From NCBI GenBank assembly GCA_040285855.1, contig JAUFOQ010000017.1:1178001-1242000 (forward strand): 64,000 nucleotides of DNA, written 5' to 3'. Of this stretch, positions 1-64,000 are shown in pieces. Under the pieces are notes generated by a model, which was not told where the DNA came from, ran no database searches, and worked only from the letters and a program-made list of their open reading frames with translations. The stretch's first letter is position 1. Each line of letters opens with the position of its first letter. Made by a program: the position numbers and the translations under genes. This DNA is from Eukaryota sp. GEM-RC1 (lineage: Eukaryota).

Positions 1-1569
1 CAATGTCAACCGGGTTTAATCCATTCTGCATCACCGTCAGAGACATGTGAGTTGCGTCATTAAGGGTTTCGAACTTGGATAAGATTCTCCCCACAGTTGT
101 TCGATCGATCTTTAGGCCATGGATGTCAAGAACCCACTGTATTAGCACTTGTTCAAATAGACCTAACATTTTCAACTTTATACCACTCTAATAGTACACG
201 CCAAAATCGCCACCGTTTAATTTATCAATCCTAGTATTTAAATACTTTTCGACTGGAAGTGATGCAGTAGTAATATGATTTAGTAATTGATCAATTGATT
301 TAGGCAACGATAGTTTTGGAGCTGGTGGAGGACATCTTGACGTCCTTCGGCAAGTCTTTCAGTCACAGAATCGGAAGCAGGTGTTTTTACGAGTCAGCTC
401 AGCGACTCCAATTTCATTCAATATTTTCAGTTAATTTGATTTTTTTGGAATGCCATCCAAGATGGCACTTTAGCTCTCAACTGCTCGTTACGCTCATAAC
501 TGTTCATTAATTGTAATTTTATAGCTTTCTGTACATTCATTCAGTGGTTCTTGCGACTTTTTAGGTCGTGATGTTGTTCGTGCAAAAAGTGAATACTTTC
601 TCAGTTTTGATACAAAGTTCAAAGTCAATCAAATGGCACTGAGATTCTGTACAAGCGGGGTGACAATGTGTCAAAACAATCACATTATGATTATTGGACT
701 AATGGGTCAGACTTGTATGATTGATTTCGCTCCCCTTTGAGCTCTACTGTGAGTAAGGGATAGTGCAAGAGTTTTATCTTTTTGGTTTTAACGGAACCAT
801 ACCTTATCATAAATAATGAAGATCCAACATTTCTGACATAGTCCATACCTAGTTTTGAAGTTAGGTTGTGAATAACTGTAGTTTTGGCGCCATTTGCTTT
901 CATTATGGTAGCTTTTTGGGTCAACTTGAGTGTGGTTAACTTGCATATATCATCTGTTGTACCATCGATGACTGCCATTGTTTGTCACTCCTTTTTTTCT
1001 TGCGTATTGAGTCATATCACTTTTCTTCCTAAAATCCTTTTTCAGTAGTAGTGAACCACATTGGGGAAAAATAAATTTGGGTTTTTCTATTGTTCCAAAT
1101 ACAGTTTATGACATGCAATACTTTGTACTTTTATGATTCAATAAATTAACGAAATTCAAACTACAGCAGTTTGCATTTCATTAATTTATTGAAAAATGAA
1201 TTTATTTGATGCAACTGATCAAAGTGTTGAAAAGCATTTTCAGGAGAAACACCTGGAGAAACATCGTTTCCTCCATCAACATAACTGAGAGAGATTCCCT
1301 TATTCACCGTTTTATGATCTATGGTCACATCGTACTATATCAACCTCAATCATCTTCTCACTAAGTCCTCTTCAAATTCAAACAATGGTTGAGCAATTTG
1401 AGGCTCACCTTTCTCAAAAACTGTGTATGATTCCAGCAGTTCTGAATGACTCTTTTCTCAACCTGTTTCCATGCAAAACTTACTAACTTAACGGCGTCTA
1501 ATATACTGAATTTCTTCATGTCTGGTTTCTCTCAATCTATTACACGATCCAATTAGAATTCTGTTAGAA

Positions 1570-1790
1570 CATCCCTCTTTTATAGTAGCATTTAAACCTT
1601 GGTCTAGCGGCTGTAGTAACGCCGTAGTGTTTGGGCACTAATGTCTAATGCTAAGTAGAAACTCCACCCTTAACTGGCTAAATCTTGTTGAAATCTTCTG
1701 AGACGCTACATTGTCTACAAGAAGCACAACTTTTCGGTCTTGTCTAGCCATCTTGTTGTTCAACTCAACACAATACTCACCAAATAGTGT
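1570..1790 (-). pseudogene. pogo/Tigger-type DDE transposase fragment
   Basis: Manual minus-strand translation gives ELNNKMARQDRKVVLLVDNVASQ ... CPNTTALLQPLDQGLNATIK, the DDE_1 motifs LLVDN and PNTTxxLQPLDQG; broken by stops. Confidence 0.75.
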
Positions 1791-2713
1791 GCGAGTCATG
1801 TACTAGTACTTCAAAAATATTAAAATCTCTACAGCTACACCAGCGACCGTATTTATTCACCTTGCACTTAGTCTCAGTGAGATTATTAAATGTAATCGTT
1901 TTTCCAAATCCGCCCGGCAATGACGTACTGTTGTATAACTGTGACATGTCCGGTACTCATATAAGTCGTAGTCAATAAGACAAAGTGAACAATCGTTGTA
2001 CTTCGGATTAACGAGATGCTTCTCAGTAGAACTAAAAAACATTATGAGCGACTAAACCAAATCTGAACTCAACACCGTTAGCAAATCAACACACATTAAC
2101 ACATCAACAACTGTTCTTGTTGTTCATTATCGATCTGTGGGATTAATCGACTTTTATTAATATCTTAATGAAGAACCCACATATCAACTCCATAAGGCTC
2201 CGATTGATGTACTTGATCAAATTCTTGTTCTTAGTGATTATTGACTGTCGGTATGGAATATACGTTTATTTAGTCACACCATTCTTTGATGTGAATAATA
2301 ATGTATTAACTGTTTTAACTGAAGAAATTTTTTATAAATACAAATGTTAGGTCTTGCTAAAATGATAATTCAACAAGCAGAAAACTTCTCTTTCAAAAAG
2401 CAATAATGTATATTCACTCAAGATAAACAATAAATAGGATCGATATCAACTTGAACAATATATTTATTGTTGAATGTCAGAAAATCAATAAGATAACAAT
2501 AAGATAATTTTACACTGATGATCCCATACAAGCTTAGTAGTGCGTATGCTTGTGTAGTTTTTAAGGTTGCTTGTATTGGGACCATATGCACGATATGTAT
2601 TTATTGCAATAATTACAACATTAATCTATTTTTCCCTACCCCTGGCAACACCGTCATCGAATTTGATGAGATTCACATGCTTTAGTAATGTCATTTCCAG
2701 ATTGACAAAATAC

Positions 2714-3441
2714 CAGTGTTGTACCATGACGGCCATAACTGCCATAACTGCCATGCGTCCATAGGCGCATGGCATTATCTGATTATGGCTATGTTGTTAT
2801 GGCGTGTTAACACGTGTTGTTATTCCAACAATGACACCGAACTACACAAGCATGTACAGTAGTGCTATGATACGTATACTTAAAGAATGTTATTTATTAA
2901 ACCTATATAAAGAGCTCTAGTAGTCAGAATCGATGTCCATGCTGTGTTCTGTCCATCTTTGTTTCATAAGACCAGCTTGTTTCTGGAATTTGGAAGTAAA
3001 GTGCACATACACTAACTTTCTAGCTCTTTTGGTTGTGAGCCGGTGTCTTCTGTTTGAGTGAATAAAAGAATAGGAACTCCGAACCCTTTCACATGCTCCT
3101 GCTGAACATACTTGTGAGATTTACTTAATGGCAAGCTTCTTGACTACACAGGCTGATGTACCATTTGATTTCCACAATGTAACAGGAGTAAGAGAATCAT
3201 CAAAATCAGAACTCGATTCAAATTGATTGTGAAATGAATTGTATGACAACAGATTTATACATACAAAAATACGTTCTGAGATATAACGATATGTGTTCAT
3301 TTACGTAATATCTACTGACTTGGTTGGATATCGAAAATATTGCCAATGCGCCATGCGTATTTTCGCGCCATGCGTCCGAAAGCCATGACCCATAGGCCAT
3401 AGGCGCATGGCATTTGAAAATTTGGTTATGCTATAACACTG
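2714..3441 (-). mobile_element. Non-autonomous hAT element (internal deletion derivative)
   Basis: Imperfect TIRs CAGTGTTGTACCATGAC / GTTATGCTATAACACTG; perfect 8-bp TSD CAAAATAC (2706-2713, 3442-3449); internal minus-strand hAT dimerisation remnant (SAGACERVRSSYSFIHSNRRHRLT); GCCAT subterminal repeats. Confidence 0.9.
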
Positions 3442-5788
3442 CAAAATACACAGCAGATGGTCCCTGAAATTCTTCCAAGATGTCTTACAAAGACATCTCT
3501 CTTGTCCAACAACTTAAACAACTTGTCTACGGTTGATGTATAAATTTGCACCTATATCTGAGCTTATTCCCTTTCTTCTCCTGTTGCATGGGAGTTTCAC
3601 ACGGACCCTTTGCAGTCACTCACACCAGGCGTTGTCTTCAGTTCCTCGACCAGAGGTAATTGATATTAGAGCGCCAATTTCATCCGATGAGATCTCGAAA
3701 ATCCGATCAAACTACGACACCGATCAAAGGGAACTATGTACTCCCTTCAACGCAAGCCTCTGTTGACACGTGTCATTTGGGCCACCATCTTGGATGATAT
3801 CCTCAGAATCGTTGTTCAAAGAGCTTCCCCTCTCCCTCCACAAGTCTTCTCCCCACAGACACTCTTTCCCAAGTTTAAGAACTAGTAGTTGATCCTCTTC
3901 TCTCTTCTTGTGTTGTCTCTTCCCTGTGGTCACTTCAAACCAGCCAATTTCCCGATACCATGTCAGAGTTGCTGATTGTGATTCTTCCACAATCCTTGCC
4001 ATTACTTTTCTAAGCTATCTCAATGGGTTCTCACCGTCTTGAGAACACGTACTTAAACCTGCTACGTCATTGTGACTGAACATTAGCAACACTTCGGAAA
4101 GATATTTACTGACGTACACGTTTAAATATACACGTTTCTTATGAAGATTATCCCGAAACATGTCGATGGGTACTAGTATTCATTATACTTCCCCAACATT
4201 CGATTTCCTTCACTTCACTTATTTTCTTGAAACCTTGATCACGTGATTTTGATTCAAATTTGGGAAATGGTACTTTTAACGTTTGTATCATATTGATTGT
4301 GTAAATCTTTTGTATTCCATCATGATCGTTGCAACCATCTTCAAAAGTTTTATCATCTTTCTGGTTCACATTGGCTTGATACTCACGAAATTTGTCCACG
4401 TCGTTTGTAATCAAGAACAATTGATGACGACATCACACGTGTCAAAGTAACGTGGTTTTTCAATGTTGGGGTCATCGATCTCCTGCTCTGAAACTTGTCT
4501 ATTGGTTGTCTTCATCTCTTTGATCTACATTTATGTGTTTTACTTAGAACTATGTCTATATTTCAATTTTTCTCGATTGTTATTTAATAACAGCCTTTTT
4601 GTTACATTAAATGTCTTGTAAACTCACTAAGGTTACATGATCATGAATCAGTTTGCATGTTTTTGTTGCTGCTTTTCTGCATATGGTTGGTGGAAAAGAA
4701 GGTTCCATTTAGTCCTTATGATTTCTCTTGACTTCATTAAAAAAAAGTCGTGGAAGATCGATAATGATGGTTATATTTACAATATTTTACACTTTTGAAC
4801 ATATGTATGTTTTTGATTGAATTCGATTGCTGAAGGTTGTATGTGTAGTTCTATTCATTGGTGAAAGGAATTTTCGCTACCCAGAAATTTCACATTTTTT
4901 AAAATTTTATTATTTTTATTGAAATGAAATCTTTCACTGCATGAACGACAAATTTCAGAAATTCGTCTCACAGTTCAGCAGTGACTCTTTCTCCATTTAG
5001 AACTAATTCAAAGACTTGTTGAATGTAATTAGACAAATTCAATTCTTTCCTTGAATTAATTCAAACGAAACAATTAAATGAAAAAGATTTGATAAGCAAG
5101 AACATGAAAGTGAATCATTCGATATTGAATTAACATGCATTTCAAACGAGTTAAACTCGGATTGTTTTTCCGGGTAAGTTTCAGGAGCATCAATGTATTC
5201 CTTTGTCCTCTGTGCAACATTGATACAGCGGGTAAAGTGTTCGGAAAAATGCATTTGAATATTGTTCATGTATGATGTAACAATTTCAGTGATTGAGTAC
5301 TCGAGGATTCTGACGCTTCTTTCTTATTGTGGACGAGTACGCTGATTTAAAAGGTTTGGGTAAATGTTCACATTGAATAATTTGGCCATCTCAGAACGGA
5401 GTAGTATTGTTTCTTTGTTATTTGTATTGAATGTTACAAGTTCTTTGAAATCCACTTCCGAAGGGTAATCTGTGAATCGTTTTTCAAACATGGCGATGAC
5501 CCACACTGCAGCTCCTACAACTTTATTGTTGAACTCTACATAAGTAGCTTTCTCAATATTTTCCAGTTTTGGAAACAAAAATGAATTTCAACAGAAGATA
5601 TGTTCATCGAACAATTTAATCTACATCTACAACAATCCTCTCGATTTCATTAAAGAACATTCAGTTCAGGTGGATTTATCAAATTCTCCAAACTACATTT
5701 TTGAAGAATCTCTACAATTTTATATGTTGGTATCATGTAACCAAGAACCATCTTTTGCATTTGCCAGTTTTTATCACAGTCCTTGTAA

Positions 5789-5866
5789 GTACAAGCATAC
5801 CCTCTTGTGGACATGTGAGAAGAATTAATGCCGGTAGAAAAGTGAATTTCTTCAGTTGCACTTCAT
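5789..5866. repeat. 78-bp dispersed repeat, second copy at 46167-46244 (5' end of the C2H2-PHD-SET gene)
   Basis: GTACAAGCATACCCTCTTGTGGACATGTGAGAAGAATTAATGCCGGTAGAAAAGTGAATTTCTTC... is near-identical at both sites. Confidence 0.9.
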
Positions 5867-6899
5867 TTCTATGTGTGTTGTCAGAATTCTCATATCCTCT
5901 TTTCTCACATCTTTATCTCTTCAATGTTACTGGGGCCGTACGTATGTTACACAGTGACTGTTAGCAAGGGAGTCATAATGACAAATAGCAGACAACAGTC
6001 TGTAGGTGTATTTTTCTTCAACATTTCTAGTCTTGTTGATTGTCAGCAAACAACTTAGTCTGAGCCAATTCCAAGAGATGTTGTATATTAGACCTCTAAC
6101 ATCATCCTTCAAATCATCGACATCTGATTGTAATGAGGAAATGGCCACCTTCGAAAAAGTGCAGTTCTGTAGACATTCGGAAGCTACAGATTCATTCCGA
6201 CCCTCTGCATCAAGGTCAAAAGCAGTTCCCAATCGCTGTTGCATAGCTTCATCTGTGGTATATAGGCCAGCCACTTCTTTAGCGAAAAGTAATAAAGAGG
6301 GAGAAGATTCCATTGGGGTGATGAATTGCTTTGTTAATTATTAGACTCGTTGTTTATATGACATGTGGTGAGTTCATTTTGAACAATAATAATAAAATCA
6401 CCCCATCCTGTCTGTTGTTGCCATATTAAAGCAATAAATTTGATCTACTTATTATCCTAAATGAAATAAAGATAATTGAGTTTCAATTCATTATTAAATA
6501 AATGGAAAGTGTTGGATGAAAAGAAATAAAGTTAATCTGATTTGGTCATGACTGAACTAAACTGATAAAGTATCCATGTCGAGAGCTTGAAGGGAAACGT
6601 AAGCACGTTTGGACTAAAGCTATAAGGAGGTGGAATTCCTTCTGATGTTGGTTTAGCAGTGGTTTGGTTTAGCAGTTTGTGACGTTAAGTATGAAAAACG
6701 CGTTGTTGTTTACAATTGCAAATAAAGAGAACCATCAAAAATAACAAAGGATATACAAATACCCCTACATCATCCCAAATTCATGTCTCAATGCAGAATG
6801 ACGGTTTAGAATCGATTCAAATTACCTGAACAATGCTGTAAAACACGAAAATGACAACCTTCCTCTACAATAACTTTCATTAAATATCTTTCCATAATG

Positions 6900-7840
6900 T
6901 TTACACAATTTAAAAGATGTGGGCAATTTTTCTCCAAAAATGCCAAACATTCCATAAAGTGAAATAGCAAAATGATGAAAAACAAACGGATTGTGTTGAC
7001 GAAAATTCATCTTAATAATTAAATCACTATATCGATCCAATTGTTGCTTTTCAACAGTTTCAAGAACTGAATAATGTTCGTCTAAAATTGTTTTGACAGA
7101 AGTCTAATCTTATCCTTATCAGTATCTCTCATAATTGAGTCAGACAACGTATTTAAAACTGGTTCGATTTTTCCATGAAAACGATTGATTTTAAACAAAT
7201 TCTACACATTGATCACGTAAACTGTTGTGAATGATTGTATGAAATGTTTAAATGTCATGGTTTTAATGAGAAAATTGATTCTGTTCTTAAGCATTGTAGT
7301 GATCATAATATTACTATTATATTGCTCCATATCCTGATTCTTGTCAAGCAGTGAGAGAATATATTACTTTTGATCCTTGTGCAAAAGTGAACATGTATTT
7401 GGATTCTGTTTCAAGTGATGATGAAAATCATTTCTCTCTTGTTTTTAAATCATTAACATTCCTTTTGCGATTTCAATTTATGGTCAACATGGTAATTATT
7501 CTCTTTGTCTTCTCTCTGATTTTGAGAAAGTTGTCAATAAGGGATAAACAACAAATTTGTTTTTAAGTTTTCCTTGAATGATATTGTCTTTACAGTTGTT
7601 TAAATCAATTCCTATTATGATTTCAAAAGCTCTATTTGCTCTCAGTATTGTTTATAAAAAAAAAGCTGATGTGAGTTTTAATGGCAATGAATGTTGCTTT
7701 AATGATATTGAGTTCTAGTTTTTGTACTTATCTTACTGTTTTTGTTCTGTAAAGAATTGATAATGCAAAAGAACGTAATCTTATACCGGATGGAGATGAA
7801 GTCGTTTGGATTTGGTCTTAGTATTTTGTTTGTTTTTGCA
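6900..7840 (+). mobile_element. Decayed non-LTR retrotransposon remnant (RLE/CRE-like family)
   Basis: ~7600-7705 matches the reverse complement of ~20765-20865; the 3' segment (AACGTAATCTTATACCGGATGGAGATGAAGTCGTTTGG) recurs at ~20140 and ~56015, the latter next to an RLE endonuclease fragment; boundaries approximate. Confidence 0.55.
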
Positions 7841-8068
7841 CTTTGTATTATCATACTATGTCACTGTATGCCATTGTTGCAATAACAACACGTGTTAACA
7901 TGCCATGATCACAAAGCCTTAACCAAAAAACGCCATACCTTTATGACCGCATAACACGTATAGCACGCCTTCGAGTGACAAAATTGTAATATGATACTTG
8001 CAAAATGAGTTACATGGCTTCATGATGCACTTCTTTTTGGGTAGAGTTCATTTGTTTAGAGAAAATAG

Positions 8069-8150
8069 CAGTGTTGCGCCATAACCAAAATAAATTTGCC
8101 ATACGCGTATGGACGGATGGGAGTCCATACGTGTTTGGCAAACAATGGCT
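8069..8150 (+). mobile_element. Orphan hAT terminus related to the 2714-3441 family
   Basis: CAGTGTTGCGCCATAACCAAA resembles the TIR of the 2714-3441 element, followed by GCCATACGCGTATGG motifs; no partner end found. Confidence 0.4.
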
Positions 8151-8240
8151 AATTGACAATAAATCAAGAATTGATGAAATCTGCTTACCAACCAACAGAA
8201 CAGTAGCCTTGATTTGACCCTACTAGTACATGGATCTAGA

Positions 8241-9870
8241 ATGACAACCACACCTCTCACAAAGCAGATCCCGTATTCATCCTCATCAATCAGTGATAGT
8301 GCGGTGTATACCTCTTCTCCAACTGGGGCTCTTTCCAACTCTATTCCTGTTACTTTTACTTCTCTTTCCTCTCGCTATATCCAGCTTTCTCATTATTCAA
8401 TCCACTTTCCACAGTCTCTGTGGGTGCTAATCAATTCTCATCTCCTCAGCTGCTTATACAAGTCTCTTTGTGAACAGGAGCCTGGAGTACAAGACACTTT
8501 GACATGTGTATTGTCTGATTTTTATGAAACAGTTTCTTCTATTAGCCACTTCCCTCTTAAATCCATTCACTTAGGTGTTCGATTGTTTTATAGAACAACA
8601 ACGATTTCCTTAGAATGTGAAGATCTCCCTCTTCTTCCCTCCACCATTCTTCCACAACTACAGTCTCTTTCCTTAGAATCTTTCGATAGTTATGACACCA
8701 GTCCGACTTCCTTTTCTTACTTAATTACTAGAATAAGAGGATGGTCTGGAAGGTTACTTGACTTTGACTATCTAACAATTTCTTCTCGACTTTATTTACC
8801 TAATCTGGAAACAAATTTCCATTAGATACGCTGATGAATGTAGAGTAAATGAAGCAGAACGACAAACAACAATACATGTATGTCCGTCATTTGAATCTCT
8901 TTGCGAAGGTCTAATGGCAAATGAAACTGTTATTGAATTTGAGTTGTTTTGGAATTGTGCAAGTGGATACATTCTGTCTCATATTTCTCTATTATCCAAA
9001 GTTTTCTCAGTAAATCAAACTTTGAAGAAATTTATTTTTATTCCTGGCAAACCTTTAATTCATCTTGAAGACTTCAGATCTCTTATAGATGGTATAGCAG
9101 CAAGTACTTCAATTACAACCCTTGATTTGTCCAATTTTTATTCGATGGACAACGCCGATTTCTCCATTCTTAAACCTCTCGCAAGGGAGTTCTTTTTTTA
9201 GACATCTTTTAGTAAATTACTCCTACTTAGATACACTTTCTACTTTAACTATCAGTTCTAAAATCCGCTCTCTTAGCTTTTGTTCTCATTCTTGTAGAAA
9301 GCATAGAGAAAACGGAGGACGTGATCGTCATTGTGATGCCCTTTCTGAAATATTCCTACAGAATTCTTCGATACTTGAATTAAACCTTGAAGGGACTTTT
9401 ATTTGATTCTGTCGAATTGCTAGTAATTCTTAAAGGTCTAGAGAATAACTCTGTGCTGAAACTGGTCAATATTACTGATTTGAGTTTGACCTGTTTAATT
9501 TCAGCTTTTGATTTCATATGTAATGGCAGAATACGATCTATTTTCAAATGTTCTCCTCATTTCATTGATGTTTCTCTTGGTTATATCCGTTATGAAGGTA
9601 AAGTTAATCACGAAGAATTAAGGTCACTGGCCAATGCTTTAAAGTTAAACCTCTTTATTAAACGTTTTCAATGTTTAGGATTGGAAGGGCAGAGTTTAAA
9701 GGCACTTACAGTCTTATTTGAAACTATTTCTGTTGACGAATCTGTAATAGATTGTTGTAGTCCAAAAGAATTATTTACTTAGATCACCCATTTTTCGTAT
9801 TAACAAAGAGTTTGGAACTATGATCGACGATGGTTTAGTATTTTTGGATACCAAAAGTCTGTAATTTGCT
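8241..9870 (+). pseudogene. Degenerate RNI-like leucine-rich-repeat protein
   Basis: Consecutive ORFs 8214-8825, 8914-9201, 9122-9406 and 9387-9782 carry repeats of the type NxTLKxLxL/STSITTLDLS; multiple stops and frameshifts. Confidence 0.6.
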
Positions 9871-10416
9871 TTTGAGCATTTATTTGGGATGTATGTTATT
9901 GACTGAACCAAATTTTGACTAAAAGGGTTAGAGGTAAACTTCAAACATATCTTATATTTGTAGGACTTAAGGACACCCTTAGTTCCAGATCTTTCAGTCC
10001 AGTTAAACGTCAACACGAGAAGTGCTCCGACTTGAATAAATGGCACTTAAATATTCTGTAAAGCCATAATTACCAATATATGTGGATGATGATGCACTGC
10101 AATTGCATTCCACGTGATTGATGGAATGACAGTTTTTCAAATGGTAGACCTAGAATTGTGGAGAGAGAAGTTTGTTGGAGACAATTCAGTCTCAAAATTT
10201 GGAAACGCTGAACGCAGTTTGCATACTGTACAACGTATTACAGTGTAGCTTAATTTATTACCTTAAAAATGGAAAATTAAAACGTGCAAAGGCTAAGCGT
10301 TGCATGTTATGTGATGAAAACCTCCAGTCAGTCAGTATTGGGATAATTTTATAGTCTCTAAACATAATAAACTGAGAACTTCAATAATACATTTACTATC
10401 CCTGAGTATTAATCTT

Positions 10417-12196
10417 TCACTGATCTAACTGGACTTTAAGTTCGGATAATTCCTTAAAAGTCATACGATAACTGAGGTCAATTTCAGCATGATGTATTTC
10501 CAAGTCTGCAAGCTTTTTGGCAGCTCCATCATTCATCTTTGCCCTTTTTTTCAGACGTTCCTTGTCACCTTCGTGTTGCTTACATTGATGCTGATGGTGC
10601 ATCTTTTGTTTAGCACATTCATCTTGAAGAGCTTCAACTTCCTTTCTTAATGAATCTGATTGATCCTGTTGTGCTGAACATAACTTGGGGTAGAATTTGT
10701 GAGTCATGAATTTGCACATCATACTACTAAGAGCAGGGTCACTTAACAACTGGTAAATTGAATCAAGGAAGTGTTCTAGGTCAGATACGTTAGAAGGCAG
10801 GTTTATGGATTCAAGTACACTCATGAAATCAGCAATCAAATTTGATTGACTCTGTTTTGATTGATCTTGATTTTTCCAAAAGTGTACTAACTGCTTCACA
10901 GCCCAACAAACATGATGATCATGAACTGATGAACAGATCCTGCTTAAAAGTGAAAAAGAAAAGGAAAAAACAGATTGATCACCATCATTTCCAGAAATTT
11001 TCATAACATCATTCAGATTCAAAAGCAAATCATCAATAATCACGTCATCACTACGTTGATCGGACTGAGACAACATCCAAAGAAGCATATCGACTGGAAC
11101 AAACTCTGATGGAATACGTCCATTCAACAGTTCTTTTGAGAGCTTGAACAGAACATCAGAAAAAATAGGTTTCTCAAATAAAGGCTTAGTGATCTCATAG
11201 AATATTTGAAGAGACTGGTGTTCCACGTTGGATAGACAAAGATTGAGAATCTTTTCAAAATCGTCGGGTTTTAAATCGTAACTGTTAAGCACAAGACATT
11301 TGAGCAACCACCAAACGTCAACATCATGGGAGAATAAAGATGTGAAAACGTCCAAGTTGGAAAAAGATATAGGATGAATTGAGTCAGGAATGTAGGACAT
11401 GGCAGGGAAAAAGCATGACTCTGTGAGGCACTTGGCTTCCAGTGAGTGTACTTGATTGAAGAAAAGAAGCGAGTGGAGTGACAATATCGTTGAGTGAGTA
11501 GATGAATTGTTCACAAGTATATTGGACGAAGGCAACACCAAAGAATAAAGAGAGAACTAGGAAGGAGAAAACATTCTCTAAAGTCAAAGAGATCGTTAAA
11601 GAGTTGTAAAAAGACGAGAAAAACTCGTCAAAGACGTCTACATTGACTGAAAACACGTCGGAGAATGAGATTGCAGTGGGTTCACTGGGTCGAGACCGAG
11701 ACGGAGAAAATCGTTCAAGAAAGTAAGATGAATAGCCACATAAAGCAATGATGTGTGAATCGATGGTCGCTTTGTTGTAATGAAGGGATATGTCACGCTC
11801 CTTTTTAATTAAGAGTGATAGAAAAGTTGAACAAGAATTGGTGAAACTCAAAGTGGAGGCGCTGTCTTGCTTATCCTTGATGAATTCGTTGAGTTGAGTG
11901 TAGCCAAGCTTCTGAGCCCACAAAGATTCGATCGAAGTGAGAAAGGTTGGAATTAAAACAGTTTCTCCGTAGAGTGACTGCAAAATCGAATGGATCTTTT
12001 CGATCTCTGGTGCACTACTGGCCAGGAACTTGAGATCTTCATTGAGGAGATGATCGAGACAGTTATCATTGAGAAAAAGCGACAGAATAACCCGATGTGC
12101 ACGGAACATGAGGGGACCTAAATAAATCTTAACGTCGGTCAGCTTGTGCTGTTTTTGGAGTTGAGTAATTCGAGCATAAAGTGAAGGGTTATCCAT
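10417..12196 (-). CDS. Tandem BTB/POZ-domain protein with C-terminal coiled coil (one frameshift near 11530)
   Basis: LTDVKIYLGPLMFRAHRVILS and DISLHYNKATIDSHIIALCGYSSYF BTB signatures; continues in the overlapping ORF 10417-11541. Confidence 0.7.
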
Positions 12197-12370
12197 AAAA
12201 ACAAAGAAAATTAAATTTTTTACATCAAAAGGTCCAACAAAACCATTGCGCACAACAATTTGTACCAATTTCTGCCCTCTCAAGGGTTTTGCTCCCAATT
12301 AATCTAATTATCGTCATTAATTACAAACGAATCCCTGAAGTATGGAAGGTAATTCAACTCCACTTATATA

Positions 12371-12427
12371 CAGTCTGCCCTGAATAAAGTGTACCACTTT
12401 CGGTACACACTATGTCCAGGGCGGTTC
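12371..12427. repeat. Imperfect hairpin, possible minimal Tc1/mariner-type element
   Basis: TA|CAGTCTGCCCTG...GTGTACC ACTTTC GGTACAC...CAGGGCGGTTC|TA. Confidence 0.45.
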
Positions 12428-12794
12428 TATTTTAAAAAATTTCATTTACATGAAATTGATAGGTCTAAATCAATTCTGTGCATGAATTTGTAGTCAACTG
12501 AACAAAAGAATATTCACAACAAGAGTCAACATATCACGGACTTCTAATTAGATTACAGTTGATTGGTAGTTGTCTTTTGAACGATAAAATTCAGAAAGGA
12601 TTTTTTCTTCTAGAGACTCTTGTTTCCGTGTATTGCTATCGTAAAGGTGAAAGACCCAACAGTAGCAATTACTCCAAAGCAACTCAGACGCATATTAGTA
12701 AAAGCATAAGATACGATAAACACGTGTCCAGAACAAATTTTGTGGGAAGTAAAATTCAAAAAATGGTTTTCAAAAACTTTCATCTCTGAACACA

Positions 12795-14660
12795 ATGGAC
12801 GAAATCAATCAAGCCAAAGGAAAGACTGAAAATGGAGACAACAACATTGATGCAACTCAAATGACAGAGTTTTGTTTGCTGCTCGCTCTCGATAAGGCAA
12901 TGATGCTCTCCCCAGAAGCCAGAAAGAAAAAGAGCTTCCCTGCCGAGCAACTCGAGCAGATAAACAAGACCTTCACTGATGTAGTAGCTTATCTAAACTC
13001 TCTCCAAGACACTGCTCAACAGATCTTTTGTCTCAGATTGCTTCCAGTTCATGATGTATCAGCGATCAGTTACTGGTGTTGGACAACGATGTCGCTTAAG
13101 CTTCACTTTTCTTTCCAAAAGCTCTCTTTTCACTTTCCAAAATCTTGTCTTGGGCTTCTTGAACTTGTGGTGTCTAAATATGGTTCTTTCGCTGATATCA
13201 ACCGTTTAGCTCAAATCTATATGGAAGAAAAGAAATCTGAAATCGTCGAACAACTGGCCTCTGTTTACGCTTCACAGTTAAGATGCGATCTCAAAGCACT
13301 CTTGGAACCTTTAGAGCCCAGCACTCTCAGCCACTCCGATCTGCTCGAAGAATTGAAGAAACTGCTACAGATTCAAAAGGCAGGAATCCGCCTTTCGCTT
13401 GCCGGCAAATGGCTTCCTAGACAAGGTCACGCAAACGATCGCTTCAGATTCTTCATCATTGATGCTCTGTGGGGTACCGATTTCTCCAAACAACCACCCG
13501 CCATCTCCAAGCGCTTGAACTTCTACGAGAAGTTGTACAGAGTGATGTGTTCCAGCCTTAACAAGCACCTCAACACTGTGGAGACCTTGATGTGTAAGAA
13601 GGACTTCAGTTCTATTGACCCTGGACATGTTCCTTCTGTAGCTCTGACTAAGATGCGAAAGGCTTTCCTCAATGAGCTAGTCAAACGAAGAGTTGATGAT
13701 CAGTTTGATAGTACTGGTAACAGGCATCCTGGTGATGAAGACCGTGTGACTTGTAGACAGAAGTTCAGGGAGTACATGGCTTCGAAACGTGTTAAAGCTG
13801 CTGCTCAGGATCTCCACAACCTTGCAAAGCTAATCTTTAAAGATATTGACATACCCTTCAATGCTGAAGACGTGTTCTCCCCTGAAGAACTTGCTGAAAT
13901 GGACCTACGAGCTTTAGGATTAGCTAGAATGTCAACTGCTGAGAAGGAACTCATCAGCAACCAGTGGAACACCTTGAAGTTTGAAATGGAGAAGGTAATC
14001 ACTGCTACTGAGAATGGTCGCCATGTTCTTCCAGTAATTGATGTGTCAGGATCAATGAGCGCAGCGAACGTAATGGACATTGCAATTGGTCTTGGAGTTT
14101 TATGTTCTCAGTTGTCATCCATCCCTAATCACTTCATTACTTTCCATGAGACTCCTTCTGTTGTTAGATTTGATCCCAATGATGACGTGTTCTCCGTTTT
14201 TAAAGCTGTCAAGGCATCTTCCTGGGGAGAAAGTACTAACATTGATGCTTGTTGTGAGTTGTTGTTGAAGCTTTTGACTGACACTAATGTACCCACTGAT
14301 TACGTGTTCACCATCTTGATCCTTACTGACGGTCAGTTTGATCAACTCGTTGTCGATGACTCCACTTTCTATGAGAGAATGAAGGGAAGGTTTGAAGCTG
14401 CCGGGTATCCCCTACCTCGAATTGTCTTTTGGAATTTGAACGCTACAGCTCCAGGATTCCCTGTAAGTGGAAATGAGCAAGGAGTTCAGATGGTTTCTGG
14501 GTATAGTCAATCCTTGTTGAAGCAAGTGTTGTCTCAGGATTTTACTTTGGAGACTGTTAAGAATCTTACCCCTGAGCAAACTTTGAGAGAAGCATTGGAG
14601 AGTTTTGTAGATGTGGAGGAATGTGTCTTGCAAGTTGGAGAAGGAATCTTTGGAAAGTAG
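12795..14660 (+). CDS. DUF2828-family protein with C-terminal VWA domain
   Basis: TENGD, SLAGKWLPR, LNTVETLMC, VPSVAL, LPVIDVSGSM (MIDAS), WGESTN, ILTDGQFD, PRIVFWNL and VQMVSGYS motifs. Confidence 0.85.
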   Translation: MDEINQAKGKTENGDNNIDATQMTEFCLLLALDKAMMLSPEARKKKSFPAEQLEQINKTFTDVVAYLNSLQDTAQQIFCLRLLPVHDVSAISYWCWTTMSLKLHFSFQKLSFHFPKSCLGLLELVVSKYGSFADINRLAQIYMEEKKSEIVEQLASVYASQLRCDLKALLEPLEPSTLSHSDLLEELKKLLQIQKAGIRLSLAGKWLPRQGHANDRFRFFIIDALWGTDFSKQPPAISKRLNFYEKLYRVMCSSLNKHLNTVETLMCKKDFSSIDPGHVPSVALTKMRKAFLNELVKRRVDDQFDSTGNRHPGDEDRVTCRQKFREYMASKRVKAAAQDLHNLAKLIFKDIDIPFNAEDVFSPEELAEMDLRALGLARMSTAEKELISNQWNTLKFEMEKVITATENGRHVLPVIDVSGSMSAANVMDIAIGLGVLCSQLSSIPNHFITFHETPSVVRFDPNDDVFSVFKAVKASSWGESTNIDACCELLLKLLTDTNVPTDYVFTILILTDGQFDQLVVDDSTFYERMKGRFEAAGYPLPRIVFWNLNATAPGFPVSGNEQGVQMVSGYSQSLLKQVLSQDFTLETVKNLTPEQTLREALESFVDVEECVLQVGEGIFGK

Positions 14661-14753
14661 TGTATATTTTAATTTTTCATCAAAATTCATTATGGAGTTT
14701 TTTTTTCTTTTCGGAGTTACGATCACATGAAATCACACATAATGTATCAAAAA

Positions 14754-16195
14754 TCAAAATGTACATAAATTTATTAACTTAGAACAATAGATAAATGGAC
14801 AAAAGAAGCCGACAAATCCAACAAAGATAATAAAACCCGCAAAGAACGGTGACCGCAGAACATCATAATGAGTCACGACAGTCCCCAGGGCAGAGCTCAT
14901 CTTTCTTGATTTGAGGACCATAACTGCCGGTAAAACAAAGCAGACAAAAAATCCAAATAACCCACCAATTTCTGAAATAATTCCCACATCCACTCGAGTT
15001 GCAGCAAGCAAAAGTGGCGGAATAATAGCAACCAAACGAAAGAAAACATAATGTTTCCTAGAATTCTTATCTCCATGTCCAGCCATTAGAGTATTCCCCA
15101 GAGTGGCAGCACCTAAGGGAAACGCTGAGAGAATGTCTAGAGTGAGAAGAGAGGACGACTACATACCAACGGGAGGGAAGAGGCAAACGACCCAAGAAAT
15201 TAACCTAGTCCACCAAACATAGTCAGTTCTACCAGCTGTATAGTAGAACCATTCTAAGGACATGATGTGTTTAACACTGGTACCAAACAGAGTTGAACCA
15301 AGGAATGAAACAATGCAGTACAGCGAGCCTGTAGTTATTAGAGCAATCGAAAACACGCGTGCGACGTGTTTTTTCTTTTTACATTCAGCTACAAGAGTAG
15401 GGACTCCGTGGTGAACAACTTGACTTAGAATGGCTGTACCAAAGAGTAATCCAAAGCCTTTTAAGTTATATATAGGAACTGGGGAAGGATCAAGAGGTTC
15501 TTTGGAGAACTTTCCAGTGGAAATTCCAATAATCGAGGTTACAATAATTAGAGTAATTACAATTCCTCTAAAGAAAGTAAGTAGAATTTGGATGATAGCT
15601 TGTTCTTTCATGTTTTTGAGGGAAATGATGGTCACAAAGAAAGCAAAGATTCCAAGCCATGTATAGTATTGATAAATACATGAAGTAGAGTAACCAACAC
15701 CGTCAGGATGACACTCGCTGTGCTCGAAGAAAGGAAGATTGGTGAGATGAGCAAAGGACATGCAGAAAACAGAAGAGAAGTTCCATAGAACAGTTCCTTC
15801 AAAAAAGAAGAAGCATATTTCATAGAGCACTTTAGCGTTGTTACCAAAGAGGATGAGTAGAGCATCATTGATTTGATGGGCTCCAGTGAGCTTCGCAACA
15901 GCAGAGAGTGAGATTAAAGGCATGGTGGGACCAGAGTGTTGATCACCGTTTTCCTGAATGAAGGAGATTCGACTCAGGCATTCACACAGAAAATAGATAC
16001 TGATGATACAGATTAGAGTAACAAATGCGATAAATGTGGTTGATAGAAGCCATCCAGCTCTCGCGAAAGCCGAAGGTAGAACAACAAGCAACACTCCAAT
16101 GTTAAAGTTGAGCGTTAATGCAAAAGAGTTCCATAGCCGTACCCGGAGGTATGAGATGGTGACTCAGAAACATTTATAAGTTGATCGTCCACCAT
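14754..16195 (-). CDS. Amino-acid transporter (Aa_trans/TMEM104-like), 30-nt intron at 15137-15166
   Basis: Multi-pass hydrophobic protein with LPSAFARAGW; splicing GTATGT...CTAG joins PPV-DILSAFPL; 5' end contains a frameshift. Confidence 0.75.
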
Positions 16196-16517
16196 GAAGA
16201 GTTAAAAATGGGACAAAGTGGCACGCTGAATTTTTGGCTCCACTTCCATCACATTTTTAATGAAGTTCAATGATTTTGAAAGCAACGTCACAGCCATTCG
16301 TACACAGCTGTAATATGGAAGTGAAATGGAAGAAGAATCCACTAAGGAATTGATCAGCAAGGTATCGTTTGTAGAGTAAAATCAATAAAAACTATTACAA
16401 CTATTACGACATTATACATATCATGTGCGTCACACAGTATTTCCTATCTAGTAATTACGTTTTGAATGAATGTACCAGACAGATAGGCTTGTACTAATTT
16501 TTCTTCATTTCAGTTTC

Positions 16518-17999
16518 ATGTCTAATGATAATGTCTTCATTCAGTTTGTATCAGAAGATCGTCAAGAAACTGGACCTCCTATACAGATTCCTCTTAATCT
16601 AGAGACTGTGCAACTAACTGAACTTCTGAACAATGTCTTACAATCCGATGAACCATTATCCTATCAATTTCTTCTTGATGAAGTCCCCATTCTATCATCC
16701 GTGTCAAATCATCCTTCAGTTACTTCTTCAAAAGTATCTCTCGAATCAACAGTCCAGATCATTTACAGACCTGAAGCGTCCTTCTACGTCCGTCCAGTCA
16801 CAAGATGCGCTGCTTCTCTTCCCGGTCATAAAGATTCTGTTCTCGATTGTGTCTTCTCTCCCTGTGGATCTTACCTCGTTTCTGGCTCTGGTGATACCAC
16901 TGTTCGCCTATGGGATCTCACCACCAACACCCCCATCCTAACTCTCTCTGGTCACTCTCACTGGGTTCTATCTGTTTCCTTCAGTCCTGACAGTCGTTAC
17001 ATTGCATCAGCAGGAATGGACAAATCCGTAAGAATCTGGGACATCTCCCAACTCTCCTCTCTCCAATCCTCTTCTGCCATCTCAAAACCCCTCCGAGGTC
17101 ACAACAAATACATTACATCTCTCTCCTGGCAACCATACCATCTTTCTACTAATGGTGTTTGCCTCTTAGCTTCAGGATCTAAAGACGGGTCAATCAAAAT
17201 CTGGAACATTGCCACTATGAACTGTGTCTATACTCTGTGCGGTCATGCCTCTGCTGTCACTCAAGTAAGATGGTCAGGACACGATCTCTTAATATCTGCG
17301 TCTCAAGATCGAACAGTGAAGATTTGGAATCCCAATAAGGGAATCTTGGTAAAGAGTCTGTCTGGACATGGACATTGGGTTAATAGAATGGCTTTGTCTA
17401 CTGATTTTGCTCTTAAGGTGTCTTTCTTTGATCATCGTGGTAAGACTTTTGTAGAAAACCTTTCTGTTGAGGAGAAGAAAGAACTCGCCCTGACTAAGTA
17501 TAATGAGTGTTTGAAGGGAACAAATGGGCGGGAGATGTTAGTAACTGGATCAGATGATTTTACATTGATTCTATGGGATTTTACGAATTCTAAGAGTGCC
17601 ACGTGTCGAATGACAGGTCATCAACAAGTCGTTAATGACGTTGCGTTTTCTCCAAACGGAAGGTTCATTGTTTCGGCTTCCTTTGACAAATCCTTGAAGT
17701 TATGGGATTCCAATGGTAGATTCATTTCCACACTTCGAGGCCATGTGTCAGCTGTCTATCGCGTTGCTTGGTCTTGTGATTCACGAATGTTTGTTTCCTG
17801 TTCCAAAGATTCTACTCTAAAAGTATGGGATGTCTACAAGTCTCAGAATGTCGTTGGAAAAGGAGGTAGACCAGTAAAAGATTCTCTTAGGGGGGAGCTA
17901 CCTGGGCATGCTGATGAAGTTTATACTGTTGATTGGGGGTTACAAGGGTATGTTGCTAGTGGTGGTAAGGATTCGATGGTGCGTATTTGGAAGAATTGA
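16518..17999 (+). CDS. NLE1: Notchless / Rsa4 ribosome-assembly WD40 protein
   Basis: N-terminal NLE ubiquitin-like domain, FYVRPVTRCAASLPGH, SGSGDTTVRLWD, GHGHWVNRMALSTDF, RMTGHQQVVN, LPGHADEVYTVDW. Confidence 0.95.
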   Translation: MSNDNVFIQFVSEDRQETGPPIQIPLNLETVQLTELLNNVLQSDEPLSYQFLLDEVPILSSVSNHPSVTSSKVSLESTVQIIYRPEASFYVRPVTRCAASLPGHKDSVLDCVFSPCGSYLVSGSGDTTVRLWDLTTNTPILTLSGHSHWVLSVSFSPDSRYIASAGMDKSVRIWDISQLSSLQSSSAISKPLRGHNKYITSLSWQPYHLSTNGVCLLASGSKDGSIKIWNIATMNCVYTLCGHASAVTQVRWSGHDLLISASQDRTVKIWNPNKGILVKSLSGHGHWVNRMALSTDFALKVSFFDHRGKTFVENLSVEEKKELALTKYNECLKGTNGREMLVTGSDDFTLILWDFTNSKSATCRMTGHQQVVNDVAFSPNGRFIVSASFDKSLKLWDSNGRFISTLRGHVSAVYRVAWSCDSRMFVSCSKDSTLKVWDVYKSQNVVGKGGRPVKDSLRGELPGHADEVYTVDWGLQGYVASGGKDSMVRIWKN

Positions 18000-18252
18000 T
18001 TTAGTATTGGTTATTTAGTTTTTATTTTCTGTTAGTTTAGTTTTTTGGTTTAATCGTTTTTAGTTCTTTTTCTTCAAGACTTTTTTATTCACATCAACAT
18101 AAATGTGTTTCAGTGAACAAAGTATAGTCACTAAGATCAGAATGGCCATGTAATTTAAAAGAAAATCATCCATCAATCCAAAAATATTGGTTTCTAAATG
18201 AGTACAACGTTAAACAGTTTACTCAAAACGTTATTTACACAAAACAAAAACT

Positions 18253-19181
18253 CTAATTAACAGTCTCATCATTCAACAAGTCAACATCAAAAACAGGCAT
18301 TCCCTCAGCCAAGGCTAAATAAAACCTCAACATTCGATCATGAAACTTTCCTTGCGGTTCACCAGTCCACAAATGATCAAGATGATAGTGATTGAGCTCA
18401 TTGACGTGATCACAGTTAGGTATCGTGCCACAATCAAACTCAGAATACCACCTGGCACTCCCAACAGAAACAAGGCCGTCATTATCACCTTCATGTTTCT
18501 GAACATGTTTATGAGAGAACTTCATGAAAGTATGTGTTGATCGAAAAGCCTTAACTCCTCCAAAAGTCTTAATGTGTATGTGTAGCGGAAGCACTTCCTT
18601 TCAAACTGAATCACTTCCGGTTGGTGTGCCCACATAATGCACTGATCAGTAGTTAGATCTTGTAGAGCTTCTGTATCCAAGCCAAGTTTCTCCAACACTA
18701 GAAAGAATGAGGTAATGTTCTTAAGGCAGTAGTCAGCAAAGGTGGATCCTTCATGGGGAGTGGATAAGGTTGTAAGTGAAGCGATTTTAGTATGGAAATG
18801 TTCATGTCTGTGGTTGAACAGCATGTGTCTTGCATCAAGACCACCCATTGAATGACAAATGAGGTTAACTTTGGAAGAACCAGTAGAATCGAGGACTTCT
18901 TGTATGTTTTCATAGAGAACTTCACTACGCTTTTCGACGCCTGCACTCCACGGAACGGCAGAGTGGAAGACACGAAATCCTTTTGCAATGAGACATGACC
19001 TTATACCACGGAAGTAGTGGAACTTGTCTGCCAATTCTGAAGAATGATTGTCAATGACTTTGGCTAGAGCAAAATCAAAACGGCAAACACCATGGCAAAG
19101 AACTATAGGAAATTTAGTAGTATCTGGTGGAGGGAAAGATTCTAGTCCTACTTCCACATCAGAAGAAGGGGATTGGGGCAT
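18253..19181 (-). CDS. Alpha/beta-hydrolase triacylglycerol lipase (frameshift near 18600)
   Basis: PIVLCHG, VNLICHSMGGLDAR nucleophile elbow, LTTLSTPHEG, NDGLVSVGSARW, CDH. Confidence 0.8.
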
Positions 19182-19672
19182 GTCCAAACAAACGTCTGTC
19201 AAGGATGCAAAAATTGTGGTGATGTGACAGATTTCTTTCCACGACACCTACTTGTTGCAGGTCCATGTCCAAATTGACTACTGCAAGAACAGCTATTCAT
19301 TCACACCTGTTGCAAAACAGTGACGGATATATACTAATATCTTTATTATCTACGTGTTTGAGGGTTTTGTGGTGTCAGTGTTAGTGTTAGTGTTTTTGGT
19401 GTTTCGTAGGTGTTTGTTGACAGACACCATGTCGGTGTTAACACGCGTGACCACATGGTGTCTTGGATGCAGGCTTGTAAAAAAAGAGCAGTTCAACTTT
19501 CCCAACTTTCCACTCTATTATCACTTCGTTTTCATCAACCAGATCGTTCAAAGTTTGACCATTGCAGCGATCACCTTTCGAGAGTGGGAGGTGACACGAT
19601 CTAGACGAAATGGACAGTAAGCTGTTTCGCTTTCAATGTAACGGTTCTGAAGACTATTCCGAACAATGGAAA

Positions 19673-19744
19673 TCGCATATGGTGTAGTGGTTAGCATTAG
19701 CGTCTCTCACATGCTAGACCCGGGTTCGATTCCCGGTATGCGAA
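19673..19744 (+). tRNA. tRNA-Glu(CTC)
   Basis: Acceptor stem TCGCATA/TATGCGA, D-arm, anticodon stem AGCGT-CTCTCAC-ATGCT, T-arm CCGGG-TTCGATT-CCCGG, followed by an oligo-T Pol III terminator. Confidence 0.95.
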
Positions 19745-20296
19745 TTTTTTTCTCCCGAATGGAAAAATGAAAATAAAGAATTCTTCCATCCATTACAATT
19801 GAGGAATGGAATACCATAAATGAATAACATACCAACTGCAGTTGTAACGATTTATTTCCACAATTGCATGAGACATTTGACCAATAACTTTTGCTATTGA
19901 GTGCTACCACACTTACTTCGTTTTATGAATTTTCTCCAATTTGTTACTGCAAATAGTATGATGGAACACACGCGTCTCCGTAAATTATATACTGCGGTCA
20001 CTATGATCAACAAATACAATGAAACTTTTTTGAAATATTTAAGCTTATTTCAAAAAATTATTTAACACATACTAATTCAGAAAATGAAAGACGTTACATT
20101 TTCCACATTAACACGAGAGGTGTGAAGGTTAATGTTGATAAACGTAATCTTTTACCGGGTGGTGATGAAGTCGTTTGGGTTTAATCTTAGTATTTTTTGT
20201 TTGTTTTTACAATTTCATAGTTTTGTAGGAAGGGTACCTTATTGGGTGCCGAATAAACATCTTAACACGAGAATTTTCCCTATACAACTTCGAATA

Positions 20297-21170
20297 CTAA
20301 ATGGAACTTAAAATCTTTGGAATGCTTCTATAAAGAGCAAACATAATTCGATTCATCCATACATCACTATTAAAAACCTTGCCATTAGAACGACATAAAA
20401 GACTAAACTCGCTGAAAAAATTTAAATCTGCTGGACCATCGTTACCAAAAATTGAAATTGTAAAATGATCAAATGAAAACTTAAAGAATATATTTTCATT
20501 AAGCTTCTTCAAAGCATCCGCATAATTTGAACACTTTCGCTGTTCAGCCTTTTCCAGATGACCATTTGAATCCTTCAAAATGGAGTCTTTGTAGACTTTT
20601 GCAAACAGGTCAACTGTAGTAAAATCCACCACAACTTGAGATGAATCCAGGAAAGGAGCAATTAAGTCACCACGCCGAAAATCAAACACGTTTTTTGAAA
20701 TTAGTTTTCTATTTGGTTATGGAACAAAAACAGTAAGATAAATAAAAAAAATTGAATCTCAGTCTCATTAAAGCAACATTCATTGACATTAAAAAAAGCA
20801 TCAGTTTTTTCTACATACACAATACTGAGAGCTATTAGAGCTTTTCAAATCACAATAGGAATTGTTTTACAAATATTGAAACCACAATACGATATAACTT
20901 GTACTCAACATGTCTAGTATGTTTGAGAGCAGTCAGGGAACATCATATTTGTTTCTCTTATATTGTTCTGAAAAATCAAGTGGAGACACTTCATTTTTAG
21001 CATCGTTCAAATGCCCCTGTTTGCAAACATCCACAGTAATCACATCGAACGATGGTATCAGCTCTTTTATACCAAAAGTCTGATCAGAGTCATTATTTTT
21101 AACATGTTGATCTCAAGTGATCTCAACAGTGACTCGACGAAAGATTCGATTTTGTAGAACTTACACATGG
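20297..21170 (-). mobile_element. Decayed non-LTR retrotransposon, restriction-like endonuclease region
   Basis: RRGDLIAPFLDSSQVVVDFTTVD...KAEQRKCSNY...FTISIFG fits the R-[PG]D...D...AExxK..KY RLE pattern; paralogous fragments at ~55590 and ~60360. Confidence 0.65.
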
Positions 21171-21796
21171 TATGAATTTGATCCCTGACAGCATCATGAA
21201 TGCAAGTACTTGCCAAAAAGTACTTGCCAAAATGCAGTTACAGAGTTTCCTGTATTAGTATGTTTATGTATTTAGACATGTCCAAAAAACGGGGTTTATG
21301 ACAAAGTATCGTTCTGTTAATTTAAAAAATGTGAATTAACGTTACTTACACTTGTATTTTGTATACACAGTCAGACACAGATGAACTAATTGGTTTCAAC
21401 TGTGAACCTATACCAAAAATGTCATTCAGGCTATAGTGGCCAGGACATTGATCTTTTACAACTTCTGTTTTCATGAAGAGAGACACAATGACGAAATTAA
21501 GTAATTATTTGTATTCTTCCTTTAAGTCCATTCCTATTGATGGTTCTCCGTAATATTAAAAGTTTGTGTTAGAGTGTACATGTACAAATACAACATTGAT
21601 CGTGATGGTGTGGAAATTAAAACAGTGGATAAATACTTTTACGGCAATTAACGATCCATGCAATCGAAAAGTGATAAATTTATTTGAGCTAATAAAAAAG
21701 ATGCAACAATAACAAAATCAAATTTATTCAAAACACTTAAATAAATATAGTATGCAATCCAGACTCAAAGTCCTTCACATCACACAAAACCATCAC

Positions 21797-23489
21797 TTAC
21801 TTCTTACAAACCATATGAGGAAACTTCCTTCCAAAAGCAAAGAATCCTCCAGAAACATTGGAAACGTCACATCCCTTCTGCAAAAGAGCCCTAAAGGCCG
21901 TATGAGAAAACTTTCCACTCTTACAGATAACAGCAAACTTTCCTTCAGGCAAGTCACTACTATCTCTAATAGTTGCCAATGGAATGTTTATCGATCCTTT
22001 GATCCATCCCATGTTCTTCCTCATCATTGGAGGACGAACATCAACAAGAGGAATGTTGTTTTCCATTACTTCCTCTGGTGTTACTGTCTTTGAAAGCCCC
22101 AACAACTCATTTTGAGCGACATTTCCAATGAAATTAACCACTGACTTGGGTCCAGCAACCACGGGAGCATAGGCCAACTCAAACTCAGCCAAATCAGCAG
22201 AAGTACCATGTAATTGGACATACACAGACAAAGTATCCAAAATCTTTGCAACATCAGCACAAGAACTGGCTACAGAAGCTCCAATTAAACGATCAGTACC
22301 CTTTTCAAATCTAGCAGACACATGAATGGGAGTGAAACCAGGAAACCATTCAGGTTTAGATGTCCACGTGGCATGAACCTCTCTAAAATCAACGTTAGCT
22401 CTTTTCAAGTGCTTAAAGGATGCTCCTACTTGACCAATGTACTGATCAAAGATTCTAAGGATACTGTTAGCACTGGCAGGAGGAATCTCTTTCATTGCTT
22501 CAGCATTCATTGCATTCCAAGCACAAAGACGACTAGCCCTGGCTGTAGGCCCAGCAAGCAATACAGGGAACTGTTCGCCAGTTGCAATATGTCTGAAAAG
22601 AGCGGCATCTCCCGAAGCAAATACACCTGGGATAGGTTCTCCAGACTCTAACAAGCATTGACCGTACTTGTTAGTCATGATATAGCCTCTATTGTTTAAT
22701 GAAACTCCGGAATCTTTTAGAAACTTTGTTTGGGGAATAACTCCTACTGAAAAGAGGACAAAGTCCGATTCGATATTACCAGCAGTGGTTTTAACAATGA
22801 GACCACCGTTATTCTGCTCTAATGCTTCACATTTGGTTTCAAGGAGGACATTAACACCGTTCTTTTACACGCGGATAAAGCATATCCAGCATAATCCTTG
22901 TCAAAGGTCCCATTAGCTGGTCAAGAAGCTCGACGATGGTGACCTTGATGCCCATGCCGGTAAGAGATTCAGCACATTCTAAGCCAACAAATCCTCCTCC
23001 AATGATGGTACAAGACTTGGATTGTTCAGCTACGGGTTTGATGTGTTCGAGATCAGTGAGGCTTCTGATGGAAAAAACGTTGGGGAGATCGTGGCCAGGG
23101 ATTGGAGGAACAAATGAGGAGCAACCAACGGATAAGAAGAGAATATCATATGGTTTAGTGGTGATGTTTGAACCGTCGGAGGGCTTGACAGTAACTTCCT
23201 TGGAGGATATATCAACAGCAGTACACTCAGTGTTGATGTTCATTTGTAGATTGAATTCAGCGGCTAAGCGGTTCGCGGTCATAACAGTAAGTTTATCAGA
23301 ATGGACTTCGCCAGAGATGGCAAAGGAATACCACATGCTGCGCTTGATACATGAGGAGATTTCTCAATGACGGAGATATTGAGACCTTCATCCATACGTC
23401 TTAAACTACCAGCAAAAGCTGGCCCAGCAGCAGAAGAACCCTGATATGAGGACAAAGAAAGAAATACGTACAATAACAATAGCGTTCAT
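21797..23489 (-). CDS. CoA-disulfide reductase / NADH oxidase-family flavoprotein with C-terminal rhodanese domain
   Basis: After a 31-nt intron (23441-23471): MNAIVIGSSAAG; redox Cys in SSAACGIP; IIGGGFVGLECAE; ASGDAA; ELAYAP; rhodanese LVDVR...ICKSG; three homopolymer frameshifts (~23323, ~22904, ~22864). Confidence 0.88.
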
Positions 23490-23560
23490 TCAAGAGAGGA
23501 GAGAATTTGGAACACGTTTCCATTTTACTCTAATGTGTAGCTTTATTTGAAGGACAATAC

Positions 23561-23589
23561 AGTCAGTTCTATTTTTTATAGAACTGACT
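23561..23589. repeat. Perfect 12-bp inverted repeat upstream of the flavoprotein gene
   Basis: AGTCAGTTCTAT-TTTTT-ATAGAACTGACT. Confidence 0.7.
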
Positions 23590-23642
23590 ATGAGGGTCCA
23601 AGAAGAGAACTACAGTTCATGTATTTGTTTAACTGATTGTGG

Positions 23643-24002
23643 CAGTGAACGCTAACACGTAACACGGCCTGACACGTAACACGCGTGTTAACACGTGTTA
23701 ACACGTGTTAGAATTTTGACTGATTTCTAACACGCAAATTACGGTTACTATTTTCGGTCTGAATGATGTGAAAATGCCTTCTGCTGCTAAAAGAATGAAA
23801 CACGTCGTTTTAGAAGTGCCCTACAGGGATGTAGAGTATCGTAGGGATAAATGTGTAGAAGAAACGAGCTGTTTATCGTTGAACCAGAAAGCAGGAAAAA
23901 TTCCTGCAACGCAAACACGGAACACGTCCTAACACGTAACACGCGTGTTAACACGTGTTAACACGTGTTAGATTCGATTTTTCAACGTGTTAGCGTTCAC
24001 TG
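23643..24002. mobile_element. hAT-type MITE (360 bp)
   Basis: 18-bp TIR CAGTGAACGCTAACACGT; perfect 8-bp TSD GATTGTGG (23635-23642, 24003-24010); subterminal AACACGTGTT palindrome arrays. Confidence 0.95.
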
Positions 24003-24792
24003 GATTGTGGATCTAAATGATTTAACTTATCAATTTGGCACAACCGTTTGAATTTTTCTTTGTTCCGTTCAATGCCTAAGTTTCTTAAATCAGTTTTCAC
24101 AAAGTTGTATAAGAACTCTGGTACTGTTGACCAGGAATTTTCTGTGTCTAGTGTTTCATAGCCTTTCTTATGATGTGTATTTATGTGCCCTTATCGATAA
24201 ACTGTTTCGACTTAAAACTAGTAGCAATCAAATCACATTTTCCACACATTTTTTGTATTGAATTTTGAGAAAATCTGAAACTAGAAGATAAGCACAAGTA
24301 TACGGAAATGGAATAGAAGTTCAGATTTCAAGATGTTTGATGGTCGGTATTATAATCCCACATCAGTGAATCTAGCAAAAATTCAGACCAAGAGCTGCAG
24401 CAGACAATAGGCTACATCCAATCCCAGCTGGTGTACTCTTATTTGTACGAAAACAGTCTTATTAAAAAATCACGTTTACATATTCATTATTCGATTTCAA
24501 CGGCATAAAACATCTTAGTGGGTAAACTGTGTTTTTACATAACCATTACTACATACCTCAAAACCCTAAGATAACAAATGACGTGATAACTGATGATGTG
24601 ATGTTGTTTGAAAAGGTGCAAAATAAGACCAGATTGAGCAAGAAGCTTGTTCAAGTATAGATTAAATTCTATTCGAAAGTCAATCTCAATCATTAAATCT
24701 AGAATAGTGAATGACAGCTCAGTTCAACTCTTACGTCTTTGTAACAATTATAAGAAAGAAATCAAACCACCATAATTCAAGAACTTCAATTT

Positions 24793-26013
24793 CTAACAAA
24801 TCACCCGTTTAGAAAACAATTCTTTCATATAATTCTGCAATTCAAGGTCAATATTATTACACCGAAGATCTAACAAACCCATACACTTGTTAATCTTTAA
24901 ACATTCAACAAAGTGATTTGCACCTGACGAAGAAATCATATTTAATCCCAAGTAAAGAACCCTTAAAGAAGTGTTTACTTGTAAACTCATCGCTAAACAC
25001 AAGGCTCCATTGGAATCAATATCGTTGTCATAAAGTGAAAGGGAAGCCAGTGTAGAATTAGCTTTGAGAGCCTCAGCAATAACTTGAACGCCATCTCCAA
25101 TAGAGTTACTACCAAGATCAAGACACCTCAAAGTTGAGTTAACAATGAGAGCTTCTGATAGATACCGAGCACCAGTCGAAGCGATGTTGTTGTAAGACAG
25201 ATTTAATGAACACAGACTCTCATTTGTTGACAACAAATCAGCAAGAAGATGAGCATCCATGGAATTAATACCGTTGTGAGACAGTCTGAGTTCTTTTAAA
25301 GATGAATTGTGGGTAAGAGATTCTGAAATGTACTGGAGTTTGTCGTTTGCTAGACTTGTACCAATGAAAGACAAGCACTTCAGTGATGACTTGTTTTCAA
25401 GATATTCCTTGAGAATATGAAAGTGATCAGTGGACAAATCAATAGTGGTAAAGTTCAATGAGTAGATTGACGTGGATGTGTTCAATGCATCAACTAAACT
25501 TCGCATCTCAAATACAGTAATGGAAAATATCGCAAGGTGCTTCAAGTTGGGACAGAAGTCAGCAGAAGTAGGGATGATGAAGTCAAACGAAGTTGGTGCC
25601 TTTACATTGAGAGAACAGATCGAAGGTTTGAGGTGATCAAAATCAGAAGACGAAGTAATCAGAGAAAGAGTAACATGAACGTTCTGCAATTCTGTGTCAA
25701 AGAAGTGACAAAAATCGTCGAAAACAGTGAGATTGTCTGAATCTATGACCAATGACTCCATTGACAAGAAGTGACGGACAGCACAATGCAGGGACTGAAA
25801 GAAGCGACTGCTCACATATCCAAAGGATTCAAACAATGAACGTACTTTAGAGTAGACTCGATAAAAATCTTGGGGTAGACAACGAATAGAATCAGGTTTT
25901 GTGTATTCACTTCGAAGCAACCAAGAAGCAACAGAGACAAGAACAGAAAAAGGGAGCGTAGGGATGTTCGCGGACACTCGAGATGTCTTTTGGGGAGGCA
26001 TTAGGAAAGACAT
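24793..26013 (-). CDS. RNI-like leucine-rich-repeat protein
   Basis: Repeats such as NSSLKELRLSHNGI, NESLCSLNLSYNNI and NSTLRCLDLGSNSI; ATG at 26013. Confidence 0.85.
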   Translation of the reverse strand: MSFLMPPQKTSRVSANIPTLPFSVLVSVASWLLRSEYTKPDSIRCLPQDFYRVYSKVRSLFESFGYVSSRFFQSLHCAVRHFLSMESLVIDSDNLTVFDDFCHFFDTELQNVHVTLSLITSSSDFDHLKPSICSLNVKAPTSFDFIIPTSADFCPNLKHLAIFSITVFEMRSLVDALNTSTSIYSLNFTTIDLSTDHFHILKEYLENKSSLKCLSFIGTSLANDKLQYISESLTHNSSLKELRLSHNGINSMDAHLLADLLSTNESLCSLNLSYNNIASTGARYLSEALIVNSTLRCLDLGSNSIGDGVQVIAEALKANSTLASLSLYDNDIDSNGALCLAMSLQVNTSLRVLYLGLNMISSSGANHFVECLKINKCMGLLDLRCNNIDLELQNYMKELFSKRVIC

Positions 26014-26170
26014 ATTGAACAATTTGGATAATTTCAGTCGTTTTCAATTCCCAGAACGTCAATGAGTTTAAAATGATACAGTTTACGGTATGAATCTGAG
26101 AAGATGTCTGACAAATTCTAAGATTCAATAATGCTACAAATTCACTGTAGTAAAAACGCTATGACTATGA

Positions 26171-28270
26171 CTATGACAAATAACTGGGTCTAACTCCTAG
26201 ACCCCGCTCCAAATGATGCTCCACAATGGTTTTGATGTTGATACATGCCAACTTGTTACGATTCCAAACCTTGGCGCTACCATGACATTCTTCTCTACAT
26301 TCTTGGGACTTACATCTCAACAAAGCGTGACACTTTACCAGAGGTTTCTTCTCTCTTTCCATGGTTTTGGATTACTGATTTCTTTGAACACTTTAACTGG
26401 CTTCCAACAAGTAGGACACTTTGAAGACGTGTAACTCTCGTCTACAAGAACGATGTTAAAACCATTTCTCTTAAAGAAGTTTCTCCAACCCACACCTCTA
26501 CTTGATCGGAGATGTTTTAGGTTCTGCCTCTTATTACCATTGTCACCAAACATCAATACACAGTCATTTTTCCATCCTTTTGCAGTCATATTTTTCAACA
26601 ACTTACTTTCTGTTTTTTGAATATGGACGTATCTTTGCATTTTTGAATGCGCCATATCATCAAACAGTAGTAGTCAAATGTTGATTCAATAACTGTTAGT
26701 TTGGAACCCACATAGTCATAGAATGTGTCATAAAGAGTCGATTTTTCTTCTTCTTCAACTGTTTTTCCATCTTGGAGAATGAATTCTTTTTTCTTTCCCC
26801 TTCTAAACTTTTGATGAACCCTTGACCATCTGGACTATTCTGTCTCTGTCAATCTTAGCCACTCGTCTTCTTTGTCTCTTCTTTCTCGGGCTTTTTGTTC
26901 AGGAAAAGGCCTATTTACTTCTCTCTGAACAAAAATAGAGTAAATCTGTTTTTCCAGGATCAATAAATACTTTTGTTTTCAATGAAAACTCTTCAACATC
27001 ATAGTCTTGAACATATTCTTCTTTACTAGAGAACTTTGCACTGTCTGGTTTAAAGGACATTCCCACACAGTCCTCTCTGGTAAGTTCAACACAGGCAGAG
27101 AAACCATCAGTTTTAATGGTATTGTTAAACTTATAACCTTTCTTTATAAATGGACGATTAAAGTTGAAAAAGTAGGACCAGAATTGATTTTGTTCAGCAG
27201 GAGACATTTTTTGAATTTCAGTTTGTGTATTCCAATCAGACATTTTCTTCTTGACATTCACTTGTTTTGTTGACAAAGTGGAACGTAATATTCCCCAAAG
27301 ACCTTGTGTGTCTATTTCAAAGAAACCTGGTGTGACGTGACGAACAATAGGAATTACATTGTAAGCACTTGCTCCTTCACATTCAAGATAGTTATTTATT
27401 TGAATCGCAGATTTAATAAAGGACTGGGGATGTTCACGAACTGATTTTAGTAGAGATTTAACGACTTTCTTTTTATAAACACCATTAGCATTTTGAACAT
27501 CAATTGATGGTGGGAAGAGAACATCAATAAAATATTTATCTCTAAACAATCCTTCAACATAGTCATTAGTTGCCCATAGAAGTTTAATTTTACCTGCAAT
27601 GTTCAAACTTCTATTACTGTCGTCTTGAAGAATTTCTGTATTACATCTTTGAATAAATTGTTTTATTTCTGCAGGGGTTTTTGGAATGTCATTTCTGTTA
27701 CCTTCAAGAAAGACATTTTTAACTTGTCTTAGTCTCCAACGAAAAACAGACTGTTCTTGTTTTGACATTGTTTCTTCTTGATCAGTCTTTTGAAAATAAA
27801 CATTAATAAATTTGTCAATGTATTGAGCATATCGCATTTTAATGTTTGCGTCCAAATTCGATTTAATAGTTTCACCAACCATTGCCATAAGCCGTGAGGA
27901 ATGAGCAGCTGGAAAGAGTGGAATTCCTCCATTGTTGAGCATTACTTGTTTGTATTCTTCTAAAACAAAGTTTTTCAAGTGTTCATTATATGTGGGAGGT
28001 CGTCCTTGATTACATAATAATTCAATCTTATGATGTTCAGCAGAGATGTATCTTAACAGAGTTTGAATATGTTCTACTTCTTTCCTTGTAATTAAAGGTA
28101 ATTTTTCACCATTCTTATCCATGTGTAATAAAAACAGCTTCAAGCAATAGGAAGTGTGCATTCTTAGTTTGTGAACCAATTGAGCATAATAATCGAGTAA
28201 TAGCGTTAATCCAAAATGTTTGACAATAGACTTTAGTGTAGTTTTATGTGTTACAAAAGTTGGGCGAACG
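26171..28270 (-). CDS. Fanzor1 (eukaryotic TnpB-derived RuvC nuclease) moiety
   Basis: FVTHKTTLKSIV, NIKMRYAQYIDKFINVYF, FFEIDT, YKFNNTIKTDGFSACV, RuvC-I FIDPGKTDLLY, LMFGD, rearranged RuvC-II LVDESYTSSKCPTC, HALLRC...C zinc ligands, RuvC-III WNRNKLACINI, RPSYL terminus. Confidence 0.9.
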
Positions 28271-28289
28271 ATTTTATTTGATTGAAACA

Positions 28290-29020
28290 ATAAAAACAAC
28301 TTCAATGCTATTACACTATCTTTGAAGCAATAGTTTACAACTTCTTGAGGTCTTTCATCAACACAATCAATAGGCAATAAGTGGTGAAATTCGTCATGAA
28401 GACGTCCTTTAGATTCGATTAATAAAAACCAACTTAATGATCTTAAAGACTTTGAACATTTTGAAACAATAAATTGCTTAGCATAAACGTATGAATCACA
28501 GACAATTCTACCAGCCCATTCAGAACAAACATTTTGCCATAGAGATGATAAATGAGATTTAGTTGTTTCATCTAGCATTGGTTCTGGAAAGTCGACTCCA
28601 AGTGTAACAATCCTGTTGCCTAAAACAACATTATCGAAGTCAGTTATGTTAAATCCAGTTAAAACTGAGGGATTTTTATCATTCAAATAGTTGACAAAAA
28701 CTCTAGTAACTGTTTTTCGTTTTCAAAAATCGAAGGTTTCTACAATCAGGTGGCAGTTCAACATCAGATTCATGAGTCAACTCTAAAGTTGCAACAAAAT
28801 TGTCTTGAAGGTAAAATTGATCTTTTATAAAATGACCAAACACTCCAGAAATCATAAAAACTTGTTGGTTTTGAATCCACACTTCTTTTTCTGCATCACT
28901 TTTCATTTTGAGTGATTCATTCTCGTTCTTTCTTTGATCATCCAACTCCTCTATAAGTGTTTCTGCAGGGATTTGATCAATTTCTCTAGTTTCAATATCA
29001 AAAGACAATATTGAACAATG
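28290..29020 (-). CDS. PolB-type DEDDy 3'-5' exonuclease moiety
   Basis: ExoI LSFDIET (D ~28999), VFMISGV, reconstructed FENEKQLLEFFVNYL, ExoII PSVLTGFNITDFD (D ~28635), ExoIII YCFKDS (D 28318-28320); no polymerase domain follows. Confidence 0.85.
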
Positions 29021-29082
29021 ATTAGAGTTATTTGGTAATTGGGAATGTTTGCGAAACTCAATCATTGGTTTTTTAGGAGGTT

Positions 29083-30300
29083 TCAAACTCTTTGTCGCTT
29101 TGATACTCCACTTGCTTTTGGTTTGGTGGTTTTCCTTTTGGCAACTGTTGTGTTTCTATTTCCTGTTGCTGTTGTTGTTTCAGTGGTGTCAGATGATTCA
29201 ATTGTTTCTGTTGTTTCTGTTGTATCAGGTTTCTCACAAGCAGCAACATTTATTTTTGGGGTTGGTAAATTTATTTCTGGAAGATCTGTCAACTCTGGAC
29301 GACTAAATTTATGATAACTTTCTTGAAATAATTCTTCAGCTTCTTCCAGCGCTTGTTCAATCATTTTTAACTTCAAAAGACGCTTCTTTTTCCTGTTAGA
29401 TAAATTTCCAGGTAAACTTTTGAGAAAGTTTTGATAAGTGAGCTTTGACACCGTTTCCTTGTAACTATTATCATCTACGATTGTTTCAGGAGTTAAACTT
29501 TCAGATTGACACTGTACAGGTTGATTAACAGGTGATTCAATCTCATCAGAATAAAACTCATTTAAAATACCTTGGGCATGAGTACATACATATTGTCGGT
29601 ATTCATCAGGATGATCTTCATCAGGGTGAGTAGTAACGATTTGAGACAGTATTTGTTTTCTCATTTCTAATGCACTATAAGCAACACAATTAGAGACTTT
29701 AGACAGAATTTCGAAAAGATTTATTGATGTTGATTCACACTCGACAAATTTATTCATATACATTAGAATAAATAGACCACAGTCATTGAGAGTTTGGACT
29801 TGTTGAACTGGTACTCTAGCTATATAGCTGAAATTTGCCATATCAAACAGGAATTGCTGTAATTGTGAAATGACATTGTCAATACGTGATAAAGTGTTAG
29901 AAAACTGAGATTGTTGATCTTCTGTACACATTGAGTCAATAGAGAAGTATTGTTTGTTTTCAATATCACAGATTAACAGTGACCAGTGAGTGGCTGTTGT
30001 ACCAAAGAGACCGTCATGTATTGGAATAAACAAGAAACGTTTCTTACACTTTTTAGTGTGTCTTTTACTTGATTTTTCCATTGATAATTGAACCTCTCTA
30101 AATTGTTCAAACATTATGTAATATTGTGAAAGATTGATTGCATCTTGAATGTTGGCTACTTCAAAGAACTCGCATAGATTACTCTTTTCAGCAATGTACT
30201 GACCAACATAGTCAATGACAGCATCATAAGCACAATCAACTCCCGAATTTCTCTGTAATTCTAATACATGTAAAAGGATCCGTTGCCAATTGAACGACTT
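29083..30300 (-). CDS. Ulp1/SENP-like (peptidase C48) cysteine protease moiety plus low-complexity linker
   Basis: CAYDAVIDYV in frame upstream of the ORF start, FLFIPIH...THWSLL (His ~29987), SIDSM (Asp), QQVQTLNDCGLFIL (oxyanion Gln; Cys ~29780). Confidence 0.85.
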   Translation of the reverse strand, partial: KSFNWQRILLHVLELQRNSGVDCAYDAVIDYVGQYIAEKSNLCEFFEVANIQDAINLSQYYIMFEQFREVQLSMEKSSKRHTKKCKKRFLFIPIHDGLFGTTATHWSLLICDIENKQYFSIDSMCTEDQQSQFSNTLSRIDNVISQLQQFLFDMANFSYIARVPVQQVQTLNDCGLFILMYMNKFVECESTSINLFEILSKVSNCVAYSALEMRKQILSQIVTTHPDEDHPDEYRQYVCTHAQGILNEFYSDEIESPVNQPVQCQSESLTPETIVDDNSYKETVSKLTYQNFLKSLPGNLSNRKKKRLLKLKMIEQALEEAEELFQESYHKFSRPELTDLPEINLPTPKINVAACEKPDTTETTETIESSDTTETTTATGNRNTTVAKRKTTKPKASGVSKRQRV

Positions 30301-30516
30301 ATAGAGAGTTGGTTTTTATTCAACAAAGAAGGCACATTTAACAGCACAACACTATTCTGTAATAGATCTAGAAAACCCAGAGAAAACTCTGTTAACACTC
30401 TACTTGACAAGGTATATGAGATCTCATTTTGAGGATTGTATGATTGTAGTCACATAATCCTACAAGAAAAAACGGTTGAATCAATTACGAAATTCGGTTG
30501 AACACGTGTCAACGCA

Positions 30517-32361
30517 ATGTTCTCAACACCCACAACTAGATATCGTACCCGATCCACAGTATCAGCTCCATCTCCACCTGATGATTTAGAACTAGACAGT
30601 ACTGACTGGTTCCCTAGATCTGTTTTCCTCGTCGTCTTGAGTTTATCCGTCTTTTCTCTGCCGATTTCTCGCTTAATGGGATTCCATCTTCCATTACCTG
30701 TTTGGAGTTCTCTCGTTTTCTTTCTTAGTCTCACATTTGTCGTGCAGTTGTTCTTTAGTGAACCATTCTTCTTCCGATTCCACTCCATCCCTTTCTTCCT
30801 TGCGTTTCTTGGGATATCCATCGGTGTGTTACTTACTTCCATCTTCATTCTCATAAGACTTTTCTCCCCATTTATATCATCTCCTTCAATCCCGCTCACT
30901 AATTTCAACAGCGAATTCAGCAAGATCAGATCTAGTCTCTCTACTTATTCCTCCGCCATTGTTTCTCTCCAATCAGATCTCCAACGCCAACAGTCATCCC
31001 AATCTTCCCTTCACAAAGAACTCCTCTCCTATCAATCTTCATTTGCTTCCCGTTTGGATTCCCTTAACTCTGAGCTAAAATCCCTCCGCAAGGTAGTTGA
31101 CATTCTAGTGGAAGGTTCCAAGTCAACTCTAGTGTTGAAAGGAGATTTGAAAGAGACAATGAAGACTGTGAAACAAGTGCAAGATGAAATAGAACATCAA
31201 CAATCAGATCTTTCATCTATAACTAAACTTGTTAATCAACTCGTTGATGGTTCAACTTCCAATGATGTCCTTATTGGTGAATTAGACAACACTAAGAAAA
31301 CTGTAGAACACATTACAGATGACATGAACAGTTTTTCTCAGAAATTGCAGTACCAACAGTCAGAGCTTTCATCTTTAACTAAATTAGTGAAACAACTCAG
31401 TGATGGCTTACAGTCTAATGGTGTGCCTAAAAATACTGACGTGGAGGACACTCAGAAATCGATACAACAAATTCAAGGTCAAATTCTAAATATTACTCAA
31501 AAATTGCAATTCAAACACTCTGAAGTTGCTCATCTCACTAAACTTGTGGAAAAAGTTATTCTTGAGTCACAAACAAATCTTTTATTACAGAAAGAAATAG
31601 AAGAGACGAAGTCTTTAATCGCAAAGGCCAGAGAGGAAATTGATGAGTTGACTAGGGAATTGAAAGAACAAAAAGATATGAATTTCCAAACTGATGGTGA
31701 ATCTGTATCAAATTCAGCTCTCAAGGGGGTTCAAAATGACGTTAGTGCAATCAATAACAAGATTGCTGAATTAGAGGCCAAATTTTCTGATTTTAAATTT
31801 TCTGATGTCCCTACACCTCACGATGAAGATAACTTTTTCAAAAAATTCCCAAATATTGCTGTTCACTCGCCGTTTTTCTCTTTAGATCTAAACGGCCATT
31901 CTCCTTTATTTAAGTCAGACTCTGGTCTTCTCAGAAAGGCCCTCGGAAAAAGTTCTTTCGAGGATTTAAATCTCTTGGACAAGATTCTTACTCAAGATTT
32001 ATCTCCAGGGCAATGTACTCCTCTTAAGGGTTCTTCTGTGTTTATGAGTTTTGATTTTTCTGAAAATTTAAATATTCATTATATTGGAATCGATCATGCT
32101 TCTCGAGAATATTTCCTAGATTTTAAAACCGCTCCAAAACATTTCAAAGTTCTCTGCGAAGATACTGTTTTGGTAGAATCAGTTTATGAAATTCGAGGTC
32201 CAACTTTACAGACTTTCCCCGTTCCTAAACCCAGGACTTGTAAGAAACTTACCTTGGTTGTTAGTGATAATAATGGTGCAGAGTATACTTGCCTGTATCG
32301 ATTGAGAGTACACGTGTCTCGAGAGGAAGTTCCAGAATCTTACCTTGGAGGACGCTCGTAG
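30517..32361 (+). CDS. SUN-domain nuclear-envelope protein
   Basis: N-terminal TM helices, long coiled coil, C-terminal SUN domain (PGQCTPLKG, IGIDH, APKHF, NNGAEYTCLYRLRVH). Confidence 0.9.
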   Translation: MFSTPTTRYRTRSTVSAPSPPDDLELDSTDWFPRSVFLVVLSLSVFSLPISRLMGFHLPLPVWSSLVFFLSLTFVVQLFFSEPFFFRFHSIPFFLAFLGISIGVLLTSIFILIRLFSPFISSPSIPLTNFNSEFSKIRSSLSTYSSAIVSLQSDLQRQQSSQSSLHKELLSYQSSFASRLDSLNSELKSLRKVVDILVEGSKSTLVLKGDLKETMKTVKQVQDEIEHQQSDLSSITKLVNQLVDGSTSNDVLIGELDNTKKTVEHITDDMNSFSQKLQYQQSELSSLTKLVKQLSDGLQSNGVPKNTDVEDTQKSIQQIQGQILNITQKLQFKHSEVAHLTKLVEKVILESQTNLLLQKEIEETKSLIAKAREEIDELTRELKEQKDMNFQTDGESVSNSALKGVQNDVSAINNKIAELEAKFSDFKFSDVPTPHDEDNFFKKFPNIAVHSPFFSLDLNGHSPLFKSDSGLLRKALGKSSFEDLNLLDKILTQDLSPGQCTPLKGSSVFMSFDFSENLNIHYIGIDHASREYFLDFKTAPKHFKVLCEDTVLVESVYEIRGPTLQTFPVPKPRTCKKLTLVVSDNNGAEYTCLYRLRVHVSREEVPESYLGGRS

Positions 32362-32557
32362 TTTGTTTGTAATTTATACTGTGTGTAGTGAATAAATTTG
32401 AATTATTGACCATGCGGTATCTGTGTGATAGCATCATCTCCAATGATGACGTTTACAATGCAATAGAGCTCAATGATTGTTTGTGTTGTCAAGTGAAATC
32501 AAAGAAATAGAAAGAAAAAACCGAGAATATTTACAATGCAAAAAATGACTACTACAA

Positions 32558-34183
32558 CTATCGTGAAACAAGCCTCAAGGAGCTCTTCAATTTTTCCACA
32601 TCTGTAGTGGTTGGCAGACCTTCGAGAACATTGGTAACTCCACTCTCATCGACAACACATAGAAGAGATCCGTCATAACTCCAATCAAGAGAAGAGATCA
32701 CCTTCCCGATTTGAAAGCAATCAACCGGTCTATCTAAGGCAACCCCAAGATTCCAAATTTCAACTTTTCCTTGACCATCTCCAACAGCAAAGACACCTGG
32801 ACAAGCAGGACTCCACTTTGCAATCATCACAGGTGAATTGTAATCGTCACCAATCAAAATCGGATCAGTATTCTCATGATTAAGGTCATAAATATGCCAA
32901 GACCAGTTCAAAAACCCAACTAGAACCAGTTCTGTACAGTCTTGTCTTACGTACATGTCATTGTACTTTGGACAAGAAACTGTAATGGCAACTCCATTTG
33001 CCACACGTAGTCTTGAAGAATCCTGTTGACTGTCATACGCTCTATTAACACGTTTGATTGACGATATTCTTGATTGGGAAAGTGTCAACTTGTAGAGATC
33101 ACCGTGATTGTTCCCGACGACAATCAAACCACTAGTACTTCTGCAACCAGCTTGAATAAATCCATAGTCATCGTCGTTATTAATACTACAGCTGAGTATT
33201 GGCAATGACTTCTTCTCTAACAATCGACTACAAATCTGCCCATCAAATCCGATTGACAACACGTCACCAATCGATGGAAAATTAGGAAGGAGACACACGA
33301 TTGGGCACATGTGATCAGATTCTGAAGGAAAAGAGGACAAAGTAGGGGTATGAAAGTGAATTGCAGGTTTAGAAATATCCCATATATGAATCTGCCCATT
33401 CTTACAAGCTCCTACAACTAACGTAGGTCTATTTGGATTGAAGAAGGCAGTGACAACAGGAGAGGGAGAGGATAAAAGAAACTCTGGAGAAGAGAGTCTA
33501 TTGAGAGAGTAAACGAGAACCAATCCTGGATGACTAGAAGGGATGGTGGTGGGAGTAGCTGAAACAAGAAACATTGAAGGATCAGCTGTGGAGAAAGAAA
33601 CATGACAGGGTAAGTAAGATGAGAACTCTTCTGGGAAGGTGTAGACTGCTTTGACTGAGAGGGACGAAGAGATTGGCTTGAAAGTGGTGAGGGAGGAGGC
33701 GTGAGAACGTTGGGTTTGAGAATTACAAATGGAGCGTTCAACAATTGCAGAGCTTTTGGATAAGAAATTCTTAAAAGTGGATGATGTAAGGATTTCTTGA
33801 ATTTGGGATTGTGAGAGGCTGTATGGGGGATTAGAATGAGTACTGTCTGTGTTGATGGATTTGGATAGGGTTGGAGTAGGGGCATCGGTGGTTGAGGTTA
33901 CTTGAATTTCTTTTGGATAAACATGAGTTGAAGAAGGGGTGAAAGGAACTGTAAGTGAAGTTACATCACTTGAAGAGAGATTTGAAGGAACATCAACAGA
34001 TTTGAAAGAGGATTGGAGATCATTGATAATGTTGGAATACGGATCCGAAAAAGCAGTGTTTAAGAGGGAAGAATCAAGTTCCAGCTGTTGAAGCAGAGAT
34101 GACAGGTCATAGTCTGACCTCTCTAGCTGATCAGCAGCAGATTCAAGTAAAGACAGCTGGTCTTTTAGAGCGTCGAACTCCAT
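32558..34183 (-). CDS. Dynein intermediate chain (WD40)
   Basis: FKNFLSKSSAIVERSI, FNPNRPTLVVGACKNGQIHIWD, KWSPACPGVFAVGDGQGKVEIWNL. Confidence 0.8.
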   Translation of the reverse strand: MEFDALKDQLSLLESAADQLERSDYDLSSLLQQLELDSSLLNTAFSDPYSNIINDLQSSFKSVDVPSNLSSSDVTSLTVPFTPSSTHVYPKEIQVTSTTDAPTPTLSKSINTDSTHSNPPYSLSQSQIQEILTSSTFKNFLSKSSAIVERSICNSQTQRSHASSLTTFKPISSSLSVKAVYTFPEEFSSYLPCHVSFSTADPSMFLVSATPTTIPSSHPGLVLVYSLNRLSSPEFLLSSPSPVVTAFFNPNRPTLVVGACKNGQIHIWDISKPAIHFHTPTLSSFPSESDHMCPIVCLLPNFPSIGDVLSIGFDGQICSRLLEKKSLPILSCSINNDDDYGFIQAGCRSTSGLIVVGNNHGDLYKLTLSQSRISSIKRVNRAYDSQQDSSRLRVANGVAITVSCPKYNDMYVRQDCTELVLVGFLNWSWHIYDLNHENTDPILIGDDYNSPVMIAKWSPACPGVFAVGDGQGKVEIWNLGVALDRPVDCFQIGKVISSLDWSYDGSLLCVVDESGVTNVLEGLPTTTDVEKLKSSLRLVSR

Positions 34184-34214
34184 TGTTCTGAGGAGAATTT
34201 CTTTGAATCACCCA

Positions 34215-36572
34215 ATGTCTTCACTTGACTACTCTAATCAAGAATTGGAAGCTCCTTCTGCTTCCTATGAATCCAACAGCTCTTCTACGTTGCAGAAATC
34301 TCAGTCCGAAGATCCATCTTTGTCGATGCCACCAGACTCGCCTATCACATCAACCCCGGACGCAATGCTTCATGAAAATGACGACGACGCTGTAACATCT
34401 TCTTCGCCTGACATAAGGACAAATTCCGTACAGGAAGCACAAGAACAAAACTCATCACAATCTATTGATGCTCTTAATGAGGGCGTGGAATCCACATCGC
34501 AAGAAGTTGATGACTTGCCTCTTATTGTCTCTGGAGATGCCCATGCTCAAGTTGAAACTTCAGAGGAATCTCAAGAAACTGTTGTTGGTGAACCTGTAGT
34601 TGAATCTGTTGAAGAATCTGAGGAACATTTAGTAGATGAATCTCAAGAAACTGTTGTTGCTGAACCTGTTGAACAATTAGAAGAGGAATCTCAAGAAACT
34701 GTTGAACCTGCAGTTGAAGAATCTGTTGAACAAATAGCAGATGAATCTCAAGAAACTGTTGTTGAAGAATCTGTGGAACAAACAGAAGATGAATCTCAAG
34801 AAACTGTTGTTGCTGAACCTGCAGTTGAAGAATCTGTGGAACAAATAGAAGAGGAATCTCAAGAAACTGTTGTTGCTGAACCTGCAGTTGAAGAATCTGT
34901 TGAACAAATAGCAGATGAATCTCAAGAAACTGTTGTTGAAGAATCTGTGGAACAAACAGAAGATGAATCTCAAGAAACTGTTGTTGCTGAACCTGCAGTT
35001 GAAGAATCTGTTGAACAAATAGCAGATGAATTTCAAGAAACTGTTGTTGAAGAATCTGTGGAACAAATAGAAGAGGAATCTCAAGAAACTGTTGTTGCTG
35101 AACCTGCAGTTGAAGAATCTGTTGAACAAATAGCAGATGAATCTCAAGAAACTGTTGTTGAAGAATCTGTGGAACAAACAGAAGATGAATCTCAAGAAAC
35201 TGTTGTTGCTGAACCTACAGTTGAAGAATCTGTGGAACAAATAGCAGATGAATCTCAAGAAACTGTTGTTGAAGAATCTGTGGAACAAATAGAAGAGGAA
35301 TCTCAAGAAACTGTTGTTGCTGAACCTACAGTTGAAGAATCTGTGGAACAAATAGAAGAGGAATCTCAAGAAACTGTTGTTGAAGAATCTGTGGAACAAA
35401 TAGAAGAGGAATCTCAAGAAACTGTTGTTGCTGAACCTACAGTTGAAGAATCTGTGGAACAAATAGAAGAGGAATCTCAAGAAACTGTTGTTGCTGAACC
35501 TACAGTTGAAGAATCTGTGGAACAAATAGCAGATGAATCTCAAGAAACTGTTGTTGAAGAATCTGTGGAACAAATAGCAGATGAATCTCAAGAAACTGTT
35601 GTTGTTGAACCTGCAGTTGAAGAATCTGTGGAACAAATAGCAGAGGAATCTCAAGAAACTGTTGTTGTTGAACCTGCAGTTGAAGAATCTGTTGAACAAA
35701 TAGCAGATGAATCTCAAGAAACTGTTGTTGAAGAATCTGTGCAACAAACAGAAGATGAATCTCAGGAAACTGTTGTTGAAGAATCTGTTGAAGAAATAGC
35801 AGATGAATCTCAAGAAACTGTTGTTACTGAACCTGCAGTTGAAGAATCCGTGGAACAAATAGCAGATGAATCTCAAATAACTGTTGTTGTTGAACCTGAA
35901 GTTGCATCTACTGAAGAACAAGAAGTTTCTCTTGACTCTCTAGTCCAAGACAATCACTCAGAAGAAGACGATGAGTCTAAACCTGTCCCATATAGAGCCT
36001 TGTACTCATTCCAAGCTAGAGTAGACAATGAACTGTCATTTGAAGCAGGAGAAATAATACTATTACTTGAAAAACACGAGTCTGGCATGTGGAAAGGCAA
36101 AAAGATGAGCAACGGTCGGTGTGCTTACTTTCCGTACAACTACTGCGAACCAGTCAACGCTCCACCAATGTCACAAACCAATAACTTGACTAGACCAAGC
36201 GTTAGACTATCTCTAGGTGTACAAAAGAATAATCCATTCGCTGTGAAGCACCACGGATGGTTAACAAAGCAAGGCAATTTCTTTAGAACTTGGAGGAGGA
36301 GATGGTTTGTTCTGCGTAATAGTGCACTGTGTTATTATAAGAACAAGGAAGATACGAAACCGAAGAACACCATTCATTTAACTCCGCTTTCGAGTGTTGA
36401 ACCTGTGCCTAGAACTATCTATTCAATGCTGAGGGTGAATAAGCCAGTTTCTTATTGTCTTATGCTATCGTCATCGCCAGGAGCACGTGTATTCTATTTT
36501 ATAGCGGATAGCGAAACTGAAAGGAATCAATGGATTGAAAGCATTAGACAAGCAATACCTCATTCAAAGTAG
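34215..36572 (+). CDS. Acidic-repeat protein with C-terminal SH3 and PH domains
   Basis: YRALYSFQARVDNELSFEAGE...GMWKG...FPYNYCE (SH3); GWLTKQGNFFRTWRRRWFVL...ERNQWIESI (PH). Confidence 0.9.
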   Translation: MSSLDYSNQELEAPSASYESNSSSTLQKSQSEDPSLSMPPDSPITSTPDAMLHENDDDAVTSSSPDIRTNSVQEAQEQNSSQSIDALNEGVESTSQEVDDLPLIVSGDAHAQVETSEESQETVVGEPVVESVEESEEHLVDESQETVVAEPVEQLEEESQETVEPAVEESVEQIADESQETVVEESVEQTEDESQETVVAEPAVEESVEQIEEESQETVVAEPAVEESVEQIADESQETVVEESVEQTEDESQETVVAEPAVEESVEQIADEFQETVVEESVEQIEEESQETVVAEPAVEESVEQIADESQETVVEESVEQTEDESQETVVAEPTVEESVEQIADESQETVVEESVEQIEEESQETVVAEPTVEESVEQIEEESQETVVEESVEQIEEESQETVVAEPTVEESVEQIEEESQETVVAEPTVEESVEQIADESQETVVEESVEQIADESQETVVVEPAVEESVEQIAEESQETVVVEPAVEESVEQIADESQETVVEESVQQTEDESQETVVEESVEEIADESQETVVTEPAVEESVEQIADESQITVVVEPEVASTEEQEVSLDSLVQDNHSEEDDESKPVPYRALYSFQARVDNELSFEAGEIILLLEKHESGMWKGKKMSNGRCAYFPYNYCEPVNAPPMSQTNNLTRPSVRLSLGVQKNNPFAVKHHGWLTKQGNFFRTWRRRWFVLRNSALCYYKNKEDTKPKNTIHLTPLSSVEPVPRTIYSMLRVNKPVSYCLMLSSSPGARVFYFIADSETERNQWIESIRQAIPHSK
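34560..35900 (+). repeat. Coding tandem repeat of ESQETVV[AEPAV]EESVEQIAD/EE units
   Basis: Alternating 48-bp and 63-bp units built around GAATCTCAAGAAACTGTTGTTG. Confidence 0.95.
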
Positions 36573-37282
36573 GTTTATTAGATTCTTTTGTGTGTATTTA
36601 TAAATTTCATTTATTTGTAATTTTTTAAAATGAGTGGACTGATGTCAGACTGAGATCATTTTTTCAATTCGACTATCAACATTGTGTTCACTGCCAGTTT
36701 TCATTTCTGACTGTATACAGTTTCTTTAGTGATACGCTATTTTAGTGTCAACCTAGTTACTTTTGAAAGGGCTCCTTTAATCTGTAAAACCGCTTACTAG
36801 TAGTGCCCAAACAACATTGTTCCAAAATTTATGACGATTGTGTGTGGAAAATGTGATTTAATTGCTACTACTAATACTAGTAGTAGTTCTTTGAATTTGG
36901 TCATTTAACTTCATTGTTTTGTTTCTCTTCGGTTCACGTGCATCGTCGGCGAGACGTGACACCAAGTGATTATCTTGTTCAGAAATCAAAGGACAAAAAA
37001 CAGGAATCAAAATATAAAATATACAATTGTATTTGAAGACACCAAGTGGATAACGAACTCTAATTCAAATAAGAAGTTTTTCAAAGAAGCCACAAAGCAC
37101 CTTCGCGTATGTATTTTGCTTTTATAGACCAATGCCACCAAAAGATGTTGAAGTAAAGCCATGAGAAGGAAGTGCATTACAGTAAATGACCCACAAATTT
37201 GGTCCTCAATTTATTGAAGTGACGGGAAAAATCAACAGTCAACTCAAAAGATAAGCCTCTCAGAATTCAGATACATTAACTA

Positions 37283-37748
37283 CAGCAATTGGTGTATTTA
37301 ATGTGGATACAGAATTAGTGTGGATTTTAATTTGTGTGATCCACACTAATTCTAACTTTCTTGCTTTATTATAGCGTTAATTTTAGACTTAATTAGTGTG
37401 GATGTTATTATTCTATCAATAATATCTGAAAATCAGACCAAATCTATACGAAAGCACCAGTCGTAAATCGATAAACGCTTTTCCTTTTCAACATTCCTTA
37501 ACGTGGTACATGTACTAGGCTCTGATATCTTGGATGCTTTTGGTCGACAAAGAGACGATTGAATGGAGTCCTATAGTTTTGCATTGTTCCCAAAATATAC
37601 ACAAAACCTACTACATTTATAAACATTTATAACAACTTTAAAAAAAATTTCAATCCACGCTAATTCTTTCTTCAGAAAATTAGTGTGGTCCACACTATTT
37701 TTATTATATTATAATTAGTGTGGCTCACACTAATTAGACCAATTGCTG
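37283..37748. mobile_element. Tc1/mariner-type MITE
   Basis: TIR CAGCAATTGGT.../...ACCAATTGCTG flanked by TA on both sides; internal AATTAGTGTGG/CCACACTAATT repeats. Confidence 0.85.
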
Positions 37749-38202
37749 TAGTGTCTTCTAGTTTTGGTTAGTGTACATTGTACGTGGTAAGTTGTTGTCT
37801 TCAAATAAAATCATTTTTTTAAGTGGTTCCAGATTGAAAACTTTCTCCACAATTAGTCTTAGTCAACAGCCGTTACTTTAAAAACCCGTCGTAAATGTCG
37901 TACTCTCTCAGAGACGTACCACATCCAAAACTTCGCAAGAAAAGAGAAGTGGTTCCTCCCAGTCCTTCAGAATCACGGAGTTCATATCATATGCATTAAT
38001 TTTGAAAAGCACTAACGGAACAAACAAATACAAACTCCCAAACAATACATCGAATGATTCCGAATTTATGCTTAGAACTGGAGTAGAGATACTAGTATAA
38101 AACAGAATTTTTTTGGGAAAATTACATCAAACAACAATTTGCAATTTGCAATTGAGCCAATTCACATTACAATTCAACATTTGATAACCAACCTCTTGTG
38201 TC

Positions 38203-39385
38203 ATGCAGGGTCCTACTCTTTCATATTGAACTACAATAAACTTTTATATTGATGGGTGTTTTGATTCTAAAGAGGAGCTACATCATTCGTACAACAGCTC
38301 CAGATAGCGTACACTTCCCTCTGGTTTGTACCGACCCACATTCCCTCAAAGTTATATATCGCTCCGGAATACAAACTGAATGTGAAGACCTTGATGTTGA
38401 TCAGTTGGATACAGCATTTCCCATTGTTCAAAATCTTAACTTGCATCCTGACTATCTTCCATCAATAGGTAGAAGCCGCTACATCATTGTAGAAGAACCA
38501 CAATCTGATCCTATTAGAGCTCCTTCTAACAAAAATTTTTCTGTTGTAGCTAAATCTGCTGTCCAATGTGCTACAGTGATGACTGATTCCCAATTTTACA
38601 CTCATTATCTTTCACCTGAAGTTCGGTGTTTCCCTTCAGTTTCTCTTTTCTCTCATGAACTTCTGGTACTTAACAATTCTCTCCGATTGTTAAAACGATC
38701 TGATCCATGTTTGGACTCTGATTTATTGATCCATGCACGTGCAATTATGATCGCTGCAAGTTCATTACCTACTGATGAAAAGCCGTTTCAAGGTCTTTTA
38801 CAAGAATATCTTTGTGGAGCTTTGAAAAGAGCCGTCACTTCTCAATCTGCTCCGGACCTATGTGTTGTTGACAAAACCAACGCCTGCTTACTTTTGTTAG
38901 CAGAAGTAAAGCGTGACCAAGAAGCTGGTGATGCCCTAACCCAGGTTATGTTGAACTATTCTTCCTTTTGGGCTCGCGAATCTGGATTATATGATAAACT
39001 TGCCACCCGTACTTATTGTCCTGCTATTTTGGTTGAAATTCGCGGTCACTTTTTCTCTGTATATGGCGCAGTCATGGTGTACAAAGATGGTGATTACCAT
39101 AAGTATGTAGAACATTTTGCTACTGTTTCATTGCTTTATAATAGGCATAACCACTACGACCTTCACTTTTTAGCAAACATATTATTACGTGTACGTGATT
39201 GTTTGAACAAACTCCAGGACTATTACGATGTTCATGTGAGTGAAATCCGATCTGATGCCACGTCACTGAATCCACCTGATCCAACAATTATATCCTTTCC
39301 AGTAATTGGTATTAACAGGATCCAGTATCAGGAGTTAATGTCTCCTCTTTCACCTGTGTATTTGGCCAATTATAAGACTGATGAC
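38203..39385 (+). pseudogene. N-terminal part of a Crinkler-type PD-(D/E)xK REase + protein kinase gene
   Basis: APDLCVV...LAEVKRD...DALTQVMLNY...CPAILVEIRG...VYGAV; ends at kinase subdomain I (VYLANYKTDD). Confidence 0.7.
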
Positions 39386-39846
39386 CACATTTGGGTGATG
39401 CTAGATGTTGTGGCAAACCATGTTGCTCCAGTAGAAGTTTGGTTTGATCAAGGAGTAGTTGAATTTATAATAAACTTTGTACCTCATTTATTATTATGAT
39501 TTGTTTTACGAGATGTTGATTGCTTGATTTGTATGTTACATTGTTACTTTGCGATGACTCTGCATAATTATTGTCTGTGAACAACTTTACAGAACAACAC
39601 CTATATCTCAACACTACTACAGTCTACCTTCCCATTAAGGTCTGCCCAAAGGCTTGCAGTAATGAGAGAGTATTCTAAATTCATCTAAATTCTACTTTAC
39701 AATGGCTTCGAGAATATTCAACACTAGAATACCGTATAAGAGGATCACCCAATTTTTGCTGAAAACTTGTAAAAGAGGATGTTTGTTATCACTATAGAAC
39801 CATGCAACTCGAGCAGATCCAACAATAAAGGCAGTAGGTAACAATA

Positions 39847-40772
39847 CTGTCAGGCACCAATTAGTGACCCACCTCCTAATAGTGACCCCCTCCTAATAGT
39901 GCCCCACTTTAGGGGTGGGGCTATAATTTAGTGTCCCAGTTTTGATCAAGATTACACAACTGGGTGATAAATACAGTCTTATGTAAATAAAACAATATAC
40001 GATTAGATTTAGATTTAATAGTGTGTGGTTGAACACCTATTGAACCATCTTTCTCATATATCCTCTTCTCTTACACTTAACGCACATTGAGCACTCTTCT
40101 ATCTTGTTGTTGAAATCTTCATATGCTCCGCCGATCATCTCTTGAACAATCTCCTAGCTCAAAACGACTCAAAATTACAAATGCTCAAAAGCTCACAATT
40201 CTTTCCGAGCTTAATCAACCTGGAGTTACTGTATCATCAACAGCCAAAAAAGTATGCATTGGACAGAAAGCAGCTTCGCCAATGGAGGCAGCAAGAAGTA
40301 AACATCCGAAACTCCGACCCAAAAGGCTTTAGAATTTCCGGTGGCGGACGTAAACTTACCTCTGAAGAGCATGAACAGAAGGTTATTGAACAATTCATCC
40401 ATTTGCGAAAATTAATACTATTTAAGTGTAGCATTAAAAGGGCACCTTTGGTATCTCCAATACGAGACATGAAAATACCTAATACCTACCGAAATACCTC
40501 GAATTTAGGTATCCACAACTATGTGCTTAACCCAAAATCGTCTGATGACGACATCGATGACCTTCTTCAACTCAACAATTCATTGAACTTGGAGATAGAT
40601 AATGATGTTGTTGCATTCTTTGACTAGAGTTATAATGTAATATAAAGTTGTTTTATAGGTCATTTATGAACAAAGCCAAAAGGATCCAAATAGTGACCCC
40701 CTCCTAATAGTGACCCAGTTTGGGGGTGGGGCTATAATTTAGTGACCCGGGGTACTATTTGGCGCCTGACAG
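39847..40772 (+). mobile_element. pogo-family non-autonomous element with truncated HTH transposase N-terminus
   Basis: TIR CTGTCAGGCACCAATTAGT / ACTATTTGGCGCCTGACAG, TA TSD; internal SSTAKKYALDRKQLRQWRQQ...GGGRK (frameshifted, Brinker/CENP-B-type HTH). Confidence 0.85.
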
Positions 40773-40930
40773 TACACTGTGTGTTTTTGCCCATCTAAAC
40801 CACCCGTCTAAATACTCAAACCAAAGGGGGAAAGTAGACAAAGAAAGGAACCAAACAACAAAAGTAAATGGAAATAAAAGGCTTTTTAAGTCAAAAAAGT
40901 TTTATGTTATAAATTAACGAAATACAAACC

Positions 40931-41540
40931 ATGGAACGCAAATGTTCCGTACCGGAGCGATTTTCGACGTACCGTACCGTACCGTACGTACGGACGTACG
41001 GTACGTGTACCGGTACTGTACTTTTGACCGACTAAAATACATTATTACTATTTTGAACATGATGATCCAATGTGAGATTTTAACAGTTACCATCGTCATG
41101 TATTCAACTGTTAGACATGGCTCAGGATATCAAGATCACGATTGTTACACTCAGTCGAATTTGGGGTACATCATTGTTGGCCACAACTTTCCCAAAATGA
41201 CATTAGTTCACATGAAGCTCATGAATCACATAAAATCAACAACAATATCATCTTTAACTTACAATGCAATAAACGAGTGAGTACTACGAAATATACCATA
41301 ACAAAGAGCCCAAAAACCCAAAATTTTTATATCTAAACTATTAGAATGCACAGAAACCAATTGCAATAGTACTACTAGTATGTTTGACGAGGGAATAAAC
41401 TTCCACTCCAAAATTTGTATTTGTAAATCATTTTAGGTCATTCATAAATAGGCTTCAAATACAATCAAATCACATCGGTACGGAAAAACAAAATCGGTAC
41501 GTACCGATTCGTACCGTACGTACGGTACGTACGGTACGTA
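40931..41540. mobile_element. hAT-type MITE (610 bp)
   Basis: Perfect 8-bp TSD ATACAAAC (40923-40930, 41541-41548); imperfect TIR CATGGAACGCAAAT / ATTTGCGCACATTG; CGTAC/GTACG arrays at both ends. Confidence 0.85.
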
Positions 41541-43268
41541 CCACAGATTTGCGCACATTGATACAAACAACTACAGTAGTACTTAAAAGATATTAAATGA
41601 TCCACATCTACGCAACAAAGAATCGGTCTCCCAAGTCCTCAGCCATCAAAAGCTCCAGAACTGCGCCTTCATTGACAACATGAGCTTCATTGTTAACGTC
41701 ATGTTCTTCTTCACTCATTTCAAAATCTGATACGACATCACTATCATCTTCATGTTCAACTACATTTGATTCTTGTGCTGATCTCTGATAAACTACAGAG
41801 TTAGTTTAAAATGGAAGCCATGTGGTTAACAATGGAAACTAATTGGTCACGCAAATCTCGAATAAAACCATATTCAAAGCAACGAATATGAATCAAAATG
41901 TTTTAAAAATGGGTCCAGTTAAGTGGCTAACTCTAGATTTCTATTGAGAGTTCATCGTCATTTCATTTGTTTTTTTAAAAACTTCTCTAGAACTTCGCTA
42001 GTCTAGTCCCTATGTCCCATTGTTTGTGAGGACCTTCAACCATGAAGAACCATGTTTCAAACAACAAAGCTCGTGTTATACATGCTCTCAGTACCTGACA
42101 AATGTTCCTACATAGATCTAGAACTATACAATGCCTCATCGGTGCCACAGATATGGATATGAGTGTTGTCATCAAGTTTGTGTATCCACATTATGTTTTG
42201 TCCTCTGTATATGTCTGTAACAATACTAAAAACCAACAACATATTTGAGGGTCCCTATCTTATATAAAAACAGACATTTTTCATGTTCATTTAACAGATA
42301 TCTATGGGTCTTTATTGAAAAGATTACAAGTAAGTCAAGGGAGATTTAAATCTGTCTTCATATCTGAAACGCTTTAAAATTCAAAAGAAGAGAGCTCATA
42401 ATTAACACAATTTATTTAAAGATTAAAAAGAATTAGAACAAAACTAAATAATTACTTAAACCAAGGAATGGCTTTCCGGTCCTTAGGGAAGTACCAATCA
42501 TATGACAAGAAAACTTCCTCGTCCTTCAAAGGTCTCAGGGCATAGAGACCAACCAGCTTTTCCCCATTGACATCATTAAAGTCCTTTAAGTAAGCATTAT
42601 GCTCGGGGTGGTAGTTGGCGAACTTGCCCAAACATAAGGCATTAGTTCCGTCAAGGTACATCCCGTCTTTTCTTTGGACAATGTAGCTAGTAAAGGATCG
42701 TTTGGCTAATTTTTTTGAGATCTGAACACCTCGCCAGTAGGCAATGAGATCATGGGGAATGAGAGTCCCAGAAACGAAAAGACCGTTTCCTGCATTAGTT
42801 AAAGTAGACTGAGACTTATAGATTGAGAAAGGGCGTCCAGTAAGTAAGGAATTGCATGACACTAGAGTGAATTGTAAAGTTGGAACAAACTCGAGCCATC
42901 TTCATTCATTGTTCTTCCGATCCACATTAGAGAGAGATCGCTAACTTCTAAAGTCTTGTTTTTCATAATCTTCTTCTTCGCATCGTGGGCTTTCTAGGAT
43001 TAGAGTAGTCGATCTTCAACATACCAGCATGACGCATTCTTCACACACAAATGCAGTCCCTTGCTCCCATCTTTCTTGCACACATTCTACATGGAATGCC
43101 CACTTACACAATCCTTCGCAAAAGACAATATCCTTGACCTTTGCACTGGCCTCTTCCTCACAGATGGGACAACTAACTCCATACTCAACTCCTTCTGAGT
43201 CTGAGCTGGAATCTTCGAAGTGGTATTCTCTTGCCGATGGGTGTACTCTCACCTCACCAGTAGGGGAG

Positions 43269-45714
43269 TAGAGTTGGCAAATGACGACGTCATGACGAGT
43301 CATGACGATGTCAGGCCAAGTCGACGTGACGTGACTTCCAACAAAACCAAGTCACGTCATCGTCACGTCAAGTCACGTCATCGTCATCGTTACATGACTT
43401 TTGAAGTAGATATTAACACACTTTATTCCAAAAATCCTACAGGCTACAAATCATTCCATGAGTTCAAACAAAGCAGTGCTTGTACTGAACTGGAACTCAA
43501 ACGAGTTCTTCTATCAGTAACTGTGAGACCTGCTTGTGAAAACAACCTTTCACTTGGTACTGATGTTGCTTGGATGCACAAAAAGTCACAAGCCATGGTC
43601 GAAAGCACAGGGAATCTTGCCGAATGTGCTTCCCAATACGCCAATGGTTCGAAAGATGACACTGGTTCACCAATGTATTGTTGACGCTCATCAACCAACA
43701 CTACGTCATCGTCACTCTTGTCACTCTCGTCGTCTTCGTTTTCGTCATCATCAGAGCTATCAAACAATGATGGAGTTTGATTAATAGCACTTTGGGGATT
43801 TTCATTTTCCTGAGAAGCAATTTTAGCCTGGTACAAGACAAACTGTTGATCAAATAGTGATCTCAGTAGTTCTGTGTTCAGTTGATGGGGGATTTTTTGC
43901 AACTTTACTCTAGGATCGAGAATGCATGACATGTAAGATGTCAAATCAGACATAAACGGTTCGTACTTCTCAAATTTTTCAATCATTGCTTTGACTGCGA
44001 TTTGAAGCATCTCCTCTAAGTACTGATCGGTTTGCAATTGTCTCAAATTGTTAAGTAATCTGAAGAAGCCATGGACAGCAACAGATAACACAGGATATGC
44101 TGAAGCAGACACTCGTGTCGTAAGTGATAAAAATGGTTTGAGAATTTTGCCAATTGATTTCACAGTTGCGCATTCATCAGTAGTGAGTTTAAGATTTCTG
44201 AGCTTAGCATCATTGTTAGAGATGACAATATTAATAGGTCTAAGCAATTTTTCATAAGACTGGATCATTAAAAATGTGGAGTTCCATCTTGTCACAACAT
44301 CTCTGACAACTACTCGTCCTCCTTCAACATTCAATTCATCGGCAGCCTTCTTCAATTGTTGCTGCAAATAAGAAGACTTCTTCATCTTCATTGCGAACTT
44401 TCTTTACTAGAGGCTGCAATACTTTCAGACCTTCTCGAACAGCTAAGTTCAAGATATGACCCAGGCAGCGACGATGCGTCAATCTTTTCATCACTCTCAC
44501 TTCTTCTCTATCATCATCTTCAACCACATCCAAAGCCTCAGAAGGGTAGTCGTTGGAATCGAATGCTGCAATTGCATTTACCATGTTGGACGCGTTATCC
44601 GTTGTGATACTGATAACACGTTTATCAATACCAAATTCGTCGAGTAACTCTGTAATTGCATTGAAAACATCAATCGATGCGTGAGGATGTGGTAACTCAC
44701 GACAGTCCAAGGTATAGCTGTTATAACAGAAATTTTGGACAAAGTGTACAGTTACTCCAAGGAAAGGGGCATTAGCAGCAGAAGTCCAGAGATCCAGCGT
44801 CAAGGAGAATTTGCCGTGGTGCTCCTTACAAGCATTGATTAGTTTTTGTTTTTTTCCTGCGAACTCAGCTAGAATAATCTCTTTAATGTTCTTTCTTGAC
44901 GGAACAGTTACTGAGCTATTAATAAAGTTTATCAATTTCAGAAAAAATGGATTTTCCACTTCATAGAATGGCTAATGGCTGTTCACAATCCATTGTGATA
45001 ACAGAACTTCGAATTCCTTTTGCTGTTGTGCTGATATTGGTACCGCAACAGCAACTGGTGCAGGAGTATTTAGTAATAGTTGATTCTTGACGGTTTTCCA
45101 GTTTCTATGGCATTTTTCCAAATGATTGCGCATAGTGTCTGTATTTCTTCTTTTATACTTGACAGCACTGACAACCTTTTCCTTCACACACATCAAACAG
45201 TGGATGTACCCAGCAGAATCGGCGTCACTAAAGAAGGGTGTGACATCAGAGGTAAACTTTTTGCCTGGTGGAGAGGTTAAAGGAGCGGGAGCATTTGCAG
45301 CAGTACTAATTGAGGGTTGAGGTGAAGAAGGAGAATCATCTTCTAAATCAATAAAGACGGGAGTAGCTCGTTTGTTGGATGGTTCAAGAGTTGCAAACGC
45401 TGAGAAGCTTGATAAACGCTTTTGTATAGGCATTATGTATGAATATGAAGTAATACTGATTTTATTATCTTCTAGTGACCAAAACATGATACCTATCATT
45501 GTTTATAAAAGCATATGTAACAAATAACCCATTATTAAATACAAAAACAGAGTATTAATAAACAGACTCAGAAGTCACGACGACGTCATGACGTCGTCAC
45601 CAAAAACCAAGTCGACGTGACTTGAAGTCATCGGAAAAAACCCAAGTCGACGTGACTTCAAGTCACGTCACGTCATGAAAAAGTCATGACCCGTCGCGTC
45701 GTTTGCCAACCCTA
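43269..45714 (-). mobile_element. Full-length hAT transposon
   Basis: TIRs TAGAGTTGGCAAATGACG / CGTCGTTTGCCAACCCTA; near-TSD TAGGGGAG vs CTAGGGAG; GTCACGTC/GACGTGAC subterminal arrays. Confidence 0.92.
43444..45433 (-). pseudogene. hAT transposase with BED zinc finger (in-frame TAG at 44972-44974, frameshift ~44390)
   Basis: BED CLMC...HLEKCH; TLDLWT, TTDNASN, RCLGHILNL, TRWNST, LDPRVK, SVPSERLFS. Confidence 0.92.
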
Positions 45715-46670
45715 CTAGGGAGGTGAATGCAGGTTCGGTCCTCAGGGGATAGGTCAGCGTGTACTTTTCTGGGATTGGACGGTTGAAAGTTGAGGTGCAA
45801 CCACATGTGGCATATTGCTGTAATTAGTAAGCAGAACACCACATACTAGTACTTAAGTATTCGCACCGTGGAACTCCGCATTGGTACTGGTGATCAGGTT
45901 TGGAGTTTACAGCCTTACATCTTCTACGATGGGTGGTGAGATGTGATTTTCGGGTAAAGGGTAGACGACAACCTACACACTCGTGGACTTTTTCACCGCT
46001 GTGGCTGAGCATGTGCTCCCTCAGCTTGACAGCTGATTGGCAAGTCTAGGATTAGTTTGTGGTTAAACATACTCTCGAACATTCACTGCACTGGAACCTA
46101 GTTGAATGCTTGGCGTTTACATGGTTCCTCAATCCACTTTTGGATCCGAGAACTGCATCACAGTCCGTACAAGCATACCCTCTTGTGGACATGTGAGAAG
46201 AATTAATGCCGGTAGAAAAGTGAATTTCTTCCGTTGAACTTCATCAAGGAGGACAGTCTGCTCACACTGTTAATGCTAGTTAATTTTGATGGGTTTGTTA
46301 AAGTTATAGCTTAGCTAGTTTCGTCAACAGCGTGGAAGATCTATTTTACGAGCTGATCTGTAGATTCAAAATCCGTAAAGTAGTTTATCCAAGTATATTC
46401 GAGTATAGTTTCTCCTACTACCTGGAAGGTCTATTTCTCATGTTGATGTTGTTGTTCATATTGTCCTTATTAAACTATTACGAAAAAACTGCGAAGAACC
46501 CAAGTATCAAGGTACTTGTGTCAATGACATGAGATCATTGGAACCAACAACAAATTCCTTCAAAAGCTTCTCTATGTCAGGACAAACAATATGACGCTGA
46601 TATGATACAAGTAAGTAACTAAGCAAAAAGAGAAAGAAAAAAAGTGGTGGAAGACCAAAGATATATATAA

Positions 46671-47183
46671 AAGCCGTTAGTAGTAAAGTTTGCCACTTAC
46701 GATGAAAAAGCTCACAAGCTACTTGCGGAACATGGTTATGCCCCAGAGTTGTATCATTTTGAGGAGATTGCTGATCAGTTAATTTTGATTGAAATGGAAT
46801 ATTTAGATCCTAAGGAATTTACTTTGTTAGACTCTCTTGTTGACTCCTCTTTGGAAGATAAGACGAAGGTGTTAAAGGAGATCCGTAAAGCTGTTAATCT
46901 ACTTAATTCCAACTATATTGTACATGGAGACCTTCGCCCTTCAAATATTTTTGTTTCTAAATCGACTTGTGAGATCAAGATATTCGATTTTGACTTTGCC
47001 GGCCGCCATAATGAGTCTTACATGAGTGTTTTTGTGGATGAATCAGTTGTCTTTAGAAAACCGTATGAAAAACTGGATCTGCGAATGAATAATGATGATG
47101 TCGATCGAATTGAAAAATGTTGTTCAATTAGTATCGTCAATTTCTGGTTTGGTTTTATTGTTTTAGTATTGTTGTGGTTTTAA
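46671..47183 (+). pseudogene. C-terminal kinase part of the gene begun at 38203
   Basis: KPLVVKFATYDEKAHKLLAEHGYAPELY in frame with the ORF at 46749; IEMEYL, IVHGDLRPSNIF, IKIFDFDFAG. Confidence 0.8.
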
Positions 47184-47671
47184 TAGAGAATTTTTAGTTG
47201 TACTGTTTGAGAGCTAACCGTATAATCTTTTTGTACTTTGGACGGTTTCCGATTTTGATGACAATCACGTGCTTAACATACTTGCAATTAGAAGTTTCTG
47301 CTTTTCTGACTGTATGGAATTGAATATCTCGGTTCTTCACATACTGAATATTGTCTGGATAATACATGTTTCTAATGAGATTGGTCTTCAATTGAATTAT
47401 AAAAATCGTATTGGTTCGTCATCATTTGAGTTCATTTGTTTTACGCTCCAGACAGCGTACGGTCGATGGTGATCTGTGCCATATGTATTGATATAAAGTT
47501 ATCCAATTGATTTATACAAACAACATATCCGATACAAAACTAGACCCCAACACGAAAAAATTCTGCGAAAAACAAACAATGTTAAACAACAACAACAATG
47601 TTAAAATAATAAATAAGAATACAATTAGCAATCAACGACCACAAAATTTACAACAGTTTCATTGAGAACAA

Positions 47672-50326
47672 TCACCGATCATACACAAAATCAGTATCAA
47701 CAGCAAGTGATTGATTTAAATTATCATTGGCAGTCAAAGGTCTATTAGTAAACTCAGTCCCTTTTGTAAGATACTTGACCCACGGAACTTCCTTTCCTTG
47801 TTCTTGAGGTTCTTCTAAGGAATCCATGAGCTCTAATCGTCGCTGATTGATCTTATTGGCTCTACTAATCTCAGATCGCAATGATCGCAAACTATCAGAC
47901 GAATTAGGCCGATTAAATGCCGTTCTAGCAGTTCCTGGTCTACTTTCAGGATACACAAAAGAACTTGAAGTATCAAGAGACATTTGAACAGACTGTTGTG
48001 TTGTGGGACGAGAAGAGGGCAGAGAGTGTATAACAGGTTCAGGTTCAACAAATTTACTGATTACGGGGTAATTAGAAGGACGGTAAACGTCATCATTATA
48101 CCTGGAATCGTCATCCTCGTGATCAGATGGGACATCGTGGAAAGTCTTTTTCTCAGAAACTCTTTCCACCACGGAAGACCTACGTGATGGCTTTTTGGAT
48201 TGTTCTTCAGCAGCCTTTTGTTTCTTTTGCTCATCTAATAGTTGCAGAAGTTGCTGAGAAACAGTCTGTAAATCATCCTTTGTAGCAACATTCTTTTGTT
48301 CAAGAGCAGGAGGCTTTGCATTCATATTCCCCAAAAGAGAAACAATATTATCATAAAACGATCTCAAGTCATCCTTTGTAACTACATCAGGATTATTCTG
48401 TTCTACCGGAGCAGGTGGTGGAGGAAACAAAGGTCTGGTAGGTCCAGGATCATTATAGTACTGGGTCACTGGAGGAGGAAGAGACACTGTAGGAAGGTTC
48501 TGCACGTGACTGACACGTGGCACTTCTTGATGATGACGCAATGTAGAGGGATGATTGGAAGCATTGGAAACTGAACGGCCAACACTGACTACTTCTAGGG
48601 GGGCAGCCATGGGAGGATTCTGGGGGTGGTTAGAGAGACCAGCATTGAACTCATTAGCTTGTCTCTCTTGAATCAGGTCAAAATCACGTTCCTTCTTACG
48701 TTCCATTTCTTTCTGATGACGTTTATGGTCAATCTGCTGCTGCCATTCAAGTCTGGCTTGTTCTTGTTGACGTTGCTTGGCTAGAATTGATTGATGATCC
48801 AGGGGCCCATTGCGAAGTTCAGCAACTCCATTCATGAAGCTTTTGGTAGGAGAGCTTGATTGAGAAGGTTCTGGACTGTATGAAGGAGTTTGGGGTTGGT
48901 TGAAAGAAGTATTGAAATTTCTAGGAGGAGAAACAACATTCATGTCAGGTTCAGCTTTTTGTAGAGGTGCACCATGGCCACCACGACCATACGGATTGTA
49001 ATTTTGCATTTCACGTTCTTTTTTTAATTCATATTCTTCCTCTTTTCTCTTTTGCTCTGCTTCTCGACGTTTCTTCTCTTCCATTTGTCTCTCGAGCTCC
49101 ATTCGAGCTTGTTCTTGCTGACGTTTCTTGTTAAAAAGAGCTTGTTGATCAACAGGACCATTATGCATACCTGAAACTCCGTTCATGAAATTTCTAGGAG
49201 GTGAAGACATTTCCGGGGTTTGGGATGGGAAGATAGAATGTCCCTTGTTATCAGAAGCTCTGTCAAAAGACGTACTATAAGTTCTTGGAGGAGAAACAAC
49301 ATTAACTTCAGGTTCAGCTTTTTGTAGAGGTGCACCATGACCACCACGACCATACGGATTGTAATTTTGCATTTCACGTTCTTTTTTTAATTCATATTCT
49401 TCCTCTTTTCTCTTTTGCTCTGCTTCTCGACGTTTCTTCTCTTCCATTTGTCTCTCGAGCTCCATTCGAGCTTGTTCTTGTTGACGTTTCTTGTTAAATA
49501 GAGCTTGTTGATCAACAGGACCATTATGCATGCCTGAAACTCCATTCATGAAATTTCTAGGAGGTGAAGACATTTCCGGAGTTTGGGATGGGAAGATAGA
49601 ATGGCCCTTGTTATCAGAAGCTCTGTCAAAGGACGTACTATAAGTTCTGGGTGGAGAAACAACATTAACTTCAGGTTCAGCTTTTTGTAGAGGTGCACCA
49701 TGACCACCACGACCATACGGATTGTAATTTTGCATTTCACGTTCTTTTTTTTAATTCAAACTCACGTTCTTTTCTTTTTTTCTTCTGCTCGTTGTCTCTT
49801 CTTTTCTTCCATTTGTTGTTCTAATTCAAATCGAGCTTGTTCTTGTTGCCTCTTCTTATTTGAAACAGCAGGATAGTTCAATAAACCATTATCATTTTGA
49901 TCAGCTACACCACCCATAGCTTTTCTCATTTCGACTGAGGATCTCAGTTGATGGGGAGGAGAAAGCCACTACTGAAGGCTGGGTTATTGGGGGATACGAG
50001 TGAGGTTGAGACTGGGAGTTAGATAGAGAAGATGATTGGGAAGAATGATGGGAGTCTGGGTAGGTTGGAGGTTCGTCTTGGAGAGGTTTGTTGTTCGAAT
50101 ATGAATCAAGTGGACTAGGGCGAAGGTTTGCTGTCAAGTTTTGAAGTGAAGACCTAGAAATGGTGTTACTTGGAGGAGGAATATGTTTGGATTTGGAAGA
50201 GGTTTGGGAGGTTGGTGGATTGTTGTTTCGTTGAGCTCGTTGAAGTGCTCTTAGACGAAGACGTTTTTCTCTTTCTGATTCCGAAGCAACAGGGTGAGAT
50301 GATGATGGTAGACTAACTACCTGCAT
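47672..50326 (-). CDS. CSPP1-like centrosomal/ciliary coiled-coil protein (frameshifts ~49750-49900)
   Basis: Repeated YNPYGRGGHGAP motif preceded by ELERQMEEKKRR coiled coils. Confidence 0.55.
48920..49745 (-). repeat. 363-bp (121-aa) coding tandem repeat, two full copies plus a partial third
   Basis: Near-identical units starting MQNYNPYGRGG at 49735, 49372 and 49009. Confidence 0.9.
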
Positions 50327-50709
50327 TCACGAAAGGCAAAACTGAACTTTCTTCCTTCTAATAATCATTTAAGGGTTGCTTGATCTTATTTCTTCACTTG
50401 ATACTACCTTTGAATTTATGCGTTTCCTAATATCTTCTCTGTGTTCGGCAGTCTAGCAGCGTATCCTCGTTGGATACGTCATCCAACTGAACTTCTCTCC
50501 CTCATCTTATCATGTGAATCTTCTCAAGATCATATTGAATAACTCCGGTCCTTAATAACATGCGGTTTTTACCATTGAATTTCACAGCTAAGAGATTTTT
50601 TCCAAATAGCACAGGCTAAGCAAATATATTAAACAAACTAACAACTCGGAAATACAATAAAATACAATACAAAATGAACAAAACTAAGAAAAATCAGTAA
50701 AACTCTTTT

Positions 50710-51798
50710 TTACGAATAACTTCTAGACAACTGGGATAGGGCTTTAGTAGCTGCTTCTGCACCTCTGGACAAACCAATTCCACTTCTCAACATGGCCGAA
50801 GTCTTTGGCGTGGTGCCCAGTTCAGGCGAGGAACTTCGCTCAAAACTAGCAACAAAATAATCCTCCGCATTTTTAAAATTGTGTGATCCCAAAGTCATTC
50901 TTGCCATCACTTCATCAACAAGGTCAGAATGATCAGAATCACATCTGATTAACTGCCTAAAACGCTGATAAGAAATCTCACTCTGCGGAATCATCCCCAA
51001 ACAATAATAACAAACAACTAGATTCCCAGACGCAATCCGCTCAAAAACCACGTCATTGAGCTCTACTGCATGCGTCAAGGCCTCCTTAAGACACTCCAAA
51101 GCACTTGTATAATCATGAAGAGCTATATACCCCATCCCCATGTTAGTTCTCGCATTGAAAAGGTTTGATCTAGCGTTATTAGTTAATTCATCATCTAAAT
51201 CGAACTGGTCATATAACTTGGTAATTTCAGAAGAATAAGCAACGGACTTATGAAAATGTTCGGCCACGTCATCAGTGAGATCTTCTGTTGACTTCAGTTG
51301 ACCAAGGCGGAAATACGTGACTGATAAACAATTCAATGTAAGAGCTTGAAGCTGACGTTCACCAAGGAAGTCAGCAATGCCGAGACAGAGCTGATATTGC
51401 TTTAGAGAGGCGTTGTACTTAGCATGATTGTCCAAGAGGACTCCGATCTTCAGTCTGACGTGGATTTCATCTCTGAATTTACTAGCCCTGTTACAAGAGG
51501 ACGCGATCAATTTTAGGTCTTTCAAAGAGGATAGAGTGTGGGCGGAAGGTTTATCGAAAGGTCGAGCAGGAGAGGGAGATGGGAGGGTTGGGGTTTTACG
51601 GCAGCTACGAGTGGGGGTTTTGGGAGTGGATGGGGTTTTGCAAAGAATTGGTGATGGTGAGGAAATGCCACCAATAACTCTAGAAGGAGCTTTAATTGAA
51701 GCAGGGAAAGAAATGGAGAGGATCTCTCCTACATTGGAAGCAGAACGGCCAGGTCTTTTTATGTTTGACGAGATTCGTTGGGCAATTGGTGTCTGCAT
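50710..51798 (-). CDS. TPR-repeat protein with Pro/Ser-rich N-terminus
   Basis: TPR-like helices (LKIGVLLDNHAKYNASLKQYQLCL; TNMGMGYIALHDYTSALECLKEAL). Confidence 0.7.
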   Translation of the reverse strand: MQTPIAQRISSNIKRPGRSASNVGEILSISFPASIKAPSRVIGGISSPSPILCKTPSTPKTPTRSCRKTPTLPSPSPARPFDKPSAHTLSSLKDLKLIASSCNRASKFRDEIHVRLKIGVLLDNHAKYNASLKQYQLCLGIADFLGERQLQALTLNCLSVTYFRLGQLKSTEDLTDDVAEHFHKSVAYSSEITKLYDQFDLDDELTNNARSNLFNARTNMGMGYIALHDYTSALECLKEALTHAVELNDVVFERIASGNLVVCYYCLGMIPQSEISYQRFRQLIRCDSDHSDLVDEVMARMTLGSHNFKNAEDYFVASFERSSSPELGTTPKTSAMLRSGIGLSRGAEAATKALSQLSRSYS

Positions 51799-52037
51799 AG
51801 TGGTGTTAGGAAATTGGCACGATTCCCATCATCCAAACTGTTGAATTACAGCTGATCATCACCCCACTGTCTAAATGTGTTCCGTGACAATCTTACTAGG
51901 ATATCCCAAGATGTCAGCGAGTTCCGACTTGTATTATACTTTATATCTTAAATATTTATGTGAAGACAATTAAAAATGACACAGATGTAAATAGAAAACA
52001 GCATATCAAACAAGATCTAATAAAAAACTAAATTAAA

Positions 52038-55000
52038 CTAAACAGTTTTAGCCACACTACAAATTCTTTTAACAATGGCTCTTTCCATACTAGGCAACTT
52101 GCCAATCAATCGTTGCCTATCTGATTTTGATAGTGATAGAACAAGCTCATTGATTGAGGAAACAAAGGAAGTTGAAGTGGTGGAACTGGAAACTTGACTA
52201 TATAGAGGAGCAACTACAAACACTAAAGGATGGATCAAATGGAAAGTTTTAATTTTTGGAAGCATAAATATGGGAAAAGATTCTGCTCAGAATATCTAAA
52301 ACTTCTTGGGAAATTAGTGAAGGAGTTTGGACAAATTTTGAAATATACCGACATAGAGAAAAAACAATAACGGCAAACAAATTACTATGTTTTAAATCAG
52401 AAATTCTAAACCGAATGATGTTGGAGAAACATTTGAGTGTTGATGAACTCACACAATCACAATGATTGATGACGTTAATGATGATGGAAATCAGCCTCGA
52501 TTTCAGTTTGAAAGTTTTCGCTGCTAATAGATTATTTAAAAATGAAATAATATTTGGAGAGATTGAAGAGACATCATCGGTTGAAATTAAATACTTATCA
52601 ATTATCTGGAAAATTGGAAAAGTACTGGTACAATTGCATGAGCTACAATTCGTCCAGTTGATTGATTACTTACTAGATTGAGCATGTTGATAGATCCAAT
52701 CAGATAGTCAAGAGATGGCTCATTATCGAATTTTTTAAATTTGTTCAACATTTCCTCAAAGAATGACGTGATATCAGAAGGATGCATTGATGTAATAAAT
52801 TTGATGAACAACTCCTGAGAACAAGCAGAATCAGATGAAGAATTAAACAAATTGACCCACTGGTCAACAGAAGTCAGCTGACTTTTGGAGGGATCGACAT
52901 TGAAGCGTTCAACAGCATGTCGATACCGATCAGAAACAGCAAGACTTTCCAATTCCAATGAAAGATTAGCAATATTGGAAAACTTGAAAGTATAAATGAA
53001 ATCAGAAACTTGTTGAACTACTGGTACAGGTGCATCCGAATTTAAAAGTTTAATGAATAATTTAAAAACAACTTCTGAATTGGACTTTAAGTCAATACAT
53101 TGAGCACAATCATTTAAAAGTTGTGGAAGATGGGAAAAGAAGTTGGCATTAAGAGATGAAAAATTGGCCTCAATGAAATTTAAAAATTGGCAACAGAATT
53201 CGGCACAATCATCGGGGAATTGCACAAAAAGAGTCGAAAATCCAGAGATAAAATCGACAATTTTGGAAAAGTTAACTAGATTCACATTTTGAGTAACAAA
53301 TTTCAACACATCCGAGAGTAAGAGCGACAGAATTGACCTGTTGCAATTATTTACGATAAAAACAGCTAATTTCAACAACAAAAGAGTCTTTGATAAACTT
53401 TTCTCAGCCTTTTTCAAATTTTTAGAGTCGGAAATTAATTTCATCATGATTATTTTGAACTGTAAAGCTGATATCGAAGGACAATCATCATAATTGGAAT
53501 CACTCAGCAAAGGAAAGAAGACATCAATCAATAATGATGGAGAAAGAAAAGGAGTCAAGTATAAAACCATAAACGACAAATGATCAAAGACAAAAGGGTC
53601 ATATTGATCTCTTTCAGAAATAATTTTTTTGAAAAAATTAAAAATTGTTTGGACTTGAACTTCCTTATTGTTAACAAAAAACGAGAAACTGACGGAAGAA
53701 ACGAAAAAAGTAGACAAATACCAACTCAAAGCACATTTAGGATTCGAGAGCAAATTTTCAAAAATTGTCTTAAAAATGTCGTTCTGAATAGAAATATGAA
53801 TCACAGACACGGTTTTTGAAAAGATGTGATGAATTTCGAATTGTTTAAAAAAATTGGATCTGAAATAAAACTAAACTTTTGAGAATTCGTCAGCATAGTC
53901 GATATCAAGTCAGGTAATTGTCTAACCTCACCAAAAGAATGGAAAATATTTTCAAAAAACAGATAATCTTCAAATTTCGATGTTGGATTACAACTTGACA
54001 GTAATTCTAAAACTTTGGCTGGAAAAATTAGAGCAACTCTTGACAGAAATTCAAAATCTAAAGATTGTTCACATGAAACTATTAAATTAAACATCATTTC
54101 AAGAAAATTCAATCTTTCAGGGGTTAAAAAGGAACCCCACTTATTTTGACAAATTTCAAATAATTTCCTAAAATAATTTGGGTTGCTTTTTCCAGATGAC
54201 AATGTAACAAAAACAAACGCAAATTCAAGAAGATAATCTCGCTCAGTATCAACAAATATTTCAGATTCAAATATTAAAAATTGTGCAAGGTACACTGCAA
54301 AAGGATTTCCAACACATTGTTTTAAAATTTGTCGAGTCCAAATTTTATTTGATGATTTGAAGAAGTCTTCGGAATTCAACGTTAAGAAAACGTCATTAGT
54401 TGTGTTTAACACTTCAGGGGGAAACCAACTGAGTCCAATCATTTTTGATTGAATCCGAGAATATTATTCGTGAAACCGTGGAAAAACACCGCTTCAGTGA
54501 TGAGAAAACACCAGTGTTATTGAAAGACGAATGGAAAAAGACATCTGAAAGTTTCAAAACATCTTGAAACATAGTCTCAAAGAGTCTTTTTGGAGAGATT
54601 GGAGTGAAACGTGTCAATGGAAACAGCCATAGTGTCCACAATCTCGTCCATTCGAGAGATTAAGAGAGGATCGTCGTGTGAGAGGAGAGTAGAAGCAAGA
54701 TCGTAGATGAGAGAAATGAGGGATGGGGGACGAAGTAACGAAAGAGTGGAGGAGAAGAAGGAGGAGAACTCTTGTAAGGGGAGGGAGAGGTTGTCAGTGA
54801 TGAGTGGTAATGATGATTCAATTGTTGATGTGTTGAGGTTGAAACGACGCGTGAAGTCAGATAGAGTTGTCCAGTACATTGTATCTGAAGGAATAGGACA
54901 TGAAACTAAAGCGGAGAAGGCATCAGAAACATAAAACGATAGAGATGAATCAGAGAGGAAGTTACGGCAGAAAGCTAGTAAGGAAAGGGGATCTTGATTG

Positions 55001-55053
55001 GCAACATCTAAGTTGGAGAGCAACAGATGAGGCCAGTTTAGGGATGAAGCCAT
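52038..55053 (-). CDS. Large alpha-helical protein, multiply frameshifted; C-terminus weakly Urb2/Npa2-like
   Basis: Chain of overlapping minus-strand ORFs; C-terminal LSKSDRQRLIGKLPSMERAIVKRI; identity tentative. Confidence 0.45.
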
Positions 55054-55479
55054 GAAATTTGTACGGCTCGTAAATAAAGATAGAATAACTTATCTAGATC
55101 CAAATCCCAAACACCACAAAGCACACAAGATATATCAAAGTAAGCGGACTACTGATGGCGTAGTCCCTTACTATCGGACCAAACCCAGATCCAGTAGAGA
55201 AAGTGAAGTGTATTTTGAATATATTTATAACAGAGTTTAAGACGAATAAACTAATACGGCTTTGTACAGCCTATAATTTCAAGGTCTGTATTGAACAAAT
55301 ATGAGAACTTGACTTTAGTCACGCTTTGGGTGTTTATCAAATGATGAGACATAACTTTTGGAACAAACACAACTCTATATACCGTATCCAGATCTCCTCA
55401 TAAATAAATATAATATCTATCTATTTCTATTTATTTTTGGCACTTTTTCACGATTTGTTTTTATTCATCTACGTGCAGT

Positions 55480-56045
55480 AATTCATGATGGTGGACGTGA
55501 TTCTTGTTGTTCCATGTTTAAAGCACATGGTTTTTACTCTTAAGTTGATCCAGTTTTGAATCACCTTTCAGAAAATGAATTTACTGATCAAACAAGAGGG
55601 GACCTGCATACTCCGTGGCTAAAATCGAGTCAATCATGAATGGATTTTACTACAGTAGATGTTTGTAACAAACCTTGTGTTAGCATGATATTAGATTCTT
55701 CTTGTAATCCGTTAACAGCTGCTGAAAAGATCAAACACTCCAAGTATGACTCTCAAGTAGAAGAGTTAAACCGAAACTCATATTCCAAATTGTTGTTTCA
55801 ACCTTTTGCTGTTTCTCTTTTTGGATCGATTAGTCCTGCTGGTGATCAATTCTTCAGGGATTTCGAAGAACTGTGTAAAGAAAAGAAGCGTAAGTTTAGA
55901 ATGACAGGATGTAAAAACCGTATTGGGTTTTCCATCTATAGGAATAAGCATTTCTATATTCTCTCGATTAATTGAGAAATTGTACAAGTTTGCTGAGAAG
56001 GTTAATGTTGAAAAGCGTAATCACTTACCGAATGGGGATGGATTT
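55480..56045 (+). mobile_element. RLE non-LTR retrotransposon 3' remnant
   Basis: RGDLHTPWL...MDFTTVDV...AAEKIKHSKY...FQPFAVSLFG; 3' tail shared with ~7770 and ~20125. Confidence 0.65.
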
Positions 56046-57183
56046 AATATTAGTATTATTCTCAGTTCAAACTCTTTTGTCAGTTCATTTTGCCGTTTAC
56101 ACACAGCAGACTGTAGAGAAAAATTGCTTTGTATAGTTGCTAATCGACTACACGCCCATTCGCACTCGATATGAAGCCCTAATTCCTATAAATTATCCAG
56201 ATATCAGTTTATTGTACAGAAACCCATTATTGAGTTTTGTAGACGAAATTATGTTACCAATTCGTTTCAAAAAGTTCTTGTAGTTTTGTTTTTCATCTGC
56301 TGATAATTATACTGAACATTTTCCTAAAAAGAGACGTTATGTTCGTTTCATGATTCACATCGCAAATGAGGCGATAACATATCCTTTAAAGACTTGATGG
56401 TAGAACTACGGTAAGTTTATAGTTTCGTAATGATGTGTGTTTTGAATGTTGTATATGATTTGTGTTAATCACTAATAGCCAACAGCACTTATATAGACTT
56501 TATAAGTCGTTTGATTGAGTGTATACTTTTAATTTCTGGAGATTGACTTCGACAAGAGGATATTATTAAAACACAAATGTGGAGTACGATTTTCAATTTA
56601 ATTCTTCTAATTAAAAAATGGGTCATGTTTTTCGCTCTATTCATCCTGAACTCACCATTGATCTTGCTAGTTAATTAAATTCTTTGAGAAGTAAGTTTTA
56701 AAGACGAAAACTCAACCCAAAGCTTTCCAATTTGTTTACGTGCAGAGTTAAAAGCATTTTTGCCAGGGTACAGAAACACGCGGATCGTGTGGTATTATAT
56801 GTAATACAATATTGTTCCTTATTAAAAGTCATAAGAATGAAGATAGAAGTGGCATTAATACTCCCAGTGTGTCTTTTTTTTGAACATAATGGAAAGGTTG
56901 TACAAAGTAATTTGCAATTTAGAGATTGAACTTTCGTCTTTTTAGTGAAACAGTATGGATAAAAACGCATACAACAAAAACGTCTAACGCAAACACACGG
57001 GATGGTAAAAACGTAATCCGTGTGTTGTGTACTCATTTTGCGGTTATACTAAAAACAAAGCACTTTAACTGAGAGACATCATTCTCTTAAGAAATAACAA
57101 AATAAAAAGAACCCACAACCTCAGTCCTTCAACTGAACTACTATAAGATAGTCTTTAACGAAAGAACAAAATAGGAATAAGCA

Positions 57184-58599
57184 TCAGAGGGTGCGATGAA
57201 AGTCGATTCTTGCAACATAGTTCTTTTGTAGATGGTCAAAAACATCGTCTGTTTTTGCACAAAGCTGCATCTCTCCAGTTGTCTCGTACCGTGAACCGTT
57301 GTTGACGGTGTAGTCACCGTTTTCATTTACTTCCACGTGTTGATACTTTAGTTCCTTTGTGGGAACAGAATTCTTATAAAAACGTTCTGCATCAAAAATA
57401 CCGTTGTCCGCGATTGGACCAATTAAGGACAGTTTCTCAATAGATTTCATTTCTTTAAATAGGTGGCCCTTAGAACGATAAAAGTACACAGCCTTTGACC
57501 ATTCAGATAGTTCATTACCAGTTTTGTGAGTTGATAGAGACTAACAGTTGCTGCGTATAGCATTTGAAACTTTGTAAACAAGTACCGAACACGTGTCATC
57601 ATCACGATTCCTGTGAAATGCGACATTTCTAGCGTACCAGACAGAAGATGTAAGATAAAAATATTCGGTATATGGAAGATGGAAATCATTAAAGTTGTTG
57701 CGTTCTGCCTTACGGTCAATTCCTTCCAGTATATTGTCAGCAGCCATGCAATTTGTACCATGATAATACAACTTATAATTACCTCGTTCATCTTCATTTT
57801 GTAGAACCCTGATTACAGCATTTAAAGAATTCATATCGTCATTACAATTAATCACAATGGTTTTCCTATTGTCAATGCAGTCATTTACCTCACCTGGAGT
57901 AGTTGAAGTAGGGCCAGGTCTACTCCCATTGAAGGAAGATCTCTCAGGTAGGGTGTGGCTCAACGTATTTTGGAGCAAATCAGCACAATTTTTCAAGAGA
58001 GACTCATGATGATTAGGATGTAAATCCCAAAACTTACAGAGAAAATGAGATACAGTGTCATTAATACCAGCCGCCTGTAGAAGAGCTCTCGGGTTGAGAA
58101 GTTGTTCGTCATCATTGTCTTTTGTTTTCTTGCTCAAAATTTCAAGCATGATATCATAAATATTCACGTATGGACTGTCTAGAAAAGATTCGTCAAGAGA
58201 ATGGAAATCGGAGAAGCCCAAGAGGGGTAGTCTAGCGGACAAAGTTGGTTTCTCAGACATCAAAATACATTTTCGTTCATCAGCCTCATTAAAAAGGCAA
58301 CACAAACAGTCGTACAAGTTACCTTTCAACTCGAAATTTTGAGGAAAATGAGTGTTGATTATATGACAAACACAAACTTGTAGAAGAGGAACGAGACCTT
58401 GATTTACATAATCATCAAAGGTGCATGGGTAATCAGAAGTAGAATTATGTTCGGTAAACTGCTGAAGACGACAGTTTAATTCTTCAATTTGACAGTCCTT
58501 CATGAGTTCGAACTGCATAACAGACCGCAGAAGAGTGAAAAGACAGTGTTGATTGGCAATGGTCATCGTTTGCAAAAAGTGGAAAAATGTCCTGGTCAA
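57184..58599 (-). pseudogene. Protein with C-terminal DUF3990-like (ADP-ribosyltransferase-fold) domain, frameshifted
   Basis: LYYHGT...NDF...FYLTSS..YARNVA...VLVYKV...LIGPIADNG...QLCAKT motif order. Confidence 0.55.
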
Positions 58600-60359
58600 C
58601 TACCAACATTTCTCGTCCCTGAAGCACAAGCAACTCCCGTCCCTCATTTCCCTCGATCCCCCTTTTAATCTTCTCTTTCATGATGATGCTCTCTTTTGCT
58701 CAAATGGATGATATTGTGACACGATGGCTGTTTCTGTTGAAACTCCAAGACATATGTGTCATCAACCTCGAGAAGAAATTACTTGAAGAAGTTTCCAGTT
58801 TCTGAAGTAGATGGGAAGTAGCGAATTCAACTTATTGATCATGTTAGATAACTGAAATCAAATCAGTAGACGATTTGATAAAATTGTCAGGCATTGGTCT
58901 CCTACTACTGCATAATTCCAGCGTTATGTGCTAACGACCATACGTGTGTGACATTTTCCACCAAAAAGTGGGTTAATTATCTGTGTTATGTCTATCTTCA
59001 GAAGTTACAACTACATCCGTACAAATGTAATCCAATCTCTCGATATCATTCAATCAAATACAATAGAACTGTAGCTAAGATCTGAAGGTGTTGTAGTTTA
59101 GTTAGAACAAGACAATTGATTATGAAAAAAAATGTAAATTGGTGACTCGGATTTATCATTAAATATCATATTTAGATGTTGAATGAAAGAAAACGGATAC
59201 TTCTTGATAAGCACCCGAAATAAAATACACAGTATACTGTGGCTCCTGATTCCCAATTTCTAGTCCTTCATTTTTTTCAAGCTGAAATGCCCTATAAATC
59301 TGATCTTTTACTGAACTGCATCAACGAAGGGGGATCTTCGGCATCTTGATGATGTAGCCGTAACTAACTTGGCAAAATTCGTGATTTTTATTATTCCTCC
59401 TTGGATGCTCTCAGGCCGAAATCTCTCAGTATTCTACAAATGAAGTTTCTCACCAAACAAGGATTAAAAACATCAGGAACTACCAGACAAACATTTCCAA
59501 CCAGATTTAAATCGTTTAACCAATCTAGGAACAGCCATTTCAGGATATTTTGCTAAGTCGTAGAAGAAGACATATCATACTCCTTGTTGTAGCAACGTCG
59601 AAGTGTCGTATTAAGAGAAAAGTTTTCCTGGGCAGTTTTGGTTTTAAAATTTAATAATTCTTGTTTTGAAATAATGAAGTTGGAAACGTCAGCTTCGACA
59701 AATGGAGGAGAAGCTTGGGGATGGATGAAACCGCCTGAAGGTCGGGTGAAGTCTACATCTATAGCAAAATCACCAACAACAAATGAAGTTTTGGTGCAAA
59801 TAGGGTTGATTTGTCGAATATTTTTAAATTGTACAATACCAAACACATTGTGAACTTCAGATAAAAATTGTCAACTGTTTGCTTGAATACGTCATCAGTG
59901 GGGGTCATGCAATCAATATCATGTGCTTCGGCATTTGCTAAAAGAAAATCTCTAATAAAGCCACCTAAAATAAATGAATAAGTAAATAAATATACCGTAT
60001 ATTACACAATTGGATCTGCAAAGGGACAAAAGCAGCAAGGGATTCTGATGCTCTAATGTGGCAGAGATGAGGATGAAGTTTATGAGCAAACAACATTGTG
60101 AGTAGATAGCACACATTAGACTAGTATACAACACAGACTAGAACTAGAAGGAGTTCAGTCCAACCATTTCAGTTACAATTTGAAAAATTGGAGTTCATAT
60201 TTTCTATGAAGTTCTGATGTAGTTCTTTCTACGGCTACTTTTGTAACTGTTAGTTAATGTTCTTGCGAAAGCAATTACTTCACTTGTTGGTTATAGACAC
60301 TGTTTTTTTAATAGATATTCTAATTCAGATCTACATATCGATATAAGCACTAAATTAGT

Positions 60360-60550
60360 GTGTTGGATTTTCGATGTGGTGATTTAGTTGCTCCTTTCTT
60401 GGACTCCTCTTCCTCTCATGTTGAGACGGATTTTATTTCAGCCAGACCGTTTGTTCAAGTCTACAAGGACTCCTTGTTGAGTAATTGTAATGATCATATT
60501 GAAAATGTTGACAACGGAAACGTTTCAATTATGTTGATGCTTTGAAGAAA
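60360..60550 (+). mobile_element. RLE retrotransposon fragment
   Basis: FRCGDLVAPFLDSSSSHVETDF...VYKDSLL is paralogous to 20297-20689. Confidence 0.65.
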
Positions 60551-60960
60551 CTTTAACAAAATTCATTTTTAAGTTTTTATTTGTTCTAAGTTGTAAAGGG
60601 GTCAAGTTGACCTTATTTTAGGCGACCTTCTTGTTGATGGATAGAATTTTGCTTACATTTTCCAAATAGTCCAAACATTTTTAGGAACAATAAAACTCTT
60701 TTGATAATCCAAAAGAATGAACTTAGCAGCTGTGTATTGGATTTACAATTTAACTAAACCTAAACTCTAAACCCTGTTGATATGACATGATGGGCTAGAT
60801 GTAAGGCTGGAAGATTGTAGTGTGATGTAGCAATGCTTGTGATATGACAAGGTAGGTCGGAACTCCTATTTCTCTAGTTGAAGCAATGATAGAGCACTAA
60901 AACAGAGTGTATTCCAGTGAGGTGTATTTCGAGGAAGAAAAAGGACATCCCTATTTAAAA

Positions 60961-61365
60961 ATGTTTCCTCCTTCGACTTACTCTTCACAAACAAAGGGAT
61001 ACTCATGTTATCGGCTCCCTGCAGACCAACGCCAGAGTCTATTATCCATGGCTCCGCCCAAATATCCAGATGTTGTTGCAGAACACATCACTTATGAGTT
61101 CAATGTTCCTGAAAGCATACCCCCTGCCGTTACCAACGCGTATATAGTTGGATATGCCGCCGCTAATGGAGTCGAAGCAGTTGTAGTTGAAATCAATGGT
61201 TCTATTGTTCGTCCGGATGGGATGTGGTTCCATATAACGTATTCGCTTGACAAATCTCAAGGAAGAACTGCTATCCAAAGTAACAACTTGTTGATGGATG
61301 GATGGATGGACCTTCGGCAGAAAGTACCACTGGAACTCGAACCATGCTTTGTGCCATTTGGATGA
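60961..61365 (+). CDS. 2H phosphoesterase (cyclic phosphodiesterase-like)
   Basis: Two HxT motifs, AEHITYEF and WFHITYSL, with GVEAVVV, RPDG and SNNLL context; intronless. Confidence 0.75.
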   Translation: MFPPSTYSSQTKGYSCYRLPADQRQSLLSMAPPKYPDVVAEHITYEFNVPESIPPAVTNAYIVGYAAANGVEAVVVEINGSIVRPDGMWFHITYSLDKSQGRTAIQSNNLLMDGWMDLRQKVPLELEPCFVPFG

Positions 61366-61695
61366 CACAACATCTCTTAATGAAGTTTCCCTCAATTGAA
61401 CAAACTCAAGTATATTTTAGAAACTTAGTTTGTATGTGAATCAAACTACCACATTTGTAGACTTAGCATTATCAACATAATAAAACAGAGTGCCCACATT
61501 GTGAAATAATGACATTGTATATGTATTTTAGAAGTAGGTAAAAATGAAGAATATATACCAATTGAAACAGTTCAATACTTTCGCATTGATACGAAGTACA
61601 TGAAATATCGAATAAATGTTCTGTATTCATCATTGATATTTGAAATTTTTGAACAAGAGAATTCATAACTACACAATTATACAGCAAAACAAATA

Positions 61696-63290
61696 CTAGG
61701 CCTTCAAGATATTGACAATCAACTCATGAGCTAAGGTTCGTAACCTATCAAGTCGATCAGAATTTTTGATTATAAAATCAACATCCTTTTGCAAAATTTC
61801 AGTAATTTGATCGACAATGCACTCCAACTTCCCCCTGTCTAAACTCAAACATTTCCCTAAAGTCATCAGAATCAACACCATAAATGAAACAATAAGACCA
61901 TTTCAAATGAACTCTACCAAGAATCAACACATCAAGAGCATCGAAAACAAAGTCTACACTAACAACAGCAGTTGGATTAGAATCAAAATGCTGATTGATG
62001 AGCCCTTCTAATCGCTCTCGCAATCCGACCTCCAAATCATAACCCTGAGAATGATTGACAAATCTATCATGGCAAAGATTCCACCGACGAAGCTGGCGAA
62101 TCTCTTTATCACCACCTCCACGTTTTGTTTTGTTATCACTGGTACGACTACACCCATAGTAATCACCATGCGACCTCCAATCAGCCATACAGGACCAACA
62201 AAATTCGTAACGACACGATGAACACGTCATATGAAGACAACCTCTAAAATTAGTAATCATTTAAATAATTAAACATACCCATTCTTTTCAATCTTTTTAG
62301 CACAACTAGGACACTCCTTTGTGTTCTCCTTTAGCCAAATACTTGACAACTTATCCAGAGCACCTTTATCTTCCCACACCTTCACGTCATCACAACTAGC
62401 AGGTCGATGATCCTCTTGAAAGGCGCATTTAGGACAGAATGTCTTACCACAAGCACATTCTAAAAAGTCTGGGGTTGGGTCTGGTTTAGAAACAATTCTA
62501 CAACATCCTGGATGAGGGCAGTAAACATATCTACGTGAGGAAGTAACGAAATGATCAACCAAGTACTTCTCGTATTTGGCTCTCACGTCATCAGAAACTT
62601 TACTGACTACGAACTCGGGGTCGGCAATCACAGGACAATCAGCCATGAGGATACACTTGATCTCTACTGAGTTGGAACCTTCTATTTGACTCTTGAGATA
62701 GACCGAGTAACATTCAGCACATCCAGCGTGACCACAGCATAGGCAGTACCAGGGATCTTCTATTTCCATGTAGCAGGCCTGGCAGTGAGTGTTGACGGGA
62801 ACTTTTGGCGGGAAAACTAAGGACTTGTCAATTTTGAGATATTTGGAGTCAGATATGAGAGCCATTCCTTTCTCAGCGTAGAGTTCACACAGCTTGGAGA
62901 AGTCCCACTTGAGGCGGCTGAGGAGAGCGAGAATGCAATGGAGGGAGGGAGGCGGGTGAGCTCGGTTGTTCTGGATATTTCGTAGTAGATGCAATTAAGA
63001 AGTTCTTCTTGTGAGAATGTTGTACCCCCCGAGGACTGAGCATGCACGGGGGTGGAGGTCATGGGAACATGTACAAAGTCTGAGCTAGGCGAGAAGTCGT
63101 CTAATCCTTCGAACTCTTCAAGTGAGAACGACGAAAGTATGTTGTTCGAGCCCAATAGTTCATGAGATGGAACGCTCTGTGAAGATTGAAGAACGTCCGT
63201 TCCGGTGTCTTGAGAAGAATAAGTACCGTCACTCTTAGGGATTTTTGGAGGCGGAATGCCCTGAGAGGCGTTGTGTTGCAGATGGTACAT
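61696..63290 (-). CDS. ARIH1: Ariadne-family RBR E3 ubiquitin ligase (35-nt intron 62244-62278; frameshifts)
   Basis: RING1 CQAC...CGHAGCAEC, IBR YCPHPGC...CACGKTFCPKC..EDHRPASC, Rcat NTKECPSCAKKIEKNGGCLHMTC, Ariadne domain RFVNH...LKWSYCF. Confidence 0.85.
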
Positions 63291-63487
63291 GACAAAAGTA
63301 CAATTTACAAAAACTTTAATAATTCCCACTATAAGTTAATACACAAGTATGTATTTAGGAGACTCTACCAATGTTCACAATGAGTTCGATTAACCGCAAT
63401 TCAATAAAAAACTAAGACTAAATCCAAAATACTTCATCTTTGTTTAATAAAAGACTTCGATTTTCGACAAAATTCCTAGGTATTGTC

Positions 63488-63610
63488 CAGGCGTGGGAAA
63501 ACAATATTGCAATAAATATTTATATTTTTTAGCCACAAAATAAATATTGCAATTCTGAAATAGTGCCAATAAATATTGCAATTATTCGACCAATATTGCA
63601 ATATTGCAAC
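63488..63610 (+). mobile_element. Probable hAT-type left end
   Basis: CAGGCGTGGGAAAAC followed by an array of AATATTGCAAT palindromes, same layout as the other hAT ends here; partner end not in window. Confidence 0.45.
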
Positions 63611-64000
63611 AACATGAATCAAATTATGTATTTATTACAAAAAAACTCACATATTCTATTGTTCATCATCATCAAAATTATCCGAAATAATCTCAATACC
63701 GTTATCTACATCTTGAAATTTGAGAAACCGCTCCCAGATTTAACAAAGAGGGGTGTAGTATCAGGGCATTTTCTGCACTTCCAGGCTGTTTTTCCTTCGG
63801 GAGTATTGCTTGGTTGAGAATCTAACTTCGTACAGTAGAATAGTGCTGTTTCTTTGGGCTTCGTCATTAGAAGTAATTATGACAATGTAGAATCAGAAGT
63901 GTGAGGGAAAGAATTTACATTGTACTTCTAGTTCACAGTCGAACTGAGCTCAAATGACAGACATTATGACAATACACCAACTACAATTCATTACCGATAA

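Follow-up and report, generated by a model that had tools for sequence, protein, structure and literature searches.

Domain organization of the locus

The analysed window, a 64,000-nucleotide stretch of contig JAUFOQ010000017.1 from Eukaryota sp. GEM-RC1, contains on its reverse strand a 5'-truncated and broken gene remnant (26171..30228) encoding, in this order, a protease, a linker, an exonuclease and a Fanzor1 nuclease, as delineated by tblastn and frameshift-aware alignment to sister proteins. The first domain is a C48 (Ulp1-fold) cysteine protease (29600..30228, Pfam PF02902) whose catalytic triad is encoded at 29986-29988 (His), 29935-29937 (Asp) and 29779-29781 (Cys). It is followed by a basic linker of low complexity that contains a single short, conserved helical motif (29015..29599). 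The exonuclease, of the DEDDy 3'-5' type found in family B DNA polymerases (PolB), occupies 28276..29014 and was assigned through Pfam PF03104, alignment, the fold of the sister protein P0053 and individual codons (ExoI Asp 28997-28999 and Glu 28991-28993, ExoII Asp 28633-28635, ExoIII Tyr 28330-28332 and Asp 28318-28320). The Fanzor1 part (26171..28275) encompasses WED, REC, RuvC and TNB and was identified by sequence matches to SpuFz1 and PpFz1, the fold of the sister protein P0004 and the codons for RuvC-I Asp (26959-26961), RuvC-II Glu (26437-26439) and RuvC-III Asn (26255-26257), all on the reverse strand. By analogy with Fanzor1 loci (PMC10432273), the omegaRNA and the right end of the element would be expected on the same strand, in the interval from RuvC-III to the beginning of the adjacent LRR gene (26020..26260).

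A preliminary description of this locus had predicted profile matches to a C48 protease, a PolB exonuclease and a Fanzor in that order. The Pfam matches came in the same order: Peptidase_C48 (E 9e-11, above the cut-off), then DNA_pol_B_exo1 (E 1.4e-6) and last, below the cut-off, the TNB zinc finger (E 2e-4). The Fanzor call additionally rests on a sequence match to SpuFz1. The uninterrupted frame said to run from ExoII and ExoIII into Fanzor1 WED/REC and RuvC-I is present as well; it spans 26911-28722 (603 codons from stop to stop, 591 when counted from a TTG at 28686), and the ExoI motif and protease triad reported upstream of it could be located codon by codon.

The further claim that single-base homopolymer corrections alone would restore a protein of roughly 1,400 residues proved too simple. 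Relative to intact sister proteins, the window copy contains six one-base breaks, one in the linker (29099), two in the exonuclease (28728, 28699) and three in the Fanzor1 part (26919, 26644, 26357). Four of these lie in short runs, three of 5 nt and one of 3 nt; the other two are not simple run contractions. The Fanzor1 part also carries an in-frame TAG (26835-26837) and lacks 8 codons near 26745. Because the match to sister copies starts abruptly at 30228, the coding part amounts to about 1,350 codons and membership of 30229-30449 is unsupported. Given six one-base breaks, a stop codon, the 8-codon deletion and the 5' truncation, the window copy is probably decayed and non-functional. At the A-run at 26644, the frame is lost in all six proteins of this copy's subfamily that extend that far.

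A PolB-type exonuclease without its polymerase

In the window, ExoI (SFDIET, 29005-28988), ExoII (GFNITDFD) and ExoIII (YCFKD) show the DEDDy pattern of D-x-E, N-x3-F-D and Y-x3-D. In a nine-row alignment, the ExoI Asp and Glu are invariant, as is the ExoII Asp (9/9), while the P0099/P0202 subfamily lacks the ExoII Asn and the ExoIII Tyr. The model of P0053 (pLDDT 78) superimposes on Pol alpha with a Z-score of 18.2 (rmsd 2.8, 190 residues aligned). Against PolB exonucleases in general its fold yields Z 12-18 (17 chains at 14-18), compared with up to 11.9 for stand-alone DEDD nucleases. As modelled, the domain is a PolB-type DEDDy fold with predicted 3'-5' activity on DNA. As candidate donor, Pol delta ranks first by profile, and all PolBs are near-tied by fold. 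The domain has the fold and the ExoI/II/III DEDDy motifs in common with the proofreading exonucleases of Pol delta, alpha, epsilon and viral PolBs, but differs from them by about 30 extra predicted-helix residues after ExoI and by the absence of the polymerase domain: palm, fingers and thumb are missing and the Fanzor WED domain directly follows ExoIII.

Instead of acting on DNA, the exonuclease might mature the 3' end of the omegaRNA. RNases exist among DEDD folds, and the guide end of a Fanzor1 omegaRNA consists of read-through flank and has to be shortened to about 15-20 nt (PMC11423790). However, the domain is far closer to PolB proofreading exonucleases (Z 14-18) than to RNases (about 10 or less), and the Fanzor1s examined from outside the family do without such a domain, which leaves a function in guide maturation unlikely.

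The nuclease part has the fold and motifs of a Fanzor1

In the window frame, WED/REC and RuvC-I (IDPGK) follow the exonuclease unbroken. Among proteins of solved structure, the 603-aa frame matches SpuFz1 alone (E 7e-5, by sequence). Residues 249-927 of the P0004 model align with GtFz1 at Z 21.1 (rmsd 4.7, 522 residues aligned) and reach a TM-score of 0.83, by target, against SpuFz1; the seven top Foldseek rows are all Fanzor1. The modelled fold is TnpB-derived, and its REC and RuvC extensions have the size seen in Fanzor1. The RuvC-II Glu sits just ahead of the zinc finger (LVDESYTSSKC), the relocation given as a rule for Fanzor1 (PMC13565253, section 5.5). RuvC-III reads WNRN and not WNRD, both in the window and in the family proteins that reach it, and the resulting D-E-N triad departs from the RD motif of PMC3627910. 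The Asn was considered as the mark of a dead nuclease and rejected, as the same D-E-N triad is active in GtFz1; moreover, D606N raises SpuFz1 activity (PMC11423790).

By modelled fold and motifs, this part is a Fanzor1, and RNA guidance is likely. Its fold, WED-REC-RuvC-TNB order, relocated RuvC-II Glu and multi-copy occurrence are common to SpuFz1, PpFz1 and GtFz1, and its D-E-N triad to GtFz1. In contrast to known Fanzor1s, the chain adds an exonuclease of about 250 aa and up to two C48 proteases upstream, so that family proteins measure 940-1,900 aa versus 600-700 aa. They also form a long separate branch: 16 family rows fall on one side of a branch with 100/99 support against 34 other Fanzor1s, the latter a random draw from 82 eligible sequences (P0050, P0053 and P0066, misaligned fragments, were left out).

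The exonuclease-Fanzor1 fusion is conserved across a protist family

The fusion of exonuclease and Fanzor1 is real. Both domains share one frame of the window DNA without a linker, and the same join occurs in eight subfamilies, the sister proteins being labelled as coming from three skoliomonad-type protists. These sister sequences are gene predictions known as proteins alone and include evident chimeras (P0054, P0192, P0200 and P0209). In a motif census of 209 non-window proteins, 22 span ExoIII and RuvC-I, and 10 span ExoI, ExoIII and RuvC-I/II/III, three of these with a protease; all 10 whole proteins carry one and the same organism label. The distance from the ExoIII Asp to the first WED strand is constant at about 15-20 residues in all eight proteins whose junction was inspected, indicating that the join is fixed. 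Across the seven subfamilies compared, exonuclease identity is 21-50% and that of their Fanzors 28-53%, i.e. they are similarly diverged, and the preservation of catalytic residues despite this divergence argues for long joint retention of both domains.

The many one-base breaks in the window and the chimeric gene models among its relatives might be taken to mean that the fusion arose through assembly or gene prediction. The chance of this is negligible, as the reading frame of the window DNA stays open across the exonuclease-Fanzor join, and this join recurs in proteins under three organism labels. The protease-exonuclease joins are likewise colinear with the window: P0005 and P0030 (94% identical) cross all three upstream breaks, at each of which the window is one base short, with zero residues skipped.

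Every non-family Fanzor examined lacks the exonuclease. The 14 loci found in a metagenome scan and the one found in a viral scan all match P0004 only from residue 251 on, and the exonuclease profile had zero matches in their ORFs. With the exonuclease as query, neither a viral scan nor a search of phages gave a match. A Fanzor carrying a PolB-like exonuclease without polymerase had been suggested to be undescribed; in agreement, no published account of a natural Fanzor1-PolB-exonuclease pairing or of the tripartite architecture was found in the literature searched. The family can be viewed as a natural counterpart of engineered Cas/Fanzor fusions with TREX1, TREX2 or T5 exonuclease, which also tether an RNA-guided nuclease to an exonuclease. 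It differs from them in being natural, PolB-derived and linkerless, whereas the engineered MmeFz2 fusions impaired editing.

A variable protease and a 2A-like motif upstream of the fusion

The tripartite architecture holds for some members, with P0024 (1571 aa), P0201 (1846 aa) and P0204 (1905 aa) each called as a single protein. It is not general, as proteins contain zero, one or two proteases that are swapped between subfamilies. Judged from protein sequences, this is a multi-copy family of anaerobic protists in which exonuclease-Fanzor is the constant unit and the protease is variable. Fuller copies have two proteases in tandem, and the window protease is the counterpart of the second, lacking the first ~12 residues of the domain; P0030 and P0032 reach further upstream than the window copy. 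His, the oxyanion Gln and Cys are invariant in 8/8 rows, and the Asp is replaced by Asn or missing in one type. In a PDB ranking, SENP8 comes first (E 8e-12), followed by SENP5/2/1 (1e-8 to 4e-7) and Ulp1 (2.5e-6), a rank that does not equate to specificity. DeSUMOylation, suggested earlier, is hence not the best guess, with SENP8/NEDP1 outranking the SUMO proteases. The protease is likely a swappable accessory de-NEDDylase or deSUMOylase of the kind transposons often carry. As with SENP8/NEDP1 and the Ulp1 cargo of Ginger1 and Mutator elements, it is a C48 protease with a His-Asp/Asn-Cys triad on a repeated element, but it is fused to exonuclease-Fanzor rather than to a DDE transposase and ranks with SENP8 ahead of Ulp1 and SENP1/2. 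The short helical motif of the linker is common to subfamilies at 29-37% identity.

Fuller sister copies contain, upstream of the chain, a putative 2A/StopGo motif (W-x-x-D-L-T-x-D-G-D-V-E-x-N-P-G-P), which occurs in 8 sister proteins and, in variant forms that include His for Glu, in 6 more (of 207). NPGP is absent from all six frames of the window copy. The residue pattern is that of the 2A/StopGo peptides of aaliviruses and non-LTR retrotransposons, but here the motif precedes a protease-exonuclease-Fanzor chain.

The exonuclease could be a passenger, or could part from the Fanzor once the protease cleaves the polyprotein. Chimeric Fanzor elements are common (PMC3627910), and members of the family swap their N-terminal modules. 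Against this, there is zero linker between the two domains, their join is retained in eight subfamilies and P0066/P0198 have no protease between the 2A-like motif and the exonuclease; we regard it as highly improbable.

Copies, ends and possible carriers

Intact members belong to a multi-copy, likely mobile gene, the multi-copy status being derived from protein clusters. At the window locus, omegaRNA folding in 17 windows of the single DNA copy gave a lowest z of -1.6, inside the coding-region background, and there was no Rfam match. Terminal inverted repeats and target duplications did not exceed shuffles, and no transposase, Rep-helicase or reverse transcriptase was seen adjoining the copy. 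With no omegaRNA structure, inverted repeat, target duplication or transposase found, the excision that restorative homing needs is unsupported. A hAT element at 43.3-45.7 kb, 13 kb away, was rejected as carrier based on intervening host genes and unrelated ends. The 5' junction shows an 18-nt match to position 58622 that goes no further.

Mobility could alternatively proceed through an RNA copy, with a Fanzor nick, a primer made by the exonuclease and a reverse transcriptase acting in trans on the transcript, similar to non-LTR elements. Such elements are known to carry 2A-like motifs (PMC11512398), and the window copy is 5'-truncated, lacks terminal repeats and has a (TCATAG)x3 repeat across its stop codon. 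In addition, a non-LTR reverse transcriptase is fused to a portion of the exonuclease in one called protein, P0209. However, P0209 is one of 45 exonuclease-bearing proteins, lacks both ExoI and the retroelement's own C-terminus and resembles a nested insertion or gene-model chimera. Target duplication and poly(A) were not found at the window copy, and 5'-truncated Fanzor1 copies are also seen in Helitron2 elements (PMC3627910). We regard an RNA-copy route as quite unlikely. The reverse transcriptase of P0209 and the DEAH helicase of P0192 and P0200 were not accepted as proven protein parts, as they occur in single, differently joined gene models.

Proposed function of the fused exonuclease

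Retention of exonuclease-Fanzor1 through a radiation to about 30% identity points to a step after cutting. In Fanzor biology, the omegaRNA guide corresponds to the right flank of the element, and cutting takes place at the empty site, which consists of the TAM and the right flank. The founding paper gives the role of Fanzors in their hosts as unknown and places the SpuFz1 cut of the non-target strand 16-17 nt beyond the TAM (PMC10432273); for OMEGA nucleases, the role has been given as restorative homing (PMC13565253). We hypothesize, with about even confidence for and against, that the fused exonuclease trims the short 3' tail left by the predicted RNA-guided cut, upon which host recombination copies the element into the empty site. 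After cleavage, the TAM-side fragment would end in ~16 nt of right-flank sequence, which would mismatch the filled allele because there the TAM is followed by the element. In yeast, such non-matching tails are removed by Pol delta proofreading or Rad1-Rad10. Pol delta uses its 3'-5' activity to degrade up to ~40 nt from invading 3' ends and is also able to cut off 3' tails that lack homology (PMC9477423). In the element, a tail-removing activity of this kind would be built in, tethered to the WED domain, and stripping of the ~16-nt 3' single-strand tail would enable the left end to prime synthesis into the element. In fuller copies, the 2A-like motif would separate a short leader from the protease-exonuclease-Fanzor chain. 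Of the end resection or trimming envisaged in the preliminary description, 3' tail trimming fits, while 3'-5' polarity is wrong for recombination-type resection.

Several observations count against tail trimming. Editing by MmeFz2 was impaired in engineered fusions with TREX1, TREX2 and T5 (PMC12923547), and pol3-01 was without effect on the bias of mismatch correction during tailed single-strand annealing (PMC10868807). The lack of the ExoII Asn and ExoIII Tyr in P0099/P0202 also argues against it, as do the single organism label of the 10 whole proteins and the shared frame loss at 26644. In a two-domain model, pLDDT falls below 50 over much of residues 145-246, so that the exonuclease site is not placed relative to the tail.

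The same catalytic conservation and tight tether would suit an exonuclease that erodes cut ends so that targets such as rival elements, viruses or empty alleles are deleted instead of being joined again, the break thus becoming irreversible, as with engineered nuclease-TREX2 fusions. Targets would be plentiful, as 28-55% of the genomes of named relatives is repetitive (PMC11316075). However, the family exists in many copies that decay in the manner of a selfish element, neither a guide array nor a single domesticated copy was observed, and exonuclease fusions impaired the engineered Fanzor2 (PMC12923547), making destructive erosion doubtful. Equally tentative is a more novel reading, a transposase-free selfish element in which the Fanzor makes an RNA-guided cut, the fused exonuclease trims the strand as far as the TAM, and the resulting end is extended across the element by a host polymerase or by a reverse transcriptase acting in trans; its polyprotein would be split at the 2A-like motif, and the NEDD8/SUMO protease would steer host repair. 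If true, this would represent a natural one-chain 'cut and prime' RNA-guided system.

The homing model based on tail trimming is directly testable, as one ExoI mutation should part cutting from copying. P0004, P0193 and P0204 are whole members available for expression.

Organization of the Fanzor1 locus

The locus contains three open frames on the minus strand, namely 29083-30315 with a Peptidase_C48 domain (Pfam E 9e-11), 28703-29155, and 26911-28722, which starts with DNA_pol_B_exo1 (Pfam E 1.4e-6) and matches SpuFz1 from residue 144 onward. Three short minus-strand ORF pieces follow, the last ending at the stop codon at 26171, and near the end of the locus lies a TNB zinc finger (Pfam E 2e-4). 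Together, these matches confirm a C48 (Ulp1-fold) protease, a PolB-type exonuclease and a Fanzor in one locus, as the preliminary description had it, and all catalytic codons it named are present in the window DNA. RuvC-II reads LVDESYTSSKC and RuvC-III WNRN. The RuvC-III Asn was ruled out as a sign of a dead nuclease because, according to passages of PMC11423790, GtFz1 cuts with a D-E-N triad and SpuFz1 D606N is more active. The locus is flanked by an LRR gene and a SUN-domain gene.

The exonuclease-Fanzor1 architecture is real and apparently undescribed

Searching with the 603-aa frame (26911-28722) yielded 9 proteins, all named from Eukaryota sp. GEM-RC1, TZLM3-RCL or TZLM1-RC, and the set was enlarged by cluster look-ups and two more searches. 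These organisms are described as skoliomonads, free-living anaerobic metamonads with nanopore, short-read corrected assemblies containing 28-55% repeats; the word 'Fanzor' is absent from the passages covered of the paper describing them (PMC11316075). The window probably derives from an organism of this type. In a motif census of 209 non-window proteins, which are gene predictions and in some cases chimeric, ExoI, ExoIII and RuvC-I/II/III occur in one chain in 10 proteins, all labelled TZLM3-RCL, three of which (P0024, P0201, P0204) also carry the protease. ExoIII and RuvC-I occur together in 22/209 under three organism labels, and protease and ExoI in 11/209. For the key joins, the window DNA serves as a check: the sister proteins P0005 and P0030 run colinearly with it, with a one-base difference at each of three positions and zero residues skipped. 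Among the best 150 of 216 matches from a search of 1.84 billion representatives, 147 rows were new and 8 had the exonuclease, all named from these three organisms. The 15 metagenome and viral loci encode stand-alone Fanzor1 only; five (L002, L003, L007, L009, L010) lie on AT-rich contigs of giant-virus-like look, with a nearby opposite-strand ORF that by eye resembles a Mariner/IS630 transposase.

The exonuclease and Fanzor parts are tightly joined: in the 8 proteins whose join was read, about 15-20 residues lie between the ExoIII helix and the first WED strand. Sequence identity between subfamilies is 21-50% for the exonuclease (seven subfamilies) and 28-53% for the Fanzor part (eight). Even so, the ExoI Asp/Glu and the ExoII Asp are the same in 9/9 aligned rows, while the ExoII Asn and ExoIII Tyr are lost in one subfamily. 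The model of sister protein P0004 (pLDDT 79) predicts the exonuclease half poorly, and its residues 249-927 match Fanzor1 structures. The model of the related P0053 (pLDDT 78) scores Z 14-18 against 17 PolB exonuclease chains, whereas stand-alone DEDD nucleases reach at most Z 11.9. In a tree read as unrooted, a 100/99 branch separates 16 family rows from a sample of 34 of the 82 other eligible Fanzor1s.

No natural exonuclease-Fanzor or exonuclease-TnpB fusion is described among the literature matches listed, a scope outside which subscription journals and Repbase lie, and matches listed for a Ulp1/SUMO protease or polyprotein association, metamonads included, contain no Fanzor. The words 'exonuclease', 'fused' and 'protease' do not occur in PMC3627910, nor the first two in the portion covered of a 2026 OMEGA review (PMC13565253). 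Passages of PMC10530073 with the text (not figure S1B) of its two text supplements, the main text of 10.1101/2023.08.09.552727 and portions of PMC10432273 contain no natural fusion. The DnaQ-like domain of PMC6338049 concerns LTR elements only.

Exchangeable proteases and 2A-like motifs

The N-terminal part holds zero, one or two C48 proteases, which are swapped between subfamilies, since the P0024 protease is 75-80% identical to those of P0099/P0202 while the P0024 and P0202 exonucleases share 30%. With an eight-row protease profile, SENP8/NEDP1 is the top match (E 8e-12), followed by SENP5, 2, 1 and Ulp1. Transposons are known to carry Ulp1 domains as cargo (PMC2836005, in part). A 2A-like motif directly precedes the protease or exonuclease in 14/207 proteins, all labelled TZLM3-RCL, with a D-V-E-x-N-P-G-P core in 8 and a chance expectation of about 1e-5 in 8,015 residues; none was found in the window. 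Aalivirus 2A peptides are near-identical (PMC11512398, Table 1), and skipping is treated in passages of PMC12338488 and PMC12846837. Leaders ahead of the motif in P0034, P0038, P0042, P0200 and P0202 have repeated VVYD words common across subfamilies, which suggests that they share a left end containing short DNA repeats. DEAH-helicase-like regions, 20% identical to each other, precede exonuclease-Fanzor in P0192 and P0200 (two subfamilies) and may point either to helicase cargo in a larger element or to chimeric gene models. In P0209, a zinc knuckle and a non-LTR (R2-like) reverse transcriptase are joined to mid-exonuclease.

The window copy is probably dead

Compared with whole sister proteins, the window copy is interrupted by six one-base breaks and a TAG in frame at 26835-26837, and it lacks 8 codons near 26745. 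Assembly noise may account for some of the breaks, as three lie within 5-nt runs and a nearby pyridine nucleotide-disulfide oxidoreductase gene with a rhodanese domain (21797-23485) also changes frame at short A/T runs; this control is mixed overall, as no break occurs in five other host frames, each 509-813 codons long. The single-base corrections proposed earlier hold at the protease and ExoI joins, one base at three places against P0005/P0030, but leave the stop and the deletion. These are not run-length errors, and similarity to sister copies starts only at 30228, whereas P0030 and P0032 share an extra upstream region with another protease domain, so the copy is 5'-truncated and probably dead. 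All 6 window-subfamily proteins that extend to the A-run at 26644 depart from the frame at this position, which may be a systematic error, a common lesion or recoding.

Possible role of the exonuclease

In the Fanzor1 structure, the WED domain binds the TAM side, so the PolB-type exonuclease attached to it would be placed to trim a tail in cis. OMEGA nucleases are described as cutting the empty site, which prompts gene conversion with the filled sister as donor (PMC13565253, in part), and the SpuFz1 cut in the non-target strand falls after base 16-17 (PMC10432273, in part). The TAM-side fragment would keep a short 3' right-flank tail, unpaired with the filled allele beside the TAM. In yeast, the proofreading activity of Pol delta shortens invading 3' ends and is able to remove such tails (PMC9477423, in part), although in one annealing assay pol3-01 did not alter the correction bias (PMC10868807, in part). 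We hypothesize, at roughly even odds, that the exonuclease trims this 3' tail in cis after the Fanzor cut. Destructive erosion of the cut ends is unlikely, omegaRNA trimming by the exonuclease is less likely than erosion, copying of the element via an RNA template is slightly more doubtful still, and a passenger exonuclease is the least probable of these readings. MmeFz2 was impaired when exonucleases were fused to it by engineering (passages of PMC12923547), which counts against every model that acts on DNA ends. No omegaRNA, element ends or transposase were found for the one truncated window copy.

Other features of the window

The Fanzor stop codon lies within three tandem TCATAG units (26160-26178, minus), which are followed by a 5-bp hairpin (26142-26158, minus); they are a possible right end that does not rise above chance. 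A hAT transposon at 43269-45714 has terminal inverted repeats of ~18 nt, subterminal repeats and a transposase in several frames, its ends being unlike those of the Fanzor locus. Positions 34131-36572 encode an SH3-PH protein that includes a long tandem repeat rich in Glu.
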